Of a stretch of 64,000 nucleotides of DNA, positions 1-64,000 are shown piece by piece. The notes beneath the pieces were generated by a model. That model was not told the DNA's origin. It did not search any database and was given only the letters and a program-made list of their open reading frames with translations. A program made the translations under genes and the position numbers. The first letter of the stretch is position 1; each line of letters begins with the position of its first letter. Location: positions 416,001-480,000 of the forward strand of contig CAWJKZ010000010.1 of the NCBI GenBank assembly GCA_963843575.1. The letters run 5' to 3'. The stretch is from an uncultured Acidobacteriota bacterium (lineage in GTDB: Bacteria > Acidobacteriota > UBA6911).

Positions 1-325
1 CAGGCGTGCTGTACGGCTTGGTGACGAAGTCGTCGGCTCCGGCGTCAAGGGCTGCAATCTTGTCCTTCTCGCTATCGCGTACCGTGAGCATGATGATCGC
101 AGCCTCCGAAACCGAACGGATCCGTCTACAGGCCTCGATCCCTCCCACGCCCGGCAAGTTAATGTCGAGCAGGACGAGGTCGTACGGCTGCTTCCCGAGT
201 ATGTCGAACGCCTCCTCGGCCGTGCGCGCCGCTCCAACCTCGTGCCCCTGCGCAATCAAGGTGACCTTCATCACCCGGCGTATCTGTGGATCGTCATCCA
301 CAACCAGAACTCGTGCTGCACTCAT
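1..325 (-). CDS. kdpE: KdpE-type OmpR-family response regulator (N-terminal part; runs off the window edge)
   Basis: Minus-strand translation MSAARVLVVDDDPQIRR...DLVLLDINLPG...GADDFVTKP. The ATG overlaps the kinase stop codon (ATGA). Lies at the end of the kdp operon. Confidence 0.88.
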   Translation of the reverse strand, partial: MSAARVLVVDDDPQIRRVMKVTLIAQGHEVGAARTAEEAFDILGKQPYDLVLLDINLPGVGGIEACRRIRSVSEAAIIMLTVRDSEKDKIAALDAGADDFVTKPYSTP

Positions 326-1812
326 GGCGCTGTCCTCGTCCTCGCATGCGGCAGACGGATCACGAATTCCGCCCCCTGCCCGGGCACCGAATCGACCCAG
401 ATATCTCCTGCGTGCGCCACCACGATTTCCCGTGCGATGGCGAGACCCATGCCGGTTCCCGGGACGTGGCCGCGAGCGTTGGCGCCGCGGTAGAACTTTT
501 CAAAGATTCGCGACATCTCGGACTCGGAGATCCCCTCTCCCTCATTCCGGATGGCGATCACTATTGAATTGCCATCTGGAACCGCACTGATCCGGACAGG
601 CGATGCCGGAGGCGAATACTTCACCGCGTTGTCGATCAGGTGGCGCACGACGAGTTGCATCAGTTCGAGGTCGACGGCTACGGCGGGCAGATCGTCGGCG
701 ATTGAGAGTTCGACGGCTCTCCCGTCGAGGGTGGCCCGCATCTGGTAGAGTGAGTCCTCGACGAGGGCCCGAGCGGTGCACGGCTCTCTTTTCAGCTGCA
801 GATTCCCGGCATCGATCCGCGATAGATGAATGGCTTCGTTCACGAGCACGTTCAGTTGCTCCACAGATTCATCGATGATGCTCAGCGCCTGCTGCCGGTC
901 GTTCAGTTCCACCACGGTTGAGGAAAGGATAGCGGTGATGGCCGCCTTGATCGACGTGATCGGAGTCTTCAGTTCATGGGCCAGCGCATCCATCAATGTC
1001 GATTTCAGCTCTTCGCTTTGCCGCGCCACGTCGGCGCGAATTGCCGCTTCCTGGGCATGGGCCTTGGCGAGGCCGAGCGATACCAGGCTCAGGAGTGCAT
1101 CCAAGGCCGCCTCGGAAATCAGGCGGTCTGTCAACGCCAGGCTCCCAATCGGATCCCCCCCGAAGGTGACGGGCACTACCAGGACTTGGTCCTCCGCGGC
1201 GCGGATGCTGCCCCCCTGAACGGCAACTTCGCGAAGGCGGGGCTGGATCCCTGGCATGTCGTCAGCGCCGGCCAGCCACGTATGGTCAGCGCCCCTGTCA
1301 TACAGGGCAACATAAGGAATTTCGTAAATCCGAGCTACGTGCTGCGTGATCTGTTCTCCCACGGGTTGATGAGGATCGGAAACCAGGATCGCCCGGCTGA
1401 GCGCATAGAGCCTCTCAACCTCGAGACGGCCGCTCAAGGCTTCGCGTGTCCGCCGGCGGGCACGCTCGGACATTTGGCTGGCCGTGACGGAGGTGATGAG
1501 AAATGCGAGCAGGGCTATCCAGTTGAGCGGGTCTTCGATGTTGAGAGTACCGACCGGCGGAAGGAAGAGCAGGTTCAGAAGAAAGGTTGCGCCAAAAGAT
1601 CCGGCGAGCGCTTCCGGGAGCCCCCATCGCGCGGCCACGAAAAGAATGGTGACCAGGTAGAGGAACCCAACCGTCATCGGGTTAAGGACAAGCCACCGGC
1701 TGCAAACAAACGATTCGATTCCGACAATCGCCAGTGTTGCAGCGATACGAAATGCGATTAAGAGCATACGAGGCCGCACCGCGATCTCCAGCAATTGACT
1801 ATTATGCGCCAT
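322..1812 (-). CDS. kdpD: KdpD-like sensor histidine kinase (4-TM DUF4118, GAF, HisKA, HATPase) lacking the N-terminal KdpD/Usp domains
   Basis: Four hydrophobic segments, H-box ALAHELKTPIT, N-box NAVKYS, G-box GTGMGLAI. Only 496 aa and starts directly at the TM domain. Confidence 0.85.
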   Translation of the reverse strand: MAHNSQLLEIAVRPRMLLIAFRIAATLAIVGIESFVCSRWLVLNPMTVGFLYLVTILFVAARWGLPEALAGSFGATFLLNLLFLPPVGTLNIEDPLNWIALLAFLITSVTASQMSERARRRTREALSGRLEVERLYALSRAILVSDPHQPVGEQITQHVARIYEIPYVALYDRGADHTWLAGADDMPGIQPRLREVAVQGGSIRAAEDQVLVVPVTFGGDPIGSLALTDRLISEAALDALLSLVSLGLAKAHAQEAAIRADVARQSEELKSTLMDALAHELKTPITSIKAAITAILSSTVVELNDRQQALSIIDESVEQLNVLVNEAIHLSRIDAGNLQLKREPCTARALVEDSLYQMRATLDGRAVELSIADDLPAVAVDLELMQLVVRHLIDNAVKYSPPASPVRISAVPDGNSIVIAIRNEGEGISESEMSRIFEKFYRGANARGHVPGTGMGLAIAREIVVAHAGDIWVDSVPGQGAEFVIRLPHARTRTAP

Positions 1813-1884
1813 CTTATCGGTGCATCACATGCAGCCTGAGTCTAAGGCCTCCCCCGCCAAGTCCCGCTGACATGCGCGCCCCTG

Positions 1885-3492
1885 TCAAAATTTGATGAGC
1901 AAGGCGACGGTGAACCTTCTCTCGTACTTGCGAAGATCGGGTGTAAAACCGGGCACGACTGAGCCCGGCGGACTGATGTTGCCACCCGGCGGCGTCACCC
2001 CTCCAGGTCCGGAAAAATAAGGTACGTTCGACGCGCGGTTATTGTACTCGAAACGGAAGGTCGAGAACTGCCTGGGCATATAATCGAAGGTGACCGAAGC
2101 GTCCCAGGCTTTGTACTTGTCCCCGGGACTCGCCGTGAAGTAAGGCGTTCCGGAGAACGCCGTCGCTCCATTGATCGGCGGTATCAGCACCAGGTAGCGT
2201 CCCGGGTTTGTGATCGCACCACCGCCGAACGTCAAACCGAACAGGTCGTTGTGGAACCAGAACCGGTTGTAGGCCATGAATCCGAGGAAGTACTGCGATG
2301 GCTTGCCGGGAGTACCGCCTGCGCAATTCACGCCACTGTCGCGGCCGTATTCACATCCCGCATCGAACGTAAACGTGAATGCTGCCTTGCTCAAAGGGTC
2401 CTGCGGACTGTCGAGGTATTTGACCTGAATGCTATTGTCGGTATGTATGCGCTTGCGGCCGGGTAATCCCAGCGTGTCTGTGCCCCAGTACTGGTTTCCG
2501 AGGATCGAAATCGAGCCGTTCGGGCGCCACAAGATCTGCATTCCGACACCAGGGGCCTTGTTGAACTTGCCGTAGGACTGCCATCCGTTGACGACCCAGG
2601 GCTCAATCTTCAGCTTTTCGTTGGGAAAAATCTGAATCCGCACGCCATTGAAAAACCACGGCGTGTTCGAGGAGACATACGACGGCTGATACGCCCAGTT
2701 GTCGAATTGGTAATAGCTGAACAGGCCCACGTACGACATGAAGATTCCCGCATCAATGTTGATGCCGTTCAACTTGTCAATGTGGTATCCCCCGTATGCT
2801 TCAGAGATGTAGCGATAGGCGTTGTCCAGGTTCCATTCGCCTCGCGCAGGGCTGGCGTCGTTACGCGGTGTCGTTTGCGAGTACATCCCGAACTGCGTCA
2901 TAAACCGTCCCCGAACATTGTTGTAGTGAAAATCGCCGCCTACGCCGAGTTGCGTGAGCTGGACTTCGTCCGACCTGAATACCTCGCTTGACCCACCGAT
3001 CGTGTGATCCTGTGGATCGTTGAAAGAGTGGTGGTAGGCCGTGTCGAATCTGATTTCGCCAGTGAAGACTTTTGTGTCGATAGGCGATTCCCTCGCACGC
3101 GGGTTGCCGGTCAGCCATGTGAAATCAGCGAAGGCGAACGGCTCCATTCTCCCAGGCTCAGAAGGCGTCCCCGCAAGATCAACTGGCGCGTTCAAAGCTG
3201 ATTTGGGTCTTGCCTCCTCTGGACACAAGTCGCGGGCGTCCGTATCGGAACCGGGCTGAACTGGATCAGCCGCAGGCTTAACTGCCCTGCGGGACTCAAG
3301 CTCGGCAACCCGGCGCTCCAATTTCTCAATTCGGTCGAGCAGCATTCGTTCGCGTTCGGCCGATTCGGAAGATACGGCGGCCGGCCCGGCTTGTGCAGGC
3401 CGGGTCTCGGCTGCCTGTTGTGCGAGCACCCGGGCTGATAGCAGCACGAGAATCACAGCCACACCTAGAACGTGTCTGCGGAAGGTAGGCAT
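1885..3492 (-). CDS. Outer-membrane beta-barrel porin (BBP2/DUF1597-like) with N-terminal coiled coil
   Basis: Signal peptide, coiled coil LLDRIEKLERRVAELE, aromatic-rich amphipathic strands, C-terminal Phe (ALLIKF). Located inside the kdp operon. Confidence 0.75.
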   Translation of the reverse strand: MPTFRRHVLGVAVILVLLSARVLAQQAAETRPAQAGPAAVSSESAERERMLLDRIEKLERRVAELESRRAVKPAADPVQPGSDTDARDLCPEEARPKSALNAPVDLAGTPSEPGRMEPFAFADFTWLTGNPRARESPIDTKVFTGEIRFDTAYHHSFNDPQDHTIGGSSEVFRSDEVQLTQLGVGGDFHYNNVRGRFMTQFGMYSQTTPRNDASPARGEWNLDNAYRYISEAYGGYHIDKLNGINIDAGIFMSYVGLFSYYQFDNWAYQPSYVSSNTPWFFNGVRIQIFPNEKLKIEPWVVNGWQSYGKFNKAPGVGMQILWRPNGSISILGNQYWGTDTLGLPGRKRIHTDNSIQVKYLDSPQDPLSKAAFTFTFDAGCEYGRDSGVNCAGGTPGKPSQYFLGFMAYNRFWFHNDLFGLTFGGGAITNPGRYLVLIPPINGATAFSGTPYFTASPGDKYKAWDASVTFDYMPRQFSTFRFEYNNRASNVPYFSGPGGVTPPGGNISPPGSVVPGFTPDLRKYERRFTVALLIKF

Positions 3493-3600
3493 CCAACGAG
3501 CATTCCTTTCTCCAAAGCTGAGCCGGCGAGGCTAAGCCGGCTTGCCTTCGAGGTCGCCATCTGGCACCCGTTCAGCCCCACGGCGCACCGAGGGGCGCGG

Positions 3601-4176
3601 CTACGTGCGTGGGAATAACCGATCCAGAGCGAGGTTCAATTCGAGCACCGATACGCGCGGCTCGCCCAATATGCCGAGGTCGGGCCCGATGGTATGACTT
3701 CGGACGAGGTCGTGGATGCGATCAGGGATGGCGTGGCGAGCTTCGGCGATCCGCGCGACCTGGGCCTCGGCGGCCGCCGGGCTGATATGGGGATCCAGCC
3801 CGCTTGCGGAAGTTGTAACGATGTCGGCCGGAATCGTATCCCTGAACTGGGGATTCTCCTTCCTGAACTCAACTGCCGAAGCTGCAACACGGTCGACCAG
3901 CTTTCGGCTGGTCGGGCCGAGGTTGGAGCCTCCCGAAACAACCGTGTCGTAACCAGCGCCGGCCGCCGAGGGTCGCGGATGAAAGTATTCAGGACGCGTG
4001 AACCTCTGGCCGATCAACGCCGACCCGACAACCCTGTTGTCGACGACGATCATGCTGCCGTTGGCCTGTCGCGGGAAAAGCAGTCGGCACAGCCCCGTCA
4101 CGATCCCGGGATACAGCAATCCGGTGAGTACCGTCATGATTAGGGTGAAACGGATTCCAGTTGCTGAATGCTTCAT
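3601..4176 (-). CDS. kdpC: K+-transporting ATPase subunit C
   Basis: Motifs QANGS, YFHPRPSAAG, SGGSNLGP, TSASGLDPHIS, VLELNLALD. Start set at MKHS with GGAGA RBS. Confidence 0.95.
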   Translation of the reverse strand: MKHSATGIRFTLIMTVLTGLLYPGIVTGLCRLLFPRQANGSMIVVDNRVVGSALIGQRFTRPEYFHPRPSAAGAGYDTVVSGGSNLGPTSRKLVDRVAASAVEFRKENPQFRDTIPADIVTTSASGLDPHISPAAAEAQVARIAEARHAIPDRIHDLVRSHTIGPDLGILGEPRVSVLELNLALDRLFPRT

Positions 4177-4216
4177 GCAATTTCTCCAAAACCAGTTCCC
4201 GTCTGGCGACCGGGAC

Positions 4217-6352
4217 CTACTGTACCAGCCCCAACGCGACAACGATTTTGTCGACCAGCCAGATGCCGGGGAAAGGGACGACAACCCCGCCGAGACCATA
4301 GATGAGCAGGTTGCGGCGTAACAGGGCGGCCGCACCGGCAGCCCTGTATTTGACGCCGCGCAGAGCGAGGGGAATGAGCGCGATGATGATCAGCGCGTTG
4401 AAGATCACGGCTGCCAGCACTGCGCTCTGAGGCGAATGCAGCCCCATAATGTTCAGTTTGCCCAACTGCGGATACATCGCCGCAAACATCGCCGGGATGA
4501 TCGCAAAATACTTGGCAATATCGTTTGCGATGGAAAAGGTGGTCAGGGCGCCGCGGGTAATCAGCAACTGCTTCCCGATCGCAACGATCTCGATAAGCTT
4601 GGTCGGGTTGCTGTCCAGGTCGACCATGTTCCCGGCCTCCTTGGCGGCCATAGTGCCCGTATTCATCGCGACACCGACATCCGCCTGTGCCAGTGCCGGC
4701 GCGTCGTTGGTGCCGTCGCCCGTCATCGCGACCAGCCGGCCCTGCGCCTGCTCCTTTCGAATGTAATCTAGCTTGGCCTTGGGTGTTGCCTGAGCCAGGA
4801 ACGTGTCCACGCCCGCTTCGGATGCGATCGCAGCGGCTGTAAGGGGGTTATCCCCCGTGATCATGACCGTGCGGATCCCCATGGCCCGGAGTTGGGCAAG
4901 CCGCTCACTCATCCCGCCCTTCACCACATCTTTCAGGTGAACGAGCCCCAGAATTCTCGCCCCGTCTGCCACCGCAAGCGGCGTGCCGCCCGTGCGCGAA
5001 ATGCGGTTTGAAGCTGCGAGAAATCCCTCGGGCAGAGTGCCACCCTGGTCCCCGACGTAGCGCACGATCGCGTCCGTTGCCCCCTTGCGCAGGCGCCGGC
5101 CGTCCAGATCGACTCCGCTCATGCGCGTGAAAGCAGAGAATGGAATGAAATGGGCCTCCTGCTCCCCCAACTCTCGGCCGCGCAGTTGGTATTTCTGTTT
5201 GGCCAGCACGACGATCGACCGCCCCTCCGGTGTTTCGTCGGCGAGGCTCGAAAGCTGGGCCGCGTCCGCAAGTTCGCGTTCCGTGAAGCCCGGAACAGGG
5301 ATGAACGCGACCGCCTGCCGGTCGCCCATCGTTATTGTGCCGGTCTTGTCGAGGAGCAACGTGTTCACATCGCCCGATGCTTCGACGGCCTTGCCGCTCG
5401 TGGCAAGCACGTTGTGTTGCATGACGCGGTCCATCCCCGCGATGCCGATGGCGGAAAGGAGCCCTCCGATGGTGGTCGGGATGAGGCAGACCAGCAGCGA
5501 TACGAGTACCGCAACTGACGGCGCGGTGCCCCCGCCCACGGCCCGGATTGCATACGCGGCGTAGGGCGGGAGGGTCGCCACCGCAAGCACGAATATCAGG
5601 GTAAGCCCGGCAATCAGGATGTTCAGGGCTATCTCGTTCGGTGTCTTCTGCCGGACAGCACCTTCGACCAGCGCGATCATGCGATCCAGAAAGGTCTCGC
5701 CGGGATTCGAAGTGATGCGGATGGTGATGTGATCGGACAAGACCCTGGTCCCGCCCGTAACGGCACTCCGGTCGCCGCCGGATTCGCGGATAACGGGCGC
5801 GCTTTCGCCGGTAATGACAGACTCGTCCACGGTCGCGATTCCTTCGACAACCTCGCCATCGCCTGGGATGAGATCACCCGCGGCGCAGTTGACGAAGTCG
5901 CCAGCGCGCAAGGTGGACGCTGGTACGGACTCGGTTCGACCTCCGGGTAGAAGCTTCGCGGCGACCGCGTCGCTCTTGGCCTTGCGCAAGGCGTCTGCCT
6001 GCGCCTTCCCTCTCGCTTCCGCCATCGCCTCCGCAAAGTTCGCGAACATCACGGTAAACCAGAGCCACAGGGCGATCTGGACGCCGAATCCGAGACCTGC
6101 TGCCCCGACAACCGCGTCTTTTGCGACCAGCACCGTGGTGAGAGCGGCCCCGACTTCGACCACGAAGATGACCGGGTTTTTGGCGACCACAACCGGGTTG
6201 AGTTTCAGCAGCGCATCCCGGGACGCCCGTTTCAGTATCTCCGGATCGAGCAGCGGCCTCGCCCTCAACCCCTTCCCGGCAATGAGCGGTGTTCCCGGTT
6301 TGTCCGCCGGTTTCGGAGTGTATTGGGGTGGTAACGATGTGGTCGTTGACAT
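4217..6352 (-). CDS. kdpB: K+-transporting P-type ATPase subunit B
   Basis: [15 protein letters not shown], phosphorylation motif [15 protein letters not shown]. Confidence 0.98.
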
Positions 6353-6354
6353 AT

Positions 6355-8148
6355 TCAGCCCTGGAAAAGAACCGCTCCGCGCATGAGCAGATGCTCCACC
6401 ACCGGACCCAGCGACAGCACCGGGAAGAACGTGAGGGCACCGACAATGACAACCGTTCCCACCAGCAAACCAACGAACAGAGATCCGTGGGTCGGCAGCG
6501 TCCCACTCGTGAAAGGGACGCGCCCCTTTGCGGCCAGGCTCCCCGCAATGGCGAGGATCGGTACGATAAACAGGAAACGCCCGATCAACATCGCGAGCCC
6601 GATCGTCAGGTTGTACCAGGGAGTATTCGCGTTCAGCCCGGCGAAGGCGCTCCCGTTATTCCCCGTTCCGCTGGAATAGGCATAGAGTATTTCGGTGAAC
6701 CCGTGCGGTCCGCCGTTGTTCAGATTCGCCGTTGCAGGCCCGGGAGGATTCCAATACCCGTCTTTGGCAAAAGGGATCACCGAACTCAGGCCGGAGAAAA
6801 CAAGGATCGTGGCGGCCGCGGCGAGCAACGCAATCATCGCCATCTTCACTTCTTTCTGTTCGATCTTTTTGCCGATGTATTCCGGGGTCCGGCCAACCAT
6901 GAGACCCGCGATGAAGACGGCGAGAATCGCATAGACCAGCATCCCGTACAGGCCCGAACCCACTCCACCGAAGATGACTTCACCGGTCTCGATATTGAAC
7001 AGCGCGACCAACCCTCCCAGGGGCGTCAGGCTGTCGTGCATAGTGATTACCGCCCCGCAACTGGCATCGGTCGTGATCGTGGCAAACAGGGCTGAAGCCG
7101 CATTCCCGAAACGGACCTCCTTGCCCTCCATGTTGCCGCCGGGCTGCGCGCCTGTGTAATAGCTTTCGACTCCCGTGCCGGCCAGCACGGGATTGCCGGC
7201 CTGTTCCGACCAGTAGCTGGCGAATGCCCCTGCCAGAAAAAGAGCAGACATGGCAGCCAAGATCGTCCAGCCCTGGCGCGTGTCGCCCACCATCCTGCCG
7301 AACGTGTAGGTCAGGCCGGCCGGGATGCACAGAATAAGCAGCATCTGGAAGAAGTTCGACAGCGGCGTCGGGTTTTCATAGGGGTGCGCCGAGTTCGCGT
7401 TGAAAAAGCCGCCGCCGTTGGTCCCCAGCATTTTGATCGCTTCTTGAGATGCGACGGGCCCCTGCGGCAGTACTTGAATGCCTCCCTCGACTGTCTGAAC
7501 GGTTTTGTAGCCACCGAAATTCTGGATGACACCCTGGGAGCAAAGGAAAAGTGCCGCTGCGAGGGATGCGGGCAAAAGGATGTAAACGGTGCAGCGGGTC
7601 AGATCCACCCAGAAGTTGCCTATGGCAGTCGCGGTCTGCCGGGCGAAACCACGGATCAACGCGATGGCAACGGCTATCCCGACTGCTGCAGAGGCAAAGT
7701 TTTGGACGGCCAGGCCCGCCATCTGTACGAAGTAGCTCATCGTGATTTCAGGCACATACGACTGCCAGTTCGTGTTGGTCATGAAACTCACTGCAGTATT
7801 GAAAGCCAGGTCGGGGGTGATGCTGATGGCATCTTTCGGAGCGCCCGCCGTGCCGAAATGTTGCGGATTGAATGGCAACAGCCCCTGGAGGCGCTGCATC
7901 GCGTACAGCAGCAGGAAACTGCTCAGGCTGAACGAGAGCAGGGACGCGGCATACTTCGACCACCCCTGCTCGCTATCCTCCTCGACACCTCCGAACCGGT
8001 AGATCAGTTTCTCGAGCGGACGCAGGAGCGGGTGCAGGAAGGTCCGTTCGCCTTCGAAGACCCGGAGCATGAACAGCCCGACGGGTTTGGCAATGGCCAG
8101 CAAGACAGCAACATAGATGAGGATCTGGACGACACCGGCAGCGCTCAT
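6355..8148 (-). CDS. kdpA: K+-transporting ATPase subunit A
   Basis: [42 protein letters not shown] motifs. Confidence 0.98.
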
Positions 8149-8157
8149 CTCAACACC

Positions 8158-8241
8158 TCAAAAACGCTCCGGCCGGAGCAGGGCGTAAATCAGATACCCG
8201 CAAAGGCAAACGGCGGCGACACCTGCGATAGCGTATTCCAC
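8158..8241 (-). CDS. kdpF: KdpF micropeptide (27 aa, MEYAIAGVAAVCLCGYLIYALLRPERF)
   Basis: GTG start, single TM, signature YLxYALLRPERF, immediately upstream of kdpA. Not in the supplied ORF track. Confidence 0.92.
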   Translation of the reverse strand: MEYAIAGVAAVCLCGYLIYALLRPERF

Positions 8242-8252
8242 GGAGGTTCTCC

Positions 8253-8336
8253 CTAAAGACGGTCACAGGCCCTGGTAAAGCCCCATATCAGGGCAAAAAA
8301 GAGCAAAGCGACGAGCAGATAGAAAAGGTCCGACAT
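8253..8336 (-). CDS. Second hydrophobic micropeptide upstream of kdpF (27 aa, MSDLFYLLVALLFFALIWGFTRACDRL)
   Basis: ATG preceded by GAGG, single TM, stop a few nt before the kdpF RBS. Read directly from the sequence. Confidence 0.75.
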   Translation of the reverse strand: MSDLFYLLVALLFFALIWGFTRACDRL

Positions 8337-8345
8337 TGTTGTGCC

Positions 8346-8804
8346 TCACAAAGCCTCGATCAGCACGCGATGCCCGCGTTTTCGCAGGCCCCTGGCGAGC
8401 GGAACCATCTCCGACTCCGACAGCCGCCAGCGGCTACCTGGAGCGATCAGCACGACAGAGCCGGGTTTCAGCGGCAGCCCTGCAAGATCCAGGAGCGTCC
8501 GACATAAGAGGATGGATAATCGGGCCCGGCGTCCGTCGTGCTCCGTGATCGTCGCGAGCCTCTTTCGAATGAAGACGGGATCAATAACCGGGCGACTCAA
8601 GTCGAGCGGGTAAGGAATGATCTGGGGGACGAAAACGTTGACGACCGTGTCAGGGCTCCGGGTCAGATCAAGGGCCGTCACCCAGGCGCGGTGAGATGCC
8701 TGCAGGTCCAAAATAATCAGATTGACCTCGAGCTCGTTTGCGGGTGCCACATCGGACAGCGGTTGGAGGTTTTCGCGACCAACCGTCTCGGCTCCGGGTT
8801 TCAT
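8346..8804 (-). CDS. Hypothetical protein, Usp-like alpha/beta fold, first gene of the kdp operon
   Basis: GGGGAGG RBS before MKPG. Pattern VNLII...VVNVFVPQIIPYPL...SILLCR...SVVLIA...LARGLRKRGHRVL resembles Usp topology (inference). Confidence 0.6.
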   Translation of the reverse strand: MKPGAETVGRENLQPLSDVAPANELEVNLIILDLQASHRAWVTALDLTRSPDTVVNVFVPQIIPYPLDLSRPVIDPVFIRKRLATITEHDGRRARLSILLCRTLLDLAGLPLKPGSVVLIAPGSRWRLSESEMVPLARGLRKRGHRVLIEAL

Positions 8805-8850
8805 CTTCGCCTCCCCAATCACATCCCGAGCACAGATTACGCGCGGATCC

Positions 8851-8888
8851 ATAAACAAGGCATAAACGGGGGCTAAGGATTTTGTGAA
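8851..8888 (-). promoter_or_regulatory. Putative KdpE binding site (11-bp phased direct repeats)
   Basis: Minus strand TTCAC-N6-CTTAG-N6-TTTAT-N6-TTTAT upstream of the operon, like the TTTAY-N6-TTTAY KdpE/OmpR box. Confidence 0.65.
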
Positions 8889-8978
8889 GGTGAAGTGGGG
8901 CAATTTAGCAGGGATCACGGCCGGTCCTCGTAAGACCTACCGAAAATCAGCCTGAGTATGTCGGGGGGGGTTGCTTCT

Positions 8979-9215
8979 TCAGAGGCCTGGCGCTGGCTTG
9001 GCGAGCAGGGACTGGCTCTGCCGGAGGCCGTCGATCTCCTCGGGAGCAGCTTGAGGCCCAAGCCCTCGACGCTCGAGCAGCCGCACGATGCGGCGGCAGA
9101 CCGTGCCGGCAATGCGGGCAATGACTTCTATTTGGAGAGGCGCACTCGCCCGAGGCGGCGAGCGGCTGCTTCTCGGGCGGCACGCATATTGGCGCGGGTT
9201 AAGTTCCACGTACGC
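8979..9215 (-). mobile_element. Degraded IS91-like (Y2) transposase remnant
   Basis: Peptide IARIAGTVCRRIVRLLERRGLGPQAAPEEIDGLRQSQSLLA resembles the post-HUH segment of IS91-family transposases. No intact gene. Confidence 0.5.
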
Positions 9216-9338
9216 GAAGCGAGGACATAACCCCGTTTGCGTCGCATCCTTAAGCGGTCCGGCCCCCGGTCGAACAGCCGGAGCGTGACCGTTGCGGCAC
9301 CGTTCCATGGCCCTCGATCCAGCTTTCCGATGAATTCT

Positions 9339-10166
9339 TCAGTGGAAGGATTCGATCGCGAGCATTGGAGTGCCGTCCTTCGTCGATGTCCCTGCCAGCA
9401 GGGTTCTCTTGGGGGGGACCCGCGTCAGCGCGGGTTGCGGAAAGACCGCTATGCGTTTGTGCAGCAGGACCGTCGGGCCGATCACGATGACGGCAGGGGG
9501 CTGGACCTCCTCCCATCCTTCCAAGGCTTCGGCCAGCGTCGTCACCACCGCGCGCTGCGACTCCAGCGTTCCGCTCTCGATGACCGCGACCGGCACCGAG
9601 CCGTCGACACCGTCGTCGAGCAGGAGGCGCCGGATTTCCGGAAAGCCGTCGACGCCCATCAGGATTACCAGGTTTCCGGCACTGCGATAGAGAGCAACAT
9701 AGTCGGGCGTCGAAGCCCCGGCGCACCGGTGCCCCGTCACAACCGCGAAGCTGTCCGAAACACCGCGGAACGTCAGGGGGATGCCGGCCGCAGCCGGCAC
9801 CGCGAGCGCGCTCGTTACCCCCGGAACCACTTCAAAAGCAATGCCTCTCGCGGCGAGGAAAGCTGCTTCCTCGCCCCCGCGCCCGAAAACGAATGGATCT
9901 CCCCCCTTCAGACGCACGACGGTCTTGCCCATTGCGGCGTACCTCGCGAGCTGTTCGTTGATGTGGTCCTGGCAGAGGGCGTGCGCTCCCGGCTTCTTTC
10001 CCGCATAGATCCGTTCGGCTTCGGCCGGAGCCTCCTCGAGCAGCGCAGAACTCACCAGGCGGTCATAGACGATCACGTCGGCCGCGCGGATGCGCTCCAG
10101 GCCGCGCAGCGTGATGAGCCCTGGATCTCCGGGGCCGGCACCCACAATGTACACTTTGCCGTTCAT
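9339..10166 (-). CDS. cobA: Uroporphyrinogen-III C-methyltransferase (SirA/CobA, CysG C-terminal type)
   Basis: VGAGPGDPGLIT, VVRLKGGDPFVFGRGGEE, VPGVTSA. Confidence 0.95.
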   Translation of the reverse strand: MNGKVYIVGAGPGDPGLITLRGLERIRAADVIVYDRLVSSALLEEAPAEAERIYAGKKPGAHALCQDHINEQLARYAAMGKTVVRLKGGDPFVFGRGGEEAAFLAARGIAFEVVPGVTSALAVPAAAGIPLTFRGVSDSFAVVTGHRCAGASTPDYVALYRSAGNLVILMGVDGFPEIRRLLLDDGVDGSVPVAVIESGTLESQRAVVTTLAEALEGWEEVQPPAVIVIGPTVLLHKRIAVFPQPALTRVPPKRTLLAGTSTKDGTPMLAIESFH

Positions 10167-10789
10167 AAGTCCTCTCTCTCCTGGAGATGCTTCAGGACCG
10201 GGGCTTCGCCCTGCATCAGCCGAGGCAACACGTGCTCATCCAGGAGCCGGTACCAGGCCGCGCGCCGGAGACTTGCGTCCGGATAGCGCGCTTTCAGAAA
10301 GCCGCGCAGGCCGGCTAAGTCTTCGAGAACCTCCCCGAAAGGTTCTCCGAGAATGCCGCCCAGACAGTCCCGAATCCTGGAAGCGAACGCCGGGGCGGCA
10401 CCGGAAGTCGATACCGTGACGACGAGGTTGCCGCGGCGCAGCACGGCGGGAAAAATGAAGTCCGAATGCAGGGGATCATCGACGATGTTGACCAGGACGT
10501 TGCGGCTCCGCGCACAATCAAAGATCTCCCGGTTGACCGCGGGGTCGTCGGTCGCCCCCACCACGATCCACATCCCATCGAGGTCGGCAGGGACGAATCC
10601 CCGCCTCTCCCACGACACGCCGACTCCCCGGATCAGCTCCTGCACAGGATCGGTGAGCTGCGGGGCAATCACCCGGACACGAGCACCTCCCTGAAGAAGG
10701 GCGCGGATCTTCATGGCCGCCGCGACGCCCCCGCCCACGACAAGCGCCGACCGTCCGTCGAATTTCAGGTGTACAGGATAAAGATCCAT
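10163..10789 (-). CDS. Precorrin-2 dehydrogenase / sirohydrochlorin ferrochelatase (CysG N-terminal type)
   Basis: YPVHL, Rossmann VVGGG, ATDD, VNIVDDP, VSTSGAAP. ATGA overlap with cobA. Confidence 0.92.
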   Translation of the reverse strand: MDLYPVHLKFDGRSALVVGGGVAAAMKIRALLQGGARVRVIAPQLTDPVQELIRGVGVSWERRGFVPADLDGMWIVVGATDDPAVNREIFDCARSRNVLVNIVDDPLHSDFIFPAVLRRGNLVVTVSTSGAAPAFASRIRDCLGGILGEPFGEVLEDLAGLRGFLKARYPDASLRRAAWYRLLDEHVLPRLMQGEAPVLKHLQEREDL

Positions 10790-10790
10790 A

Positions 10791-10829
10791 AAACGAAAAA
10801 CCCGCCACCTGCTCAGTGGCGGTGGCGGG
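10791..10829 (-). terminator. Intrinsic terminator of attenuator A
   Basis: Minus strand CCCGCCACC-loop-GGTGGCGGG followed by TTTTTCGTTTT, directly before the ATG at 10789. Confidence 0.85.
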
Positions 10830-10858
10830 CTCAGGAGTGTCGTTGATGTGTGCCTGGT

Positions 10859-10939
10859 TTAGACTGCGCCTTCCGCCACCCGGAAACCGCGCAGCGTGCA
10901 ACAACAGGCGCAGATCATGTTCGAGCGGCGGAGAACCAT
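10859..10939 (-). CDS. Cys-rich leader peptide A (MVLRRSNMICACCCTLRGFRVAEGAV), probably leaderless
   Basis: Four Cys in five codons. ATG begins 7 nt after a -10 box. Followed by a terminator upstream of the siroheme genes. Confidence 0.8.
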   Translation of the reverse strand: MVLRRSNMICACCCTLRGFRVAEGAV

Positions 10940-10945
10940 GCGAGA

Positions 10946-10974
10946 TTTATACCGCGCCACCCGTGCCCTGGCAA
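10946..10974 (-). promoter_or_regulatory. Sigma70 promoter for the siroheme operon
   Basis: TTGCCA-N17-TATAAA on the minus strand. Confidence 0.75.
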
Positions 10975-10990
10975 GCCGAATGTGTAGTGT

Positions 10991-11010
10991 ATCTAATCCT
11001 CGGATTAGAT
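10991..11010. promoter_or_regulatory. Palindromic putative operator between the divergent promoters
   Basis: ATCTAATCC-tc-GGATTAGAT, perfect 9-bp inverted repeat. Confidence 0.6.
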
Positions 11011-11015
11011 GATCG

Positions 11016-11044
11016 TTGACATCCGTCGCGGGCGCTGTTAGTCT
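11016..11044 (+). promoter_or_regulatory. Sigma70 promoter for the sulfite reductase operon
   Basis: TTGACA-N17-TAGTCT with an extended -10 TG. Confidence 0.78.
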
Positions 11045-11128
11045 TCGTCCCAGGATATACATTTGGACGGAGAGCGTCCCTTGGCAGCGAAAGCGACTGG
11101 AACCCGGACTGAAAAGAACGCGGCGGGA

Positions 11129-11206
11129 ATGACGGGGTTTGCCTGTTGCTGCATCTGTCGCGTGCCCGGGAACCGGTCTCTCGTCCATGAGACAATTGAG
11201 CCTTAG
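11129..11206 (+). CDS. Cys-rich leader peptide B (MTGFACCCICRVPGNRSLVHETIEP); alternative in-frame TTG start at 11081
   Basis: Four Cys in five codons. Contains GGAACCGG, complementary to the 5' arm of the downstream terminator. Confidence 0.8.
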   Translation: MTGFACCCICRVPGNRSLVHETIEP

Positions 11207-11227
11207 CTCAAGGCCATCATTGGGACG

Positions 11228-11266
11228 AAAAAGCCCCGGTTCCTTCGAAGGAACCGGGGCTTTTTT
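11228..11266 (+). terminator. Intrinsic terminator of attenuator B
   Basis: AAAAAGCCCCGGTTCCT-TCGA-AGGAACCGGGGC-TTTTTT in the 5' leader of the sulfite reductase gene. Confidence 0.92.
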
Positions 11267-11323
11267 ATTTTGGGGCCGTTCAAACCCGAAAGACCAGGGG
11301 CCTTTCAGCTTCGAGGAGACCTG

Positions 11324-13507
11324 ATGCGCGACGCGAGTCTGGAGATTGCCCGGGACCGCGGTTTGGGCCTAACCGACACAGTGCGCGAGGAATTGGATGT
11401 TTACGAAGAGCTGATCCGGAAATACCGCGCCGGCCAGGTCGACGAAACCAAAATGCAGAAACAGCGGCTGCATTTCGGCACGTACGCGCAGCGCCAGGAA
11501 GGCGTGCAGATGCAGCGGATCAAAATCCCGGGCGGGCGCCTCACTTCCTGCCAGCTCGGTCGCCTTGCAGACGCGGCGGATCGTTTCGCCAGCGGGTTCA
11601 TTCACTTCACCACGCGCGAAGACGCGCAGATCTACTATGTCAAGCTCGATGAAGTACCTGCTCTTCTTCGTTTCCTGGCCGAGGCCGGCATCACGACCCG
11701 CGAAGCCTGCGGCAATACCGTCCGCAACATAACCTGCTGCTACCGTTCGGGCACGACCAAAGATGAGGCTTTCCCGGTGGCGCCGTACGCCGAAGCGCTC
11801 TTCCGTTATCTGGTCCGAAACAGGTACAACCAGAATCTCGGGCGCAAGTTCAAGATCACCTTCGAAGGCTGCACCGAAGACCACTCGCACCTGCGAATTC
11901 ACGACATCGGGCTGCTCGCCCGCCAGCGCCCCGATGAACACGGCAACGTCCAACGCGGATTCCGCATCTGGCTCGGGGGCGGCCTCGGGGCGGCTCCGCA
12001 GGTCGGCTTGCTCTATTGCGACTTCCTTCCCGAAGACGAGCTGTTCAACGTGGTCGCCGCAACGCTGCGTCTGTTCGATCGATACGGGGAGCGCAAGGCC
12101 AGGATGAAGGCGCGCATGAAATTCCTCATTCAGACCATGGGATGGGACCGATTCCGCGAGGAACTCGAGGCCGAGCGCATGCGCATGGGACCCGTCGACC
12201 TCCTCCCGGAATATCTCGCGGAAGCGCGCGACGTCGTTCCTCCTCTGACGGAACCGGATGCGGGATTCCGGGTGCTGGAGGGCCGCCTCGACGACGCCTC
12301 CTTTACCAGGTGGGTGCAGGACTCCGCTATCGAACACAGGATCCCGTGGCTTCGCGGCGTGCACGTACGCCTCAAAATGGGGGACATAACCGCGGAACGC
12401 GCGCGCCGTCTGGCGCTTCTGGCGCGCAGATTCTCGGCGGGAGAACTGCGGATCTCCATCGAGCAGAACATCTATTTCCCGTGGGTTTCCGCGGACGCTC
12501 TCCCCGACCTGTACGACGGTCTGGGCGAATTGTCGCTGGCCGATCCGGGCGCGGAGACCGTCGAAGACACGACGACCTGCCCGGGAGCCGATACGTGCAG
12601 GCTTGGCATTGCTTCAGCGAAAGGCCTGGGCAGCGTCATCTCCGAGGCCCTGACCGGCCCGGGGACCGCGCATCGCGAACTTGCCCGTTCGCTGCGTATC
12701 AAGGTCTCCGGCTGTCCCAACGGGTGTGCTCAACACTCGATTGCCGACGTCGGATTCCAGGCAGCGGCACTGAATCACGAAGGTCGTACGGTGCCGGCCT
12801 ATCTCGTGTCGGTGGGAGGAAGAGCAAATCTCGACGACGCCGAGTTCGGCCGGCTGATCGGGCGAATTCCGGCAAGGAACGGGGTGCCGGCCCTGCAGGC
12901 ACTCCTCGATCTGTTTAGTCGAGAGAAACTTCCGAACGAGACCTTCGGCAAGTTTGTGGACCGAGTGGGAGAGACCACTTTGAAAGCGGCGCTCGAGCCG
13001 TTGAAACACGTTCCGGCTTATGCGGAGGACCCGTCGTATTACGAAGACTGGGGACATGAGAACGAGCGTTTCGCCGTGCGGCAGGGTGTCCGGGGCGAAT
13101 GCGCCGGTGCGACAGTCGCAGAAACCGTGCCCACGATCGCGGCGGCGTGGGAATGGCTCGCCCAGGCGCGTGCCTTTTTGTATCACCAGGAGTACAAGTC
13201 GGCAGCCCTGGCCGCTTACGAGGCGGCCGCGTGTGCTGCCCGCGTTCCGCTGTATCAGCGTCTCGTCGATCCATTCACTTCGGATCAGGCTCTTTGGGAA
13301 TTCGAGAACATCTTCGTGCTGTCCGGCATGACGGGGGACGAGTGGAAAGATATCTCGAATTGGTTCGAGAGTCGGAAAAACCGGACGGCGGACGATGGGT
13401 CCGCTCGCGAAATTCTGGGTGGGGCGCAGCGACTGATCGAGTACTGTGCCTCATTCAACGAGGCGTCGCCGAAACCGGTGTCGCCCCCCGCAGGTGCGGG
13501 ACTGTAA
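11324..13507 (+). CDS. Siroheme/4Fe-4S sulfite (nitrite/sulfite family) reductase with C-terminal helical extension
   Basis: MQRIKIPGG, HFTTRED, CGNTVRN, TCPGADTC, SGCPNGC. GAGGAG RBS. Adjacent to cysH and siroheme genes, so sulfite is the likely substrate. Confidence 0.93.
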   Translation: MRDASLEIARDRGLGLTDTVREELDVYEELIRKYRAGQVDETKMQKQRLHFGTYAQRQEGVQMQRIKIPGGRLTSCQLGRLADAADRFASGFIHFTTREDAQIYYVKLDEVPALLRFLAEAGITTREACGNTVRNITCCYRSGTTKDEAFPVAPYAEALFRYLVRNRYNQNLGRKFKITFEGCTEDHSHLRIHDIGLLARQRPDEHGNVQRGFRIWLGGGLGAAPQVGLLYCDFLPEDELFNVVAATLRLFDRYGERKARMKARMKFLIQTMGWDRFREELEAERMRMGPVDLLPEYLAEARDVVPPLTEPDAGFRVLEGRLDDASFTRWVQDSAIEHRIPWLRGVHVRLKMGDITAERARRLALLARRFSAGELRISIEQNIYFPWVSADALPDLYDGLGELSLADPGAETVEDTTTCPGADTCRLGIASAKGLGSVISEALTGPGTAHRELARSLRIKVSGCPNGCAQHSIADVGFQAAALNHEGRTVPAYLVSVGGRANLDDAEFGRLIGRIPARNGVPALQALLDLFSREKLPNETFGKFVDRVGETTLKAALEPLKHVPAYAEDPSYYEDWGHENERFAVRQGVRGECAGATVAETVPTIAAAWEWLAQARAFLYHQEYKSAALAAYEAAACAARVPLYQRLVDPFTSDQALWEFENIFVLSGMTGDEWKDISNWFESRKNRTADDGSAREILGGAQRLIEYCASFNEASPKPVSPPAGAGL

Positions 13508-14292
13508 TGAGTGAATCGCCTACTCCACACGAAATCCGCGAAGAACACCAGGTTCTCGTGGCAGGTCGTGTTTTGACTGGAGAAACTGCCTTGCCCGAAC
13601 AGCAGACGAGCTCGTTGTCGCTCTCCGAAAAAGTCGAGATCAGCAAGACCATCATCGAATATGCCATCAGCAAGCACCCGCGTATTTTTGCCGCGTGCTC
13701 CTTCGGCAAGGATTCCCGAGTGATTGTGGATCTTGCGGCGCAGGTTCGTCCGGAGATCCCGTTCATAGGCATCGACACCGGCTACGAATTCCCGGAAACC
13801 CTGGCGTATGCCGACGAGCTCGTGCGCCAAACCGGCGTACGCTTCCGGTGGGTGCGGCCATCGGACGAAGCGCGCCGCAGGATCGACGAACAGTACGGCG
13901 ATTCGTTCATCAGGAACGATCAGTACAAGTGCTGCGAGATGAAGATCCCGGCGATCGAGGGGATCCTGGCGGAATACGACGCCTGGATCACGGGTCTGCG
14001 GCGCGACGAAACCGAATATCGTAAGAATACGAGACTGATCGAGGCGGGAAGGGTCGCCAAGGTCAATCCCATCGCCTTCTGGAACAAGGAGGACGTCTGG
14101 AACTACATCAGCGGCAATGGTCTGAGTTATCACCCGCTGTATGACCTCGGTTATACCTCTCTCGGCTGCAAGCCCTGCACAACCGGCGGCAGAGTTCGTT
14201 CCGGTGGTGGCAGGCAGGGCCAGTTTGAGAGAGCAGGACGCTTCGCGGGCACATCCAATCAGGGACAGGAGTGTGGACTGCATCTGATCTGA
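13507..14292 (+). CDS. cysH: APS/PAPS reductase (4Fe-4S APS type)
   Basis: CSFGKDS, DTGYEFPET, CC and CxxC ligands, TGLRRDE, terminal ECGLH. TAATG coupling to the upstream gene. Confidence 0.93.
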   Translation: MSESPTPHEIREEHQVLVAGRVLTGETALPEQQTSSLSLSEKVEISKTIIEYAISKHPRIFAACSFGKDSRVIVDLAAQVRPEIPFIGIDTGYEFPETLAYADELVRQTGVRFRWVRPSDEARRRIDEQYGDSFIRNDQYKCCEMKIPAIEGILAEYDAWITGLRRDETEYRKNTRLIEAGRVAKVNPIAFWNKEDVWNYISGNGLSYHPLYDLGYTSLGCKPCTTGGRVRSGGGRQGQFERAGRFAGTSNQGQECGLHLI

Positions 14293-14519
14293 CCCGCTCG
14301 GACAAGCGGGATCAGCCTTCGAGGAGGGCCGACGATCCTGCGGCCGCAGGAACCGCGCGCGGCCTGTTTGGGCCGTGGCCGAGAGGAGGCCGACGTCGAC
14401 CACCCGCGCCAGCGCGGTCTGGAGTCCCGCCCCCCAAGCCTGGCGAGCCTCTGGAAGAGCCACGTCGAAGCTCGTCTGGTTGGGCGGGGAATGCAGGGTC
14501 CAGCGCAAGCCGGACAGGG

Positions 14520-15119
14520 TCACTTCAAACTTGGAGCGATGAAGGCGTTCAACAAGGGAAACGACAATCCTCCCACGACGCGCTGCTCCTTGCCCTCCAT
14601 CGTGACGAAAAATGTGGGGGTCGACACCACGTTTCTCTTCTTGCCCAGGGCGATTTCGCGATCAATCGTCTCCTGGATCGCCTGGTCCTTCAGTCTTTCT
14701 CTCACCTTTTCCATTTCGCCCGGCGTAAGAACGCGGGCAACCACGCGATCGATGTTACCGTCGAAAGCCCATTCTGCCTGACAGGTATAGAGATATCTGA
14801 TGACTTTGATGAGCTGCTCTTGACCCAGGCCCGCGCACGCCACAGCGTAAGTGCTTGCGATCCTGGAGGATGCATGCACGGGAAGCGGAAGCTCGTGGAA
14901 AATGACCGCCACCTTGTTGCCGGAAGAGTACCGGTCCAACAGCGGGTCGACAGTGTCGAGATAAAACGTGCGGCAGGCCGGACACTCAAAATCCGAGAAA
15001 ATTTCGATCCTGACAGGGGAGTCGGGCCTGCCCATAAGATAATTCCCGGGAGCGTCGGTGCGGGTCGCTTCCACCGCCGGTTGTACCATGACCAGGAGTG
15101 CCAGCACGATCCAACTCAT
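14520..15119 (-). CDS. DsbA-family thioredoxin-fold oxidoreductase
   Basis: Signal peptide, FSDFECPAC, cis-Pro loop STPTFFV. Confidence 0.9.
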   Translation of the reverse strand: MSWIVLALLVMVQPAVEATRTDAPGNYLMGRPDSPVRIEIFSDFECPACRTFYLDTVDPLLDRYSSGNKVAVIFHELPLPVHASSRIASTYAVACAGLGQEQLIKVIRYLYTCQAEWAFDGNIDRVVARVLTPGEMEKVRERLKDQAIQETIDREIALGKKRNVVSTPTFFVTMEGKEQRVVGGLSFPLLNAFIAPSLK

Positions 15120-15387
15120 CGCGGTTCCTCTCCTCTAGAGATCGCTACAGGGTCCTCTTAACTGATAACACGTTTTGCCGCGACGGTGTATGCCGTTTGT
15201 CAGGCGGCCTGTCGCCAGGTCGATCTGTGGGGATCCGCGCGCATCCGCGTCCTGACAAATACGTTGGCGTATTTGTGAACATCAGTACTTTGTGAGGACG
15301 CAGCTTGTCGTTGTGCCGCGTGGGGCAAGGAACCCGGTGGAACGGCCGACCCCCCGAGCACCCAAATCCTTCGAGGTGAGCCTCTCG

Positions 15388-15414
15388 GGGCCGCGGCGAG
15401 CCGCCGCGGCCCAC
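15388..15414. repeat. REP family C (GTGGGCCGCG-type hairpin)
   Basis: GGGCCGCGGCGAGCCGCCGCGGCCCAC; related copies at 18439, 24219, 60757 and 61662. Confidence 0.6.
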
Positions 15415-15423
15415 TCCGCTGTT

Positions 15424-17229
15424 TCAGGAGCCTGCCGCCTGATCGAGGATGCGCTTCACCGCCGGATTGGGATCGGCGATTTCCCTCCCCGAGCGCACCG
15501 TGATGGTCGGGATCGCGCCGTGTTCTTCGTGAATGCGCATCCGGAGCTGCTCCTCGGCATTGCTGCCTCCAAGCGACGAGTAGCCGAAAGCCCGGCACAG
15601 CCGTCCGAGGAGAAAATCGTTCAGCGGACAGCTGCCGGTCCTGTCGAGCCCCTCGATACTGCCTTGCCAGCTCCGGAAGAGGTGCACCTGCCCGAAGGAC
15701 TGGCCCTGGGCGGTGATTTCGTTCAATCCCTCGCCGCCGACGACCAGCCCGCTGCCGAGACCTGCGATCTCGGCGATCAACCTCTTGATCCCCTCCGTGG
15801 AGGTTGTGCTCTCGACGATGCTGTTGTGGAGGTTGAACGTGTTCAGCGTTACATCGATGAAGACCGATTCCAGCGAAAGCGCGCTGGCGGCGCCGGCGAT
15901 CGCCTCAGACAGAAGGGCCCGCCACATGCTCAGCCCCGGGTGGATCTTCGCCATGACTTTCTTGTCGCGGTGCTCGACTCTGCTCAGGTTGGACTCCGGT
16001 ACCCCGAGCACCTTGCCGTCAACCCAGCTCCATCCCATGATCTTCCTGCTCTCGATATCGCGAAACTGAAAATCCCTGACCATGGGATAGACGGCGTGAC
16101 CGGGGTCGACCTCCAGCGAGTTGAAATGCGGCATGACGTGGAAACCCAGGGACAGGCATTTTGCGATAAACGCCCGCCCGCTTTCGCTCGCTACGTACGT
16201 CGGGTAGTTTTCGTCGTAGTTGTCCGTGCGCCAGCCCGGGAAGTGCAACAGCACCCGGCGGGGCTCGACGCGCTTTGCCAGGGCGTCCAGAATCTGTGGG
16301 TCACCCGGGCACCACGAGATGGCCAGCCGGATGTCGCGCACCCAGGGGCGGCGCGAACGCTCGGCAGCATCGAGTCCGTAAGCCTGCCACAGCCAATCCC
16401 TGTAGCGCTGCACGGGCTTTTTCCAGTCGCCCTGGAAGACGTTGATCCGCCAACCGAGGCCGCCCGCCGCCAGGTTATCGTCGACGGGTCCATACTGTTC
16501 GGTATCGAAAGCGAGCACGTTCGGTCCTGTCCGGTCCCCCGTCAGCAGGGCCTTGTATCGATAGGAGCTGTCCTGCGTGTGGATCCAGAACCCGCCGTTT
16601 TGACCCTGGAGCACAACAAAACCGGCCTCCCAGGCTTGTGGCCAGGTCCAGCGCGAGCCGCGCAGCAAGGGGTCGTCCAATTTGAGTTTGATGCCCTGGA
16701 AGAGAGGCGCCACGAGATACAGGTCGGGACGGATGCCGCCGACAGTCCAGCGACACGCGCGCGCCCCGGGACGTGACGAGTAAGCCGACGGTTCCAGGAC
16801 GAGGTCTCCGGACTCGGGCTCGACAGTCACTGCGATCACGCCGTCGGCGTCCCAGTGGTGGAAGATGATCTCCGCCCTGAGGTCGGACAGTTTTCGGCAT
16901 CCGATGCTGCCGTAACGGTTCTCGTCGATGGAGACGGTCTCGGAACCGGAATAAAGCAGCTGCAGGGCCGGTGCTGCCGGCTGTTGCCCGGTAATCAGGT
17001 ACTCCCCCGTGGCCTTGTTCTTCAGGGAGGTAATCGAGCCCTTGTCGATCACCGCCGCGAGGGTGCCCGTCTCAATGTACAACCGCCCTTCTTTGATTTC
17101 GAGGGACGCCTGTCCAGCGGCGCCTTGCCCGCCCGTGCTCGCGCGCGACCGGTTTGTTGCGTGCACGACGGGGGCCGCGGTAACCGCGGCTGCAACTTCT
17201 TTCAGGAATGTCCTGCGCGAGCTTGACAT
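15424..17229 (-). CDS. Tat-exported glycoside-hydrolase-like protein (DUF6259-like)
   Basis: Tat motif SRRTFLK; aromatic-rich TIM-barrel-like core (YDENYP, GFHVMPHFN, VFIDV, GEG). Confidence 0.65.
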   Translation of the reverse strand: MSSSRRTFLKEVAAAVTAAPVVHATNRSRASTGGQGAAGQASLEIKEGRLYIETGTLAAVIDKGSITSLKNKATGEYLITGQQPAAPALQLLYSGSETVSIDENRYGSIGCRKLSDLRAEIIFHHWDADGVIAVTVEPESGDLVLEPSAYSSRPGARACRWTVGGIRPDLYLVAPLFQGIKLKLDDPLLRGSRWTWPQAWEAGFVVLQGQNGGFWIHTQDSSYRYKALLTGDRTGPNVLAFDTEQYGPVDDNLAAGGLGWRINVFQGDWKKPVQRYRDWLWQAYGLDAAERSRRPWVRDIRLAISWCPGDPQILDALAKRVEPRRVLLHFPGWRTDNYDENYPTYVASESGRAFIAKCLSLGFHVMPHFNSLEVDPGHAVYPMVRDFQFRDIESRKIMGWSWVDGKVLGVPESNLSRVEHRDKKVMAKIHPGLSMWRALLSEAIAGAASALSLESVFIDVTLNTFNLHNSIVESTTSTEGIKRLIAEIAGLGSGLVVGGEGLNEITAQGQSFGQVHLFRSWQGSIEGLDRTGSCPLNDFLLGRLCRAFGYSSLGGSNAEEQLRMRIHEEHGAIPTITVRSGREIADPNPAVKRILDQAAGS

Positions 17230-17604
17230 AACCGACCTCCTGAGTGATCCGGTCCACATCAACCGCGATTGTACGCCGGCAACGGCGCTCGTGATTGTCG
17301 CTCACTGATCCCTGAAAAACGAGAACTCTGTCGATCGGCGGTTTTTTGGCCGCGGAACTCCCTCCCCGTACGCCGACCTGCGCCGACCCGGGCATTTCGT
17401 CGGCGCTTCCTCGGCGTCCCTCGGCGTGCGGGCTGCTGAACGAAACAGACCGGAGGACTGGGTCGAGACTTGGGTGTATCTGGAGACATGGCCTATGCCG
17501 GTGATTCGCCCGAGTTCAGGTTATACTTGGGCTACCCTTTTCGCGGCCTCCACGGCACGCGCCGGAAGCGGCCGGGGAAAGCCTCCGATGCAGGTCGAGG
17601 GCTT

Positions 17605-18423
17605 ATGCTGACAATCATGGTCGTCTCGGACGCGACCGGCGAGACTGCGGAGCGCGTGGTTCGCGCGGCCCTCGTGCAGTTCAGGAACGCGCCCGCAACC
17701 ATCGTCCGGCGCGGCAACGTGCGCACTCCGCAGAAGGTCCGCGCCGTCGTCAGGGAGGCAGCCCGGCACGACACGCTCATAGTCCACACGCTCGTCACTC
17801 ACGCGCTGCGCCGCCTGATGCTCAAGGAGTCCCGGCTGAACGGCGTCGAGTCGATGGACTTGATGGGCCCGGTGCTGGACCGGCTCGTCACCCTCTTGAG
17901 GCTGACGCCGCGGCAGCGGCCCGGGCTGTTCAAGCAGCTGGCCGAAGCCAAATCCAGGGTTATCGAGGCCGTGGAGTTCGCCTTCCGGCACGACGACGGG
18001 CTGCACGCGGAAGAACTCAACCAGGCGGAGATCGTGCTGGTCGGCATTTCGCGGGTGATGAAAACCCCCACCACGATGTACCTGGCTTACAGGGGCTGGT
18101 TCGCCGCAAATGTCCCGATCATCCTCGAGGTCCCGCCACCGCGGGAGTTACTGCGGCTGCGCGCCGACCGCGTGTTCTGTCTCGTCGGGGCCCCCGATCG
18201 CCTGCTGGAACTGCGGCGCGCCCGCGCCGACTCCGCCAACATCCCCGAACAGCCCTACGCCTCGCCTGCCTACATCCGACAGGAACTGCTCCACTCGCGG
18301 CGGCTCAGCCGCGATCGTGGCTGGCGGCAGATCGAAGTCACGGGAAAGTCGGTGGAAGAAGTCGCCCGCGAGATCCTCATGCTCCTCCCGGAAAAGGAAC
18401 AGTCACGCGGCCCCGCGTGGTAG
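17605..18423 (+). CDS. PEP synthase/PPDK regulatory kinase-pyrophosphorylase (DUF299)
   Basis: VSDATGETAE, HDDG, LVGISRVMKTP, AANVP, SVEEVA. Confidence 0.92.
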   Translation: MLTIMVVSDATGETAERVVRAALVQFRNAPATIVRRGNVRTPQKVRAVVREAARHDTLIVHTLVTHALRRLMLKESRLNGVESMDLMGPVLDRLVTLLRLTPRQRPGLFKQLAEAKSRVIEAVEFAFRHDDGLHAEELNQAEIVLVGISRVMKTPTTMYLAYRGWFAANVPIILEVPPPRELLRLRADRVFCLVGAPDRLLELRRARADSANIPEQPYASPAYIRQELLHSRRLSRDRGWRQIEVTGKSVEEVAREILMLLPEKEQSRGPAW

Positions 18424-18438
18424 CCGGATCCCGTCGCA

Positions 18439-18521
18439 GTGGGTGGGGGCGGCCCGCCCCCACCCTCGATTGAGCTTCAGCCAGCAACGGGTCGGCTCAC
18501 CTTCGGGCCGACGCGGCCCAC
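18439..18521. repeat. REP family C pair between convergent genes
   Basis: GTGGGTGGGGGCGGCCCGCCCCCACCC and GGGCCGACGCGGCCCAC. Confidence 0.55.
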
Positions 18522-18529
18522 TAGCCCAT

Positions 18530-19342
18530 CTAGGGAGAGGCCGGGAAGCCGAGGCGGCCGAGTCCGGGCAGCCGCAGCGCGGGCGGGTTCAGGTCGATCC
18601 CGGCGCCGAGCCCTATCACGTCGAGCTCGAGGCCTTCGTCCAGCCCGAACGCGATGCCGGCCAACCCGCCGAGTGTAAGCTGCCAGCCCGTGCCGCTCGG
18701 GGTGCGGCTGAAGGCACCGTCGGCCGGGTAGTTCTTGCCGATGGCGGTGGCCGGCAGGTCCAGCCGCAGCTCGGGCACGCGCCGCGCCACGTGAGCGGTG
18801 AAGGTGTTGCTGTTCGGCCCGGGCCAGGCCACGTAGGTTTTTGGGTAGGGATAGTCGGCGGCGGCCGCGTAAATGCGGGGGATGGCCGCTTCAGCAGCTG
18901 CACCGCGCAGCTCGGCCAGGATCGTCGGCTCGTTGCCATACCAGCGGGTATCGGGTACGCCGGCCCCGGTCCGTACCGCCGGGAGACCGCGGTTTACACC
19001 CCAGCCGATCACCTCGAGACGCTCCCAGGATGTCGCCCCTGCCCTCTTCAGCGCAATCCACGTGTGCAGGGCGAAGATGCCGCGCCAGCTGTGGGTGCGA
19101 GCGGCATAGACCTGCACCAGGGCCTCCCGAGTCCGGGACGGATCAGGGGCCAAGCCTGTGGAGGAGCGGTCCGCCATCGACCAGTGTTCGTGCCGCCGGC
19201 CGTTGACGAAGTATGCGCCCGCACTGACGAGCACGGGCACGCAGTAAAGCAGGAACAACCCCGCAAGCAGGCGGTTTTGCAGCCGCCGACGTGGGCGCGC
19301 AGCGGGCGGGTTCGCCCGGGGGATCGCAGACGCTGTTGCCAA
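18530..19342 (-). CDS. DUF3750 domain protein
   Basis: [36 protein letters not shown]. Confidence 0.88.
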
Positions 19343-19499
19343 GGGTCACTCCCGCGACAAAGACCAAAGAGCCGAGGATTCGGCCAGAGGTCGGCGCCTC
19401 GCCGCCTCCACATTCTCTGGACAGGCAGAAATGATAGAATGTTTAGTTTGGAATCACAGAACTCAAGAATCAAGACCTGACCCCGCAGGAAGGACGATC

Positions 19500-20526
19500 A
19501 TGAAGGCACTGGTGAAGAAGGAAGCGAGACCGGGACTCTGGCTGGACGAGGTGCCTGAGCCCGAGATCGGGATCAACGACGTTCTGATCCGGGTGGCGAA
19601 AACAGGGATCTGCGGCACGGACCTTCACATCTACAAGTGGGACGAGTGGGCGCAGAAGACCATCCCGGTCCCGATGGTGGTGGGCCACGAGTTCGTGGGG
19701 ACGATCGTGAAGGTCGGATCCAACGTCTCGGATTTCCACCCGGGCGACATCGTCAGCGGAGAGGGGCACGTCGTGTGCGGCCGCTGCCGGAACTGCCTGG
19801 CCGGCCGCCGCCACCTGTGCGCCAAGACGCAGGGGATCGGCGTGAACCGCCCCGGGGCCTTCGCCGAGTACATCGCGCTCCCGATGACCAACATCTGGCG
19901 CCACCACCCGTCCATCGACCTCGACGTCGCTTCGATCTTCGACCCGTTCGGCAACGCGGTCCACACCGCCCTATCCTTCCCGGTCCTCGGCGAGGACGTC
20001 TTGATCACCGGGGCGGGGCCGATTGGCATCATGGCCGCCGCCGTCGTGAGGCACTCCGGCGCGCGGTTCGTGGTCATCACGGACGTCAATCCGTGGCGGC
20101 TCAAGCTGGCCGAGAAGCTGGGGGTCACGATGGCGGTCGACTCCCGCACGAAACGGCTCGCCGAGGTGCAGAAAGAGCTCGGCATGCAGGAGGGGTTCGA
20201 CGTTGGGCTCGAGATGTCCGGAAACGAGTCCGCCTTCCAGGAGATGCTCGCCAACATGAGCCACGGCGCCCGGATCGCCATGCTGGGCATCCCGTCCAAG
20301 CCGATCTCCATCGACTGGAACGAGGTGATTTTCAACATGCTCACCATCAAGGGAATCTACGGGCGCGAGATGTACGAGACCTGGTACAAGATGACCGTGA
20401 TGATCCAGTCCGGCTTGGACATCCGCCCGGTGATCACACACCGCCTCGCCCACACGCGAGTTCGAAGAGGGCCTGCAGGCCATGGCCACCGGCGAAGCCG
20501 GCAAGGTGGTCCTCGATTGGCGGTAG
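19500..20526 (+). CDS. tdh: L-threonine 3-dehydrogenase (1-nt frameshift near 20452, probably sequencing error)
   Basis: [16 protein letters not shown], structural Zn cysteines, [15 protein letters not shown]-terminus [21 protein letters not shown] is in another frame. Confidence 0.95.
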
Positions 20527-20539
20527 CGCCCGGAAGTCT

Positions 20540-20905
20540 TCAGTCGCGGATCACGACGTGGGCCGCAAACGAAACCAGGCTGATGACGATGCCGCCCAGC
20601 AGGGCCGCCCAGAAGCTGTCCACGTCGAAGGCGATCCCGAGCGAGCGGCCCGCCAGCGCCGTGACGCGCAGCAGGAGCGCGTTGATCACCAGGAGAAAGA
20701 ACCCCAGGGTGAGCAGCACGAGAGGGCACGTCAGGAAAGTGAGCAGCGGCTTGAGCACTGCGTTGATCAGGCCAAAAATCAAGGCAAGCGCCAGGAAACC
20801 CAATACGCCGCCGCGATAGTGCAGACCGGGGACGAGGTAAATCGCCGCCAGCAGCCCCGTTGCGCTGACAAGCCACCGCGATAAGAATGAGTTCCTTGCC
20901 CGCAT
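20540..20905 (-). CDS. 4-TM membrane protein, YvlD/phage holin family 4
   Basis: [31 protein letters not shown]. Confidence 0.88.
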
Positions 20906-21046
20906 CGCCGATCCCCTTCTCCTGCGCCTGATTATAAACCATCCGCGACGACGCTGAACCTTGAACACTCCAAACGCGTCTTATACACTCAGGTTGCGCC
21001 GCTTTGAACAAACAACCGCCAATGCGCACGCTTCGAAAAGGCTGAT

Positions 21047-24000
21047 TTGATGCGACACCTATCGGTCCGGGCAGCAGTGTTCATCCTGGGTCTGCTCTTG
21101 CCTCAACTGTGTGTTTCCAAAAACAACCACCCGAAAAAAACCAACGACGTCTTCATCTGCGGGACGAGCGCCGAGCGTGAGATAAACGCCCTGATCTCCG
21201 GCAGGTACCAGGAGGACTCCCAGCGCCGACAGAGACTGGCGCGCGGTCGCGTGCCGCTCGCGGCGGAAGCGGCGGCCGCCGCATTCGACAGCGGAGACGT
21301 TGCCGTCATCGAGGACGACGGCACCATTATCCGGCAGCCCAACCCGTTCGACCTCAGCGGCAGGTCGTTCCGCTTCGAGCCCGCTTCGGCGAACTCGTAC
21401 CGCGTCGTGGCGACTTCGACGGGTTTCAACGCCGCCGGCGGCACGACGCTCCGGCTCGCGGACGACGATACGGTCGCCCGCAATCTCGGGTTCGACTTTA
21501 CCTTTTACGGGAAGAGTTACACAACCATCCAACTCAACTCGGATGGGAACTTGACCTTCGGCCAGGGGGACGTGTCCACGTCGGATCGGGACCTCGGCAG
21601 GTTCGTCTCCGGCCCGCCGCGCATCGGGCCGTTTTTCGCGGATCTGGACCCTTCGAGAGGGGCGATTCTCGTCCGCGACGAGTCGGACGGGGTCGTCTTC
21701 GTGTGGAGCTCCGTGCCGCAGTTCAGCGAGTCCGGATCCAACCAGTACAACAACTTCAGCGCCAAGCTCTACCGGAACGGCAATATCGAATTCGTTTACG
21801 GCACCCAGGTCGACAGCACCGAATCGATCGTCGGGATCTCGCCGGGCGGGAATCAGGACGGCATCCAGGCCATCAGCTACGGCTCCGACCTTCCCACCGC
21901 CGCGCTCGCCGGCTCCATCGCCGAGTCCTTCGCCACCCAGATGGTGCTCTCGGAAACAGCCGCCGCGAAGAAGTTCTTCCAGACCCACCCCGACTCGTTC
22001 GACCACCTGAACCTGTTCCTCGCGTTCGACTACGACCTGGGAGGCAACGCCTATGCCTACGAACTCAACGTGAAAAACGAGATCGAAGGGATCGGGCTCG
22101 GGACGGCCGATCACAGCACGGAGTACGGAAGCAATCACCGGCTGCGCAGCTTCCTGAACATGGGGACGCTGACGGGGCCCTTCCGTTACCCGAGCGACCC
22201 TAACCAAGTCTTTCTCGGGACGAACAGCACCCTCGGGCTGATGGGACAGGAGTCGGGCCACAGGTGGCTGGCCTTCACCCCGTTTCGCGACCAGGACACG
22301 GGCCAGAGTTCGACGTCCATCCTCGGCCGCGACCTGGCGCACTGGAGCTTCTTCATGGACTCGGACGGCTCCGTGATGGAGGGGAACGACATCGAGGATC
22401 GGGGAGCCGGCCAGGGATCGGCCCGTTTCCGGACCGTCGGCGCAACCGACACGTACAGCCTGCTGGACCAGTACATCATGGGGTTGAGGGGGAAGGAGGA
22501 CGTCCCCTCCATGTTTTTCGTCCAGGACCCAACCGGAACCAGCAAGCAGGCAGCCAGCAACCCGTCGATCGGGGTGACGTTCGGGGGCACTCGCCGGGAT
22601 TTCACGGTCGATCAGATCATTTCCGCGAACGGGACGCGCGTCCCGTCCGTTTTCCAGGCGCCGAAGGTTTTCAGGCAGGGCTTTGTCCTGCTGACCCAGC
22701 GCGGACAGACCGCGACACAGGAGCAGATTCAGAAGGTGCAGCGGATCCGGGACGCGTGGGTCTCGTTCTTCAACCGGGAGACACAGGGACACGGTTGGAT
22801 TTTGACCGACCTCCAGGACACACCCGGGACGACGCCCGCCCGCCTGCTGTTTCCCTATTTTCACGGCAATGCCCAGCGCTTCACCGGCATCGCCCTGGCA
22901 AACTGGGGCTCGACCCCGGCCGACGTGACGCTCCAGGCCTACGACAACAACGGGAGCCCGATCGCCAGCCCCTCGAATATCATCAACCCGCGGGTCCTCA
23001 CGATCTCTCCCGGCGCGCAGACCGCCATGCTGGCCGAGCAGATCCTCGGTCTCTCCCTCAGCGACCCGAGGGACGGCTGGATCGCAGCCGACTCCACCAG
23101 CAGCCAGGTCACCGGTTTCTTCCTCGACCAGGACGTCGACCTGAAACTCATGGACGGGGCCGTGGCCGCTGGCGCCACCGCGACGAACCTGATCTTCGAT
23201 CGGGCACAACAGGGACCGGGCATATTCGGGAACCAGGCTCTGCGCAACCTCATCAACGTGGTCAATCCCAACCCGGGCGAAGTGCAGCTGACCTTCAAGC
23301 TGGTCAACGACCGGGGGAGCGACGACGCCAGCGCTTCGGCCACCCTGGGCGGAAACGCCCGGCTGTCGCAGGACTTAACCGCGCTGTTCCCGGGCAGCGG
23401 CGCACGCCAGTCCGGGTACGTCCGGTTGACCAGCAGCGGCGGCGTGGTGGGGTACCAGTCCGTGGAGACCGGGGCCGATTTGTTCGCGCTCCCCGCCCAG
23501 GCGCCGTCGGGCGCGACCCGGCTCTACTCCGCGCAGTTTGCCTCCGGCGGCGTGAGGGGGGTCCAGTACTTCACCGACCTCAACTTCATCAACACCTCCG
23601 CCCAAAGCAGGAGCGTTCAGGTTCTGCTGGTAGGCAACAACGGCGTCCCGGTCGCGGGAATAACGAACCCGGCGACGATCCAGCTCGGTCCGGGCCAGCA
23701 GTCCCGCAGCAGGGGAGACGCCGTCTTCGGACTCCCCGACCCTGCCGTGTCGCCCACCGTCGTCGAGGGATCGCTCGTGGTCACCGCCGATGGCCCCGGG
23801 ATCGTCGGTGATGTCGTATTCGGGGACGCCCTGAACCAGAAGTTCATCGCGAGCCTGCCCCTGGATTCCAGCCCCGCCTCGAACATGGTCCTGTCGCAGG
23901 TGGCCCAGGGGAGCCCTAATGCGGGCAAGCCTTATTTCACGGGGGTGGCGCTCTACAATCCAAACAGCACGGCGGTGCAGGTAACGCTGGACGTCTACTC

Positions 24001-24217
24001 CGAGCAGGGCACAAAGACCGGCTCGGGTATAGTCTCGCTTGGCGCGGGGAACCGCACCTCGCGCACGCTCCCGGAACTGGTGCCTGCCATTTCCAATCAG
24101 GTGCGCGGCTTCATCCGGCTGACGTCGAGCGGCGGCCCGGTGGTCGCGTTCGAACTGTTCGGCGATCAGGCGCAGGACTTCCTCGCAGCCGTGCCGCCCC
24201 AGCCCATCCAGCCGTAA
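21047..24217 (+). CDS. Large secreted protein: NIDO-like domain, metzincin-like region (QESGH), repeated C-terminal beta domains
   Basis: Signal peptide; LADDD...FDFTFYG...NSDGNLTF...PFFADLDP; QESGHRW...HWS...SVM; repeated TGIALAN/TGVALYNPN modules. Confidence 0.7.
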   Translation: MMRHLSVRAAVFILGLLLPQLCVSKNNHPKKTNDVFICGTSAEREINALISGRYQEDSQRRQRLARGRVPLAAEAAAAAFDSGDVAVIEDDGTIIRQPNPFDLSGRSFRFEPASANSYRVVATSTGFNAAGGTTLRLADDDTVARNLGFDFTFYGKSYTTIQLNSDGNLTFGQGDVSTSDRDLGRFVSGPPRIGPFFADLDPSRGAILVRDESDGVVFVWSSVPQFSESGSNQYNNFSAKLYRNGNIEFVYGTQVDSTESIVGISPGGNQDGIQAISYGSDLPTAALAGSIAESFATQMVLSETAAAKKFFQTHPDSFDHLNLFLAFDYDLGGNAYAYELNVKNEIEGIGLGTADHSTEYGSNHRLRSFLNMGTLTGPFRYPSDPNQVFLGTNSTLGLMGQESGHRWLAFTPFRDQDTGQSSTSILGRDLAHWSFFMDSDGSVMEGNDIEDRGAGQGSARFRTVGATDTYSLLDQYIMGLRGKEDVPSMFFVQDPTGTSKQAASNPSIGVTFGGTRRDFTVDQIISANGTRVPSVFQAPKVFRQGFVLLTQRGQTATQEQIQKVQRIRDAWVSFFNRETQGHGWILTDLQDTPGTTPARLLFPYFHGNAQRFTGIALANWGSTPADVTLQAYDNNGSPIASPSNIINPRVLTISPGAQTAMLAEQILGLSLSDPRDGWIAADSTSSQVTGFFLDQDVDLKLMDGAVAAGATATNLIFDRAQQGPGIFGNQALRNLINVVNPNPGEVQLTFKLVNDRGSDDASASATLGGNARLSQDLTALFPGSGARQSGYVRLTSSGGVVGYQSVETGADLFALPAQAPSGATRLYSAQFASGGVRGVQYFTDLNFINTSAQSRSVQVLLVGNNGVPVAGITNPATIQLGPGQQSRSRGDAVFGLPDPAVSPTVVEGSLVVTADGPGIVGDVVFGDALNQKFIASLPLDSSPASNMVLSQVAQGSPNAGKPYFTGVALYNPNSTAVQVTLDVYSEQGTKTGSGIVSLGAGNRTSRTLPELVPAISNQVRGFIRLTSSGGPVVAFELFGDQAQDFLAAVPPQPIQP

Positions 24218-24218
24218 A

Positions 24219-24293
24219 GTGGGCCGCGTCGGCTCGACGCGGCCCCCGTTTCCTTCACCTCCCTCGGGCGGGGTCGGGCCGACCCCCGCCCAC
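24219..24293. repeat. REP family C pair / possible terminator
   Basis: GTGGGCCGCGTCGGCTCGACGCGGCCC and GGGCGGGGTCGGGCCGACCCCCGCCCAC right after the stop codon. Confidence 0.6.
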
Positions 24294-24340
24294 CACAAAG
24301 CTTCTGCCGCTGTCTTCCGCGGTGGCTCTATAATGCGGTA

Positions 24341-26589
24341 ATGCGGACAAAAGCGAACCTCTGCGCCCTTGTCGTGGTGTGCGTCCTCTGGCTGCCCCCG
24401 GCGCTCCAAGCCCAGGAGGAAGGCCGCGTCACCCTCGCCTTGAACGGCACGTGGGAGTTCGACCAGACCCGGGACGCGTTTCCGCCCCGGCAATTCACCC
24501 GCCGGATCACGGTTCCGGGACTGATCCACATGGCCGAGCCGAAGGTGGACCAATACGACATCTTTTTCGCCAAACCGGAGAAGGTGGAGAGCGTCGGCGA
24601 GCATGACCTCTCGAAACTGCACTACGAACCGCGGTACAGCTGGTACCGGCGGACCGTCATGCTCCCGGAGCAGCTTCGGGATCGGCATGCCGTGATCAGC
24701 CTGCTCAAGAGCCAGTACGTGACCCAGGTCTACGTCAATCGCATGGACGTCGGTTCGTCGATGGCGTGCTACACGCCGGTCGAATTCCCCGTGAGCCACG
24801 TCCTCAAATTCGGACAGGAGAACGAAATCCTCATCCGGGTCGGCGACCGCGCCTGGCTGCCCAGCCAGGCGGCCGGCAGCACGGACAAGGAGAAGGTGAA
24901 TTACCTTCCCGGCATCTGGGACGACGTCTCCCTCTCGTTCACAGGCACGTTTCGGGTTCACCGAGTTCTGATGCTCCCCTCTCTTCGAGACAAAAAGGTG
25001 ACGGCCAAACTCCTGATCCGGAGTTTTCTCCCGGCGCAGACCCTCTACGGCGCCGCCACGAACGATTCGTGCGACGTCACAGTCGATATCCGCGAGAAGC
25101 GCGGGGGAGGCGTGATCGCTTCCGGGACGCGCAGGGAGGTCGCGGTCAAACGCGACAACCTCACGGAGGTCGCCCTGGACATCCCGATGCCGGACGCCCG
25201 TCTCTGGACCCCCGACGATCCGTTTCTCTACACCGCGGAGATCGGCCTGAGCGGATCCGGCCGGAAAAGCGACGTCAGACGCGTCCACTTCGGGATGCGG
25301 GAATTCGGGCGCCAGGGAAAACACTTCACCCTGAACGGGCAGAAGATCATTCTGCGCGGCACCAACATCACCCTGCACCGCTTCTTCGAAGACCCGGAGT
25401 GCGAGGGACTGCCCTGGGACCGCGCCTGGGTCAAGAGGCTCATGGCCGACATCCCAAAACAACTCCACTGGAACGCCATGCGCGTCTGCGTCGGGATCGC
25501 CCCGGATTTCTGGTACGACATCGCCGACGAGTCCGGACTCCTGCTCCAGAACGAATGGCTCTATTGGCAGAATCACGGCTGGGACGACCAGATCCGCGCC
25601 GAGTACACCGACTGGGTCTGGAACGACGGCAATCACCCGAGCATCGCCATCTGGGACGCGATAAACGAAAACTGGGACCCGTTCATCGGCAACGTGCTGA
25701 TCCCGGACCTCAAGAAACTCGACCCCACGCGCATATGGGACGCCGGGTATATGACCTCGGACCATATGCAGCTCGACGAGATGGACGAGCCCCACCCCTA
25801 CATGGCCGCGGGTTGGGGCATGACGCTCGAACAATATGCCAAAGACCAGCAGGAAAGACCTTACCCGCTGGGCGACCTCGACGCGTGGCCGGACCAGTGG
25901 CGGAAAACCATCCAAAGCAGCGCAGCCCAGCTCGTCAACGAGTACGGCTGGATCTGGCTGTGGCGCGACGGTCGCCCGCCAAACTCACCGTGAACCAGTT
26001 CGACTATTTCGCCGGGAGGAACGCCACGCCCGCAGAGCGTCGGGAAATGCAGGCCTACTGGCTCCAGCTCGAGACGGAGTGGCTGAGGTCGGAACGGGCG
26101 CTGGCCGGAGTGCTGAGTTTCTGCTACCTGACCAACAATTACGGCTTCACCGGTGACTGGTTCGTCGGTCCCATCAAGGACCTCGCGCCGGGGCCGACCC
26201 TCGACTGGTTCCGCCACTGCTTCGCCCCCGTGGCCGTTTTTGTGAACCTGGCCGACGAGCGGTATGTGAAATCCCGGCCCCCGCACGCGCCCGGCTCAGT
26301 CCTGCTGTTCAACCTGGTCGGCGTTAACGATTTTCCACAGATGACGAGCGGGAAGGTAAGGGTGAGATTGCTGGATGCTTCAGCCAAGTCCGTAGCGGAA
26401 CAGACGGTGGACGCCTCCGTGCCTGGATACGGCAAATCCTACATCCCGGTGAGCCTGACCCTCCCCAAACAACCCGGCGGCTATCTCCTCCTGGCCGAGT
26501 TCACCCCATCCGGCGCAGCCGCCACCCAAAGCCGCCGCTACATACGAGTGGGGACGGACCAGGATAAACTTTTTAAATTCAGTAGGTAA
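24341..26589 (+). CDS. Glycoside hydrolase family 2 (frameshift near 25978)
   Basis: Signal peptide, LNGTWEF, PGIWDDV, LWTPDDPFLY, FGMREF, NHPSIAIWDAINE, NEYG. Continues in the frame of ORF 24766..26589. Confidence 0.88.
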
Positions 26590-26607
26590 TCGCGAAAACA
26601 CAGGAGG

Positions 26608-26860
26608 AAAAGGTCCTTATTTGCGTTTTTTGCCGGCATTTTCTGCAAATAAGCCGTCTGCCGTGGGACTGCGCAGTGCCCATCAGACCCGTGACCGGGT
26701 TGAAGTGCCGATGCAGCCTTGCCCGCGGTAGCAGGCCAGCCGCCGGCTCCGGTAGATCATCGGCCCTCACATGGGCATCGCTTATTTCAAGAAAAGAGGT
26801 GCAAAAAACGCAAATAAGGGCCTCTTTGGGGCTAGTTTTTTTGGTAACTCTTTGATTCTA
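26608..26860. mobile_element. MITE-like element with imperfect terminal inverted repeats and an adjacent IHF consensus site
   Basis: CCTTATTTGCGTTTTTTGC (26616-26633) versus GCAAAAAACGCAAATAAGG (26801-26819), extending imperfectly to about 50 bp. AATCAAAGAGTTA on the minus strand near 26846-26858. Confidence 0.5.
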
Positions 26861-26935
26861 GGCCGGTTGTCCTGGTCCGTCCCCGACTGTAATAATTTGG
26901 TGGGGGGTGCGTTATGGATGGTGAGGCGACCGGAT

Positions 26936-27439
26936 ATGGGAACAGCCAGCCAGCTTGAGATTATGAGCTCGTCAACGGAGTTCGCCGAACTGTACGAACG
27001 CCACTACGGCATCGTGTATCGCGCCGCCCTTCGCATCACGGGCAATCCCGCCGATGCGGAGGACGTCTTGCAGACGGTGTTTCTGCGCTTTCTGAACCAG
27101 GGGAGCCGTCTGCATTCGGCCGAGGTGTCCCAGGCGTACTTCAGGCGCGCGAGCGCCAACGCCGCCGTGGACTTGCTTCGGCGCAGGGTTTCGCATGCCG
27201 AATCCCCGTTCGACGACGCGGTCCCGCACGGTGGCACGGAAAACCAGGCGCTCCTGAAGGAGAGGCTGAGACGAGCGATTGCGACCCTCGAGCAGAGCGA
27301 CGCGGTCCTGTTTCTTTTGCGCTACGTCGAGGGGCTCTCCAACGGGGAGCTCGCCGCGCTGTTCGGGCTGGAGAAGAACAATGTGGCGGTTCGGCTGCAC
27401 CGCATCCGGCAGGCGCTTCAGGCGGAAATGGAGCGTTAG
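26936..27439 (+). CDS. ECF RNA polymerase sigma factor
   Basis: FAELYERH, DAEDVLQTVF, region 4 LRYVEGLSNGELA...VAVRLHR. Confidence 0.93.
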   Translation: MGTASQLEIMSSSTEFAELYERHYGIVYRAALRITGNPADAEDVLQTVFLRFLNQGSRLHSAEVSQAYFRRASANAAVDLLRRRVSHAESPFDDAVPHGGTENQALLKERLRRAIATLEQSDAVLFLLRYVEGLSNGELAALFGLEKNNVAVRLHRIRQALQAEMER

Positions 27440-27453
27440 ACAGGAGGTCGGCG

Positions 27454-29925
27454 ATGTCCGAAGATCGTTTGGAAAAGGCTTTGGAGGGAATGCGGGACGA
27501 AAACGTCACCCCCGAGCAACTGGCCGGGGCGAGAACCCGAGTCTGGGAGAAGCTGGGGAGCCCGAGCCTGAGCGTTTGCGCGGAGTTTGAGCCCGGTTTC
27601 GGCGCATACCTGGAGGGACGGCTCAACGAAAACCGCCGTCTCCTGACGGAAGACCACCTCAGCCGCTGCACGCATTGCCGGGCGCAGCTTGCCGCGCTGC
27701 GGGGCGAGCAGAAGGCGATCCCGCTGCCGCCGCACAAGATTTCCCGTTGGTTCCGGGCTGCTGCCTGGGCTGGGGCTGCCGCGATGATCATGGTGGCGCT
27801 CTACCTGGGCCGCGACCGCATCGACTCGCTGCTGGCGCCGAGCGGCCCGCGTGCCACGGTCGCTTCGGTAAGCGGGGCGCTGTACCGCGTGCCGACGGGC
27901 GCGCTGCTCCCCGGCTCCGCCATCGCGGACGGCGAGACCGTGCGCACCGGGCCCGGTGCCCGCGCGGTGTTGCGGCTGGCCGACGGCTCGCTCGTGGACG
28001 TCAACGAACGCACCGAACTGTTTGTGCGCGCCGCGTGGAGCGGCCAGTCTGTCCACCTCCAACGTGGCGACGTGATCGTCCAGGCGGCCAAGCAACGGCG
28101 CGGCCACCTGCGGGTCCAAACCCGGGATTCGCTGGCGTCGGTCAAGGGAACGGTGTTTGCCGTTTCCGCGGGGCTCGGCGGCACGGTCGTCTCGGTGGTC
28201 GAAGGCTCGGTATCGGTGACACAACCCAGCGGTGAGGTCGTGCTGCGCCCGGGCGAGCAGGCCGCCTCAAACCCGGCCCTGGCACTCTCCGTGCAGGATG
28301 CGGTCTCGTGGAGCCCGGACGCGGAAAACTACGCGGCACTGCTCGCCTCCTTCGCCAAGATCGAGAAGGAGATCGCCGGGCTGCCCGCCCCGGCGCCGCG
28401 CACCGGGAGCCACCTGGTGCAGTTCCTGCCGTCAAACACGGTGCTCTACGGCGCGGTCCCCAACCCGGGCGGCACCATCGCCCAGGCGGTGGTGCTGGCC
28501 GAGCAGCAGTCGGCCGAAAACCCGGTCTTCCGCGACTGGTGGAATTCGGGCACCGGCCAAGAACTGAAGCGGCTGATCGACCGGATCCAGACGGTGACGC
28601 CACTGCTCGGCGACGAGATCGTCTTCGGCTTCGTGGCGGGTGCCTCAGGGGCGAACGACCAGATCCCAATGGTGATGGCCGAGCTGCAGCCGGGGAAAGC
28701 GACCGAGCTGGCGGCCGCCCTGGACGCGTTGCGCAATGAAGCAGGCGGGATTCCTTTGCCGTATACTCTCGCCGACAACCTGATGGTGGCTTCCGATTCG
28801 CAACCGCACCTGCAGTGGGTGGTAGAGCACCTCGGAGAGGGGGCATCTACGCCGTTTGCGGAGGCGATCGCCGCGCGTTACTCGCGCGGGGCCGGCTGGC
28901 TGCTGGGTATGGACATAGGGCCGGCACTCCCGGCGGCCCCCGGCGTCGCCGAGGCAGAGCTGACGGGTGCACGGCAGATGAGGCATCTTTTCGTGGAGCA
29001 GCGCAACGTGCGGGGCGCGGAGGAAAATGAAGTGACCCTTACGTTCAACGGTCCGCGCATGGGCATGGCCTCGTGGCTGGCCAGCGCCGGTTCGGGCGGA
29101 GCGGCCGAGTATATTTCCGCCGACGCCGTCTGCGCCCTTTACGCCTCCACGCGGGAACCGAAACAGCTTTTCGACGAGCTCACGGCGCAGTTCGCGAGCT
29201 CGGGCTCATCCGACGCGGAGGGCTTCGCCGCGGTAGAGTCAAAGCTCGGGCCCGGTTTCGCCGGCGCCCTGGCCGCCTCCTTCGGGACCGAGTCGGCATT
29301 CGCACTGGAAGGATTCGCGGTGACCGGGCCCGTGTGGGTCCTGGCCGCGCTCGTCAACGATCCGGCGACGGTCGACGGCTCGGTCCAAAGGCTGGTGGAG
29401 GTGTTCAACGCGGAGCTGGCCCCGGAGAATCGGGCCAGGCAGATCGTGCTCACGCAGGAAACCGTCGACGGGCGCCGCTGGACGACCATGAAGACTGGCC
29501 TGTCCCCGCTTTCGGCCACCTGGACGTATGACGGGGGTTACCTTGTAGCCGCGTCCGACCGCGCCGCGGCGCAGCGCGCCATCGCGACCCGCAACGGCGG
29601 CTCGCCGCTGGTCTGGTCGGCTGCCTTCCAGCAGCAGTTGCCGTCGTCCGCCGCGCTGCACCCGTCGGCGTTCGCTTGGCTGAACACGAAGGGCGTCTTC
29701 CAGGATTTCGCCGCGCTGGTGTCGAACCCGACCCTCCAGCGGCTGCTGGCGGAGCGGGATCCGATCCTGGTGGCCTTCAACGGTACGACGGAACAAATCC
29801 ACGCCGCCAGCCGTACTCGGATATCGGGGCTGATCGTCGACGCAATGCTGCTGGAGGGCCTCGGCCGGGGTGGCACCGCGTCGCCGGCCGCGATCCTCCA
29901 GGGTGCTCGCCCAGGGACACGCTGA
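27454..29925 (+). CDS. Anti-sigma factor: ZAS zinc finger, TM, FecR domain, large C-terminal domain
   Basis: HLSRCTHC, TM helix, LRLADGS...SVKGTVFAV...VVEGSV. GGAGG RBS. Confidence 0.85.
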   Translation: MSEDRLEKALEGMRDENVTPEQLAGARTRVWEKLGSPSLSVCAEFEPGFGAYLEGRLNENRRLLTEDHLSRCTHCRAQLAALRGEQKAIPLPPHKISRWFRAAAWAGAAAMIMVALYLGRDRIDSLLAPSGPRATVASVSGALYRVPTGALLPGSAIADGETVRTGPGARAVLRLADGSLVDVNERTELFVRAAWSGQSVHLQRGDVIVQAAKQRRGHLRVQTRDSLASVKGTVFAVSAGLGGTVVSVVEGSVSVTQPSGEVVLRPGEQAASNPALALSVQDAVSWSPDAENYAALLASFAKIEKEIAGLPAPAPRTGSHLVQFLPSNTVLYGAVPNPGGTIAQAVVLAEQQSAENPVFRDWWNSGTGQELKRLIDRIQTVTPLLGDEIVFGFVAGASGANDQIPMVMAELQPGKATELAAALDALRNEAGGIPLPYTLADNLMVASDSQPHLQWVVEHLGEGASTPFAEAIAARYSRGAGWLLGMDIGPALPAAPGVAEAELTGARQMRHLFVEQRNVRGAEENEVTLTFNGPRMGMASWLASAGSGGAAEYISADAVCALYASTREPKQLFDELTAQFASSGSSDAEGFAAVESKLGPGFAGALAASFGTESAFALEGFAVTGPVWVLAALVNDPATVDGSVQRLVEVFNAELAPENRARQIVLTQETVDGRRWTTMKTGLSPLSATWTYDGGYLVAASDRAAAQRAIATRNGGSPLVWSAAFQQQLPSSAALHPSAFAWLNTKGVFQDFAALVSNPTLQRLLAERDPILVAFNGTTEQIHAASRTRISGLIVDAMLLEGLGRGGTASPAAILQGARPGTR

Positions 29926-30900
29926 ATGACATCGCCGGTCGTCGAACTGGAGAACTTAAAGGTCAGGTTCGGACGGCGGGAGATCCTTCGCGGGATCTCC
30001 TGCCGTCTTGGCGTTTCAGGGGTCGGCAGGGCGATCGGGCTCCTGGGACCCAACGGCGCCGGCAAGTCCACCCTGATCCTCACGCTGTTGGGTTTCCACC
30101 GCCGCGTCGAGGGACGGGCGCGCGTGCTCGGCTTCGACTGCCACCGTCAGCCCCACGAGGTGCGGTCCCGCATCGGCTACATGCCCGAAACCGACTCGTT
30201 CATCGCCAACCTCACGGCGGTCACCCAGCTGCGACTGATGGCCGAGCTCTCCGGCCTTCCCCCTGAAGCCGCCCTCGAGAAGGCGCACGAGGTGTTGTTT
30301 CACGTGGGGCTCGGCGAGGCGCGCTATCGCGAGCTGCGCACCTATTCCCTGGGCATGAAACAGATGGCCAAACTCGCCCAGGCGATCGTGCACGGCCCGG
30401 AGCTGGTCATCCTCGACGAACCCACCAACGGCCTCGACCCCGCCGCCCGGCGCCGCATGCTCAGGCTGGTGCGTGAAATGAAGGAAGAACAGGGGATGAA
30501 CGTCCTCCTCTGCTCCCACTTGCTGCGTGATGTCGAACAGGTGTGCGACGAGGTCGTCATCATGAAGGACGGCGTGATCGTGCACGAGTGCAACCTCGAA
30601 CAGGAAAGGCGCTCGAACAAGAGCTTCGTCGAACTCGAGGTCACGGGCAACGACGACGATCTGCGCGGGGCGCTGCCGGGCATCGGGGCCGACGGGGTGA
30701 CGGAGGGCGGCGGCCGGTGGCGCATCGTCCTGCCCCCCGACACGGACGTGCAGGTGGTGTGGGACCTGATGGCGCGCCAGAAGCTGCTGGTGCGCAAGCT
30801 CACCCACCGTCGCGACACGCTCGAAGAGATCTTTATGAAGGCCATGGCAGGGAATGCCTCGGCCGGCACCCAGCAACCAGCAACCGAAGCCCGGGTCTAG
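29926..30900 (+). CDS. ABC transporter ATP-binding protein
   Basis: GPNGAGKST, YSLGMKQ, ILDEPTNGLDP. Confidence 0.95.
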   Translation: MTSPVVELENLKVRFGRREILRGISCRLGVSGVGRAIGLLGPNGAGKSTLILTLLGFHRRVEGRARVLGFDCHRQPHEVRSRIGYMPETDSFIANLTAVTQLRLMAELSGLPPEAALEKAHEVLFHVGLGEARYRELRTYSLGMKQMAKLAQAIVHGPELVILDEPTNGLDPAARRRMLRLVREMKEEQGMNVLLCSHLLRDVEQVCDEVVIMKDGVIVHECNLEQERRSNKSFVELEVTGNDDDLRGALPGIGADGVTEGGGRWRIVLPPDTDVQVVWDLMARQKLLVRKLTHRRDTLEEIFMKAMAGNASAGTQQPATEARV

Positions 30901-30903
30901 CAC

Positions 30904-31764
30904 ATGGCAGTCTACAGGCGCGGTTACCGGAGATACCAGGGCAGGATCACCGGAAGGTGGTCCCGGTTCATGGTCTTGCCCCGTTTTTCCTGGCACCGCC
31001 TCTTCCAGCAGCGGCTGGTCGTCCTGCTCACCGTCGTCGCCACGATCTGGCCGTTGCTGTGCGCCACCTTCATCTACCTCACCAACCACGCCGAGCTGCT
31101 CAAGGGTCTGGACAGCGAGTTCCGCAGGTTCATCGAGGTCGACGGCCGGTTCTTCATCATCTTCATGAACGTCCAGGCCGTCTTTGCCATTTTCCTTGCG
31201 GCGCTCACCGGTCCCGGGCTGATCGCCCCCGATCTGGCGAACAACGCCCTGCCGCTCTACTTCTGCCGCCCGGTTACCCGGTCCGGCTACGCACTGGCAC
31301 GCCTGCTGGTCCTGGTGGGGATGCTGTCGGTCATCACCTGGATCCCCGGCTTGTTCCTGTTCGGGATGCAGGCAGGGATGGCGGGCGGGGGGTGGCTCCA
31401 GGCAAACTGGACGATCGGTTCCGGCATCGTCGCCGGCTTTGCCATCTGGGTGCTGCTGGTGAGCATGGTTGCACTCGCCGGTTCGGCCTGGGTGAAGTGG
31501 AGGGTGGTGGCGGGGGCACTGGTGCTGGCATTCTTCTTCATACTCGCCGGCCTGTCGGTTATGGTCAACGGGGTCTTTCGCGTGACCTGGGGCCACGCGC
31601 TGAACCCTGCCTGGGCGGTCAACCGGTTGTGGTGCGCGATGCTCGGGGTCGACCCCCCCGACGGACCCGGCATCGTGCCCTGCATAACCGCGCTGGTGCT
31701 CATCATCCTCCTGCTTGCGCTCGTACTCGAGCGCAAGCTGCGCCCTGTGGAGATAGTTACATGA
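30904..31764 (+). CDS. ABC-2 type permease
   Basis: Six TMs, LIAPDLANNALPLYFCRP. Confidence 0.88.
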   Translation: MAVYRRGYRRYQGRITGRWSRFMVLPRFSWHRLFQQRLVVLLTVVATIWPLLCATFIYLTNHAELLKGLDSEFRRFIEVDGRFFIIFMNVQAVFAIFLAALTGPGLIAPDLANNALPLYFCRPVTRSGYALARLLVLVGMLSVITWIPGLFLFGMQAGMAGGGWLQANWTIGSGIVAGFAIWVLLVSMVALAGSAWVKWRVVAGALVLAFFFILAGLSVMVNGVFRVTWGHALNPAWAVNRLWCAMLGVDPPDGPGIVPCITALVLIILLLALVLERKLRPVEIVT

Positions 31765-31765
31765 T

Positions 31766-31864
31766 GGGTGATGGGGTTTGGGTGTCGGGTTTTGGCGAGC
31801 ACCGCATGGCCACCCTTCGCTGCCCGGGTTCTCGAACACCCAACACCCAAGACCCAAAACCCGC
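31766..31864. repeat. Inverted heptamer tandem repeats
   Basis: GGGTTTG GGTGTCG GGTTTTG ... ACACCCA ACACCCA AGACCCA AAACCCG. Confidence 0.65.
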
Positions 31865-31876
31865 TTTGGAGCTTTC

Positions 31877-32803
31877 GTGAGCGCGCCGTCGGTGGTGTTC
31901 GAGGAGGTATCGAGATTCTATGGCGAGGTGCTCGGGGTGAACCGCGTCACCCTCGACATCCCGCCGGGGATAACGAGCCTGGTCGGGCCAAACGGCTCCG
32001 GCAAGACCACCCTGATGAATCTCATGACCGGCCTCATCCACCCCGACCATGGCTCGATCACGATGCGCGGCATCTCGCCCCGGGATCCCGAACGCCTCAT
32101 GCGCATCACCGGGTATGCCACCCAGTACGACGCCGCGCCTCGCTGGGCGACGGGCTTCAGCTTCATCACTACCGGACTGCTGCTTTTCGGTTACAGCCGC
32201 GCGGAGGCCGAGGAGAGGGCGTGGAAGGCGCTGGAGCGCCTGAGCCTCACCGAAGCGGCCCACAGGAAGGTGGCGGCCTATTCCAAGGGAATGCGCCAGC
32301 GCGTCCGCCTGGCCCAGGCCATCGCCCACGAACCCGAACTGCTGGTGCTCGACGAGCCTCTCAACGGGCTCGACCCGCTCGTGCGCGCCGAAACCATCAC
32401 CCTGTTCCGCGAGTGGGCGGCTCAGGGGAGGCACGTGATCCTCTCCAGCCACGTCCTGCAGGAGGTGGACGTGATCAGCGACCAGATCGTCCTCATCGCC
32501 AACGGCATGATCGTCGCCGAAGGGGAGATCCGCAATGTCCGCGAGGAGATCCACGAACACCCGAGCCAGTTCATCATCCGCTGCCGAGAACCCGCGCGGG
32601 TCGCCGCGCTGCTCTTCCAGGAAGACCACATCACCCAGGTCAGCCTCAACGACGACCGGGGTGGCATGCTCGTGATGACCCGGGACCGGGAGAAGTTTTC
32701 GCGGGCGCTGGGCCGCATTGCGCTCAACGGCTACAAGATCGAGGGCGTCATCCCCGCCGACGAAAACGTCGACGCGTTGTATGAATACCTCATTGGATCG
32801 TAA
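31877..32803 (+). CDS. ABC transporter ATP-binding protein
   Basis: GTG start with GGAG RBS; GPNGSGKTT, YSKGMRQR, LDEPLNGLDP. Confidence 0.95.
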   Translation: MSAPSVVFEEVSRFYGEVLGVNRVTLDIPPGITSLVGPNGSGKTTLMNLMTGLIHPDHGSITMRGISPRDPERLMRITGYATQYDAAPRWATGFSFITTGLLLFGYSRAEAEERAWKALERLSLTEAAHRKVAAYSKGMRQRVRLAQAIAHEPELLVLDEPLNGLDPLVRAETITLFREWAAQGRHVILSSHVLQEVDVISDQIVLIANGMIVAEGEIRNVREEIHEHPSQFIIRCREPARVAALLFQEDHITQVSLNDDRGGMLVMTRDREKFSRALGRIALNGYKIEGVIPADENVDALYEYLIGS

Positions 32804-32821
32804 ACCGGGGACTGGGTGTTT

Positions 32822-32901
32822 TGGAGTGCGGTGCCTCGGCACCGCTTTCGCGGCGGCGCCTAGGCGCCGCCCACAAAGCGGCGTCCAGCCGCCGCACTCC
32901 A
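32822..32901. repeat. REP family A doublet (TGGAGTGCGG...CCGCACTCCA)
   Basis: Inverted REP pair with a central GGCGCCTAGGCGCC palindrome. Confidence 0.85.
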
Positions 32902-32914
32902 GAGGTCGGCAACG

Positions 32915-34453
32915 ATGAAAACCCGATACCCGACACCGGCTTTTCAGGCCTGGATCATCGCCAGGATCGAGTTGCGGCGCGCCTTCCTGTCGAAGCGGGC
33001 GTTCTGGGTGTATGGGCTCGCTCTGCTGCCGGCCGTGATCTTTTTCGGGCACGGCGTCGAAGTGAAGATCCGGCGGGACCGGCTCTCGGCGCAGGGCATC
33101 CTGCAGCCCGCCCTGATCGACGGCATACGCGACGGCGAAACGGACGAGGCGGTGCTGCAGCGGCTCGGGACGCCGGCCCGCGACGACCACTGGGAGAGCC
33201 GCAAACGCGTCCGCGCCGAGGGCGCGACCACTAGCGTCACGACGCACGGGGTCGACCCGGCCGTGGACGCCCGGTTTGTCCGCCTGAACATCACACGGCC
33301 CACCTATGGCGGCGACCATAGCGCGAGGATCTACGAATTCGAAGTGTACGGTCCCGACGGCGCCACCAACCTGGCACTGCGTCGTCCGGCCACCGGCAGT
33401 GCGCCGTGCAGCGACGAGGAAGGCCCGGAGAAGGCCTTCAACGGCAGCATTTCGGGCGGCAACAGCGACAAGTGGTGCACGGACGAGTGGGACCGCTTCC
33501 TGCAGGTCGACCTCGGTGCGGTCACGAAGGTGAAACGGTTCGTGGTCAAGCACGCCAGCGCCGGCGGCGAGGACGAGGAGCTCGACACGCGCGAGTTCAA
33601 CATCCAGGTGAGCACCGACGGAAGGATGTTCACGACGGTCGTAAACGCCACGGGCGCGAGGTTCGTCGACGAGCGGTCTTCGCACCGCAGGCTCGTCTAC
33701 TTCGACGGGCGACGCGTAGCTCGCCTGACCTTCTCCGACGGGAAGCTCGCCTCGAGAGACCTCAGCCCGCTGCTGAACTTCGAGGAGGATCGCCAGGTCT
33801 TCGCCGGTATCTTCCAGTTCTTCTACCTGCGGCTGGCGATCTTCTTCGGGTGCCTGGGCATCTTCATGAACCTTTTCCGCGGCGAGATGCTGGACAAGAC
33901 CCTGCACTTCTGGTTCCTGGCTCCCGCCCGCCGTGAAGTGCTCCTGGCCGGAAAGTACGGCGCCGGCCTGATCGCCTCGACCACCATCTTTGCCGGCGGC
34001 GCCCTCCTGTGTTTTGCGGCGATGATCTGGCCACACAACCCGATCGAGGTACAGGCCTACTGGCGGGGCGCCGGCATGGCGCACGCCTTCTGGTACACGG
34101 CGGCTGCCGTGCTCGGTTGCGTCGGCTACGGTAGCGTGTTTCTTGCCGCCGGACTGCTTTTGCGCAACCCGATCATCCCGGCTGCCGTGCTTCTCGGCTG
34201 GGAGGGCATCAACGGCTTCCTCCCCGAGATCCTGCAGAAGCTGAGCGTGTTGTATTACCTGCAATCGCTGTGCCCAGTTCCGGTTCCTACCGACAAGAAC
34301 GCGCCGGCGCTCCTACAGCTGCTGCTGTCCCCCGCCGCGCCCGCATCCCGCCTGGGCGCGGTCACCGGCCTGCTGGCCGTAACCGCGCTCCTGCTCTGCC
34401 TCGCGCGCTTCGCCATCCGCCGCATGCAGGTCTCTTACGGCACCGAGAATTAG
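32915..34453 (+). CDS. ABC-2 permease with an inserted extracytoplasmic discoidin (F5/8 type C) domain
   Basis: TM, then NLALRRPATGS...PEKAFNG...KWC...LQVDLG...IQVSTDG, then five TMs including FRGEMLDKTLHFWFLAP. Confidence 0.82.
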   Translation: MKTRYPTPAFQAWIIARIELRRAFLSKRAFWVYGLALLPAVIFFGHGVEVKIRRDRLSAQGILQPALIDGIRDGETDEAVLQRLGTPARDDHWESRKRVRAEGATTSVTTHGVDPAVDARFVRLNITRPTYGGDHSARIYEFEVYGPDGATNLALRRPATGSAPCSDEEGPEKAFNGSISGGNSDKWCTDEWDRFLQVDLGAVTKVKRFVVKHASAGGEDEELDTREFNIQVSTDGRMFTTVVNATGARFVDERSSHRRLVYFDGRRVARLTFSDGKLASRDLSPLLNFEEDRQVFAGIFQFFYLRLAIFFGCLGIFMNLFRGEMLDKTLHFWFLAPARREVLLAGKYGAGLIASTTIFAGGALLCFAAMIWPHNPIEVQAYWRGAGMAHAFWYTAAAVLGCVGYGSVFLAAGLLLRNPIIPAAVLLGWEGINGFLPEILQKLSVLYYLQSLCPVPVPTDKNAPALLQLLLSPAAPASRLGAVTGLLAVTALLLCLARFAIRRMQVSYGTEN

Positions 34454-34471
34454 TTTTAACCGAGCGATCAA

Positions 34472-34752
34472 GTGGATCCGGGCTTTCAGCCCGGACGCAG
34501 TTTGCGGTCGCTAGAACGTGCGCCCGGCCATGGGATCGGATCAAGTCGGAAGACGTCCGGGCGTGGAAGCCCGGAGCCCGGACCTGTTTTACGGGCAGGG
34601 CGGGCGGTTCAATCGTCGGACAGCCTCTTCAGCCCGGACGCAGTTTGGGGCCGCTATAACGTGCGCCCGTCGCCACATAGATCAGATCAAAAGACGTCCG
34701 GGCTGAAGCCCGGACCCACGTGAATCGGACAGCCTCTTCAGCTCGGACCCAC
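34472..34752. repeat. REP family B cluster (GTGGGTCCGGGCTTCAGCCCGGAC)
   Basis: About five units in alternating orientation with repeated linkers. Confidence 0.85.
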
Positions 34753-34787
34753 TTGAGTTTCTGGTGCGAGTGCATCATGCTGCAACC

Positions 34788-37259
34788 ATGCCGGGCCAAT
34801 TCCTGTCCGATCTCCGCATCGCCCTGAGGGCGTTGTCCAGGAGCCCCGGATTCACGGGCGCGGCGGTGTTGACCCTGGCGCTCGGCATCGGCGTCAACAC
34901 GGCCATCTTCAGCCTCGCCGACGCCGTGCTCTTCCGACCATTCCCGGTCCGGGAACCGGATCGCCTGGCGGTGCTCTACACGACGGCGACCGCCAACTCG
35001 AGCTACGCCAGCACATCCTACCCGGACTACCTCGACTACGGCGAGCTCGACGCGGTCTTCACCGGGTTGCTGGCGTACGCGCGCATGCCCTTGATGTTCA
35101 GCGACGGACAGGGCACCGAGCGTGTCGGGGGGGAGGCCGTGTCGGCCAACTATTTCGATCTCCTCGGCCTGGCTGTCGCCCCGGGACGGGGGTTCCGCAC
35201 CTCGGACGAGGCTCACGGATCCGAGTTGACGGCGGTTCTCGGCCACAGCCTCTGGCAGCGCCGCTTCGGCGGCGATCCGGCTATCGTCGGGAAGAGCGTC
35301 AGGATCGACGGGCAGAGCCTGACGGTGATCGGGATCGCGCCCGCGGGATTTCGCGGCATCACCCTCGATTGGGGCACGCCGCCGGAAGTGTGGATCCTGC
35401 TGCGGTCCTTCGACCGGGTCGTGCCCACCTGGGGCCTGCCCGGGGCACAGGACATCCTGCAGAGCCGCGCAGCCCGCTGGCTTCTGGTTGTCGGGCGCCT
35501 GCGCCCGGGCGTCACGCTACGCACAGGCCCGCGCCGCAGTCACCCTGCGGGCGCGGCAGCTCGAGCTCGCGCACCCGCAAACCAACGCGGGCTGGACCGG
35601 GACGCTGCTGCCCGGATCGGAGGCTCGCTTCTGGCCCGCTTACCGGAAATCGATCGTGTCGCTCCTGGCCCTGCTCGTATCGGCCGCCGGCCTGGTGTTG
35701 TTGATCGCCTGCGCCAACGTGGCCAACCTCCTGCTCGCGCGCGCGACCGCACGACAGCGGGAAATCGCGATCCGTGCCGCGCTCGGGGCGGGGCGGCTGC
35801 GCCTGATGCGCCAGATGATTGCCGAAAGCGTGGTCCTGTCGGCCTTCGGGCTGACCTTTAGCTTCCTGGCAGCCTCCTGGATGCTCCGCCTGCTCTCGGG
35901 GGTTTTCCCTCCCGTTCAGAATCCCGCTTGCGCTGAACCTGAGGATGGATCTGCGGGTGTTCGCCCTGGCGGTCCTCGGCGCGCTCCTGACGACCTTCCT
36001 TTTCGGTCTGCTCCCGACCCTTCACATGTCGAGGCCGGACGTGCGGGCGGCCCTGCAGGGCGGAGGCTACAGTTCCTCGGCGCGCAGGTCCTGGGCCCGC
36101 GGGATGCTGGTCGTCGCCCAGGTCGCGATCTCGCTCGTGCTGCTCACCGGCGCGGGGCTGTTTGCCCGCACGCTGCACAAGGCAAGGGCCATCGACACCG
36201 GCTTCAGTGCGGACCACGTCCTGGTCCTCTCGGTCGACCTCCTTTCGGCGAGGTACGCCGAAAGCACGGGAATGGAATTGTACCGGGGACTACTGGAACG
36301 CGTGGGCCGGCTTCCGGGAGTCGTCTCCACCACCTGGGCCGGAGACGTGCCGCTGGCCGTGCGCCGCCTGCTCATCCGCTTCGTCAAAGGGGAACGAGAC
36401 GTCGTCGCTGAGCACGAGTGGATGCGGGCGGAATGCAATGTCGTCGGACCCCGGTACTTCGCAACCTTGCGGATACCGCTCGTCAGGGGACGGGACTTCA
36501 CAGACAGGGACAACGACACGGCGCCGGGCGCCGTAATCATCAATGAGTCGATGGCACGGGCGTACTGGCCCGGAGAGGATCCCGTCGGCAAGAGGATCAA
36601 GGTGCACGGCAGGGCGCGACAACTGTACGAGATCGTCGGTGTCGCCGCCCCCTCGCCATGTCTCCCTCTGGGACAACCCCGGCCCTTACCTGTACCTGCC
36701 GCTGTATCAGCGATATTTCCCGGAGATGATGCTTCACGTCAGAGTGGCGGGAGATCCGATGTCCCTTCTGCCCGCCATCCGCCGCGAAATCCAGGCCATC
36801 GACCGGGAGTTGCCCGTGTACGATGGCGGTACCCTGATCGACCAGATCACCACAGCGGTTTCCGCACAGCGGATGGCGGCGGCATTGCTCGGCGCTTCGG
36901 GCGTTCTCGCATTGGTGCTCGCAGTCGTCGGCGTCTATGGCGTGATGGCGTACGACACGAGCCGGCGCACGCGTGAGTTCGGGATCCGGGTCGCTCTCGG
37001 GGCCGGGCGGCAGAGCATCCTCCGGCTCGTGTTGCGCGACGGAGCCGTTCTGGTCGGACTCGGGCTGGCGGTGGGGTTGGCCCTGGCCGTCGGACTGACG
37101 CGCCTGGCCGCAGGTTTTCTGCACGGGATCAGCCCAACGGATCCTCTGACCTTCGCCTCGATTTCTCTGATCCTGGTCTTGGCCGCCGCGGCGGCCTGCT
37201 ACCTGCCTGCCTTGAGGGCAGCGCGGATCGACCCTTTGACTGCGCTCAGGCAGGAGTAG
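34788..37259 (+). CDS. ADOP-type duplicated MacB/FtsX ABC permease (frameshifts near 35520, 35905 and 36650)
   Basis: DLRIALRAL, TLALGIGVNTAIFS, LIACANVANLLLAR, REIAIRAALGA, REFGIRVALGA, DPLTALRQE. Confidence 0.9.
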
Positions 37260-37312
37260 AGGACGGCGAGCCGGAGTGTCGGCTCGGGAGGAGCGGGGCG
37301 GGCAGGCTTCCG

Positions 37313-37566
37313 TCAGGGCTGGGGGCCGAGGCAGGCCAGATCGCGCTCCAACTGGGAGAGAGCCTCCCGGAGCATCTGGCGATAGCGCTCGTGCCGTGCT
37401 CTCTCCAGGTCTTGCAGAACCCGCGTCCTGGTCAGGGCAGCCCCTCTCTCTCGCGGAGGATCTCGGCCTCGGAGGCGTTCAACGGGATTCTCTTGTAGTC
37501 CCGCTGCTCGCCCTCGGCCGTTTCGATTTGTGCTTCAACCGTCTTGCTTTCCCATCCTCTGGCCAT
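37313..37566 (-). CDS. Small helical hypothetical protein (MARGWESKTVEAQIE...), one frameshift near 37437
   Basis: Read manually; continues LTRTRVLQDLERARHERYRQMLREALSQLERDL after a 1-nt shift. Confidence 0.6.
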
Positions 37567-37619
37567 CTAGATATTATATCATCGCAGATAGGGTTTGCGA
37601 AAGGTCGCTGCGCGGCTGA

Positions 37620-38805
37620 CTAGCGCCCGCGAGCGCTTACACGTGTCAGCGAAAAGAGCAGCACACTGGCCAGCAGCGCCAGGGCCGCACCCGTGCCGAG
37701 CGCGACGCCGGATGAGTATCTCTGCCAGAGGAATCCTGCCAGGAGCGACGAGGGCAGGGCGGCGACACCCAGGGTGAAGTGGTAGATGCCGAATGCGGTC
37801 CCGCGCAGGGCGGCAGGCACAAGGTCTGTGACGAAGGCTTTCTCCACCCCTTCGGTCAAGCCGAAGTAGAGCCCGTAGGCCGCAAACAGCAGCCAGGCCG
37901 TGGAGTGCGGTCGAGGCCAGGGTGAATCCGAGGTACACGGCCGCATAGACAACCCAGCCTGCAACCACGAGGCGCGTGCGGCCCAGGCGGTCCGACAGGA
38001 TCCCTCCGGGCGTCGACGAGAGTGCCTTGACCCCGTGGAAGACAATCCACACGAGCGGGATGAAGGCTACCGGCACGCCGAGTTCCCGCGAGCGCAGAAT
38101 GAGGAACGCATCGGAGGAGTTCCCCAGGGCGAAGATGGCCAGTATCACCAGAAAGAGCTTGAAGCGCCGGCTGAATGGCTTCAGCGACAATCGCAGCGGG
38201 AGATCGGGTGAAGAGACCGGGTCCCTGGCGGTTCCGATGCCGGCCAGGACGAGCACAAGCGCCGCCGCGCCCGGAATTGTCGACAACAGGAAAATCGCCG
38301 ACACCTGAAACGATCCGAAGGTGAGCAGCAGGAATGCCGCCAGCGACCCCGCCATGGCTCCGCCGTGATCCATCGCCCTGTTGAAACCGAAAGCCTTGCC
38401 GCGCTGCTCGAGGGGCGTGTTGTCGGCGATCATCGCGTCGCGCGGTGAAGTCCGCACGCCTTTACCGACGCGGTCGGCGAACCGCAAGACCAGCACCTGC
38501 CAACTGGAGGTGGCGACGCCGATCAATGGGCGGATGGCGTTCGAGAACCCGTATCCCGCGGCGGTCAGCAACCGCTTGTTCCCGAACCGGTCGGCAATCC
38601 AGCCGGAAAAGAGCTTGAGCAGGCTGGCCGTCGTCTCCGCCGTCCCCTCGACGAGGCCGATGAAGGAGATCGAAGCGCCGATAGACATCAGGTAGACCGG
38701 CAGGAGCGGGTAAATCATCTCGCTGGCAAAATCGTTGCACAGCGAAACCAGCCCCAGCAGGAATACTGTCGAGGAGAAACCGAGGATCTTCCTGTCGTGT
38801 TCCAT
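37620..38805 (-). CDS. MFS transporter (frameshift near 37905)
   Basis: GWIADRFG, RFADRVGKGVRTSPRDA, GILSDRLGR; last TMs lie in ORF 37620..38045. Confidence 0.9.
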
Positions 38806-38841
38806 TTCCGGTAATCATCATAGCTGTCAACCCGCAAAATG

Positions 38842-38890
38842 TGGAGTGCGGCGGCTCGACGCCGCTTTGGTCAAGGCGCCTGGGCGCCGC
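38842..38890. repeat. REP family A, single arm
   Basis: TGGAGTGCGGCGGCTCGACGCCGCTTTGG plus GGCGCCTGGGCGCC. Confidence 0.8.
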
Positions 38891-39028
38891 CGCGGCTGAA
38901 TATTGCATTTGGTGTTTTCCATCGCGTCCGACGAGTTGACGCAGGTCCGCGCGGGTCAAAAATAGAGGCAACACTTGACCCGCCGATTCAGCAGCTGTTA
39001 GCTTTGCCCAATTGCGTGGGGCGAGAAC

Positions 39029-40368
39029 ATGAAGCCATTGTGGGTTCTGTCGGTTGTTTCGGTGTGCGCCGTTTGTCTCGGCGCGGACGTCAGGTCGGGG
39101 CCTTTGCCGCGCAGCAGCCCGGAAGCGCAAGGCGTCTCCTCGGCCGCCATCCGGGCGTTTGTCGAAGCGGCGGACACGCAGAGTCGACTCGATGCACAGC
39201 TTCATGCTCGTGCGCCATGGCCAGGTGGTGGCGGAGGGTGGTGGTCGCCGTACGACGCCCGACGCCGCCATCGCTGTATTCGTTGAGCAAGAGCTTCACC
39301 TCGACGGCCGTCGGGCTGGCCGTCGCGGAAGGGGAAGCTCAGCGTCGACGATCCGGTGCTGAAGTTCTTCCCCGACGACGCTCCGCCGAGCCGAGCGCCA
39401 ATCTCAAGGCGATGCGCGTGCGCGATCTGCTCCGCATGTCCACCGGCCAGCAGCAGACGACGTGGCGAGCTACGTCGCTTCGAAGCTCAAGCCTGGACCA
39501 AGACCTTTCTGTCGCATGCCGGTGCCGCACAAGCCCGGCACCCATTTCCTCTACAACACGCCGGCACTTACATGCTCTCGGCGATCGTGCAGAAGGTGAC
39601 GGGCATGACCGTGCTCGATTATCTGCGCCCGCGGCTGTTCGAGCCGCTGGGGATTGAAAACCCGCCTGGGAGGACCAGCCCGCAAGGGATCACGCTCGGC
39701 GGCTACGGGCTGAGCATCCGCACCGAGGACATCGCGAAGTTCGGCCAGCTCTACCTCCAGAAAGGGCGAGTGGGCGGGGAGCAACAGTTGGTGCCCGCGG
39801 CCTGGGTCGAAGCGGCCACGCGCGCCAGACCTCCAACGGCAGCAACCCGACGAGCGATTGGGACCAGGGCTACGGCTACCAGTTCTGGCGTTGCCGGCAC
39901 GGCGCTACCGCGGCGACGGCGCATTCGGGCAGTACTGCATCGTCCTGCCGGAACAGGATGCGGTGATCGCCATCACCAGCGGCGCCGAAACATGCAGGCC
40001 GTGCTCAACCTGGTCTGGGACAACCTGCTGCCGGCCATGAAGCCGGCGGCGCTGCCGCCCGATGACGCTGCGCAGGCGATCTGGCTCGGAGGGTTGCCGG
40101 CCCGGCGGTGCGACCCGCAGCCGGGAAGCCTGCGTCGCCTGTCGCCGCCGCGGTTTCCGGCAGACGATTCTCCTTCCCGGCGAACGACCGCGGCATCGAA
40201 TCGGTCGTGTTCGAGTTCGGCGACGCCAAGGCAACAGCGGCAGTCCGGACCGCCCAGCAGGACAGCCGCATCCCGTGCGGTTCAGGCGCCTGGGTCAACG
40301 GCCGGAGCGCCTTTGCGAACGGGCTGTGAGCCTCCCCGTGGACAGGGCCGAACACCCGGTGGCGGCCA
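39029..40368 (+). pseudogene. Serine hydrolase (class C beta-lactamase-like), multiply frameshifted and 3'-truncated
   Basis: PRSSPEAQG, YSLSKSFTS (SxxK), YLRPRLFEPLGI, YRGDGAFGQY spread over several frames. Confidence 0.8.
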
Positions 40369-41045
40369 ATTCCACGGCGAAGTACTTCGGATCGACCTGG
40401 TTGTTGTGGGTCACCTGGTCGATGGCCACAGCCCAGTCCTGCAGCACCGTCACCGGCCCTTCCAGCGTATACGCGAGCTTGTACGCGTGCGGGAAGTGTC
40501 AGCCCGTCGACCTGCTTGAAGTCGTCGAAGCGCTCGGAGATCAAGTAGACCGTGTCCCGCTGGCCGGATGACTGGGCGATATCCGTCTGCATGTTGGCCG
40601 GTTGCACAAGCCTGTACTGCGAGCCCACGTGGCGGAAGGTCTCGGGGTCGAAATAGAGGGAGATCTGCAGGTCGCCGGCCCCCTTGCTCGCCCTGTATTT
40701 CAGCTCATGCACCTGGCGGCCGTCGACCTTCTTTTGACCTGAGTAAGTCAGCTTGGGCTGCCGTTGCGCCGTGTTCAAGAGGGCCCAGGCGGTCGTGGTT
40801 GCCCCGCCCATCAACCCATCCTTGAGCATCACGTCGTGAAGATATACGAATCCCGACAGCGCAGAGCGCTGACCGGGCCTCACCCAGCCGGTCGTGACGC
40901 GGCTCCCGTCATACGCGAGCTGCTCGCCCGGGTAGTCCAGCGAGGCGAAGGTCAATCCGATCCGGATTTTCCCCTGCTCGGAAACAATGCCGCACTTGCC
41001 TCGCAATTCGCCGTGACCGCCCAGCCGGAAATTGACTTGCGCCGG
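40369..41045 (-). pseudogene. Fragment of a conserved hypothetical secreted protein, 5' end missing
   Basis: YPGEQLAYDG...LYFDPETFRHV...DFKQVDGLTLP...DPKYFAVE, joined in frame to the Nif3-like gene. Confidence 0.55.
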
Positions 41046-41780
41046 TTTGTACATGCAGCGCTGGGGGATATGGTGCACAGGCACCTGGGGGAACTTCCCC
41101 CTCAGGTGCTCCGCCAGCAGCTTCATGGAGTATTCCTCGGACACCGGGTGGTTGACGACGGCGACCGGGAATCCCGTGTCGATCGCGAAGGCGCCGTCGC
41201 GCCAGTTGGTGAAATCGTCGTCGGTGCAGATGGCCATGTCCGCCGCGAGCTTCTCGATGAAGTGGAACATCGGGGTGATCGCGCCCGTCCCCAGCACCAG
41301 GCGGCGGACAGCCTTGTCTCCCGGGCCGATCAGCTGGACCGCTGGCTGGCCCATGGGAGCGGTGCGGGCTGCGATCTGCCGGGCAATGTCGGCGGCCGTT
41401 CGGCCCTTGCCGTCGTAGACATAGTAGTAGCCGGACCCGTCGATCGGGCTGCCGAGTTCCAGCAGTTTACCCCAACCCGTCGGTATGCCGATCTCCGGGT
41501 ACTGGTCCCACACGTCGTGGCAACGGACGATCACGAGGCCGTTTTTCTCGATGAACTCCCGCTTTGCTTTCACCTGCGGAAAGCGGAATATGTCAGGATC
41601 GTTGTCCCTGTGGTTGTAATAGGTGGGCTCGTGCGTGACAAACAGGTTGCAGCCCAGTTCCAGCGCCTTCTTCAGCGCGCCGGTGTAGGACATCCACCCC
41701 ACCGCGATGCCCTTCACGACAGCCTCGGGCGCGCCGGACTTGAACGTGTCAACCGACGTCTTCCAGTCGACCCACCCGCC
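41046..41780 (-). pseudogene. Nif3-like dinuclear metal-centre protein, 5' end missing
   Basis: VDTFKSG, FVTHEPTYY, RCHDVWD, HPVSEE. Confidence 0.75.
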
Positions 41781-43014
41781 GGACCCGGCGCAGGCGGAGC
41801 TCGACGCCACCGTCCGGCTGCCCTCCGGCAAGACCATGACGGTCCCGGGCTTCTGGTTCCAGGACTACCGCCGCTCGCTGGCCAACCCCGAGGCCGAGGG
41901 CAGGGACCGCGTCGAGGTGCTCGCTCCGGCCGGCACCCCGGAATGGCGCGTGCGCTTCGCCACCCCGCGAATGCCGGCCGCCACACCGTCACCCTGGAAT
42001 TGCGGGAGCCGGCAGGGGTGCGCCGCAGCGCGGAACAGGCCGTCGCGGTACGCCCCGCCGCGCCCCGCGGCTGGGTGCGGGTCAGCCCGCGCAACCCCCG
42101 TTACCTCGAAGACGGCGCCGGCCACACCTTCTTTCCCCTCGGCCAGAACCTCTGCATGTACGAGCGCAAGGAGGGCACCTACTACTACGACCGGCTGCTG
42201 GGGAAGCTCTCCGCCGCGGGCGGCAACTACGCGCGGCTGTGGCAGGAATACTACGTGCCCAACGATCTTGCGAAGCCCGCCGCGGCGGGCGACGGCAGCT
42301 TCACCGGCTTCCCGCTCGAAACCACCGCCACCGGCCTGGGCCGCTACGATCTGGCCTCCGCGTGGCGCCTCGATTACGTGGCGGAGCTCTGCGAGCGCCC
42401 CGGCGTCTACTGGCAGCTCGCCTCCGAAATGGTGGTGTGGTGGGAGCCCCGCCTGGCCTACCGCTGGAAGCGCAACCCGTACAACGCCGCCAACGGCGGG
42501 CCGTGCGCCAGGCCGGTGGATTACTTCACCGACCCGCGCGCGCGCGAACTGGTGCGCCGCCGCCTGCGCTACAACGTGGCGCGCTGGGGCTGGGCCACCA
42601 GGCTCGCGGCCTGGGAGCTGTGGAACGAGGTGGATAACATGGAGGGCTTCGACCCCGCCGCCAACGCCGCCTGGCACCGCGAGATGGGCGCCTACCTGAA
42701 GCGCATCGATCCCTGGCGCCACCTGGTCACCTCGAGCTGGCGCGACCCGAAGATGTTCGCGCGCCCGGAGATCGACATCGTGCAGGCGCATTCCTACTTC
42801 GGCCCCCAGTACGACGCCGCCCAGTACACACTGCAGGACACCGACCACCTGATGCGGCCCTTCGGCAAGCCGTTCTTCTTCGGCGAGCAGGGCATCGAGG
42901 GGCCCGTCTCGGTGGACCCCGACGGCAAGCTTTGGCTACGGCATCGAACTGAAGCCGCCGGAATTCTGGGGGGACATCGCGGCCCGAATTATCCGCAAAG
43001 ATCTTCGGTGGTGA
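41780..43014 (+). pseudogene. DUF5060/GH5-like glycoside hydrolase with 5' and internal deletions and a frameshift
   Basis: VPGFWFQDY, WRVRFA, GGNYARLW, WELWNEVD, FFGEQG; short C-terminal piece PEFWGDIAARII in another frame. Confidence 0.7.
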
Positions 43015-43016
43015 TA

Positions 43017-43117
43017 TGGAGTGCGGCGGCTCGACGCCGCTTTGGTCCCGGCGCCTAGGCGCCGGGTATTCCGGCCATAGCAACTAAGCGAAAGCGGTGC
43101 CGAGGCACCGCACTCCA
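43017..43117. repeat. REP family A doublet
   Basis: Nearly identical to the copy at 48783-48882. Confidence 0.9.
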
Positions 43118-43177
43118 AAGAAGGCCCCCTGCCGGCCAGGATTCGGCAGGGGGCCCTATGCCGCGCACGACCTGGGG

Positions 43178-45250
43178 TTACCAGTCGACGCGGAGCGAAA
43201 GCTGGATGACCCGGCCGTCGTTGGCCTGGCGGCTCAGGTCCTGCATACCCGTGGTCGCATTCGGGTTGATGTCGTTCGGGTGATTGAACACGTTGAAGAA
43301 GTCCCCCTTGAGCCGGAAGACGACCGATTCCCCGATGCGGAAGTTTTTGTAGACACCGATATCGGTGTTCCACGCGCCGGGCCCCATTATGTTCGCCCTG
43401 GGGCTCCAGTTGTAGTTTTCACCGATGGCCGTCTGCCGGATGCTGCCCCATTGGCCAGCGTCTGGGCAATCTTGTTGTCGTAGGCGGAGCCGACCTGGCG
43501 CAGGACACGCTGCGACCGGTCGACAGGCACCAGGGCCAGCAGGTCGCCGCCCACCACGTTCGTCGCCGCGGTGGGATCGAAGTAGCCCCGGAACCAGAGC
43601 CTGTTCTGTTTGCCCGCCCAGGTGAACTCCGGCCGGCTGTCCGCATCGAGGCGCGGATCGCCGAAAGCGAACAGGCTGGTGTCGGGCTCAGCCAGAAGCC
43701 GCTGCGCCAATCGCCGTTGAAGGCAATCTGCCAGCCGCCCAACAGCGTCTGCACCACCGGGTGCGCGTCGCTCATGAAGCGCTTGCCCCTGCCGAAGGGC
43801 AATTCCACGTTGCCGTTGTACCGGATGTGGTGCGGCGGAACGGTCGTGGAGTTGAAGTAGACCAGGGCGAGCCGCTGATCGTAGGTGAGGTTCGGCGCGC
43901 CGATGATCTGGAGGTTCTCGGGAACCTGGCCGCCGCCGCCGGCCGAGTTGATGCTGGTGCCGCCGAGCACAGGTTGTCTCTACCCGAGAGCCTGTGATCG
44001 ATCTTGGTGGTGTAGTTGTCCGCGTTGGTTTTTCGCGGGGAAAACTTGGTGTAGTTATAATAGGTGACGTACGGGTTCGAGTCGTTGGTCGGCAGCGCCG
44101 TCATCTTCTGCATCTGCTTGGCGAAGGCGCTGATCCGGCTGGCCGGGATCTTGTTGTCCGGGAAAGGCTGCCCGTTGCCCGTTGGCGTCGGTCGTCAACG
44201 GATCGTAGATGTGGCGTTGTTGCCGTCGGAGTCGATGATGTTGCTCGGATCACCGTTCCACATGTCCGCCGTGGGCGTGTACGTGTAATACGGGAAGTAC
44301 GATTCCCGCTGCCGGGCGCCCTCGAACGCGAAAAACCAGAACGTCTTGTCGTGGCCGTCGTAGAGTTTACCCAGCCACACGGGGCCGCCTGCCGACGCGC
44401 CGAACTCGTTGCGGATCAATTTCGGCCAGTTGTAGTTCGGGACGTACTCGCGCCGTCTGGCCACCAGCCCGGCCGTGTTGTTGCGGTGCGTGCTCGAACG
44501 CGCTGCCGTGGAAGGTATTGGTGCCGCTGCGTGTCACCATCGTAACTGTCGCCGGTCGCGAGTAGCGGGCATCGGAACCAACGGTCTCGATGCGGAATTC
44601 CTGGACGACGTCGAGACCCGGCTGAATGCGCGCGATACCGCCGCCGAACCGGTCGACAAGAGAGATACCATCAAGCGTGATTTCCAGCGATCCAACCTTC
44701 ATGCCGTTGACTCGGGCGTTGCCGCCCCCCTCGACTCCCGGGGTCAGGTCGAACAGGTTGCTGATCGACCGCCCGTTCAGAGGGAGGTCACGGATCCGGG
44801 CGAAATCCTTGACGTTCGATATTTCGGTGCTGGCCGTGTTGATGGTGGGCGCCGCGCTGGTTACCTCGACGGTCGTGCTGATGTCGCCCACCTCCATGAC
44901 CGGATTCAGTTCCACTGCTGCCCGGCCATGACCGTGAAAGTGCCCGCCCACTTCTTAAACCCGGCCAGCTCGACGGTCATCCGGTAGGGGCCGAGGGGCA
45001 GAGCGGCGATCGTGAAGATACCCACCTCGTTGCTGACGCCTGTCCGCTCCACGTTCGTCAGCTCGTTTGTTACCTTGACTTCGGCGCCGGGGATAACGGC
45101 CTGTTTCGCATCCCGCACGGTTCCTGCGACCGTTCCGGCGCCGGTCTGGGCCCAACCTGCCTCAGAGAACAGGAGGGCCGCCGCCAGCAGAAAAAGCAGC
45201 GAAGCAACAGATACGATGCTCGATCTGTTTTTCAAGCAAGGGCTCATCAT
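43178..45250 (-). pseudogene. Oar-like TonB-dependent receptor with carboxypeptidase-regulatory-like N-domain; large internal deletion and frameshifts
   Basis: GTVRDAKQAVIPGA, LPLNGR, TRSGTNTFHGS, RNEFGASAGGP, FNVFNHPN, RVIQLSLRVDW. Only about 2.1 kb long. Confidence 0.85.
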
Positions 45251-45487
45251 CACTCACCTCATTGATCGAAAAGCGCGGATCGATCCAGCGCCAGGTTCGT
45301 TGGAAATCCGCCCCGATACAAAGTTCCGAGATCCGACTGCGACTGCCAGTTAGAGAAATAGAGATGTTAGTTTCTGTCCTATGGAAAGCAACTTAGCACC
45401 AGAATATTTTCAAAAGCAACAAAAACTCGCAGCTTGGTAACTTTTGGGCCGAGGAAGGTCTCCCTTGCGGACTGGGAATATCGCGCT

Positions 45488-47469
45488 CTACCGCTTCGAG
45501 CGGAGGCGTCGGAGGATTTCCTCCTCTTTTGACGCTTCGGGAAACCGGCCCTGCTTCCGGTAGATCTCCATGGCGGTTTCGTGTCCGGAGGCAAGGTCGG
45601 GTCGACCTTGAGGGCCTGTCGCACTGCGTCGAGTGCGCCGTCGAGGTCCCCACGCTTGAGCAGGAGCCTGGAGACCACGATCGAAACCAGCGTGTCTCTG
45701 GAATTCAGTGCCTGCGCCTTCCGGAACGCCGCGAGCGCGTCATCCCACCGGTCCACGGTGACGTAGCGACCGCCGAGGCTGAAGTAGGCGAGATAGTCGT
45801 TCGGGGATTGCGCCAGCAACTGCTTGAAGGTGCGCTCGGCCTCTTCGTACCGTCGGCCCGCGATATAGACCTCGGCCAGCCGCCGCAGCGCCAGATCGTA
45901 GCCTGGACGTAATTCCAGGGTTTTCAGGAATTCCCGCTCCGCCTGATCGAGGGCGCCGGTCACACGGCACACGACGCCGAGCTGGAAGTGCGCAACCAGG
46001 GATGCCGGGTCGCGTTGCAGGGCCTGGTTCAACAGTTTCGTCGCCCGAGCGTAATCTGCGCTCCGTGCGGCCAGCGTCCCGGCGTTGATGAGTTCATAAA
46101 GCTCGACCCGGTCCTTGGGGTCCGGAAGATTGCTACCCGGCATCGGGCCGGCGGCCTCCCTGCTGAAGGCCAGGTATCCGAGAGACGCCAGCTTTTCGAC
46201 GGTGGCAGGGTCGGCGTCCCGCGGCACGACGGCCGCCGCATTCCTGGCCGAATAGCGCGCGAGGTCCTGGCCGAGGAGCGTCTTCAGCTGGGACGCCATC
46301 GCGCGATTCGTCCCGCTGAGATCGCGTTTCTCGCCGGGGTCGGAAACCGTGTCGTACAGTTCCGGTTTCGGCGCCTCGATGTACTTGTACCGTCCCACCC
46401 GGATGCTCGACAGCGGGCTCCACTCGAAGTGGTAGAACGGGAGCATTATTTCCGCTTGCGCCGGCAACCCGGACAGGGAGCCCCTTCCCAGCAACGCGGA
46501 ATAGGCCCCTTTGCCCTGCACCTCCGGGGCGCGCACCTTTCCGGACAGGCCCAGGACCTGCAGCACCGTGGGGACCACGTCGATGGTGCGCAAGGGCCCG
46601 GCGAGCCGCTTTCCGCGCGGCGCGGTGGCTCCCGGCAGCTTGAATATCATCGGGACACGCAGCGTGGAGTCGTAAATAAAAAACCCGTGCGTCGACTCGC
46701 CGTGTTCTCCGAGGCTTTCGCCATGGTCGCCCAGCAGCACGATCATGCAGTTGTCGTACACCCCCATCCGCTTGAGGCCATCGACGACGCGCCCGACGTT
46801 TTCGTCCGTATAGGCGATCTCGCCGTCGTAGGGGCGGCCGGGGTACTGCCGGTCGTAGGGCGCCGGGGGCGTGTACGGGTCGTGTGGGTCGAACAGGTGG
46901 ACCCAGAGGAAGAAGGGTCCCTTTGGTTTTGTCTCCAGCCAGCGAAGCGTCTCCCTCGCCACCTCGTCGCCCCGCCGTTCTGCGACCACTTGCCAGTTTT
47001 GCTGCGGGACGGAGGGAAAGTTGTCGTAGTAGAAATCGAACCCCTGGTTGATTCCCCAGCGCGCTTCCAGGACGGCCGAGGCGACCACCGCGCCCGTACG
47101 ATATCCGGCGGACTTGAGCATGGTGGCGAGTGTGGTTCTCTCTTTGCTGAGGGTGAATCCGGTGAAGTCGCGTACCCCGTGAAACACCGGGTAAGTCCCG
47201 GTAAAGATGGAAGCGTGGGAAGGCAGGGTCAACGGGACGGGGGTGTACGCGTTCTCGACGAGGATCCCGTCGGCGGCAAGCTCGTTGATCCGAGGCGTTT
47301 TGATCGCCTTGTAGCCGTAGCACTCGAGGTGATCCGCCCGGAGGGTGTCGACGGTGATGATCACGAGGTTCGGCGGCTGGGCCGGCGCCTGCACGAGCCC
47401 GCCGGCGGCCGGCACAATCAGGAGCGACAGGGTCAAGACCGCTCCACAGCGAAAAAAGTGCTTCATCAT
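45488..47469 (-). CDS. Sulfatase-like hydrolase with C-terminal TPRs (frameshift near 45585)
   Basis: ITVDTLRADH, TLPSHASIFTG, HLFDPHDPY, DHGESLGEHGE, TPR helices. Confidence 0.88.
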
Positions 47470-47494
47470 TCCTTGATCGAATCGCCGGGCGTCT

Positions 47495-48718
47495 TCAGCC
47501 GATAGAAGCGATGCTGGGGACGGCGAAGGAACGGGCCAGAACCAGGGCGATGGACCCCACTAGGCTGGGCCGGCTTTCCAGCGTCGTGGGGCTCAGGGCC
47601 AGGTGGTCGAGATAAAACCTGGGGATCCGCTGCGACAGTTCCCGGATCATGATCGGGTAGACCGTCGCCCAAGCGCGGGTCACCGGGCCGCCCAACACGA
47701 TCACCTCCGGGTTCAGCGCGTAGATAATCGGGATGAGCCCCCTGCCCAGAAACGCTGCCTTCTCGTGCAGCGCCTGGACGGCCTCCCTGTCACCCTGCGA
47801 GGCGCGCGACAGAACGTCGTCGATCGTGCAGCCGCCGGCGTCTCCGGGCTGCGAGGCGCGCAGCTCCTCGTAGCGCCGCACGGTGGCGGGGTCGGACGCG
47901 TACGCCTCCAGGCATCCCCGGCCGCCGCAGCTGCAAGGGGGCCCGTCGGGGTGAAGCGGAATGTGGCCGAACTCCCCCGCCCCGTTCATCGAGCCGTGGT
48001 AGAACTGCCCGCGGATGATTATGCCCGACCCTATCCCCTCGCCGATATCGCAGAAGACCAGATTTCTCGGCGGACGGGCGTGTTTGCCGAACCAGATCTC
48101 GGCCAGGGCACCGAGCCACGCGCCGTTTTCAAAATAAAGGGGGATGTCCATTTCCAGCAGGCGTCGCAGCATGGAACCGACCGGGACATCGTCGCCCCAA
48201 CCGAGGCCTTCGCCGGCCAGCACCCTTCCCTCCACCGGGTCCACGAGCCCGACCAGCGACACCCCGATCCCCTCGGCCCCTTCCGCCCGGCACGACCGCA
48301 GCACCTCCTTGATCGCGCGCGCCACGGCCGCCATTGCGGCGTGCGGGTCGGGATCGGCCGGCAGATCGACGCACCGCTGGATCTTTCCCCGGAAATCGCT
48401 CAGGGCAACGGTGTAGCCGCTGGGACGCAGGTCCACCCCAATGGCACAGGCCTTCCGCGGATTGATGTGGAGATAGCGCTTCTTGCGCCCGCCCAGCGGC
48501 GACGACTCCCCCACGCCCTCCTCGTAAACGAAGTTGTCGGCCAGCAGCCGCGACACGATCTTCGAGACGGTGCTTCCCTCCAGCCCGATCAGTTCGGCGA
48601 TCTCGATGCGGGAGATCGGGTGTTTCTCCCGAATAACGTTCAACACCATGACTTCGTTGATGTCCCGCAGCACGCGGTGGTTCGCCGGGGCGAGATTGCC
48701 GATATCCATCTTTCTCAT
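47495..48718 (-). CDS. ROK-family transcriptional repressor
   Basis: N-terminal HTH (ISRIEIAE), GEFGH, CSCGGRGCLE. Confidence 0.93.
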   Translation of the reverse strand: MRKMDIGNLAPANHRVLRDINEVMVLNVIREKHPISRIEIAELIGLEGSTVSKIVSRLLADNFVYEEGVGESSPLGGRKKRYLHINPRKACAIGVDLRPSGYTVALSDFRGKIQRCVDLPADPDPHAAMAAVARAIKEVLRSCRAEGAEGIGVSLVGLVDPVEGRVLAGEGLGWGDDVPVGSMLRRLLEMDIPLYFENGAWLGALAEIWFGKHARPPRNLVFCDIGEGIGSGIIIRGQFYHGSMNGAGEFGHIPLHPDGPPCSCGGRGCLEAYASDPATVRRYEELRASQPGDAGGCTIDDVLSRASQGDREAVQALHEKAAFLGRGLIPIIYALNPEVIVLGGPVTRAWATVYPIMIRELSQRIPRFYLDHLALSPTTLESRPSLVGSIALVLARSFAVPSIASIG

Positions 48719-48782
48719 AGTGGCACCGGTTATATGATGACGGAATCTAACCCCCTGCCCGACACGAAGTCAAGGAGCGCTC

Positions 48783-48882
48783 TGGAGTGCGGCGGCTCGA
48801 CGCCGCTTTGGTCCCGGCGCCTAGGCGCCGGGTATTCCGGCCATAGGAACTAGGCGAAAGCGGCGTCGAGCCGCCGCACTCC
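48783..48882. repeat. REP family A doublet
   Basis: TGGAGTGCGGCGGCTCGACGCCGCTTT ... AAAGCGGCGTCGAGCCGCCGCACTCC. Confidence 0.9.
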
Positions 48883-48885
48883 GCA

Positions 48886-50418
48886 TTACCAGATGCGGAT
48901 CAGGGAGACGCCGTGCCGGGCGACTTTCGTTTCGAACTGATTCTCGAACACGCCCACATCGCGCTGCCGCCACAGGTCCCGGACGCGACGCCGGCCGGCG
49001 ACGCCCAGATCGGACCAGCGCGCCGTCACCGCGGCTTCGGTTTCGCCGCGATTGAAGAGGCCGACGGCCAGCGAGCCGTCTTCCAGGGACCTGGCCCACA
49101 CTTCACGAGTTCCCTCGCGGGCCACGCGCCGCCCCGGCTTGCCGAGCGGGTCTTGGTCGACCTCGATCACCTCGTCGTTGCAGAGCAGGCCGAGCGTGAA
49201 GTCGTCCAGCCGCGTGATGTCGCCGCTGAAGATCAGCGGCGCCGCTACCAGCGACCACAGCGACACGTGCGAATACTGTTCGTTCGGCGTTAGCGGCGTC
49301 GGGACGGTCTGCCCTTTCCAGTTGCTCAGGTAGCCCAGGAGCAGGTAATCGGGATCGTTCCAGCCTCCCGGCCCGCCGTATTTGTGGAGTTCCCTCTGCG
49401 CATAGACGTCGAAGCCGTCGCGGAAGAGCGCGGTTCCGATTTCTTCGAAGCTCCCCCCGAGATCTCCTGCGGTCCTCCAGCTGTGTCCCCCGACTTCTTT
49501 GCCCCACTCCCAGACATTCCCCATCCCGTACTGGCAGAGGTTGAGGATGATGTCCCGCGGCTGGCTCTTCAGGATGTCGCTGATCACCCGGTATGGCTTC
49601 TGCAGCGCGGCACGGTCGGGATTCTTCGCGATTTCCTTGTAGGAACACCAATCGTATTTCAGGAAATCGAATCCCCAGTCCACAAACTGTTCCACGTCCT
49701 GCCGCTCGTGCTGCCAGGCGGCGACGTGCCTGGCGCAGGTCAGCGGGCCGGGGGAGGTGTAGATGCCCGCTTTCAGCCCCTTCGCGTGGATATATGCGGT
49801 GAGCGCCTTCATGTCGGGGAAGCGGGGGTTGGCGTTCACGCGGCCGCGCGCGTCGCGCGGTTCCCCCTGCAGGGACGCGTCCGGCGATCCCGGCTTCACC
49901 GACCAGCAGTCGTCGATGTTTACGTACATGTAGCCGTGATCGATCATCCCGCTGGCGACCATGGCGTCGGCCGCGGCGCGCATGATCTCGTCCGTCACGT
50001 GATTCTCCCAGACGTACCAGCTGTTCCACCCCATGTGCGGGGTGAGCGCCAGCGTGTCGCCGCAGACGATCCGGAAGTCGCGCCGATCACGGCCGTGTCG
50101 GTTGGACGCCTGAAAGACCACCTTGTAGGTTCCGCGCGCGCCGAGTTTGCCGGTGATCTGGCCGGTGCTCCTGTTCACCGATAGCCCTTCAGGAAGTCCG
50201 TCCACCGCGAACTCCATCGGCCGCTCGCCCGCCGCCGGGATGGTAAACAGAAAGGGGGACCCGGGCCGAACGCCAAAAACCCTGGCGCCGTTTATCCTGG
50301 GCTGCGGCGCGGGTTTCGGGGTCAGGACGACCTTCTGTTCCGCAGGCACGCAATAAAGCGCAGTCAGCGAGCAGAGCATCAGGGCGATGCCGGAATATCG
50401 GACCAGTGAACGAGTCAT
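48886..50418 (-). CDS. GH27 alpha-galactosidase with N-terminal Ig-like (He_PIG) domain
   Basis: LTPHMGWNSW, NIDDCW, DFLKYDWC, SWRTAGD, WNDPDYL. GGAGG RBS. Confidence 0.93.
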   Translation of the reverse strand: MTRSLVRYSGIALMLCSLTALYCVPAEQKVVLTPKPAPQPRINGARVFGVRPGSPFLFTIPAAGERPMEFAVDGLPEGLSVNRSTGQITGKLGARGTYKVVFQASNRHGRDRRDFRIVCGDTLALTPHMGWNSWYVWENHVTDEIMRAAADAMVASGMIDHGYMYVNIDDCWSVKPGSPDASLQGEPRDARGRVNANPRFPDMKALTAYIHAKGLKAGIYTSPGPLTCARHVAAWQHERQDVEQFVDWGFDFLKYDWCSYKEIAKNPDRAALQKPYRVISDILKSQPRDIILNLCQYGMGNVWEWGKEVGGHSWRTAGDLGGSFEEIGTALFRDGFDVYAQRELHKYGGPGGWNDPDYLLLGYLSNWKGQTVPTPLTPNEQYSHVSLWSLVAAPLIFSGDITRLDDFTLGLLCNDEVIEVDQDPLGKPGRRVAREGTREVWARSLEDGSLAVGLFNRGETEAAVTARWSDLGVAGRRRVRDLWRQRDVGVFENQFETKVARHGVSLIRIW

Positions 50419-50456
50419 CTCCGCCTCCACGAGGAAGTCACATTTAGAGAGTTTTG

Positions 50457-50607
50457 TGGAGTGCGGCGGCTCGACGCCGCTTTGGGGTCGGCGCCTGGGC
50501 GCCGACCCGACAGCGGTGCCGAAGCACCGCACTCCATAGGTATGTCACCCGCCGGACATCTCGGCCGTTGATTTCAGCGTAAAGCGGCGCCCAGGCGCCG
50601 CACTCCA
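50457..50607. repeat. REP family A cluster (three arms)
   Basis: One GGAGTGCGG and two CCGCACTCCA ends. Confidence 0.85.
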
Positions 50608-50641
50608 TAAGAGGCCATGTTACAGCGAACCGGGCGGGACT

Positions 50642-50819
50642 ATGAACCGAAGATACTTTCTGAACAGGGTTTGTCGCGTCGCGCACGCGCCGCCGCCGGC
50701 GGATCGCCTTCGGCGGTATCGAGCGCCTGTCGAACAAGCACCGGGTCCCTACCGACCCGTTCGTCAAAGACCTGCAATGGAAGCCGTCCACAATCGTTTC
50801 CGCGCGCTCGACGCGGTAG
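50642..50819 (+). pseudogene. Collapsed remnant of a Tat-exported MlrC/M81-like peptidase
   Basis: MNRRYFL Tat-like start, then in a shifted frame RRRIAFGGI joined to IERLSNKHRVP..PFVKDLQWKP. Confidence 0.4.
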
Positions 50820-50872
50820 ACCGGTAAAGCAGACAAGAGTTCTCAACTGCGTCCGCCCTGCCCGTAAGACAA

Positions 50873-51052
50873 GTGGGTCCGGGCTTCAGCCCGGACGTCT
50901 TTTGATCTGATCTATGTGGCGACGGGCGCACGTTATAGCGACCGCAAACAGCGTCCGGGCTTGAAGCCCGGACCCACTTTTCTGTTGCATGCGGTGCACG
51001 CGTTCCCGTATAGCGCCGATCAAACTGCGTCCGGGCTGAAGCCCGGACCCAC
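50873..51052. repeat. REP family B cluster
   Basis: Three GTGGGTCCGGGCTTCAGCCCGGAC-type units; the last overlaps the 3' end of the MATE gene. Confidence 0.88.
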
Positions 51053-52402
51053 TTGATTTGTATGTGCGAAGGGGCGAGAGGCGGCGCGCGACCAGGCGAT
51101 AAGCAAGACGATGCCGGCGAGGATCATGGCCACGCTCAGGCCGACCCAGAGGCCGACGACGCCCCAGCCGAGCCGAAAGCAGAAGTACCAGGCGACCGGG
51201 ATGCCAACTCCCCAGTCGCAAAAGAGATGGGTGACCATCGCGGTGCGCGTGTCGCCAGTGCCGCGCAGCGCCCCGACCGTCACCCCCTGGATGCCGTCGA
51301 ACAGCTGAAAAACGGCAGCCATCATCAGCAGGACCGCGCCGAGGGCGATGACCTCCCTGTCGCCCGAGTAGAGTCGGACGATGGCGCGCGGCACCGACAG
51401 GAACACCAGTCCCGAGGCGGCCATGAAGGAAGCCCCGAGGGCCACAGCCGTCCAGCCTGCGCGGCCGGCGCCGCGCAGGTCCCGCCGTCCAAGCGCCTGC
51501 CCCACCCGTACTGCGGCCGCCGACGAGATACCGAGCGGCACCATGAACGTCAGGCTCGCCGTGTGCAGCGCGACCTGGTGGGCTGCGAGTGGAATCGCGC
51601 CGAGGGTTCCGGCCAGCGCCGTCGCTGCGCCAAAGACGCCGACCTCGAGGCTGATGTGCAGCGCGGCGGGAAGCCCCAGTCCGAGCAGGCGACGGAGCCG
51701 TGCCGGGTCCGGCCGAAGGGCGACGCGGGTAAGCCCCCACCGGTGCCGCCACTCGTGGTACAGGATGTAGGCGAGCAAGGAGCCTGCCATGTACGCTCGG
51801 GCGATGCACGTCGACCAACCCGAGCCTTCCACTCCCATGGCGGGAAATCCCAGGTGTCCATATATCAGTACCCAGTTGCCGAAGACATTGACGAGGTTCG
51901 CGCTGATCAGCGCAACGGCCACGGGCCGGACCAGGTTCATCCCTTGCAGATAACGACGGAAGGCGAAATACGCCATCAGCGGCGGCGCGCTCCAGAGGAT
52001 CGCGCGCAGATAAGGGCGCGCCAGCTGCAGGATCGCAGGCTCGACTCCCAGGGTACGCAGCGCGGGCAGAAGCGACCACACCAGGGTCATCATCAGGGGC
52101 GAGATCCCCAGGACCAGGTAGAGGCTGTTCAGCAGCGAGTGGTGGCAGTCGTCGACGTTGCCCGAACCGTAGGCCTGCGCGACCAGCGTGTCCAACCCCA
52201 GCAGCAGCCCGCTGCCGAACACGCCCACGACATAGAAAAGGACGTTCCCCAGGCTGGTGGCGCCGATCGCGTTGGTGCCATTCGGGAGCCGGCCCACCAT
52301 CATGGTGTCCACGATCCCCATCGTCACCCAGCCGATCTCAGCCAGCACCAACGGCGCCGCCAGCCGCAGCATCGGCCGGATTTCCGAACGGAACCCCTGC
52401 AT
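51020..52402 (-). CDS. MATE-family efflux transporter (NorM-like)
   Basis: MGIVDTMMVG, DTLVAQAYG, FQLFDGIQ, GALRGTGDT. Confidence 0.93.
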   Translation of the reverse strand: MQGFRSEIRPMLRLAAPLVLAEIGWVTMGIVDTMMVGRLPNGTNAIGATSLGNVLFYVVGVFGSGLLLGLDTLVAQAYGSGNVDDCHHSLLNSLYLVLGISPLMMTLVWSLLPALRTLGVEPAILQLARPYLRAILWSAPPLMAYFAFRRYLQGMNLVRPVAVALISANLVNVFGNWVLIYGHLGFPAMGVEGSGWSTCIARAYMAGSLLAYILYHEWRHRWGLTRVALRPDPARLRRLLGLGLPAALHISLEVGVFGAATALAGTLGAIPLAAHQVALHTASLTFMVPLGISSAAAVRVGQALGRRDLRGAGRAGWTAVALGASFMAASGLVFLSVPRAIVRLYSGDREVIALGAVLLMMAAVFQLFDGIQGVTVGALRGTGDTRTAMVTHLFCDWGVGIPVAWYFCFRLGWGVVGLWVGLSVAMILAGIVLLIAWSRAASRPFAHTNQVGPGFSPDAV

Positions 52403-52629
52403 GCCCGAAAGTAACACTCGCCCCCCCAAACCGGCCGCGCCGGAACAGCTGAGAGAATACCGCAACACGTCGAACGGTCGGACACTCATCTTCGGCATCC
52501 CGCCGGACTCGGAGGTCCGGCAACTCGACCTGGTCCCTGGTGGCACGGTAATCTGTTCCGGAGTGCAAACAAGCAGGCGGCGAATATTTTGATCTCATTC
52601 GGTTGAATGCTGTGCAACGGAGGTGCAAG

Positions 52630-53208
52630 GTGGCGGGGACCCTCGTAGCGCTGATTCGCGGAATAAACGTCGGACGCGCGAAACGGGTGGCGATGGCGGA
52701 ATTGCGCTCAGCGATGGAGGACTTGGGCTATGGGGACGTGCGCACGCTGCTCAACAGCGGTAACGTGGTTTTCGCGGCCGGCCGCACCACGCCCGCAGCG
52801 GCTGCGGCCCGTATCGAGGAGACCCTCGTGGCGCGGTTGGGAGTTCGCGCTCGCGCCATCGTGCTGACCGCAGCAGAACTCGCGGACGCCGTCGACGGCA
52901 ACCCGCTGCTTGGGGTGGCAGCCGACCCGTCCCGCCTGCTTGTCGCCTGCCTCGCCAACCCGGCCGATCGGGCCCGGCTTGAGCCGCTGCTGGAGCGACA
53001 GTGGTCCCCGGAGGCCCTCGCCCTCGGCGGGCGTGTGGCCTACCTCTGGTGCCCCGGAGGGGTGCTCGCGAGCCCTCTTGCCGATGCCGTCGGGCGTGCG
53101 CTCCGCGACGCGGTCACCACACGCAATTGGGCAACCGTGACCAAGCTGCACGCCCTCGCCAAAGCCCGGCTTGTCCCAGGGGACCCGAGAAAGACGCGGT
53201 CACGGTGA
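52630..53208 (+). CDS. DUF1697 domain protein
   Basis: ALIRGINVG, TLLNSGNVVF, TTRNWATV. Confidence 0.9.
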   Translation: MAGTLVALIRGINVGRAKRVAMAELRSAMEDLGYGDVRTLLNSGNVVFAAGRTTPAAAAARIEETLVARLGVRARAIVLTAAELADAVDGNPLLGVAADPSRLLVACLANPADRARLEPLLERQWSPEALALGGRVAYLWCPGGVLASPLADAVGRALRDAVTTRNWATVTKLHALAKARLVPGDPRKTRSR

Positions 53209-53247
53209 CCGAATACATCTTTGGGCCTCGTTGCCGTCGGTATTCGC

Positions 53248-53277
53248 TTGACAGTCGTCAGAGCGGGCAAATACGCT
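53248..53277 (+). promoter_or_regulatory. Putative sigma70 promoter for the GH88 modular gene
   Basis: TTGACA-N18-TACGCT. Confidence 0.45.
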
Positions 53278-53483
53278 GAGCCTACTGAACGCTGCGAAGA
53301 AAGGCCCAACGCAGAGGCGCAGATAACGCATCAGGAAGTTTCCAGTCGACCAGACCTTGCAGGCGCCTCATCCGGAACCTGACATCCTCGTCGTCGTTGC
53401 CGCCCGTTTATTTCTCACGACAGCAGCTGTTCCCGACGGTGGTCGTCCGAACCGCCCACTCTTTTCACCTGGAGGAGCAAACC

Positions 53484-56400
53484 ATGCGGACAACGGAGCA
53501 GGGGGCCCTGGCGGGCTCGCGGGTGACCCTCGTGCTCGCCTGCGCGCTTTCGGGGCTCATCCCGAAGGGGGCTGGCGCGACGGTCGTGCACGAGCAGGCG
53601 GTGGCGGGCGGCTCCAGCGGCTCCGCGAGCGTCGCCACCGCAAGCGCCGTGACGGCGGCGGGCGGCAACCTCTACCTGGCGGCGATCGCCACCAAGGCCG
53701 GGGGCGTTTCGGTCAGGTCCGTCAGCGGCCTGGGACTCGCCTGGAGCCTGGTAAGGGCCCAGTGCGCCGGGCGGAACCAGACCCGGGCGGAGGTGTGGCG
53801 GGGAGCCGGGACACCAGCGGCCAGCGGGGTGGTGAGCGCCACCCTGAGCGGTGCCGCCTCCAACGCCGTCATCGAAGTGTCGCGCTATTCCGGTGCGGAC
53901 GGCGTCGCCCCGATAGGAAACGTCGTCTCGGCAAACACCACCGGCGCGAACGGAGCGTGCGGCGGCGGCGTGGACAGCGCGGCTTACTCGGTGAGCCTGA
54001 CCACGTCGCTGCCAGAGGCCGTGGCCTACGGGGCGGTGGCCATGCGTAACCGAACCCACACGCCGGGCAGCGGCTACACGGAGCGGTTGGAGAAACTTCA
54101 AGGGAGCGGCGGCAACGCGGCCGGAGCCGCCACCATGGACCGCACCGTAACCTCCGCCTCCGCCGTGCCGGTCAACGGGACCTTCAGCGGCAACGTGGAC
54201 TGGGCGGTCGTAGCACTCGAGATCCGGCCGGGCGGCGGGGCGAACCGCGCGCCGGTGGCGCAGGACCAGTCGGTGAACGTTTTCCTGGATACCGCCAGAA
54301 CGATACTTCTGACCGCCACCGACCCTGACGGGGACCCCTTATCCTACGGGGTGATTACTCAGCCGCTGCACGGCCTTCTCACGGGTAGCGCGCCAAACCT
54401 CACCTACACCCCCGGTCCCGGTTACCTCGGCGCCGACAGCTTCACCTTCCACGCCAGCGACGGGCAGGCCGACAGCAACGCGGCTGCCGTTTCCATCACG
54501 GTGACGTCAGGCTCCTCTGTCCTTGACGCAAAGGTCGCGCACGCCCTCGATTTCGCCGCCAGCCGGCTCGACTTTACGTCGCGCTCCATCGACGCGACGG
54601 ATTACCCCTTCTCGGCCTCGGGCACGTCGTGGAATCTCGACAGCGCCAGCAGCTGGGGGAGCGGATTCTTCCCCGGCGCCCTGTGGTGGATGCACGAGCG
54701 CTCCGGGGAATCGCTGTGGCGGACGCGGGCCGAAGCGTGGACCGCCGGGCTCGAGTCCCAGAAGACCAGGACCGACACCCACGACGTCGGGTTCATCATC
54801 TACAACAGTTTTGGCCGGGGCTACGGACTCACGGGCTACGGGACGTACGCGCAGGTGGCGCGGACGGCCGCCGGAGCGCTCGCGACGCGCTACAGCCCTG
54901 TCGTCGGGTGCACCCGGTCGTGGGACGGGAGCAACTTCACGGTCATCATCGACAACATGATGAACCTCGAGCTGCTCTTCTGGGCCGCCCGGAACGGGGG
55001 GGACCCCGCCTACTACGACATGGCCAGGAGCCACGCGGAAAAGACGATGCTCAACCACGTGCGCCCCGACGGGTCCACCTATCACGTCGTCGAATACAGC
55101 GAAAGCACCGGCGCCGTGGTGAGAAAGAGAACCGCGCAGGGATACTCGAATGGTTCGACCTGGTCCCGTGGCCAGGCTTGGGCCGTCTATGGATTCGCCA
55201 TGGCCTACCGTGAGACGGGCGACCAGCGCTTCCTCGAAACGGCAGGGAGGGCCGCCGACTATTTCCTCTCCCACCTGCCAACGGACCACGTGCCGCTCTG
55301 GGATTTCGACGTCCCGCCAACCGACCCACGACAGTACAAGGACTCCTCGGCTGCAGCGATCGCCGCGTCGGGGCTCCTGGAGCTGTGCCGGTACGCGGCG
55401 CTGCCGGAAGACCGCGAGCGTTACCGGCAGGGGGCCGCGGACATCCTGGACGCCCTGACGTCCCCCGCGTACCTCTCCGAGGGCACCTCGAGCCCGGCGG
55501 TCCTGCTCCACGGGGCGCGAAACGTCCCGAGCAACGGGGACGTCGACAATGGGCTCATCTGGGGCGACTACTACTTCATCGAAGCCCTGCGGCGGTACCA
55601 GGCCCTCGAGGCGCCGCAGCCGGGCGTGAGCTTCTCCGCGGCAAGCTCCAGCCTGACCGAGTCCGGCGGCACCGCTCAGCTCGCGGCGGGCCTCTCGGCC
55701 AAGAGCGCTCTCCCGGTCGCCGTCGATTACGTCGCCACAGGAGGCACGGCGACCTCCGGAACCGATTACGCCCCCGCGGCCGGCGCGCTCATCTTCGACC
55801 CGGGCCAGACGGCGAAGTCGATCGGGATCCGGGTCTTCGACGACACCCTCGTCGAAGGGAACGAGACGGTCGAGGTGACGCTCGGGTACGCCGTGGGCGC
55901 CGTCCCGGGGCCCGTTACCTCGCACGTTCTGACTATCCTCGACAACGACACGGGCACCTCTTTGCCTCTGCCGCCCGCGAACCTGACGGCAACCGCCGGG
56001 AATTCCCAGGTGGCGCTCGCCTGGAACGCCTCTTCCGGGGCGGCCAGTTACAGCGTGAAACGGAGCACGACCGCCGGCAGCGGGTACTCGGAGATCGCAT
56101 CAGGGGTTGCGGCTATGAGCTACACGGACACGGGCGTGACCAACGGGGCAACCTATTACTACGTGGTGACCGCGGTCAACGACGCGGGCGAGAGCGGAGC
56201 GTCGAATGAGGCCGTTGCCACACCAGCACAGGGGGGAACGGGAGTCGTCGCCTTCGAGGAAGTCCAGGGCGGCGGGTCGAGTTCGTCGGCCACGGTGGCG
56301 ACGGCGGCGGCCCTGACAGGGGCGGCCAACCACCTGTATCTGGCTGCAATCGCCACCAGGACCGGGAGTGTCTCGGTGCGGTCCGTCGGCGGCCTCGGCC

Positions 56401-56897
56401 TCGCGTGGACCCTGGTGAGGGCCCAGTGCGCGGGCCGGAACCAGACCCGCCTGGAGGTGTGGATGGCGCTGGGCGCGCCGACGGGAAGCGGCGTGGTGAC
56501 CGCCACCTTGAGCGCCTCGGCGTCGAATGCCGTCATCGAGGTGTCGCGCTACTCGGGCGTGAACGCGGCGGCGCCCCTCGGGAATGTGGTTTCGGCGAAC
56601 ACGATGGGCGGCGGCAGCGCGTGCGGCGGCGGCGTGGACAGCGCCTCGTATGCCGTGGGCCTGACCACCGGGGCGCCGAACGCCGTCGTCTATGGGGCGG
56701 TGGCGATGCGGAACCGGAGCCACACCCCGGGGGCCGGATACACCGAGCGCGCGGAGAAAATGCAGGGGAGCGGGGGCGAGGTGGCCGGTACAGCCGTCAT
56801 GGACCGCCCCGTGCCTTCCCCCTCGGCCGCGCCCGTCAACGGAATCTTCAGCAGCGCCGTGGACTGGGCGGTCGTGGGCATCGAGCTGAGGCCGTAA
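53484..56897 (+). CDS. Secreted modular protein: unknown domain X, cadherin/Big-like, GH88 hydrolase, Calx-beta, FN3, domain X
   Basis: GGAGGAG RBS and signal peptide; HDVGF, VIIDNMMNLELL, WSRGQAW, GDYYFIEAL; DDTLVEGNETV; NGATYYYVVTAVN; duplicated ~215-aa terminal domains. Confidence 0.88.
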   Translation: MRTTEQGALAGSRVTLVLACALSGLIPKGAGATVVHEQAVAGGSSGSASVATASAVTAAGGNLYLAAIATKAGGVSVRSVSGLGLAWSLVRAQCAGRNQTRAEVWRGAGTPAASGVVSATLSGAASNAVIEVSRYSGADGVAPIGNVVSANTTGANGACGGGVDSAAYSVSLTTSLPEAVAYGAVAMRNRTHTPGSGYTERLEKLQGSGGNAAGAATMDRTVTSASAVPVNGTFSGNVDWAVVALEIRPGGGANRAPVAQDQSVNVFLDTARTILLTATDPDGDPLSYGVITQPLHGLLTGSAPNLTYTPGPGYLGADSFTFHASDGQADSNAAAVSITVTSGSSVLDAKVAHALDFAASRLDFTSRSIDATDYPFSASGTSWNLDSASSWGSGFFPGALWWMHERSGESLWRTRAEAWTAGLESQKTRTDTHDVGFIIYNSFGRGYGLTGYGTYAQVARTAAGALATRYSPVVGCTRSWDGSNFTVIIDNMMNLELLFWAARNGGDPAYYDMARSHAEKTMLNHVRPDGSTYHVVEYSESTGAVVRKRTAQGYSNGSTWSRGQAWAVYGFAMAYRETGDQRFLETAGRAADYFLSHLPTDHVPLWDFDVPPTDPRQYKDSSAAAIAASGLLELCRYAALPEDRERYRQGAADILDALTSPAYLSEGTSSPAVLLHGARNVPSNGDVDNGLIWGDYYFIEALRRYQALEAPQPGVSFSAASSSLTESGGTAQLAAGLSAKSALPVAVDYVATGGTATSGTDYAPAAGALIFDPGQTAKSIGIRVFDDTLVEGNETVEVTLGYAVGAVPGPVTSHVLTILDNDTGTSLPLPPANLTATAGNSQVALAWNASSGAASYSVKRSTTAGSGYSEIASGVAAMSYTDTGVTNGATYYYVVTAVNDAGESGASNEAVATPAQGGTGVVAFEEVQGGGSSSSATVATAAALTGAANHLYLAAIATRTGSVSVRSVGGLGLAWTLVRAQCAGRNQTRLEVWMALGAPTGSGVVTATLSASASNAVIEVSRYSGVNAAAPLGNVVSANTMGGGSACGGGVDSASYAVGLTTGAPNAVVYGAVAMRNRSHTPGAGYTERAEKMQGSGGEVAGTAVMDRPVPSPSAAPVNGIFSSAVDWAVVGIELRP

Positions 56898-57041
56898 CAA
56901 GAAATACGGTAACTTGACTAACGTTACCAGGACGCGGATTATCGCGGGTCGACGCGGATATCGACCGAACCAGCTCTATCTCAAGTATGCGTTTTGTTTG
57001 CCCTTCACCGGACGGGGATGGTGTATGTTGGCACGCACGCT

Positions 57042-57701
57042 ATGAGCGCAGAGCTTAAAGAGATCCTGCAGTTTTCGCTGGTGGCCCTGAGTTCCATCTT
57101 CTTCATCGTGGATCCGCTCGCAGCCATCCCCTCGTTCCTGGCGATGACGGCCGAGGACAGCGAGACCAAGCGAAGGCGCATGGCGCGCCAGGCCGCCTGG
57201 ACGTGTTTCCTGGTCCTGAGCCTTTTCTCGCTGGCCGGAAGCCTGATTTTCAGGCTCTTTAGCATCACGCTCCCGGCGTTTAAAATCGCCGGCGGGGTGG
57301 TGCTCTTCCTGATCGCCGTCGACATGCTGCAGGCCCGCCGATCCGGAACGCAGGAGGTCAGCGAAGAACGCCTCGAAGGAACGGAGAAGGAAGAGGTGGG
57401 AGTCACCCCGATGGGGATCCCGATGCTGGCCGGGCCCGGCGCGATCTCGACGGCCATGGTGCTGATGGGGCAGTCCCGCAGCTGGTGGCACACCATTCCC
57501 GTCTTCGTCGCGATCGCGGTCACGGCGCTGGTTTCCTACTTTGTGCTGGCGGGCGCCAGCCGGGTGCGGAAGTATCTCGGCGAGACCGGGATTCGCATCC
57601 TGATGCGGATGATGGGCCTGGTCCTGACCGCGATCGCCGTCCAGTTCGTGCTGAACGGCCTCATGGACATCGGGGCCATTCCCCACCGAACCGGCCACTA
57701 G
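57042..57701 (+). CDS. MarC-family integral membrane protein
   Basis: FFIVDPL, FKIAGG, PMLAGPGAI, RMMGLVLTAIAVQF. Confidence 0.93.
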   Translation: MSAELKEILQFSLVALSSIFFIVDPLAAIPSFLAMTAEDSETKRRRMARQAAWTCFLVLSLFSLAGSLIFRLFSITLPAFKIAGGVVLFLIAVDMLQARRSGTQEVSEERLEGTEKEEVGVTPMGIPMLAGPGAISTAMVLMGQSRSWWHTIPVFVAIAVTALVSYFVLAGASRVRKYLGETGIRILMRMMGLVLTAIAVQFVLNGLMDIGAIPHRTGH

Positions 57702-57791
57702 CGCCCGGTCACTCCCGGCGGCGAGCCCGAACAGCTCCATCACGTTGGAGACCCAGAAAACGAGTGTCAAGATGGTCTCCGGACAAGACAA

Positions 57792-57953
57792 GTGGGTCCG
57801 GGCTTCAGCCCGGACGCCGTTGCGGCCGCTCTAAGTGAGCCCGTCGCCACATAGATCAGATCAGAAGACGTCCGGGCTGAAGCCCGGACCCACTTGTCTT
57901 ACGGGCAGGGCGGGTGGTTCAACCGTTGGACAGCCTCTGAAGCCCGGACCCAC
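57792..57953. repeat. REP family B cluster
   Basis: Shares linkers CGCCACATAGATCAGATCA and TACGGGCAGGGCGGG..GGACAGCCTCT with the 34472 cluster. Confidence 0.88.
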
Positions 57954-57965
57954 TTGGGGCTCGTC

Positions 57966-59849
57966 CTAATTGGATCGGGCGTGTTGAGAGAAGGGCATTT
58001 CCTGGCCGGCGTGGATGAGATAGAGGCGCCGGTGTGTGGTCTTGAGCGCTTCGATCAGCTCCGGGTAGGGTCGGTCGGTCACGTCCAGCAGCCCGATGTT
58101 GTAGTTCTCCCCGTCGAAACGACCGGTGCACGGCTGATCCGTCCACTGGAACCAGTGGGTCCCAATCAGCTCGGGCATCGCGAAGGCATTCTCGACATAG
58201 TAGCGGTACGCCACGCCTCGCTCAGCCTGGTCGCGCACCTGCACCAGGCTGGCCGACAGGCCGCCCCCCGGGGTACCGAAGTGGAACTCGCCTATCAGGA
58301 CAGGCTTGCCCGTGAGCTCGGCGATTCTCCTGACCCGGTCCGGCTGGACCTCGAAATCGTAGATGTTGACGCTGTAGACATCGAAGGCACGGGCGACCCG
58401 GATCTCGGCGTCGGTGGGCCGGCCGCCCGAACGCATCCCGAGGTTCAGGTGGTTGGGGTCGTATTTTTTCACGGCGCGGCTCGTGACCTGGACATACCGG
58501 TCGAAGGCGTCGTCGATGAACTGTTGGCGCCGCTCCGGGGTGTCCCCCGCGGCGAGCCACTCCTTCAGCCGACGCTGGGTCGCGGTCCCGGGGCCGTCCA
58601 GGATGAGCTGCACGGTCTGCAGTTCCTTTTGCGGGAAGGGGGGTTCGTTGGCGAGGAAATACCCGAGCAACCACGGGTCGTCCTTGCGCGGCAGGCACTG
58701 TCGCCGAGCCGACGCGTCGGCGTTTTCGGTGAATTCGGCGGAGTAGACATCGGGGAGCCCCAGGTAGCTCACCTTGGTCTCCCACCTCCCCAGTGGAATG
58801 ACGTAGGGCTTCTTGCGCGCGTCCCACAGGGCCGCGTGCGACCAGTTGGCGACGGTGTTCAGCCCCCACGAATCCATCCTGCGCAGGCTGTGGTCGACCC
58901 ACCGCTTCAGCCAGTCGGCGCCGAACCTGCGGTTGAGGTTCCAGGTGTAGAAAGAAGCGCCGACGTCGTCGTCGCGCCGCGCCGTCCGCAGTTGAGCCGG
59001 CGGGAGCGCCCGGAAGATACTCTCGCGGCCAGCGGTGCGCGTGTCCATAAAGGGGGTCACCACGTCGGAGCCGGCAGAGAGGAAGAGATGTCCGTCGGGG
59101 TCGACGAACCACCAGCGGTTGTCGATCCGTTCCGCACGGAAGAAACCGGTACCGGGGGTTTTCGCCTCAGCCGCCGCATACCCACCGTAACTGCAATAGC
59201 CGAAATCGCCGGGCGAGAGAGAGTCCTGCTCCGCCGCCCACGATTTCTCCAAGTCCGCTAGCGAAGACAACTTCCGGGGCGAAGGGTGCCGGATCGATTG
59301 GCCTAGTTCATCCACCAGGGGCTCTGCTTCGAGGATCGCATCGGCCACAGGCTCCGCACTGACCCGGATCGAACGGATTTCCAGCTTTGGGGAGCCGATG
59401 GGGCGCTGCATCGCGAATCCGATCGCCTGGACGCCGCGCAGCGGGCGGAAAGGGCCCCACAGCCCGAGGAAATATCCTGCGCGGGAGCGATTGCCCACGG
59501 CGGCCATGTCTCCACCCGTGCGAGGGGGTTCGGCCAGCGTCCGGACGGGGATGGCGGCGCGTATCCACACGAGAGGATACGGGTGCAGCAGGACCCGGCT
59601 GTACCCTTCCCCGGTGTGGACCCGCAGATCGAATCTCTGGGTCGAGGTCGCGCGCATTTCGAGGACGAGACACCCGTCCGGCGGCCAATCCGCGGGCGGC
59701 GTGGGAGAGATCTCGCCCAGCGGGATCCGCCACTCCGAAACTTCGAGCGAGCTGTCGAAAATGAACTCATGTGCAGCCGGACGAGGCTGCGCGCCACCGG
59801 GGACCGGCATGACGGAAAGCAGCAACGCGAGCTGAATCATCAGTCTCAT
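57966..59849 (-). CDS. GH50-like (beta-agarase-like) glycoside hydrolase
   Basis: TGFFRAE, WWFVDPDG, WGLNTVANWS, LLGYFLANE, IGEFHFG, GTHWFQW, DGENYNIG. Confidence 0.82.
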   Translation of the reverse strand: MRLMIQLALLLSVMPVPGGAQPRPAAHEFIFDSSLEVSEWRIPLGEISPTPPADWPPDGCLVLEMRATSTQRFDLRVHTGEGYSRVLLHPYPLVWIRAAIPVRTLAEPPRTGGDMAAVGNRSRAGYFLGLWGPFRPLRGVQAIGFAMQRPIGSPKLEIRSIRVSAEPVADAILEAEPLVDELGQSIRHPSPRKLSSLADLEKSWAAEQDSLSPGDFGYCSYGGYAAAEAKTPGTGFFRAERIDNRWWFVDPDGHLFLSAGSDVVTPFMDTRTAGRESIFRALPPAQLRTARRDDDVGASFYTWNLNRRFGADWLKRWVDHSLRRMDSWGLNTVANWSHAALWDARKKPYVIPLGRWETKVSYLGLPDVYSAEFTENADASARRQCLPRKDDPWLLGYFLANEPPFPQKELQTVQLILDGPGTATQRRLKEWLAAGDTPERRQQFIDDAFDRYVQVTSRAVKKYDPNHLNLGMRSGGRPTDAEIRVARAFDVYSVNIYDFEVQPDRVRRIAELTGKPVLIGEFHFGTPGGGLSASLVQVRDQAERGVAYRYYVENAFAMPELIGTHWFQWTDQPCTGRFDGENYNIGLLDVTDRPYPELIEALKTTHRRLYLIHAGQEMPFSQHARSN

Positions 59850-59984
59850 GGTCCACCTTCCCGGGTGAGGCCGGGGTCGGGCTGACTCCGCCCGCAGTGA
59901 GCACACTTGCAGTGTCTTGGTCCTAAAAAGGGATTAGCCGAACCCCGGGGCCGCGCCGTCTGCCGCGGCCCCGTCGCTTCGGTT

Positions 59985-60683
59985 TCACTTGTTTTCCGAT
60001 TTATTCTTGGGCGATTTCTGGTTCAGGATCCTGAGGAGTGGCCCAGCCGACGCCGGAGCCTTGACCGCCGACTCGGCGATGATCTGGGTGGCATTCAGCT
60101 CCTTGCCGTAAAGGTTCTTGTTGGCACCGCCGTCGGACCTGAGCGTCGATCCCTCGAGCGAGACTCCGGCGAACAGGCCGCGAGAGCGGGAGTAGCTGAG
60201 GATCTCGGCCTTCATCACCACGTCGGTCGCCACCTGCGCGCTACGGCCTTTCGGGCCGCCGGCGGCGGAGGCGTCCGCGCCCAGCTTGACCTTGCTGTTG
60301 AGGACCGATCTCGCCCCCTTGTCGTTCATGACGAGCAGGACGAAGTCCGTCGCCTGACCGCCGAGCTGCAGGCCGATGTTGCCCCCCTCGAGCGCATACA
60401 TGGCGGGTGCGCCCCACGGCCCGGTGTAGTTCTTGCCGGAACGGCATATCATGGCGCCCCTGCCGTAGCTGGCCCCAAGGCCGATCGCGAACTTCTTCAC
60501 CGAGGGGAATATGAGCACGCACTCGGCCTTGTCGAGCAGTTCCTGCGGGATGCTGTCCGGCACGTCGAGGATCTCCTTCATGACGTTGCCGCACTCTTTG
60601 AGCCTGTCCTGCTCTTTTCCCTGTGAAAAGGCCTGCGCGGCGACGAATAGCGAAACAAGACACACAGCCCATAGTTTGCGCAT
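59985..60683 (-). CDS. SYLF/Ysc84 lipid-binding domain protein
   Basis: Signal peptide, GLQLGGQATDFVL, SYSRSRGLFAGVSLEG. GGAGG RBS. Confidence 0.93.
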   Translation of the reverse strand: MRKLWAVCLVSLFVAAQAFSQGKEQDRLKECGNVMKEILDVPDSIPQELLDKAECVLIFPSVKKFAIGLGASYGRGAMICRSGKNYTGPWGAPAMYALEGGNIGLQLGGQATDFVLLVMNDKGARSVLNSKVKLGADASAAGGPKGRSAQVATDVVMKAEILSYSRSRGLFAGVSLEGSTLRSDGGANKNLYGKELNATQIIAESAVKAPASAGPLLRILNQKSPKNKSENK

Positions 60684-60756
60684 CGAAAGCCTCCTCCGTT
60701 TCAAGCCTTGCCCGCCCCGGATCCGGTGAATAAACCAGCGGATGGGCTGAATCCCA

Positions 60757-60783
60757 GGGCCGCGTCGAACCGCCGCGGCCCAC
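60757..60783. repeat. REP family C hairpin
   Basis: GGGCCGCGTCGAACCGCCGCGGCCCAC. Confidence 0.55.
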
Positions 60784-60984
60784 CGGCGACGACGACAGTA
60801 CCACGGGGCGGCCGGGGGCCGCAACCCGACGTCACCTCCCGAACCCGGATTCGAAAGGCAAGGCCTTTCGTTTTCTGCTTTGAGCGCGGTGTGCGTAGGA
60901 CTACAATCGGGCCGGTTGAACCCAGGTTCCACTATCCCCGTGTGACCGTCGCGCAGGCGCGCTTCCCGGCGACCTGCGGAGATC

Positions 60985-61656
60985 ATGGATCCCAAGAGGC
61001 GCACCATGGGAAAGGCCAGGTTCAATGCTCTCATACTGAACGCGGACGGGCGCAACGATGCCCGCGTCCGAACGACCCAGGTACTCCGAGCAGCGGGATT
61101 TGAAGTGTGCGGGGTCGAAACCGGACACGCGGCCCTCCTCGAAGCCTTCCGTCGCTGCCCCGACGTCCTCCTGCTGGTCATGGGGCTTTGCGACATGAGC
61201 GGCTTCGACCTCTGCCGCCACGTGAAGCAGGATCCCCGAACCTGCACGACGATGGTGCTCGAGGTCTCGGGCCCCTCGGCCGGCGAGCGCGTGCGCGGCC
61301 TCGAGACGGGCGCAGACTGGTTCCTTACCGAGCCGCTGGACGACGAGGAACTGATCGCCGTCCTCAACACGCTCGTCAGGCTGCGCTGGACCCAGGAGCA
61401 ACTCCGGCAACGGGTCGATGAACTGGAGTGCCTGAGTCACGTGGCCGGAGCTCTCCAGGGACGAGACGATACGGTTGCCCGGCTCTCGCTCGAATTCACC
61501 GCCCCGCTCGACTGCATTTCCACGTGGGCCCGCATCCTCAAGTCCGCCGACGTGGAGAAACCGCTCCGGCAGCACGGGTTGGAGGCAATCGAGCACAACG
61601 CATCGCTCCTCCGCACCATCACGCGTGAACTGCTGGACAAAGTGACCCGCGGCTGA
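60985..61656 (+). CDS. Degenerate receiver domain fused to a degenerate HisKA helix pair
   Basis: SGFDLCRHVKQDP, GADWFLTEP; LSLEFTAPL in place of LSHELRTPL; no ATPase domain. Confidence 0.72.
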   Translation: MDPKRRTMGKARFNALILNADGRNDARVRTTQVLRAAGFEVCGVETGHAALLEAFRRCPDVLLLVMGLCDMSGFDLCRHVKQDPRTCTTMVLEVSGPSAGERVRGLETGADWFLTEPLDDEELIAVLNTLVRLRWTQEQLRQRVDELECLSHVAGALQGRDDTVARLSLEFTAPLDCISTWARILKSADVEKPLRQHGLEAIEHNASLLRTITRELLDKVTRG

Positions 61657-61661
61657 ACCGG

Positions 61662-61783
61662 GTGGGCCGCGGCGGCCCGCCGCAGCCTCCTGTGCCTCGT
61701 CGGGGCGGCGGTGGACGGCCCGCCGCGGTCCGGTTTAATCCCTCCTGTACCTCATCGGGGCGGGGCGGGCCGTCCCCGCCCAC
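61662..61783. repeat. REP family C cluster between convergent genes
   Basis: GTGGGCCGCGGCGGCCCGCCGCAGCC ... GGGGCGGGGCGGGCCGTCCCCGCCCAC. Confidence 0.55.
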
Positions 61784-61791
61784 TTCAAAAC

Positions 61792-64000
61792 CTAGCGGAT
61801 CGTGATTACCGTGCCGGCGGAGTAAGCGTTGAACTCCGGCGCGTACATCGACTGCAGCGTGGCCGGGGCCGCCTTGAAGGTCCCGGCGGTGCCGGCGCGC
61901 AGCCGGTAGCCGAGCGTGTACTCCCCTGCGGGCAACGACTCGAAGAAGAAATTCGTGCCCGAGTCGCGCGTTTCCTCATACCGGCCGATCCCTTTGTCCC
62001 ACATGTAGCGCGAAACGGCGTTCTCGGGCTCGAAGCCCGCCGCCCGCGGGTCGCGCAGGTGCACGTATTCGAAGGCGTGCCGGGCACGGATGGACAGCTG
62101 CACCTCAACCTGGTCGCCCGGCTGCAGGACCGCCCCTTCGGCCAGCGGCTTCAGGACGAACTGTCGCCCGTCGTGCTCGCGTTTGAAATAGGTGCGCCGG
62201 ACCGACAGGAAGTCCCCGCTCCCGGTCTCCGGAAGCTTCTCGGTCGAGAACTGCCAGGTCGCCGAAGCGAACACGACACCCTTCCCTTCCTTTTCCACTA
62301 CCACGGTCGCGTGGCCGGCGTCGACCTTCTCGCCGGGGATTACCGTCTGGTTCTTCTTTCCGGTGTAGCGGTCCGGCTCGAACACGTACCGCACCGTCTG
62401 TCCTCCGACCCGCACCGTGGCGTCCTCCCGGATCCCGAGCGCTCCTTCCTTCTTCAGGTAGTGGATGAGCGAGTAGACGACCTCGGCGGTAGCGCGCGTC
62501 GATTTCCAGTGGTTCAGCTTCTTATTGAGGAAGAGCCACTGGACGAGCCCGTCCTTGCGGGCGTCTTCGGGCGCGATCTCCATGATCGTGCGCAACGCAA
62601 ACGCCTGAGTCTCGATCGTGTCGTTGTACCAGAGCCAGGATCGGTCTTCCGGCGCCCAAAACGTGCCTTCGTCCCGAGTGGTCTTGGCGGAGTCCATAAT
62701 GCTGGCAAACACGAGTGTCGCGTCGGCAGGGCGGCCCATGCGCTTCAGCGTGAGCGCCAACTGCGCTTTCAGGTACGGCGAGTGCTGCTTCCAGTGCCGG
62801 AACGAGTGGTTGAGGATCGCGGTGCGTTCCTGGGCGGTCAGTGCGTTCCCCATCCAGGAGGGATCGGGGTAGCAGGACGCCGTGTAGTTGAGGAAGGTCA
62901 GGAACTCCCAGCAGCAGTCCTCCTTCAGCATCTTCTTCGCGTATTCCTCGCGGAAATGCTGTGCGAGATAGGCCCAGCCGCGCTGGACCATGTCTTTGGG
63001 CACGTCAACGCCGAACTCGGCGGATTTGGCGAGCCCGTACATGATGTAGAGGGTCATGTACGGCGAGGGCGGGCCGCCCGGCCACCACGGGAAACCGCCG
63101 ATAGAGGTCTGCGCCTTGCGCAGCTTGGCCAGCGAGGACGCCCGCTCGGCCGCCGCGACCCGCGGATCGAGCACCGCCGCGAGACCGTACCCGGCGTCGG
63201 ATCCGCCCCTGGCTTGCTCCAGCCACGGGCTTTCCTCCAGCGTCATCTTCCGGTTCGGGTCCGCCGCGTCCCAGGTCTCCAGGGGCGTCTCACGTTTCGA
63301 GAACTCCTGGGCCATCCTGGCAACCGCGGGGTACTTGTCGAAAAGGCTCGACAGTATGCCTGTGGACACGAAGCGGTTCAGGATCTGCTCGGTGCACTCG
63401 TAAGGGTAGTTCACCAGGTATGGGAGCGCCGACAGCACGGAGTAGAAGAGCTGCGCGTCCAGGGTCACAACCATCTGCTCGTTCACGCGCGAAGGGTCGT
63501 CGCTCTTCGTGAGATCCGCAAACGTCATCTCGCGGCGGTCCGCGTTCTTGAGCGTGACGAAGCGCGACTGGGACAGGTGCATCCTCCCGGGCAGGACCGG
63601 CAGGGGGCGCAGTTCGCCGTCGCTCAGATCGTCTGCGACCGCGGTGACCTTGAAAGCGACGATGCCGACCCTTGTCGGGGCGGCGACCGGGAACGACACG
63701 CTGGCGCCGGCTCCGGGCTTCACGGCAAACGGCTGCGAGGCGGCGCTGCCCAGCCCGAAGTTACCCAGCACGCTGGAGTTGGATTCGGGGTCGAGGATGT
63801 CGAGGTTCACACGGCCGCGGAACTCCCGCTCGGACGCGTTGTTGACCACGACCTTGATCACCGCCTTGTCCCCCTCGCGCAGGAACCGCGGCAGGTAAGG
63901 ACGGACCATCAGCTCCTTCAGGCTGCGCGCCTCTGTGTGCAAGGTCCCGGACTGCAGGTCGCGGGTGACCGCGTGCACCCACACGTTCCAGGCGGTGACG
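61792..64000 (-). CDS. Bacterial alpha-2-macroglobulin, C-terminal part (5' end outside the window)
   Basis: LPRFLREGD, thioester motif YPYECTEQ, GGFPWWPG, WKSTRATA, SMYAPEF. Confidence 0.93.
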   Translation of the reverse strand, partial: VTAWNVWVHAVTRDLQSGTLHTEARSLKELMVRPYLPRFLREGDKAVIKVVVNNASEREFRGRVNLDILDPESNSSVLGNFGLGSAASQPFAVKPGAGASVSFPVAAPTRVGIVAFKVTAVADDLSDGELRPLPVLPGRMHLSQSRFVTLKNADRREMTFADLTKSDDPSRVNEQMVVTLDAQLFYSVLSALPYLVNYPYECTEQILNRFVSTGILSSLFDKYPAVARMAQEFSKRETPLETWDAADPNRKMTLEESPWLEQARGGSDAGYGLAAVLDPRVAAAERASSLAKLRKAQTSIGGFPWWPGGPPSPYMTLYIMYGLAKSAEFGVDVPKDMVQRGWAYLAQHFREEYAKKMLKEDCCWEFLTFLNYTASCYPDPSWMGNALTAQERTAILNHSFRHWKQHSPYLKAQLALTLKRMGRPADATLVFASIMDSAKTTRDEGTFWAPEDRSWLWYNDTIETQAFALRTIMEIAPEDARKDGLVQWLFLNKKLNHWKSTRATAEVVYSLIHYLKKEGALGIREDATVRVGGQTVRYVFEPDRYTGKKNQTVIPGEKVDAGHATVVVEKEGKGVVFASATWQFSTEKLPETGSGDFLSVRRTYFKREHDGRQFVLKPLAEGAVLQPGDQVEVQLSIRARHAFEYVHLRDPRAAGFEPENAVSRYMWDKGIGRYEETRDSGTNFFFESLPAGEYTLGYRLRAGTAGTFKAAPATLQSMYAPEFNAYSAGTVITIR

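Follow-up and report, generated by a model that had tools for sequence, protein, structure and literature searches.

How does a bacterium adjust sulfite reductase (Sir) together with the synthesis of siroheme, the cofactor of that enzyme, when the genes for the two lie in separate operons? In enterobacteria, cysteine regulation runs through O-acetylserine and CysB. The phylum Acidobacteriota is abundant in soil but sparsely represented in culture, and to our knowledge almost nothing is known about gene regulation within it. We examined a 64,000-nucleotide stretch of DNA from a soil acidobacterium (the window), in which a sirC-cobA operon on the minus strand and a sir-cysH operon on the plus strand diverge from a shared intergenic region holding two cysteine-rich short open reading frames (sORFs), back to back. 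The original prediction had read this region as a pair of attenuators of the trp/his type, a reading favored by the conservation, spacing and ribosome-mask folding described below. We consider it highly probable that the two arms carry independent ribosome-mediated transcription attenuators, one per arm, that sense charged tRNA-Cys.

The controlled genes, identified by their Pfam matches, belong to the pathway that such leaders would be expected to sense, with sir and cysH on one side and the siroheme genes sirC and cobA on the other (Table 1). In relatives, cobA is found immediately 5' of sir in the same orientation, or sirC immediately 3' of sir, and the back-to-back twin layout was observed in this genus only, among the genomes searched. 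Both arms follow one plan, in which an sORF starting with ATG and containing four Cys in five codons leads into an 8-nt copy of the terminator 3' arm and then a strong intrinsic terminator. Every item previously listed for the two arms was located in the sequence, including both of the claimed four-in-five Cys clusters. As a separate observation on codon choice, TGT makes up 4 of the 8 leader Cys codons versus 22% of those in long frames, numbers too small for a conclusion.

Table 1. Features of the divergent sirC/sir region, with coordinates as positions in the window.
Feature	Position	Strand	Remarks
cobA-type uroporphyrinogen-III methyltransferase	9339..10166	-	Pfam TP_methylase 1.2e-52; 4-nt overlap with sirC
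sirC-like gene, precorrin-2 dehydrogenase / sirohydrochlorin ferrochelatase, CysG N-terminal type	10163..10789	-	Pfam NAD_binding_7 1.1e-30, Sirohm_synth_M, CysG_dimeriser; ATG at 10789
sirC-leader intrinsic terminator	10790..10830	-	Stem 10830..10801, T-run 10800..10790; -21.1 kcal/mol; kept in 4/4
sirC leader sORF MVLRRSNMICACCCTLRGFRVAEGAV	10859..10939	-	26 codons + TAA; orthologous sORFs in G001, G008, G009
Region 2, antiterminator strand GGTGGCGG	10873..10880	-	First 8 nt of terminator 3' arm; duplex -19.0 kcal/mol; GGTGGC in 4/4
Regulatory Cys codons TGC GCC TGT TGT TGC	10898..10912	-	Read in sequence
Region 1 UCCGCCGCUCG, anti-antiterminator	10922..10932	-	Pairs with antiterminator strand in predicted ribosome-free MFE
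-10 box TATAAA	10946..10951	-
-35 box TTGCCA	10969..10974	-	17-nt spacer to TATAAA; identical in congener G001
Perfect 9+9 palindrome between the two promoters	10991..11010		Possible protein operator; outside the RNA
sir-leader promoter	11016..11044	+	-35 TTGACA 11016-11021, 17-nt spacer, -10 TAGTCT 11039-11044; read in sequence
sir leader sORF MTGFACCCICRVPGNRSLVHETIEP	11129..11206	+	25 codons + TAG; orthologous sORFs in G001, G008, G009, G003, L038, L039, L207, L208, L248
Regulatory Cys codons TGT TGC TGC ATC TGT	11144..11158	+	Read in sequence
Antiterminator strand GGAACCGG	11169..11176	+	First 8 nt of terminator 3' arm; duplex -16.9 kcal/mol; GG[AG]ACCGG in 7/7
Middle hairpin enclosing sORF stop (11204-11206)	11181..11228	+	Predicted helices 11181-11190/11217-11228, 11196-11201/11206-11211
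sir-leader intrinsic terminator	11233..11271	+	Stem 11233-11260, T-run 11261-11271; 12 bp, -24.5 kcal/mol
Assimilatory sulfite reductase sir	11324..13507	+	727 aa; Pfam NIR_SIR 3.7e-52, NIR_SIR_ferr 2.5e-32
cysH-type (P)APS reductase	13507..14292	+	Pfam PAPS_reduct 2.9e-43; ATG overlaps sir stop (TAATG)

Both promoters had been described as near-consensus, and this held only in part. A TTGACA-N17/18-TAnnnT arrangement precedes all seven sir-type leaders inspected, but a sigma-70 scan of positions 10600-11500 called no promoter in either arm, and the plus-arm -10 box matches the consensus at three of six positions.

Within the plus arm, GGAACCGG is complementary to CCGGTTCC (11236-11243), a segment of the terminator 5' arm, and in the predicted fold the middle hairpin sets the antiterminator strand beside that arm. 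The sORF has a poor Shine-Dalgarno sequence (GGCGGGA), and its ATG lies about 78 nt past the predicted transcription start, so this sORF is not leaderless. Its stop codon lies 27 nt beyond the antiterminator strand, and a terminating ribosome would therefore leave the strand uncovered. A plus-arm region 1 showed no conservation outside the genus, as RNAalifold applied to the sir-type alignment recovered the terminator only. The minus arm is predicted to fold into the full four-region layout, with an 11-bp helix between regions 1 and 2 that carries the Cys codons in its 39-nt loop; this helix is kept in the genome G008 with a change on both sides (UCUGCC/GGCAGA). Here GGTGGCGG (10880..10873) is complementary to CCGCCACC (10828..10821). 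The minus sORF may be leaderless, because its ATG begins 7 nt after the TATAAA box. The sirC ATG follows directly after the T-run without a Shine-Dalgarno sequence, placing the end of the hairpin 11 nt before the start codon.

It is conservation that makes the case strong; the single-sequence statistics are modest. A sir-type leader was found 5' of sir in all six same-family genomes with a true sir orthologue, comprising five close orthologues (L001-L005, 5/5) and G011 (L010). A sirC-type leader was found in all four genomes in which a close orthologue of sirC is the first gene of an operon of its own, namely the genome of the window (G000), its congener G001, G008 and G009. Loss of conservation in relatives had been named beforehand as an outcome that would count against attenuation; instead, the Cys codons and terminator hairpins are kept in both leader types, the terminators in 7/7 sir-type and 4/4 sirC-type homologous leaders. 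The seven sir-type sequences, once aligned, show no variation in GG[AG]ACCGG or in the 5' arm GCCCCGGTTCC apart from one C-to-T change in L039; the 3' arm varies only through substitutions that preserve G-U pairs and, in L039, through a double change from C-G to U-A. The distance from strand to arm is 53 to 63 nt in all seven. One relative (L208) carries the same 8 nt in a shifted sORF frame (GGA ACC GGC vs GGG AAC CGG elsewhere), and the constraint therefore acts on the RNA and not on the peptide. All four sirC-type leaders keep the Cys cluster, with GGTGGC ending 13 nt short of the stop codon and with 9 to 11 nt between the terminator end and the start of sirC. Across genera the peptides drift in length and sequence, leaving the Cys codons, the antiterminator strand and the terminator as the constant parts; the sirC sORFs of the two congeners (G000 and G001) differ at five codons, all of them non-synonymous and none encoding Cys. 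Among 45 metagenome relatives, 33 had no leader in the flank examined, and for 29 of the 33 a different frame extends into sir.

Spacing between the Cys codons and the antiterminator strand is also constrained, with the strand starting 10 or 16 nt after the last Cys codon in sir-type leaders and 17 to 20 nt after it in sirC-type leaders, distances that would suit a ribosome stalled on the Cys codons. We folded each transcript up to the terminator loop with the position of the ribosome masked, and recorded the expected number of antiterminator pairs out of 8. For the sir leader of this genome the value was 0.6/8 without a ribosome, 7.7/8 with the A site on the third Cys codon and 0.0 at the stop codon; for its sirC leader the values were 0.0/8 without a ribosome, 5.1 to 5.7/8 on Cys codons one to three, and 0.0 at the stop. 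In G000 and its congener the antiterminator is predicted mainly with the mask on Cys codons and is absent without a ribosome or at the stop, and the sirC leaders of G008 and G009 show the same discrimination. Profiles computed codon by codon are highest around the Cys codons, although one non-Cys codon (an Arg in the minus arm) also gave 6.9/8. The model is subject to noise: when the last Cys codon occupied the A site, pairing reached only 1.4/8 and 0.0/8 in the two arms, which we attribute to the possibility, in the model, of a helix forming around the ribosome. For the sir leaders of G009, G003, L038 and L039 the antiterminator was predicted in all states, the stop included, so that only timing or steric hindrance could discriminate between states in these four.

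From these sequence elements, their conservation and their geometry, all of them observed directly, we infer translation of the sORFs, ribosome stalling, a terminator switch and a response to cysteine. Transcription would start at a constitutive-looking promoter, and a ribosome would translate the short ORF. With ample Cys-tRNA the ribosome would pass the four Cys codons and reach the stop codon, where it would cover the antiterminator strand in the minus arm and occupy the stretch between strand and terminator in the plus arm; in either arm the terminator would form and RNA polymerase would halt before sirC or sir. With scarce Cys-tRNA the ribosome would stall on the Cys codons and keep region 1 off the antiterminator strand. 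This strand, lying just past the leading edge of the stalled ribosome, would pair with the loop-proximal 8 nt of the nascent 5' arm, the terminator would be blocked, and the operon would be transcribed. As both leaders would answer to the same signal, Sir and APS reductase and the two siroheme enzymes would rise together without a shared protein regulator.

Cys clusters and GC-rich hairpins are common at 64% G+C, and the symmetry of the two arms could in principle be accidental. Genome-wide, 645 Cys clusters (at least 3 Cys in 5 codons) occur in short frames, the Cys frequency in long frames being 1.1%, and shuffling the single sequence gave only p = 0.07 for the plus-arm and p = 0.02 for the minus-arm antiterminator duplex. 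Applied to 23 leaders of several families, the same shuffle test gave p <=0.1 in 13 and p <=0.05 in 8, with five leader families lacking support under the automatic antiterminator definition. Coincidence is nevertheless extremely improbable, given orthologous conservation across several genera and the specificity of the signal for Cys. A scan 5' of sir homologues for Cys sORFs with terminators, which had been suggested along with a search for covariation, recovered a Cys-cluster sORF with a hairpin and T-run at 14 of 79 loci; true covariation was nearly absent, the antiterminator helix being invariant or showing G-U changes only in the seven sir-type sequences. Counted by codon clusters in such sORFs, Cys ranked first at these 79 loci, followed by Leu with 7, while two-codon amino acids gave <=1, and the reverse-strand control yielded 0/79 Cys leaders. 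Loci of the Nitrospira group gave 0/34. Terriglobia-type leaders have the same design in unrelated sequences, with duplex shuffle p-values of 0.003 to 0.007 (L045, L047, L048). A reverse-strand "twin" 5' of sir in G037 (L009) falls within the stretch of a divergent oxidoreductase-like frame; it was discarded, and so was a reverse-strand match at L007. The whole genome contains 544 strict terminators, with 31 rows having a Cys cluster in the preceding 160 nt, and among these 31 the sir and sirC leaders hold the tightest clusters that lie in a short frame with a start codon and have a gene beginning behind them. Of the other candidates from two genome-wide scans, six were inspected; none had such a context or was convincing. 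In 137 genomes of the class, the pattern GGRACCGG-N40-75-CCYCGGTTCC was matched by the five sir-type leaders previously known and by no new homologue; its other matches occurred at about the rate of the reversed-pattern control. Searching this set of genomes for the pattern GGTGGCRG-N35-70-CCCGCCACC returned all four known sirC leaders, and these were the only matches with both a Cys cluster and a terminator stem and T-run: among the 32 scanned matches (loci L176-L205, L197 left out) there were three with both, all sirC leaders, and two others with a Cys cluster and no terminator, the fourth sirC leader (G008) having been read separately.

If the elements are real, their products could still act in another way. 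The sORFs might encode functional Cys-rich peptides that bind metals or serve in redox chemistry, or the leaders might be stand-alone small RNAs, with sir and sirC regulated by a protein that acts, for example, through the palindrome at 10991-11010. The palindrome, perfect and placed between the promoters, would be a possible operator, and transcripts ended by the two terminators would measure about 150 nt in the minus arm and 220 nt in the plus arm, as the folded leaders do. The palindrome, however, occurs once in the genome; its counterpart in the congener is weaker, and none was seen in the other genera. The peptides are unconserved outside the Cys codons, as the five non-synonymous congener differences illustrate; those non-Cys codons that are conserved coincide with the RNA strand, frame-shifted in L208; and no NCBIfam family, leader-peptide models such as NF042934 included, matched at E up to 10 when four sORF translations were queried, two per arm (the plus-arm pair queried without the last 3 residues, the minus-arm pair with the whole sORF). 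We therefore regard this alternative as very unlikely. A closer rival grants that the sORFs sense Cys-tRNA and places the output elsewhere than in intrinsic termination, or not only there, in translation initiation of the next gene or in access for Rho; for sirC, the hairpin could gate ribosome binding and be opened by the antiterminator fold. The sirC ATG directly follows the T-run in 4/4 leaders, and the minus sORF is possibly leaderless, like the mycobacterial sORFs (10.1101/834739). Yet both hairpins are canonical terminators whose 10 to 12 GC-rich pairs lead into 5 or 6 T, this T-run design recurs in all leader families seen, and sir starts 58 nt beyond its T-run with its own GGAGGAG outside every leader pairing. 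An output other than termination, or in addition to it, is for these reasons unlikely, and transcription attenuation at the two terminators remains our preferred reading.

Attenuators of this kind are familiar from the trpL, hisL, leuL, thrL, pheL and ilvL leaders of E. coli and Salmonella. Like those, each leader here has a short ORF with a codon run for the pathway's own amino acid and a terminator before the first structural gene, and is predicted to use four RNA regions with mutually exclusive pairings (1:2, 2:3, 3:4), the position of the ribosome being proposed to decide the fold. They differ in the amino acid, cysteine, that they would sense, in occurring in Acidobacteriota, and in that one of the controlled operons makes a cofactor, siroheme, and not an amino acid. 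The plus-arm stop codon also falls within the antiterminator-closed loop and not beside region 2, and the minus sORF may be leaderless. A search of positions 10000-12000 against 4227 Rfam models at E up to 10 gave 26 matches, none near its gathering score; the best, PyrG_leader, scored 30 bits vs the 65 needed and covered the terminator only.

Cysteine leaders in print had been thought to come mainly from Actinobacteria, without terminator switching, and the literature bears this out for the Actinobacteria but not beyond. Seliverstov et al. (2005, PMC1262725) describe actinobacterial Cys leader peptides without conserved terminator hairpins, for which Rho-dependent termination was proposed; here, in contrast, terminators and antiterminator strands are conserved. 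Mycobacterial polycysteine sORFs, leaderless and preceding cysteine operons, were reported to coordinate several loci through ribosome pausing as a "ribulon" (Canestrari et al. 2020, 10.1101/834739). The present sORFs resemble these as unannotated frames with Cys-codon runs ahead of cysteine-related operons, but both carry canonical terminators, and about 78 nt of 5' UTR precede the plus sORF. At the mycobacterial locus tested, the Shine-Dalgarno sequence of the next gene is unmasked, which the authors contrast with terminator attenuation (10.1101/834739); the GGAGGAG of sir lies well past the terminator, free of leader pairing in the predicted fold, and so lacks the masking on which that mode depends. 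The exception to the earlier claim is uORFC-8-2, found before Rhodobacterales cysS, which combines tandem Cys codons with two stems and an intrinsic terminator and which its authors interpret as ribosome-mediated attenuation sensing Cys-tRNA (Brewer et al. 2021, PMC8632094). It has two Cys codons vs four here, controls a tRNA synthetase and not sulfur reduction, and belongs to an alphaproteobacterial sequence family unrelated to the present leaders. Our literature search found no Cys leader for sulfite reductase, for siroheme genes or for Acidobacteriota.

If the two leaders act as proposed, a classical, protein-free mechanism can be read straight from the sequence in this phylum, and cysteine, with terminators, joins the amino acids sensed by leader peptides. 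Sulfide output would be matched to cysteine demand by tRNA charging and not by O-acetylserine and CysB, and the twin arrangement would show how apo-enzyme and siroheme cofactor stay in step after an ancestral operon was split. For annotation, a Cys-run sORF followed by a terminator before sir or sirC offers a rule for unannotated intergenic regions, and the leaders are compact candidate cysteine-responsive switches for reporter systems. A regulon of such leaders had been envisaged; two operons carry them, but within 500 nt 5' of sat, cysK, a cysK paralogue and a second PAPS_reduct gene no Cys leader was found in this genome.

A wider reading is possible, although as a whole we hold it to be doubtful. 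Under it, sulfite reduction across Acidobacteriota and some other little-studied phyla would be governed mainly by leader-peptide terminator switches that sense Cys-tRNA and have arisen repeatedly, and not by a CysB-type protein. Within this genus, enzyme and cofactor would then be coordinated solely by ribosome speed at Cys codons, as a terminator-based "ribulon", with a leaderless siroheme leader whose terminator doubles as a gate on sirC translation. Terriglobia-type leaders have the same design in unrelated sequences, with duplex shuffle p-values of 0.003 to 0.007 (L045, L047, L048).

Two mirror-image leaders, read from the sequence, occupied the 535-nt gap (10790-11323) separating two divergent operons, with the leader of sir-cysH on the plus arm and that of sirC-cobA on the minus arm. 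Siroheme is the cofactor of Sir, and the sirC and cobA products together make siroheme. The cysH-type reductase contained CC...CxxC and ECGLH motifs, which we take to resemble those of the iron-sulfur APS-reductase type. The end of the sir-cysH operon is marked by opposite-strand Thioredoxin_4 and DUF6259 genes. The closest Sir-encoding public contigs carried the titles Pyrinomonadaceae or Blastocatellia, and the host label "Acidobacterial" therefore fits. Sir itself is 727 aa, and its C-terminal ~130 aa (13100-13507, residues about 600-727) had no Pfam match and were common to relatives in the alignment. The sir match of the congener (G001) contained one in-frame TGA, which may be a sequencing error, a pseudogene or recoding.

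Features of the two leaders and their flanking genes (sORF, short Cys-rich leader ORF)
Feature	Position	Strand	Remarks
sir	11324-13507	+	Pfam NIR_SIR, NIR_SIR_ferr
cysH-type reductase	13507-14292	+	Pfam PAPS_reduct; ATG overlaps sir stop
Thioredoxin/DsbA-like gene	14520-15119	-	Thioredoxin_4, 7.5e-21; downstream of cysH
DUF6259 protein gene	15424-17262	-	downstream of cysH
sirC-like gene	10789..10163	-	Pfam NAD_binding_7, Sirohm_synth_M, CysG_dimeriser
cobA-type methyltransferase	10166..9339	-	Pfam TP_methylase
sir-leader promoter	TTGACA 11016-11021, 17 nt, TAGTCT 11039-11044	+	from sequence
sir leader sORF	11129-11206	+	MTGFACCCICRVPGNRSLVHETIEP
sir-leader antiterminator strand	11169-11176	+	GGAACCGG
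Middle hairpin	11181-11228	+	contains sORF stop codon
sir-leader terminator	stem 11233-11260, T-run to 11271	+	
sirC-leader promoter	TTGCCA, 17 nt, TATAAA 10951..10946	-	
sirC leader sORF	ATG 10939, to 10859	-	MVLRRSNMICACCCTLRGFRVAEGAV
sirC-leader antiterminator strand	10880..10873	-	GGTGGCGG
sirC-leader terminator	stem 10830..10801, T-run to 10790	-	

The original prediction of twin leaders proved real, the elements of both arms being present in the sequence. Its near-consensus sigma70 promoters held in part: boxes with 17-nt spacers were readable on both arms, but a promoter scan of the leader region called none. A terminator scan called both hairpins (4 sites versus 1.2 expected). In both arms the antiterminator strand repeats the 8 nt that open the terminator 3' arm, and hence pairs with the loop-proximal end of the 5' arm, where pairing by the real 3' arm would have to begin. 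Only a stretch at the Cys codons (about 13 of 15 nt) was common to the two leaders, whose limited similarity had been claimed, and neither leader matched an Rfam family nor either peptide an NCBIfam family. The minus-arm sORF may be leaderless, judging solely from the 7 nt between its ATG and the -10 TATAAA. The sirC ATG directly abutted the terminator T-run (the two together spanning 10787-10800) and lacked a Shine-Dalgarno sequence, and the stem ended 9 to 11 nt before this ATG in all four sirC-type leaders; on transcripts that read through, this hairpin may in addition act as a gate for translation initiation. A perfect inverted repeat, ATCTAATCC-TC-GGATTAGAT, was observed between the divergent -35 boxes (10991-11010). 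It occurred once in the 6.7-Mb genome, the congener having a weaker CTAATC-CTAC-GATTAG at the equivalent position, and might be an operator through which a protein regulator controls both promoters.

Fold prediction gave the minus arm a complete four-region layout. Region 1 (10932..10922, codons 3-6) was predicted to pair over 11 bp with region 2, which is the antiterminator strand, leaving the Cys codons inside a 39-nt loop; the alternative partner of region 2 is region 3, the terminator 5' arm, which otherwise pairs with region 4. A ribosome on the Cys codons would fill this loop, so that 1:2 could not close and 2:3 would form, while a ribosome at the stop, 13 nt beyond the strand, would cover the strand. 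The 1:2 helix was retained in G008, a related genome, by a two-sided change (UCCGCC/GGCGGA to UCUGCC/GGCAGA), and RNAalifold proposed that the Cys codons of sirC-type leaders themselves also pair with the strand. On the plus arm, the first half of the sORF was predicted to fold into an extended imperfect hairpin (11095-11178), with the strand sequestered at its base. The stop codon falls between the strand and the terminator, so a terminating ribosome would be wedged into the loop whose closure the antiterminator requires.

To model these states, a 26-nt mask stood in for the ribosome and each transcript was folded as far as the terminator loop. With transcription starts guessed and helices permitted to close around the ribosome, the expected antiterminator pairs (of 8) in the sir leader of this genome were 0.6 with no ribosome, 0.6, 2.7, 7.7 and 1.4 with the A site at Cys1 to Cys4, respectively, and 0.0 at the stop; the sirC leader gave 0.0 with no ribosome, 5.1 to 5.7 at Cys1-3, and 0.0 at both Cys4 and the stop. 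Results for the congener were similar. In codon-by-codon profiles the maxima fell on the Cys codons and immediately ahead of them; the single exception was an Arg codon of the minus arm. When 5' ends were set more crudely, in an initial run, the antiterminator formed whatever the ribosome state in four further sir-type leaders, and for those four equilibrium folding by itself is insufficient in this model. Shuffling of the antiterminator duplex gave p = 0.07 for the plus arm and 0.02 for the minus arm; among 23 leaders, p was <= 0.1 in 13 and <= 0.05 in 8, the Terriglobia being strongest (0.003 to 0.007).

A Sir match was found in 17 of 41 related genomes, a tally that counts one genome flagged as unpublished (G034), on which no claim depends. 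All five close orthologues (L001-L005, 62 to 100% identity) had a same-strand Cys-cluster sORF upstream of sir, as did two of five more distant loci (L009 and L010); none was observed on the same strand at L006, L007 (reverse strand only), L008 or the paralogue L018. Seven sir-type leaders, from four genera of the family and two Blastocatellia contigs, were aligned. The motif GG[AG]ACCGG was invariant, beginning 10 nt (this genus) or 16 nt (others) past the last Cys codon and lying 53 to 63 nt upstream of the terminator 5' arm. The 5' arm, GCCCCGGTTCC, was invariant but for one C-to-T (L039), and the 3' arm varied at several positions with pairing always kept, by G-U and once by C-G to U-A. 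The 5' arm is thus more constrained than the 3' arm, as expected of an arm pairing with two partners. Metagenomes added three sir-type leaders (L207, L208, L248). One of these, L208 (692-840 of its contig), has its sORF ATG only ~5 nt past the predicted transcription start (TTGACA-N18-TATGTT) and carries the conserved GGAACCGG in another sORF frame (GGA ACC GGC, Gly-Thr-Gly), which argues that selection keeps the RNA sequence rather than a "GNRS" peptide.

SirC matches (E up to 1e-10) were observed in 31 of 51 genomes of the family. Of 30 sirC loci, four (this genome, its congener, G008 and G009) had a Cys sORF followed by a terminator that ended 9 to 11 nt short of the start codon. All four belong to the five closest orthologues; the remaining one (G003), like G011, has sirC immediately downstream of sir in one operon, and none of 25 distant homologues (38% identity or less) had a Cys leader plus terminator. 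Across the four leaders the terminator was almost identical, and GGTGGC began 17 to 20 nt past the last Cys codon and ended 13 nt before the stop. Between this genome and its congener, five sORF codons differed, all non-synonymously and none of them a Cys codon, a pattern that reads as a leader peptide and not a functional protein. The sir and sirC leaders of G008 and G009 were on different contigs; the back-to-back layout was therefore found only in this genus among the genomes searched.

Conservation of Cys codons and hairpins, whose absence from relatives would have counted against the original prediction, was seen across genera in both leader types. On this comparative evidence the trp/his-type attenuator reading is well supported for both leaders, and the mechanism so read is classical.

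Cysteine specificity was examined in the upstream flanks (at most 700 nt) of sir homologues in public genomes, 79 in number once one of 80 loci was set aside for its short flank. The scan sought short ORFs in which at least three of five codons specify the same amino acid and after which a hairpin and T-run follow. Cys leaders were found at 14 loci, compared with 7 for Leu and 5 each for Arg and Val; no other two-codon amino acid scored above 1, and the reverse strand gave no Cys leader. Seven of the 14 were among the 10 best-scoring loci (Pyrinomonadaceae/Blastocatellia), and the remainder comprised two Terriglobia, one Solibacteraceae, two other Acidobacteria, one Balneolaceae and one Flammeovirgaceae. 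No Cys leader was found within 700 nt of sir at 34 Nitrospira-group or eight Bryobacterales loci, and L091 and L106 had Cys leaders 0.9 to 1.4 kb upstream, a gap big enough for another gene. Extreme leaders were seen in Terriglobia and Solibacteraceae (L045, L047, L048), e.g. MCCCCCCVPIRRVGKAAP, MCCCCCCCV and an sORF with 11 Cys, and their antiterminators were strongly supported (shuffle p 0.003 to 0.007).

Agreement was looser among close metagenome relatives: just 12 of 45 with >= 250 nt of flank had the leader. A same-strand open frame reached within 80 nt of the Sir match in 29 of the 33 leader-negative relatives, an upper estimate since high G+C creates long spurious frames. All three frames tested were TP_methylase, i.e. 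cobA, just upstream of sir on the same strand, and on a fourth contig an APS kinase ended 228 nt before the Sir match. In such relatives sir thus follows another gene, and a 900-nt flank is too short to judge. Because cobA lies upstream of sir on three contigs and sirC downstream in G003 and G011, the arrangement suggests that a single operon once held the siroheme genes and sir and later came apart, with a Cys leader either retained or acquired by each half.

Cys leader peptides were predicted for cys operons of Mycobacterium and Propionibacterium acnes and for cbs of Bifidobacterium longum, and no terminators were found for these actinobacterial leaders (Seliverstov et al. 2005, PMC1262725). 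Mycobacterial poly-Cys leaderless sORFs were shown to work by exposing a masked ribosome-binding site (Canestrari et al. 2020, 10.1101/834739). The view that Cys leaders are mainly actinobacterial and lack terminator switching stands for Actinobacteria but not for the Rhodobacterales, where the uORFC-8-2 motif before cysS has two Cys codons plus an intrinsic terminator and was interpreted by its authors as ribosome-mediated attenuation (Brewer et al. 2021, PMC8632094). Flavobacterial and Bacteroides transcriptome papers mention leader peptides, with details in their supplements. In full-text literature, covering few subscription journals and no supplements, we found no published Cys leader before sulfite reductase or siroheme genes, nor in Acidobacteriota or Bacteroidota, and this instance (cysteine, sir plus siroheme, Acidobacteriota, twin layout) seems not to have been described in the literature searched.

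The proposed Cys attenuation regulon covered the sulfite-reduction step and its cofactor but did not extend further: strict and loose scans of this genome gave no further convincing Cys attenuator, and none was found upstream of sat, cysK, a cysK paralogue or a second PAPS_reduct gene. Several GGCGCCGAGGCGCC-like inverted repeats were observed within 500 nt upstream of the sat-like gene (contig C11 of this genome, hit at 156542) and may represent some other regulatory or repetitive element.

Follow-up and report, generated by a model that had tools for sequence, protein, structure and literature searches.

A short leader between a predicted promoter (11016-44) and a sulfite reductase/PAPS reductase operon (11324-14292) of an uncultured soil bacterium of the phylum Acidobacteriota has the build of a classical ribosome-mediated transcription attenuator. 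We put the probability that it senses how much Cys-tRNA(Cys) is available, and controls the operon accordingly, at about 85%. All positions refer to the window, the whole 64-kb stretch of DNA that was analyzed. The leader contains a short open reading frame (ORF) between promoter and gene, a run of Cys codons, an intrinsic terminator and an antiterminator that uses the 5' arm of that terminator. These parts, their alternative folds, their conservation and the gene context were all worked out in silico. The main support comes from a parallel design in sequence-unrelated Cys leaders of other Blastocatellia.

Overall organization of the leader

The features of the leader, all on the plus strand, are as follows.

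11016-11044, plus strand: predicted sigma-70-type promoter (-35 TTGACA at 11016-21, 17-nt spacer, -10 TAGTCT at 11039-44)
11065-11083, plus strand: small hairpin GGACG-GAGAG-CGTCC, displaying a Shine-Dalgarno-like GGAGAG loop (11069-74) followed by an in-frame TTG (11081-83)
11081-11206, plus strand: leader ORF, stop codon TAG at 11204-06, with Cys-run ORFs at the equivalent place in relatives
11095-11107, plus strand: segment 1, candidate anti-antiterminator (GACUGG..CCCGG pairs with 11166-70 and 11173-78 in untranslated RNA)
11120-11161, plus strand: hairpin, predicted by folding, around ATG 11129 and the Cys codons
11144-11158, plus strand: regulatory codons TGT TGC TGC ATC TGT, four Cys within five codons
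11169-11176, plus strand: segment 2, proposed 5' strand of the antiterminator, GGAACCGG, identical to part of the terminator 3' arm
11181-11228, plus strand: inner hairpin that stacks under the antiterminator and whose apical loop contains the leader stop codon
11233-11266, plus strand: intrinsic terminator (5' arm or segment 3, 11233-44; loop, 11245-48; 3' arm or segment 4, 11249-60; U-tract, 11261-66)

The promoter was missed by a generic promoter scan because its -10 element matches TATAAT at only three of six positions. The pattern TTGACA-N17-18-TAnnnT, with a perfect TTGACA, nevertheless stands 5' of the Cys leader in 12 of the 13 related loci that we class as type 1, and the leader transcript would start near 11051. 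For 10780-11800, no public RNA run was listed. The hairpin at 11065-11083 is retained in a same-genus relative, where the loop reads GGAGAT and is again followed by an in-frame TTG. The hairpin at 11120-11161 could act as an RNA polymerase pause hairpin.

Depending on the start codon, the leader peptide is 47 amino acids (TTG 11063), 41 amino acids (TTG 11081) or 25 amino acids (MTGFACCCICRVPGNRSLVHETIEP, from ATG 11129) in length. The first-pass annotation had offered TTG 11081 as a possible real start; the in-frame TTG and the GGAGAG 6 nt upstream of it are present, and from the sequence its use as the start is plausible, with ATG 11129 as a rival. The latter is without good Shine-Dalgarno spacing. 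An in-frame start lies 17-21 codons ahead of the first Cys in 10 of the 13 related loci, and in two of the 13 (L035 and L059) the nearest is at least 15 codons upstream. ATG 11129, however, aligns with the proximal ATGs of other relatives, so that either codon may be the start. The Cys codons themselves are retained across relatives, with changes between TGT and TGC, and lie just 5' of the antiterminator strand, as had been claimed; the strand begins 10 nt past the last of them.

The downstream operon and its divergent neighbor

Two genes follow the terminator.

11324-13507, plus strand: gene 1, sulfite/nitrite reductase family protein of 727 amino acids (Pfam NIR_SIR, 3.7e-52; NIR_SIR_ferr, 2.5e-32)
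13507-14292, plus strand: gene 2, phosphoadenylyl-sulfate (PAPS/APS) reductase CysH (NCBIfam PRK02090, 181.7 bits against a cut-off of 154)

The start of gene 2 overlaps the stop of gene 1 (TAATG), and all NCBIfam matches to gene 1 fall under their curated cut-offs. With an NIR_SIR sulfite reductase and a PAPS reductase, the pathway served by the operon is cysteine synthesis. The Shine-Dalgarno sequence of gene 1, GAGGAG at 11313-18, is 47 nt past the terminator and does not pair with any leader sequence in the MFE structure, so that translational masking of the reductase is unsupported.

The divergently transcribed genes encode the two halves of sirohaem synthase and have a Cys leader and terminator of their own (10939-10796, minus strand), whose ATG comes 7 nt after a TATAAA. 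Sirohaem synthase makes the cofactor of sulfite reductase. Both leaders flank a single intergenic region of 535 bp. Both strands of the 6.68-Mb assembly were scanned for at least three Cys in at most five codons, with a stop no more than 45 codons and a terminator no more than 200 nt away; this returned 11 matches, two of which are those flanking this intergenic region. A looser preliminary scan gave 36 matches and missed the minus-strand leader, which has a long stop-to-stop frame. Three of the 11 matches (L030, C13 -193232; L032, C12 -196468; L033, C13 +597235) were set aside as chance because they are inside longer frames or lack a plausible start, with no cysteine-related gene after them.

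Terminator and proposed antiterminator are alternative folds

The terminator is a 12-bp stem of G+C pairs, GCCCCGGUUCCU (11233-44) with AGGAACCGGGGC (11249-60), followed by six U residues (11261-66). It has a predicted energy of -31.3 kcal/mol, and an A-tract at 11228-32 extends the stem. None of 200 shuffles of the region was equally good (z = -5.1).

The long helix proposed in the first-pass annotation could be reconstructed in every part. GGAACCGG at 11169-11176 is the exact complement of CCGGUUCC at 11236-11243 (in DNA letters, CCGGTTCC). The extensions are UCGUCC (11181-86) with GGACGA (11223-28) and AUGA (11187-90) with UCAU (11217-20), and the cap is formed by UUGAGC (11196-11201), CUUA (11202-05) and GCUCAA (11206-11), spanning the TAG at 11204-06. 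As also claimed, this helix excludes the 12-bp terminator stem, since 11236-43 is common to both. The inner hairpin has an energy of -19.9 kcal/mol alone and forms in the terminator conformation as well.

We folded the RNA that a stalled ribosome would leave free, placing the A site on each of the four Cys codons and starting the RNA just 3' of the ribosome. When the nascent transcript ends at 11243 or 11250, its MFE structure is exactly the long helix (-33.3 to -35.5 kcal/mol), in agreement with the earlier proposal that a stalled ribosome frees the antiterminator. The MFE structure of the full-length transcript contains the terminator (-97.7 kcal/mol versus -76.6 kcal/mol with the helix forced). 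The terminator conformation is thus favored over that of the antiterminator by about 20 kcal/mol, and read-through therefore requires a kinetic trap.

Judged from this one sequence, the case for the 8-bp helix against chance is only moderate and borderline: the duplex that the post-Cys segment forms with the terminator 5' arm was equalled by 32 of 500 dinucleotide shuffles, and the pairing of that arm with the first 20 nt of ribosome-freed RNA by 11 of 200. Segment 1 is moderately supported as an anti-antiterminator. Its pairing with 11166-78 is present in the MFE structure of the untranslated transcript and was equalled by 24 of 500 shuffles. Across 13 loci, an upstream partner of the antiterminator strand is found 14-68 nt from the predicted transcript start (at most 57 nt away in 12 of them and at 57-68 nt in L069), and five of the 13 are individually below 0.05 in a shuffle test.

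Proposed mechanism

We infer the ribosome footprint sizes, the folding kinetics, the pausing and all of the physiology in the scheme that follows. Transcription would begin near 11051 and the leader ORF would be translated by a ribosome. When cysteine is scarce, the ribosome would stall on the four Cys codons with its leading edge at about 11157-11169. GGAACCGG would then be free to pair with CCGGUUCC once the latter has been transcribed, stacked on the inner hairpin; as the terminator 5' arm is then occupied, RNA polymerase would continue into the operon. With plentiful cysteine, the ribosome would reach the TAG in the apical loop and unwind the inner hairpin. Sitting between the strands of the 8-bp helix, it would allow the terminator hairpin (11233-60) to form, and transcription would stop at the U-tract.

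A ribosome at the stop codon covers about 11189-11216, which is inside the loop, and leaves GGAACCGG uncovered. Termination at cysteine sufficiency is therefore a steric and kinetic argument and not one of simple masking, with the ribosome presumably preventing the antiterminator sterically. If the leader is not translated, the upstream complement at 11095-11107 probably holds GGAACCGG, so that termination would be the default state.

Conservation in related loci

All 13 type-1 loci retain the Cys run, the 8-bp helix in register and the terminator, and it is this conservation in register that takes the helix beyond chance. Of the 104 cells of the helix alignment 96.2% are paired, compared with 14-71% when the partner is slid by one to three columns. 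RNAalifold, applied to the ribosome-freed stretch of these loci, returns exactly these eight pairs (103 of 104 cells paired). The motif GGRACCGR occurs in all 13, either 10 or 16 nt past the last Cys codon, and four same-family relatives whose sulfite reductases are 62-85% identical retain GGAACCGG together with the Cys run and the terminator. Outside the genus, conservation of the long helix is limited to its 8-bp core; the sequence of the inner hairpin (UCGUCC/GGACGA and so on) is kept only within the genus, and a different hairpin takes its place in other genera.

Covariation supports the terminator, with 88.5% of cells paired in the 13 loci, 10 double-change cells and a score reached by none of 500 shuffles. 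The score for the 8-bp helix in the same loci is not above that of shuffles (reached by 442 of 500). Its columns are nearly invariant, with one double change (G-C to A-U, in L059) and one A-C mismatch (in L057), and the invariance could be due in part to the coding of an N/D-R-S/F motif. A metagenome scan added only three type-1 loci, two of them identical to L004 across a 160-nt leader stretch, so that covariation of the helix stays weak.

Parallel leaders in other Blastocatellia

The same design recurs in Cys leaders that are unrelated in sequence. In L069, in the type 3 leaders and in the minus-strand leader at 10939-10796, the segment after the Cys codons copies the leader's own terminator 3' arm. 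The terminator of L069 is quite different (GCCCGCUAUCG/CGAUAGCGGGC) and is accompanied by a matching leader segment (CGAUAGUGGGC), a match equalled by 0 of 500 and 1 of 200 shuffles. In 23 of 26 leaders examined, the MFE structure pairs 6 nt or more of the terminator 5' arm with a partner near the edge of the stalled ribosome, that is, starting within 8 nt of the leading edge with the ribosome on the last Cys codon. Tested against shuffles over 11 sequence-distinct lineages, failures included, the post-Cys complement gives a Fisher's combined p of 0.006. The long leader types L036, L041, L056 and L058, together with L038, have no significant post-Cys complement to a terminator arm.

Of 52 genome loci, 20 have a Cys-run ORF with a terminator 5' of the sulfite reductase gene; of 80 metagenome loci, 63 do. 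The combination is present in 10 of the 11 genome loci labeled Blastocatellia or Pyrinomonadaceae, in none of the nine labeled Gemmatimonad- and in none of the six labeled Vicinamibacterales. In other Blastocatellia, leaders of this kind also precede a CysI-type reductase and a PLP-enzyme/JAB pair. A covariance model (R1) searched against 137 genomes of the class hit 26 genomes at E <= 0.001, with only eight full-length matches; eight of 11 further loci that we inspected proved to be ordinary terminators after genes.

Alternative explanations

The leader might respond to cysteine without the 8-bp GGAACCGG:CCGGUUCC helix being the working antiterminator, control being exerted instead by a different pairing, by Rho or transcription-translation coupling, or by a nascent N/D-R-S/F peptide that arrests the ribosome. 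Such a scheme draws on the near-invariance of the helix columns, because of which covariation cannot separate RNA pairing from coding constraint, on the motif itself, which all 12 loci sharing the frame encode as N/D-R-S/F, and on the exposure of GGAACCGG when the ribosome is at the stop codon. A peptide motif, however, can hardly explain why unrelated Cys leaders copy their own terminator 3' arms. The fixed distance of the strand from the last Cys codon (10 or 16 nt) and the emergence of this very helix as the MFE structure of ribosome-freed RNA also argue for the pairing, and we consider control without the helix unlikely.

A riboswitch, or an attenuator that binds a protein or tRNA, would be independent of translation of the short ORF and would make the Cys codons incidental; we find this very improbable. 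Alternative terminator and antiterminator folds do exist whatever is translated, and ATG 11129 lacks a well-spaced Shine-Dalgarno sequence, but an in-frame Cys-codon run with start and stop recurs in at least five leader families that share no other sequence. There is also no large conserved structure resembling a ligand pocket, as conservation is confined to the 8-bp helix and the terminator, and no Rfam family, the Thr, Trp, His and Leu leaders, T-box and SAM riboswitches included, matches the 64-kb window at its gathering threshold. Of the 30 sub-threshold Rfam matches within 10750-11340, most overlap one or the other terminator hairpin; the best, PyrG_leader (30 bits against a threshold of 65), covers the terminator hairpin only. 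Slightly less probable still is that the short ORF stands alone as the gene of a small Cys-rich peptide, such as a metal-binding peptide, and that the terminator belongs to this gene while the operon has another promoter. The promoter, the ORF and the strong terminator do together resemble a complete small gene. The peptide, however, is poorly conserved outside the Cys run and N-R-S, with variable length and stop position, and the reductase gene of several relatives starts only about 20-25 nt past the terminator, which leaves no room there for a second promoter. The association with cysteine-pathway genes (two sulfite reductase types, sirohaem synthase and a PLP enzyme) likewise fits a regulatory role better than a peptide product.

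Comparison with known attenuators

Classical leader-peptide attenuators control the trp, his, leu, thr, ilv and pheA operons of Proteobacteria. The leader described here shares with them an ORF with a run of codons for the amino acid of its own pathway, a terminator before the first gene, an antiterminator that uses the terminator 5' arm and, probably, an upstream 1:2 pairing. It differs in that cysteine is sensed, in the sulfite and PAPS reduction operon that it precedes and in its phylum, Acidobacteriota. The regulatory codons are upstream of segment 2 instead of within segment 1, the leader stop codon is within the loop closed by the antiterminator, and there is no sequence or Rfam relationship to the classical leaders.

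Cysteine sensing of related kinds is in print as translational control in mycobacteria and as a predicted motif before cysS in Rhodobacterales. Mycobacterial polycysteine leaderless sORFs sense cysteine by ribosome pausing (Canestrari et al. 2020, bioRxiv 10.1101/834739), and several cysteine-pathway operons per genome, each with its own sensor, form a 'ribulon' (bioRxiv 10.1101/834739). The Acidobacteriota leader is similar in having an upstream short ORF with a run of Cys codons, and is unlike them in its canonical intrinsic terminator and in a reductase Shine-Dalgarno sequence that is unpaired with the leader. Nor would it be leaderless, as 36 nt separate the end of the predicted -10 (11044) from TTG 11081, and 84 nt separate it from ATG 11129. 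The motif uORFC-8-2, a predicted ribosome-mediated attenuator 5' of cysS in Rhodobacterales (Brewer et al. 2021, PMC8632094), likewise combines conserved Cys codons with a terminator stem and U-run. It is described as having two tandem Cys codons before a tRNA synthetase gene, in alpha-proteobacteria only, a description that sets it apart from the Acidobacteriota leaders with their 4-9 Cys codons before biosynthetic genes. Comparative genomics of Actinobacteria identified Cys-rich candidate leader peptides 5' of cys operons (Seliverstov et al. 2005, PMC1262725). These are also short ORFs with Cys-codon runs before cysteine biosynthesis operons, but they are without a conserved terminator hairpin, and Rho was put forward by the authors, while terminator and antiterminator are explicit and conserved here.

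Cys leader attenuators from Acidobacteriota did not turn up in the literature searched, whose reach ended short of Russian-language attenuation surveys. The same literature yielded no classical, terminator-based leader-peptide attenuator of a cysteine biosynthetic operon, cysteine being among few such amino acids. The principle is textbook; its application to cysteine in Acidobacteriota is new relative to the literature searched.

Implications for sulfur regulation in Acidobacteriota

We give even odds to a broader proposal, that Blastocatellia and some other Acidobacteriota run the whole assimilatory sulfur pathway as a termination-based 'Cys ribulon' in place of a CysB-type transcription factor. 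If this is true, the leaders would be independent and repeatedly re-invented, each with a terminator and a post-Cys copy of its 3' arm. Their targets would include two types of sulfite reductase, sirohaem synthase, a cysteine-synthase-like PLP enzyme with its JAB partner and a beta-carbonic-anhydrase-like gene, and the 535-bp intergenic region described above would contain two such sensors, arranged back to back. The phylum is abundant in soils and difficult to cultivate, and its RNA-level regulation is almost unexplored. If our reading of the leader is true, it would provide a marker, readable from sequence, for cysteine-regulated genes in uncultured members of the phylum, several independent natural designs of one switch with which to compare the evolution of attenuators, and a compact cysteine-responsive part of about 220 nt.

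Architecture of the leader and its divergent neighbor

Re-reading of the sequence from 11016 to 11266 bears out the layout that the first-pass annotation had drawn for the Cys-codon leader, whose elements are listed here together with the flanking genes.

Features of the two leaders and adjoining genes
11016-11044, plus: predicted promoter, with -35 TTGACA (11016-21), a 17-nt spacer and TAGTCT (11039-44)
11065-79, plus: small hairpin GGACG-GAGAG-CGTCC, followed by TTG at 11081
11129, plus: ATG, candidate proximal start
11144-58, plus: regulatory codons TGT TGC TGC ATC TGT
11169-76, plus: candidate antiterminator strand GGAACCGG
11181-11228, plus: inner hairpin, with the in-frame TAG stop (11204-06) in its apical loop
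11233-66, plus: terminator preceded by an A-tract, stem GCCCCGGUUCCU (11233-44)/AGGAACCGGGGC (11249-60), loop UCGA, six U (11261-66)
11324 (ATG), plus: gene 1, NIR_SIR/NIR_SIR_ferr protein of 727 aa, SD GAGGAG at 11313-18
13505-09, plus: TAATG, where the start of gene 2 overlaps the gene 1 stop; gene 2 is a PAPS/APS reductase (PRK02090, 181.7 bits, above cut-off)
10974-10946, minus: predicted promoter, -35 TTGCCA (10974-69) and -10 TATAAA (10951-46)
10939-10859, minus: second Cys leader, MVLRRSNMICACCCTLRGFRVAEGAV
10830-10796, minus: terminator, with arm GCCCGCCACC (10830-21) opposite GGGUGGCGG (10881-73)
10789-10163, minus: sirohaem synthase, N-terminal half
10166-9339, minus: sirohaem synthase, methyltransferase half

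Read from ATG 11129, the leader peptide is MTGFACCCICRVPGNRSLVHETIEP (25 aa); begun at TTG 11081, which had been suggested as a possible real start, it is 41 aa. The TTG has the better Shine-Dalgarno, and 10 of the 13 loci with related leaders (type-1) have a distal in-frame start 17-21 codons before the first Cys, with the distal start being the nearest one in L035 and L059. Against this, ATG 11129 aligns with the proximal ATGs of several relatives. The distal-start pattern and the Shine-Dalgarno favor TTG 11081, with ATG 11129 still a candidate, and as the two share a frame the logic of the switch is independent of the choice.

The 535-bp intergenic region holds two back-to-back promoter/Cys-ORF/terminator units, one facing the sulfite-reduction genes and the other facing genes for the cofactor of sulfite reductase. 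The minus-strand unit (10974-10796) is, judged from its sequence, a second, divergent Cys attenuator. Its ATG at 10939 lies only 7 nt past the -10, so that its mRNA may be leaderless, and its U-tract (10800-10796) directly precedes ATG 10789 of sirohaem synthase. Genomes G001, G008 and G009 retain this unit; in G003 the sirohaem gene is instead downstream of the reductase in the same operon. Conserved columns of the reductase (11324-13507) extend to about residue 708 of 727 in a seven-row alignment, far past the domain stretches reported by Pfam. A 296-aa ORF (14271-15161) shares 22 nt with the 3' end of the PAPS reductase gene; it has no Pfam or NCBIfam match, and the attenuated operon may include it as a third gene.

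Mutually exclusive folds of the leader RNA

The segment 11120-11270 folds into the inner hairpin and the terminator at -71.7 kcal/mol (z = -5.1, 0 of 200 shuffles as good). Because 11236-43 is the exact complement of GGAACCGG, which also copies part of the terminator 3' arm, the antiterminator helix and the terminator are mutually exclusive. We folded the RNA that a ribosome would leave free, beginning just past a ribosome with its A site on any one of the four Cys codons (assuming a footprint that reaches ~12 nt past the first base of the A site) and extending to 11243 or 11250. In every case the minimum-energy structure (MFE) is exactly the long helix that the first-pass annotation had proposed, composed of the 8-bp stem, a 2-bp step, UCGUCCAUGA/UCAU..GGGACGA and a UUGAGC/GCUCAA cap (-33.3 to -35.5 kcal/mol). 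When the 3' arm and U-tract are added the terminator wins (full transcript -97.7 versus -76.6 with the helix forced), and the antiterminator would therefore have to act as a kinetic trap. The antiterminator of the trp attenuator is likewise a kinetic trap.

When the transcript is folded untranslated, 11095-11107 pairs with GGAACCGG and the sequence on either side of it (11166-78). Across the 13 type-1 loci the distance of such a complement from the predicted transcript start is 14-68 nt: twelve loci have it within the first 57 nt and L069 at 57-68. This segment overlaps or adjoins a distal in-frame start codon. Compared with shuffles it falls below 0.05 individually in 5 of the 13, and the combined p = 1e-5 is overstated because the loci are related.

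The antiterminator helix compared with chance

On the window sequence by itself the helix is only moderately beyond chance: 32 of 500 dinucleotide shuffles pair the post-Cys segment with the 5' arm as well, and 11 of 200 reach the window's number of arm nucleotides paired to the first 20 nt that the ribosome leaves free. In an alignment of the 13 type-1 loci, 96.2% of the 104 cells of the 8-bp helix are paired, versus 14-71% with the 3' partner slid 1-3 columns, and RNAalifold run on the ribosome-freed stretch only returns exactly the same 8 pairs (103/104 cells paired). The helix columns hardly vary, and their covariation score is matched by 442 of 500 shuffles; the last pair is G-C in five loci, G-U in five, A-U in one and unpaired in two. 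The terminator covaries: it has 10 double-change cells, a score that none of 500 shuffles attains. What is retained of the long helix across relatives is its 8-bp core, present in the 13 loci; the inner helices recur only in the same-genus relative, and other genera have a different hairpin in their place. The gap between the last Cys codon and the strand is 10 nt in the window, L034 and L057, 12-13 nt in L069, and 16 nt in the remaining type-1 loci.

A stronger argument for the helix, beyond the alignment, comes from leaders that lack sequence likeness and yet share one build. In L069, whose terminator is GCCCGCUAUCG/CGAUAGCGGGC, CGAUAGUGGGC is placed twelve nt after the last Cys codon, and its pairing is equaled by 0 of 500 shuffles in one comparison and by 1 of 200 in the other. 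In type-3 leaders (..CCCMCMCCPFSERSECMP), GAGCGG.GCG.GU pairs with AC.CGC..CCGCUC around the TAG stop in 18 sequences. The window's minus-strand leader, in which GGGUGGCGG faces the arm GCCCGCCACC, is kept in three other genomes, 5' of the same sirohaem gene. Altogether, in 23 of 26 leaders the MFE pairs 6 nt or more of the terminator 5' arm with a partner that begins no more than 8 nt from the front of a ribosome positioned at the last Cys codon. Individual values against shuffles are modest; Fisher's combination gives p = 0.006 over 11 sequence-distinct lineages, a set that includes the failures L036 and L038, which lack this pairing altogether, and L041, L056 and L058, which are no different from shuffles.

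Metagenome loci L120-L199 and loci L036-L058 contain at least three other Cys-leader families before relatives of the same reductase: ..CCCMCMCCPFSERSECMP, with terminator GCCGCUC; ..CCCMCMRSMRMAC.CMCR.SP, with terminator CUCUYGCGCUU; and a long-leader family (35-50 aa, 5-7 Cys, WQQ(R/T)T..G motif). An antiterminator was sought in the latter two and not found. In the leader type of loci L064, L065 and L077 (also L010 = G011) the Cys codons form two clusters and the end is conserved (MHS..Q.CCC....MCC..L/IR(M/T)AEA..HCGG); UUCGAA.GGC after the second cluster complements the terminator arm GCCCUUCGAA ~100 nt away.

Distribution of Cys leaders

Reductases 62-85% identical to the window's occur in one same-genus genome and three genomes of other genera in the same family, placed in a named genome collection among Acidobacteriota, Blastocatellia, Pyrinomonadaceae. 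All four have, 5' of the reductase, a Cys-rich short ORF, GGAACCGG (the same-genus relative has GGGACCGG in its place) and a terminator with arm CCCCGGUUCC. Among 52 loci with a reductase relative, 22 carry a Cys-run ORF in the 500 nt before the gene, 20 of them with a terminator (eighteen found by script, that of L047 visible on inspection of its leader, that of L065 found separately). The combination is present in 10 of 11 Blastocatellia or Pyrinomonadaceae loci, 7 of 19 unspecified Acidobacteriota, 2 of 3 Terriglobia (the upstream sequence of the remaining one is only 40 nt long), 0 of 9 with Gemmatimonad- labels, 0 of 6 Vicinamibacterales and 1 of 4 with other labels. It also precedes the reductase relative in 63 of 80 metagenome loci from soil and other sources, whose Cys-run leaders form at least four families.

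A scan of the window's assembly (6.68 Mb) required at least three Cys in a stretch of 5 codons, a stop no more than 45 codons away and a terminator no more than 200 nt away. It gave 11 matches over both strands, two of which are the pair in the 535-bp intergenic region. A third credible Cys leader there, MGCSSFMAGLLSCICCSCGELYLPGG, has a terminator ending in nine U and lies 5' of a beta-carbonic-anhydrase-family gene; it maps to contig C25, minus, ~302178 (L031:3565-3725, minus), 25 nt before the Pro_CA gene. A type-1 covariance model found full-length matches in 8 of 137 genomes of the class, and through these more Cys leaders, which precede an NIR_SIR reductase of another type (L099), a gene that is CysI-like by eye in its first residues (L101, which ends just past the start) and a PLP-dependent enzyme with a JAB-domain neighbor (L114). 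The L114 leader (G063:C1:2320922-2321064) contains nine Cys codons (VCVCCCCCCCTKLV...); after it come a terminator and then PALP and Prok-JAB genes. The PALP enzyme looks cysteine-synthase-like by eye, and the pair may resemble CysM/Mec-type cysteine synthesis.

In G008, an extra short ORF with Cys codons at its end (MSLRSRVFEVNPSVHTASRCCCIS; L035:3669-3743) lies between the reductase and PAPS reductase genes, has no visible terminator, and may be a translational sensor or have arisen by chance. The terminator-reductase spacer of this genome (L003/L035, oriented ~1440-1495) has ~8 copies of heptamer-like repeats, CAATCGT/AAATCGT; nothing like them is present in the window.

Proposed mechanism and relation to known attenuators

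The reductase SD has no pairing with leader RNA in the fold, and control therefore looks transcriptional rather than translational. The 8-bp helix would form before the 3' arm emerges, delaying terminator folding long enough, and a ribosome at the stop (~11189-11216) would melt the inner hairpin, sit between the helix strands and in that way keep the helix from forming. We infer a melting or steric step on the stop side because a ribosome there leaves GGAACCGG itself uncovered. The segment 11120-61 may act as a pause hairpin. With anatomy, exclusive folds, conservation and gene association shown in silico, we consider the element a Cys-sensing transcription attenuator with a probability of about 85% on comparative and folding grounds; we are somewhat less confident that the 8-bp helix itself is the working antiterminator.

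Earlier work describes candidate Cys leader peptides that lack terminators in Actinobacteria (PMC1262725), polycysteine leaderless short ORFs acting on translation in mycobacteria (10.1101/834739; cited so in PMC13236596), and in Rhodobacterales the uORFC-8-2 motif before cysS, with two Cys codons and a terminator (PMC8632094). Full-text literature searches returned no Cys leader attenuator reported for Acidobacteriota, and Rfam has no family matching the element. As its design is that of classical amino-acid attenuators, we regard it as an addition to that class: the kind of switch is already known, and the Cys case in Acidobacteriota is, by these searches, new.
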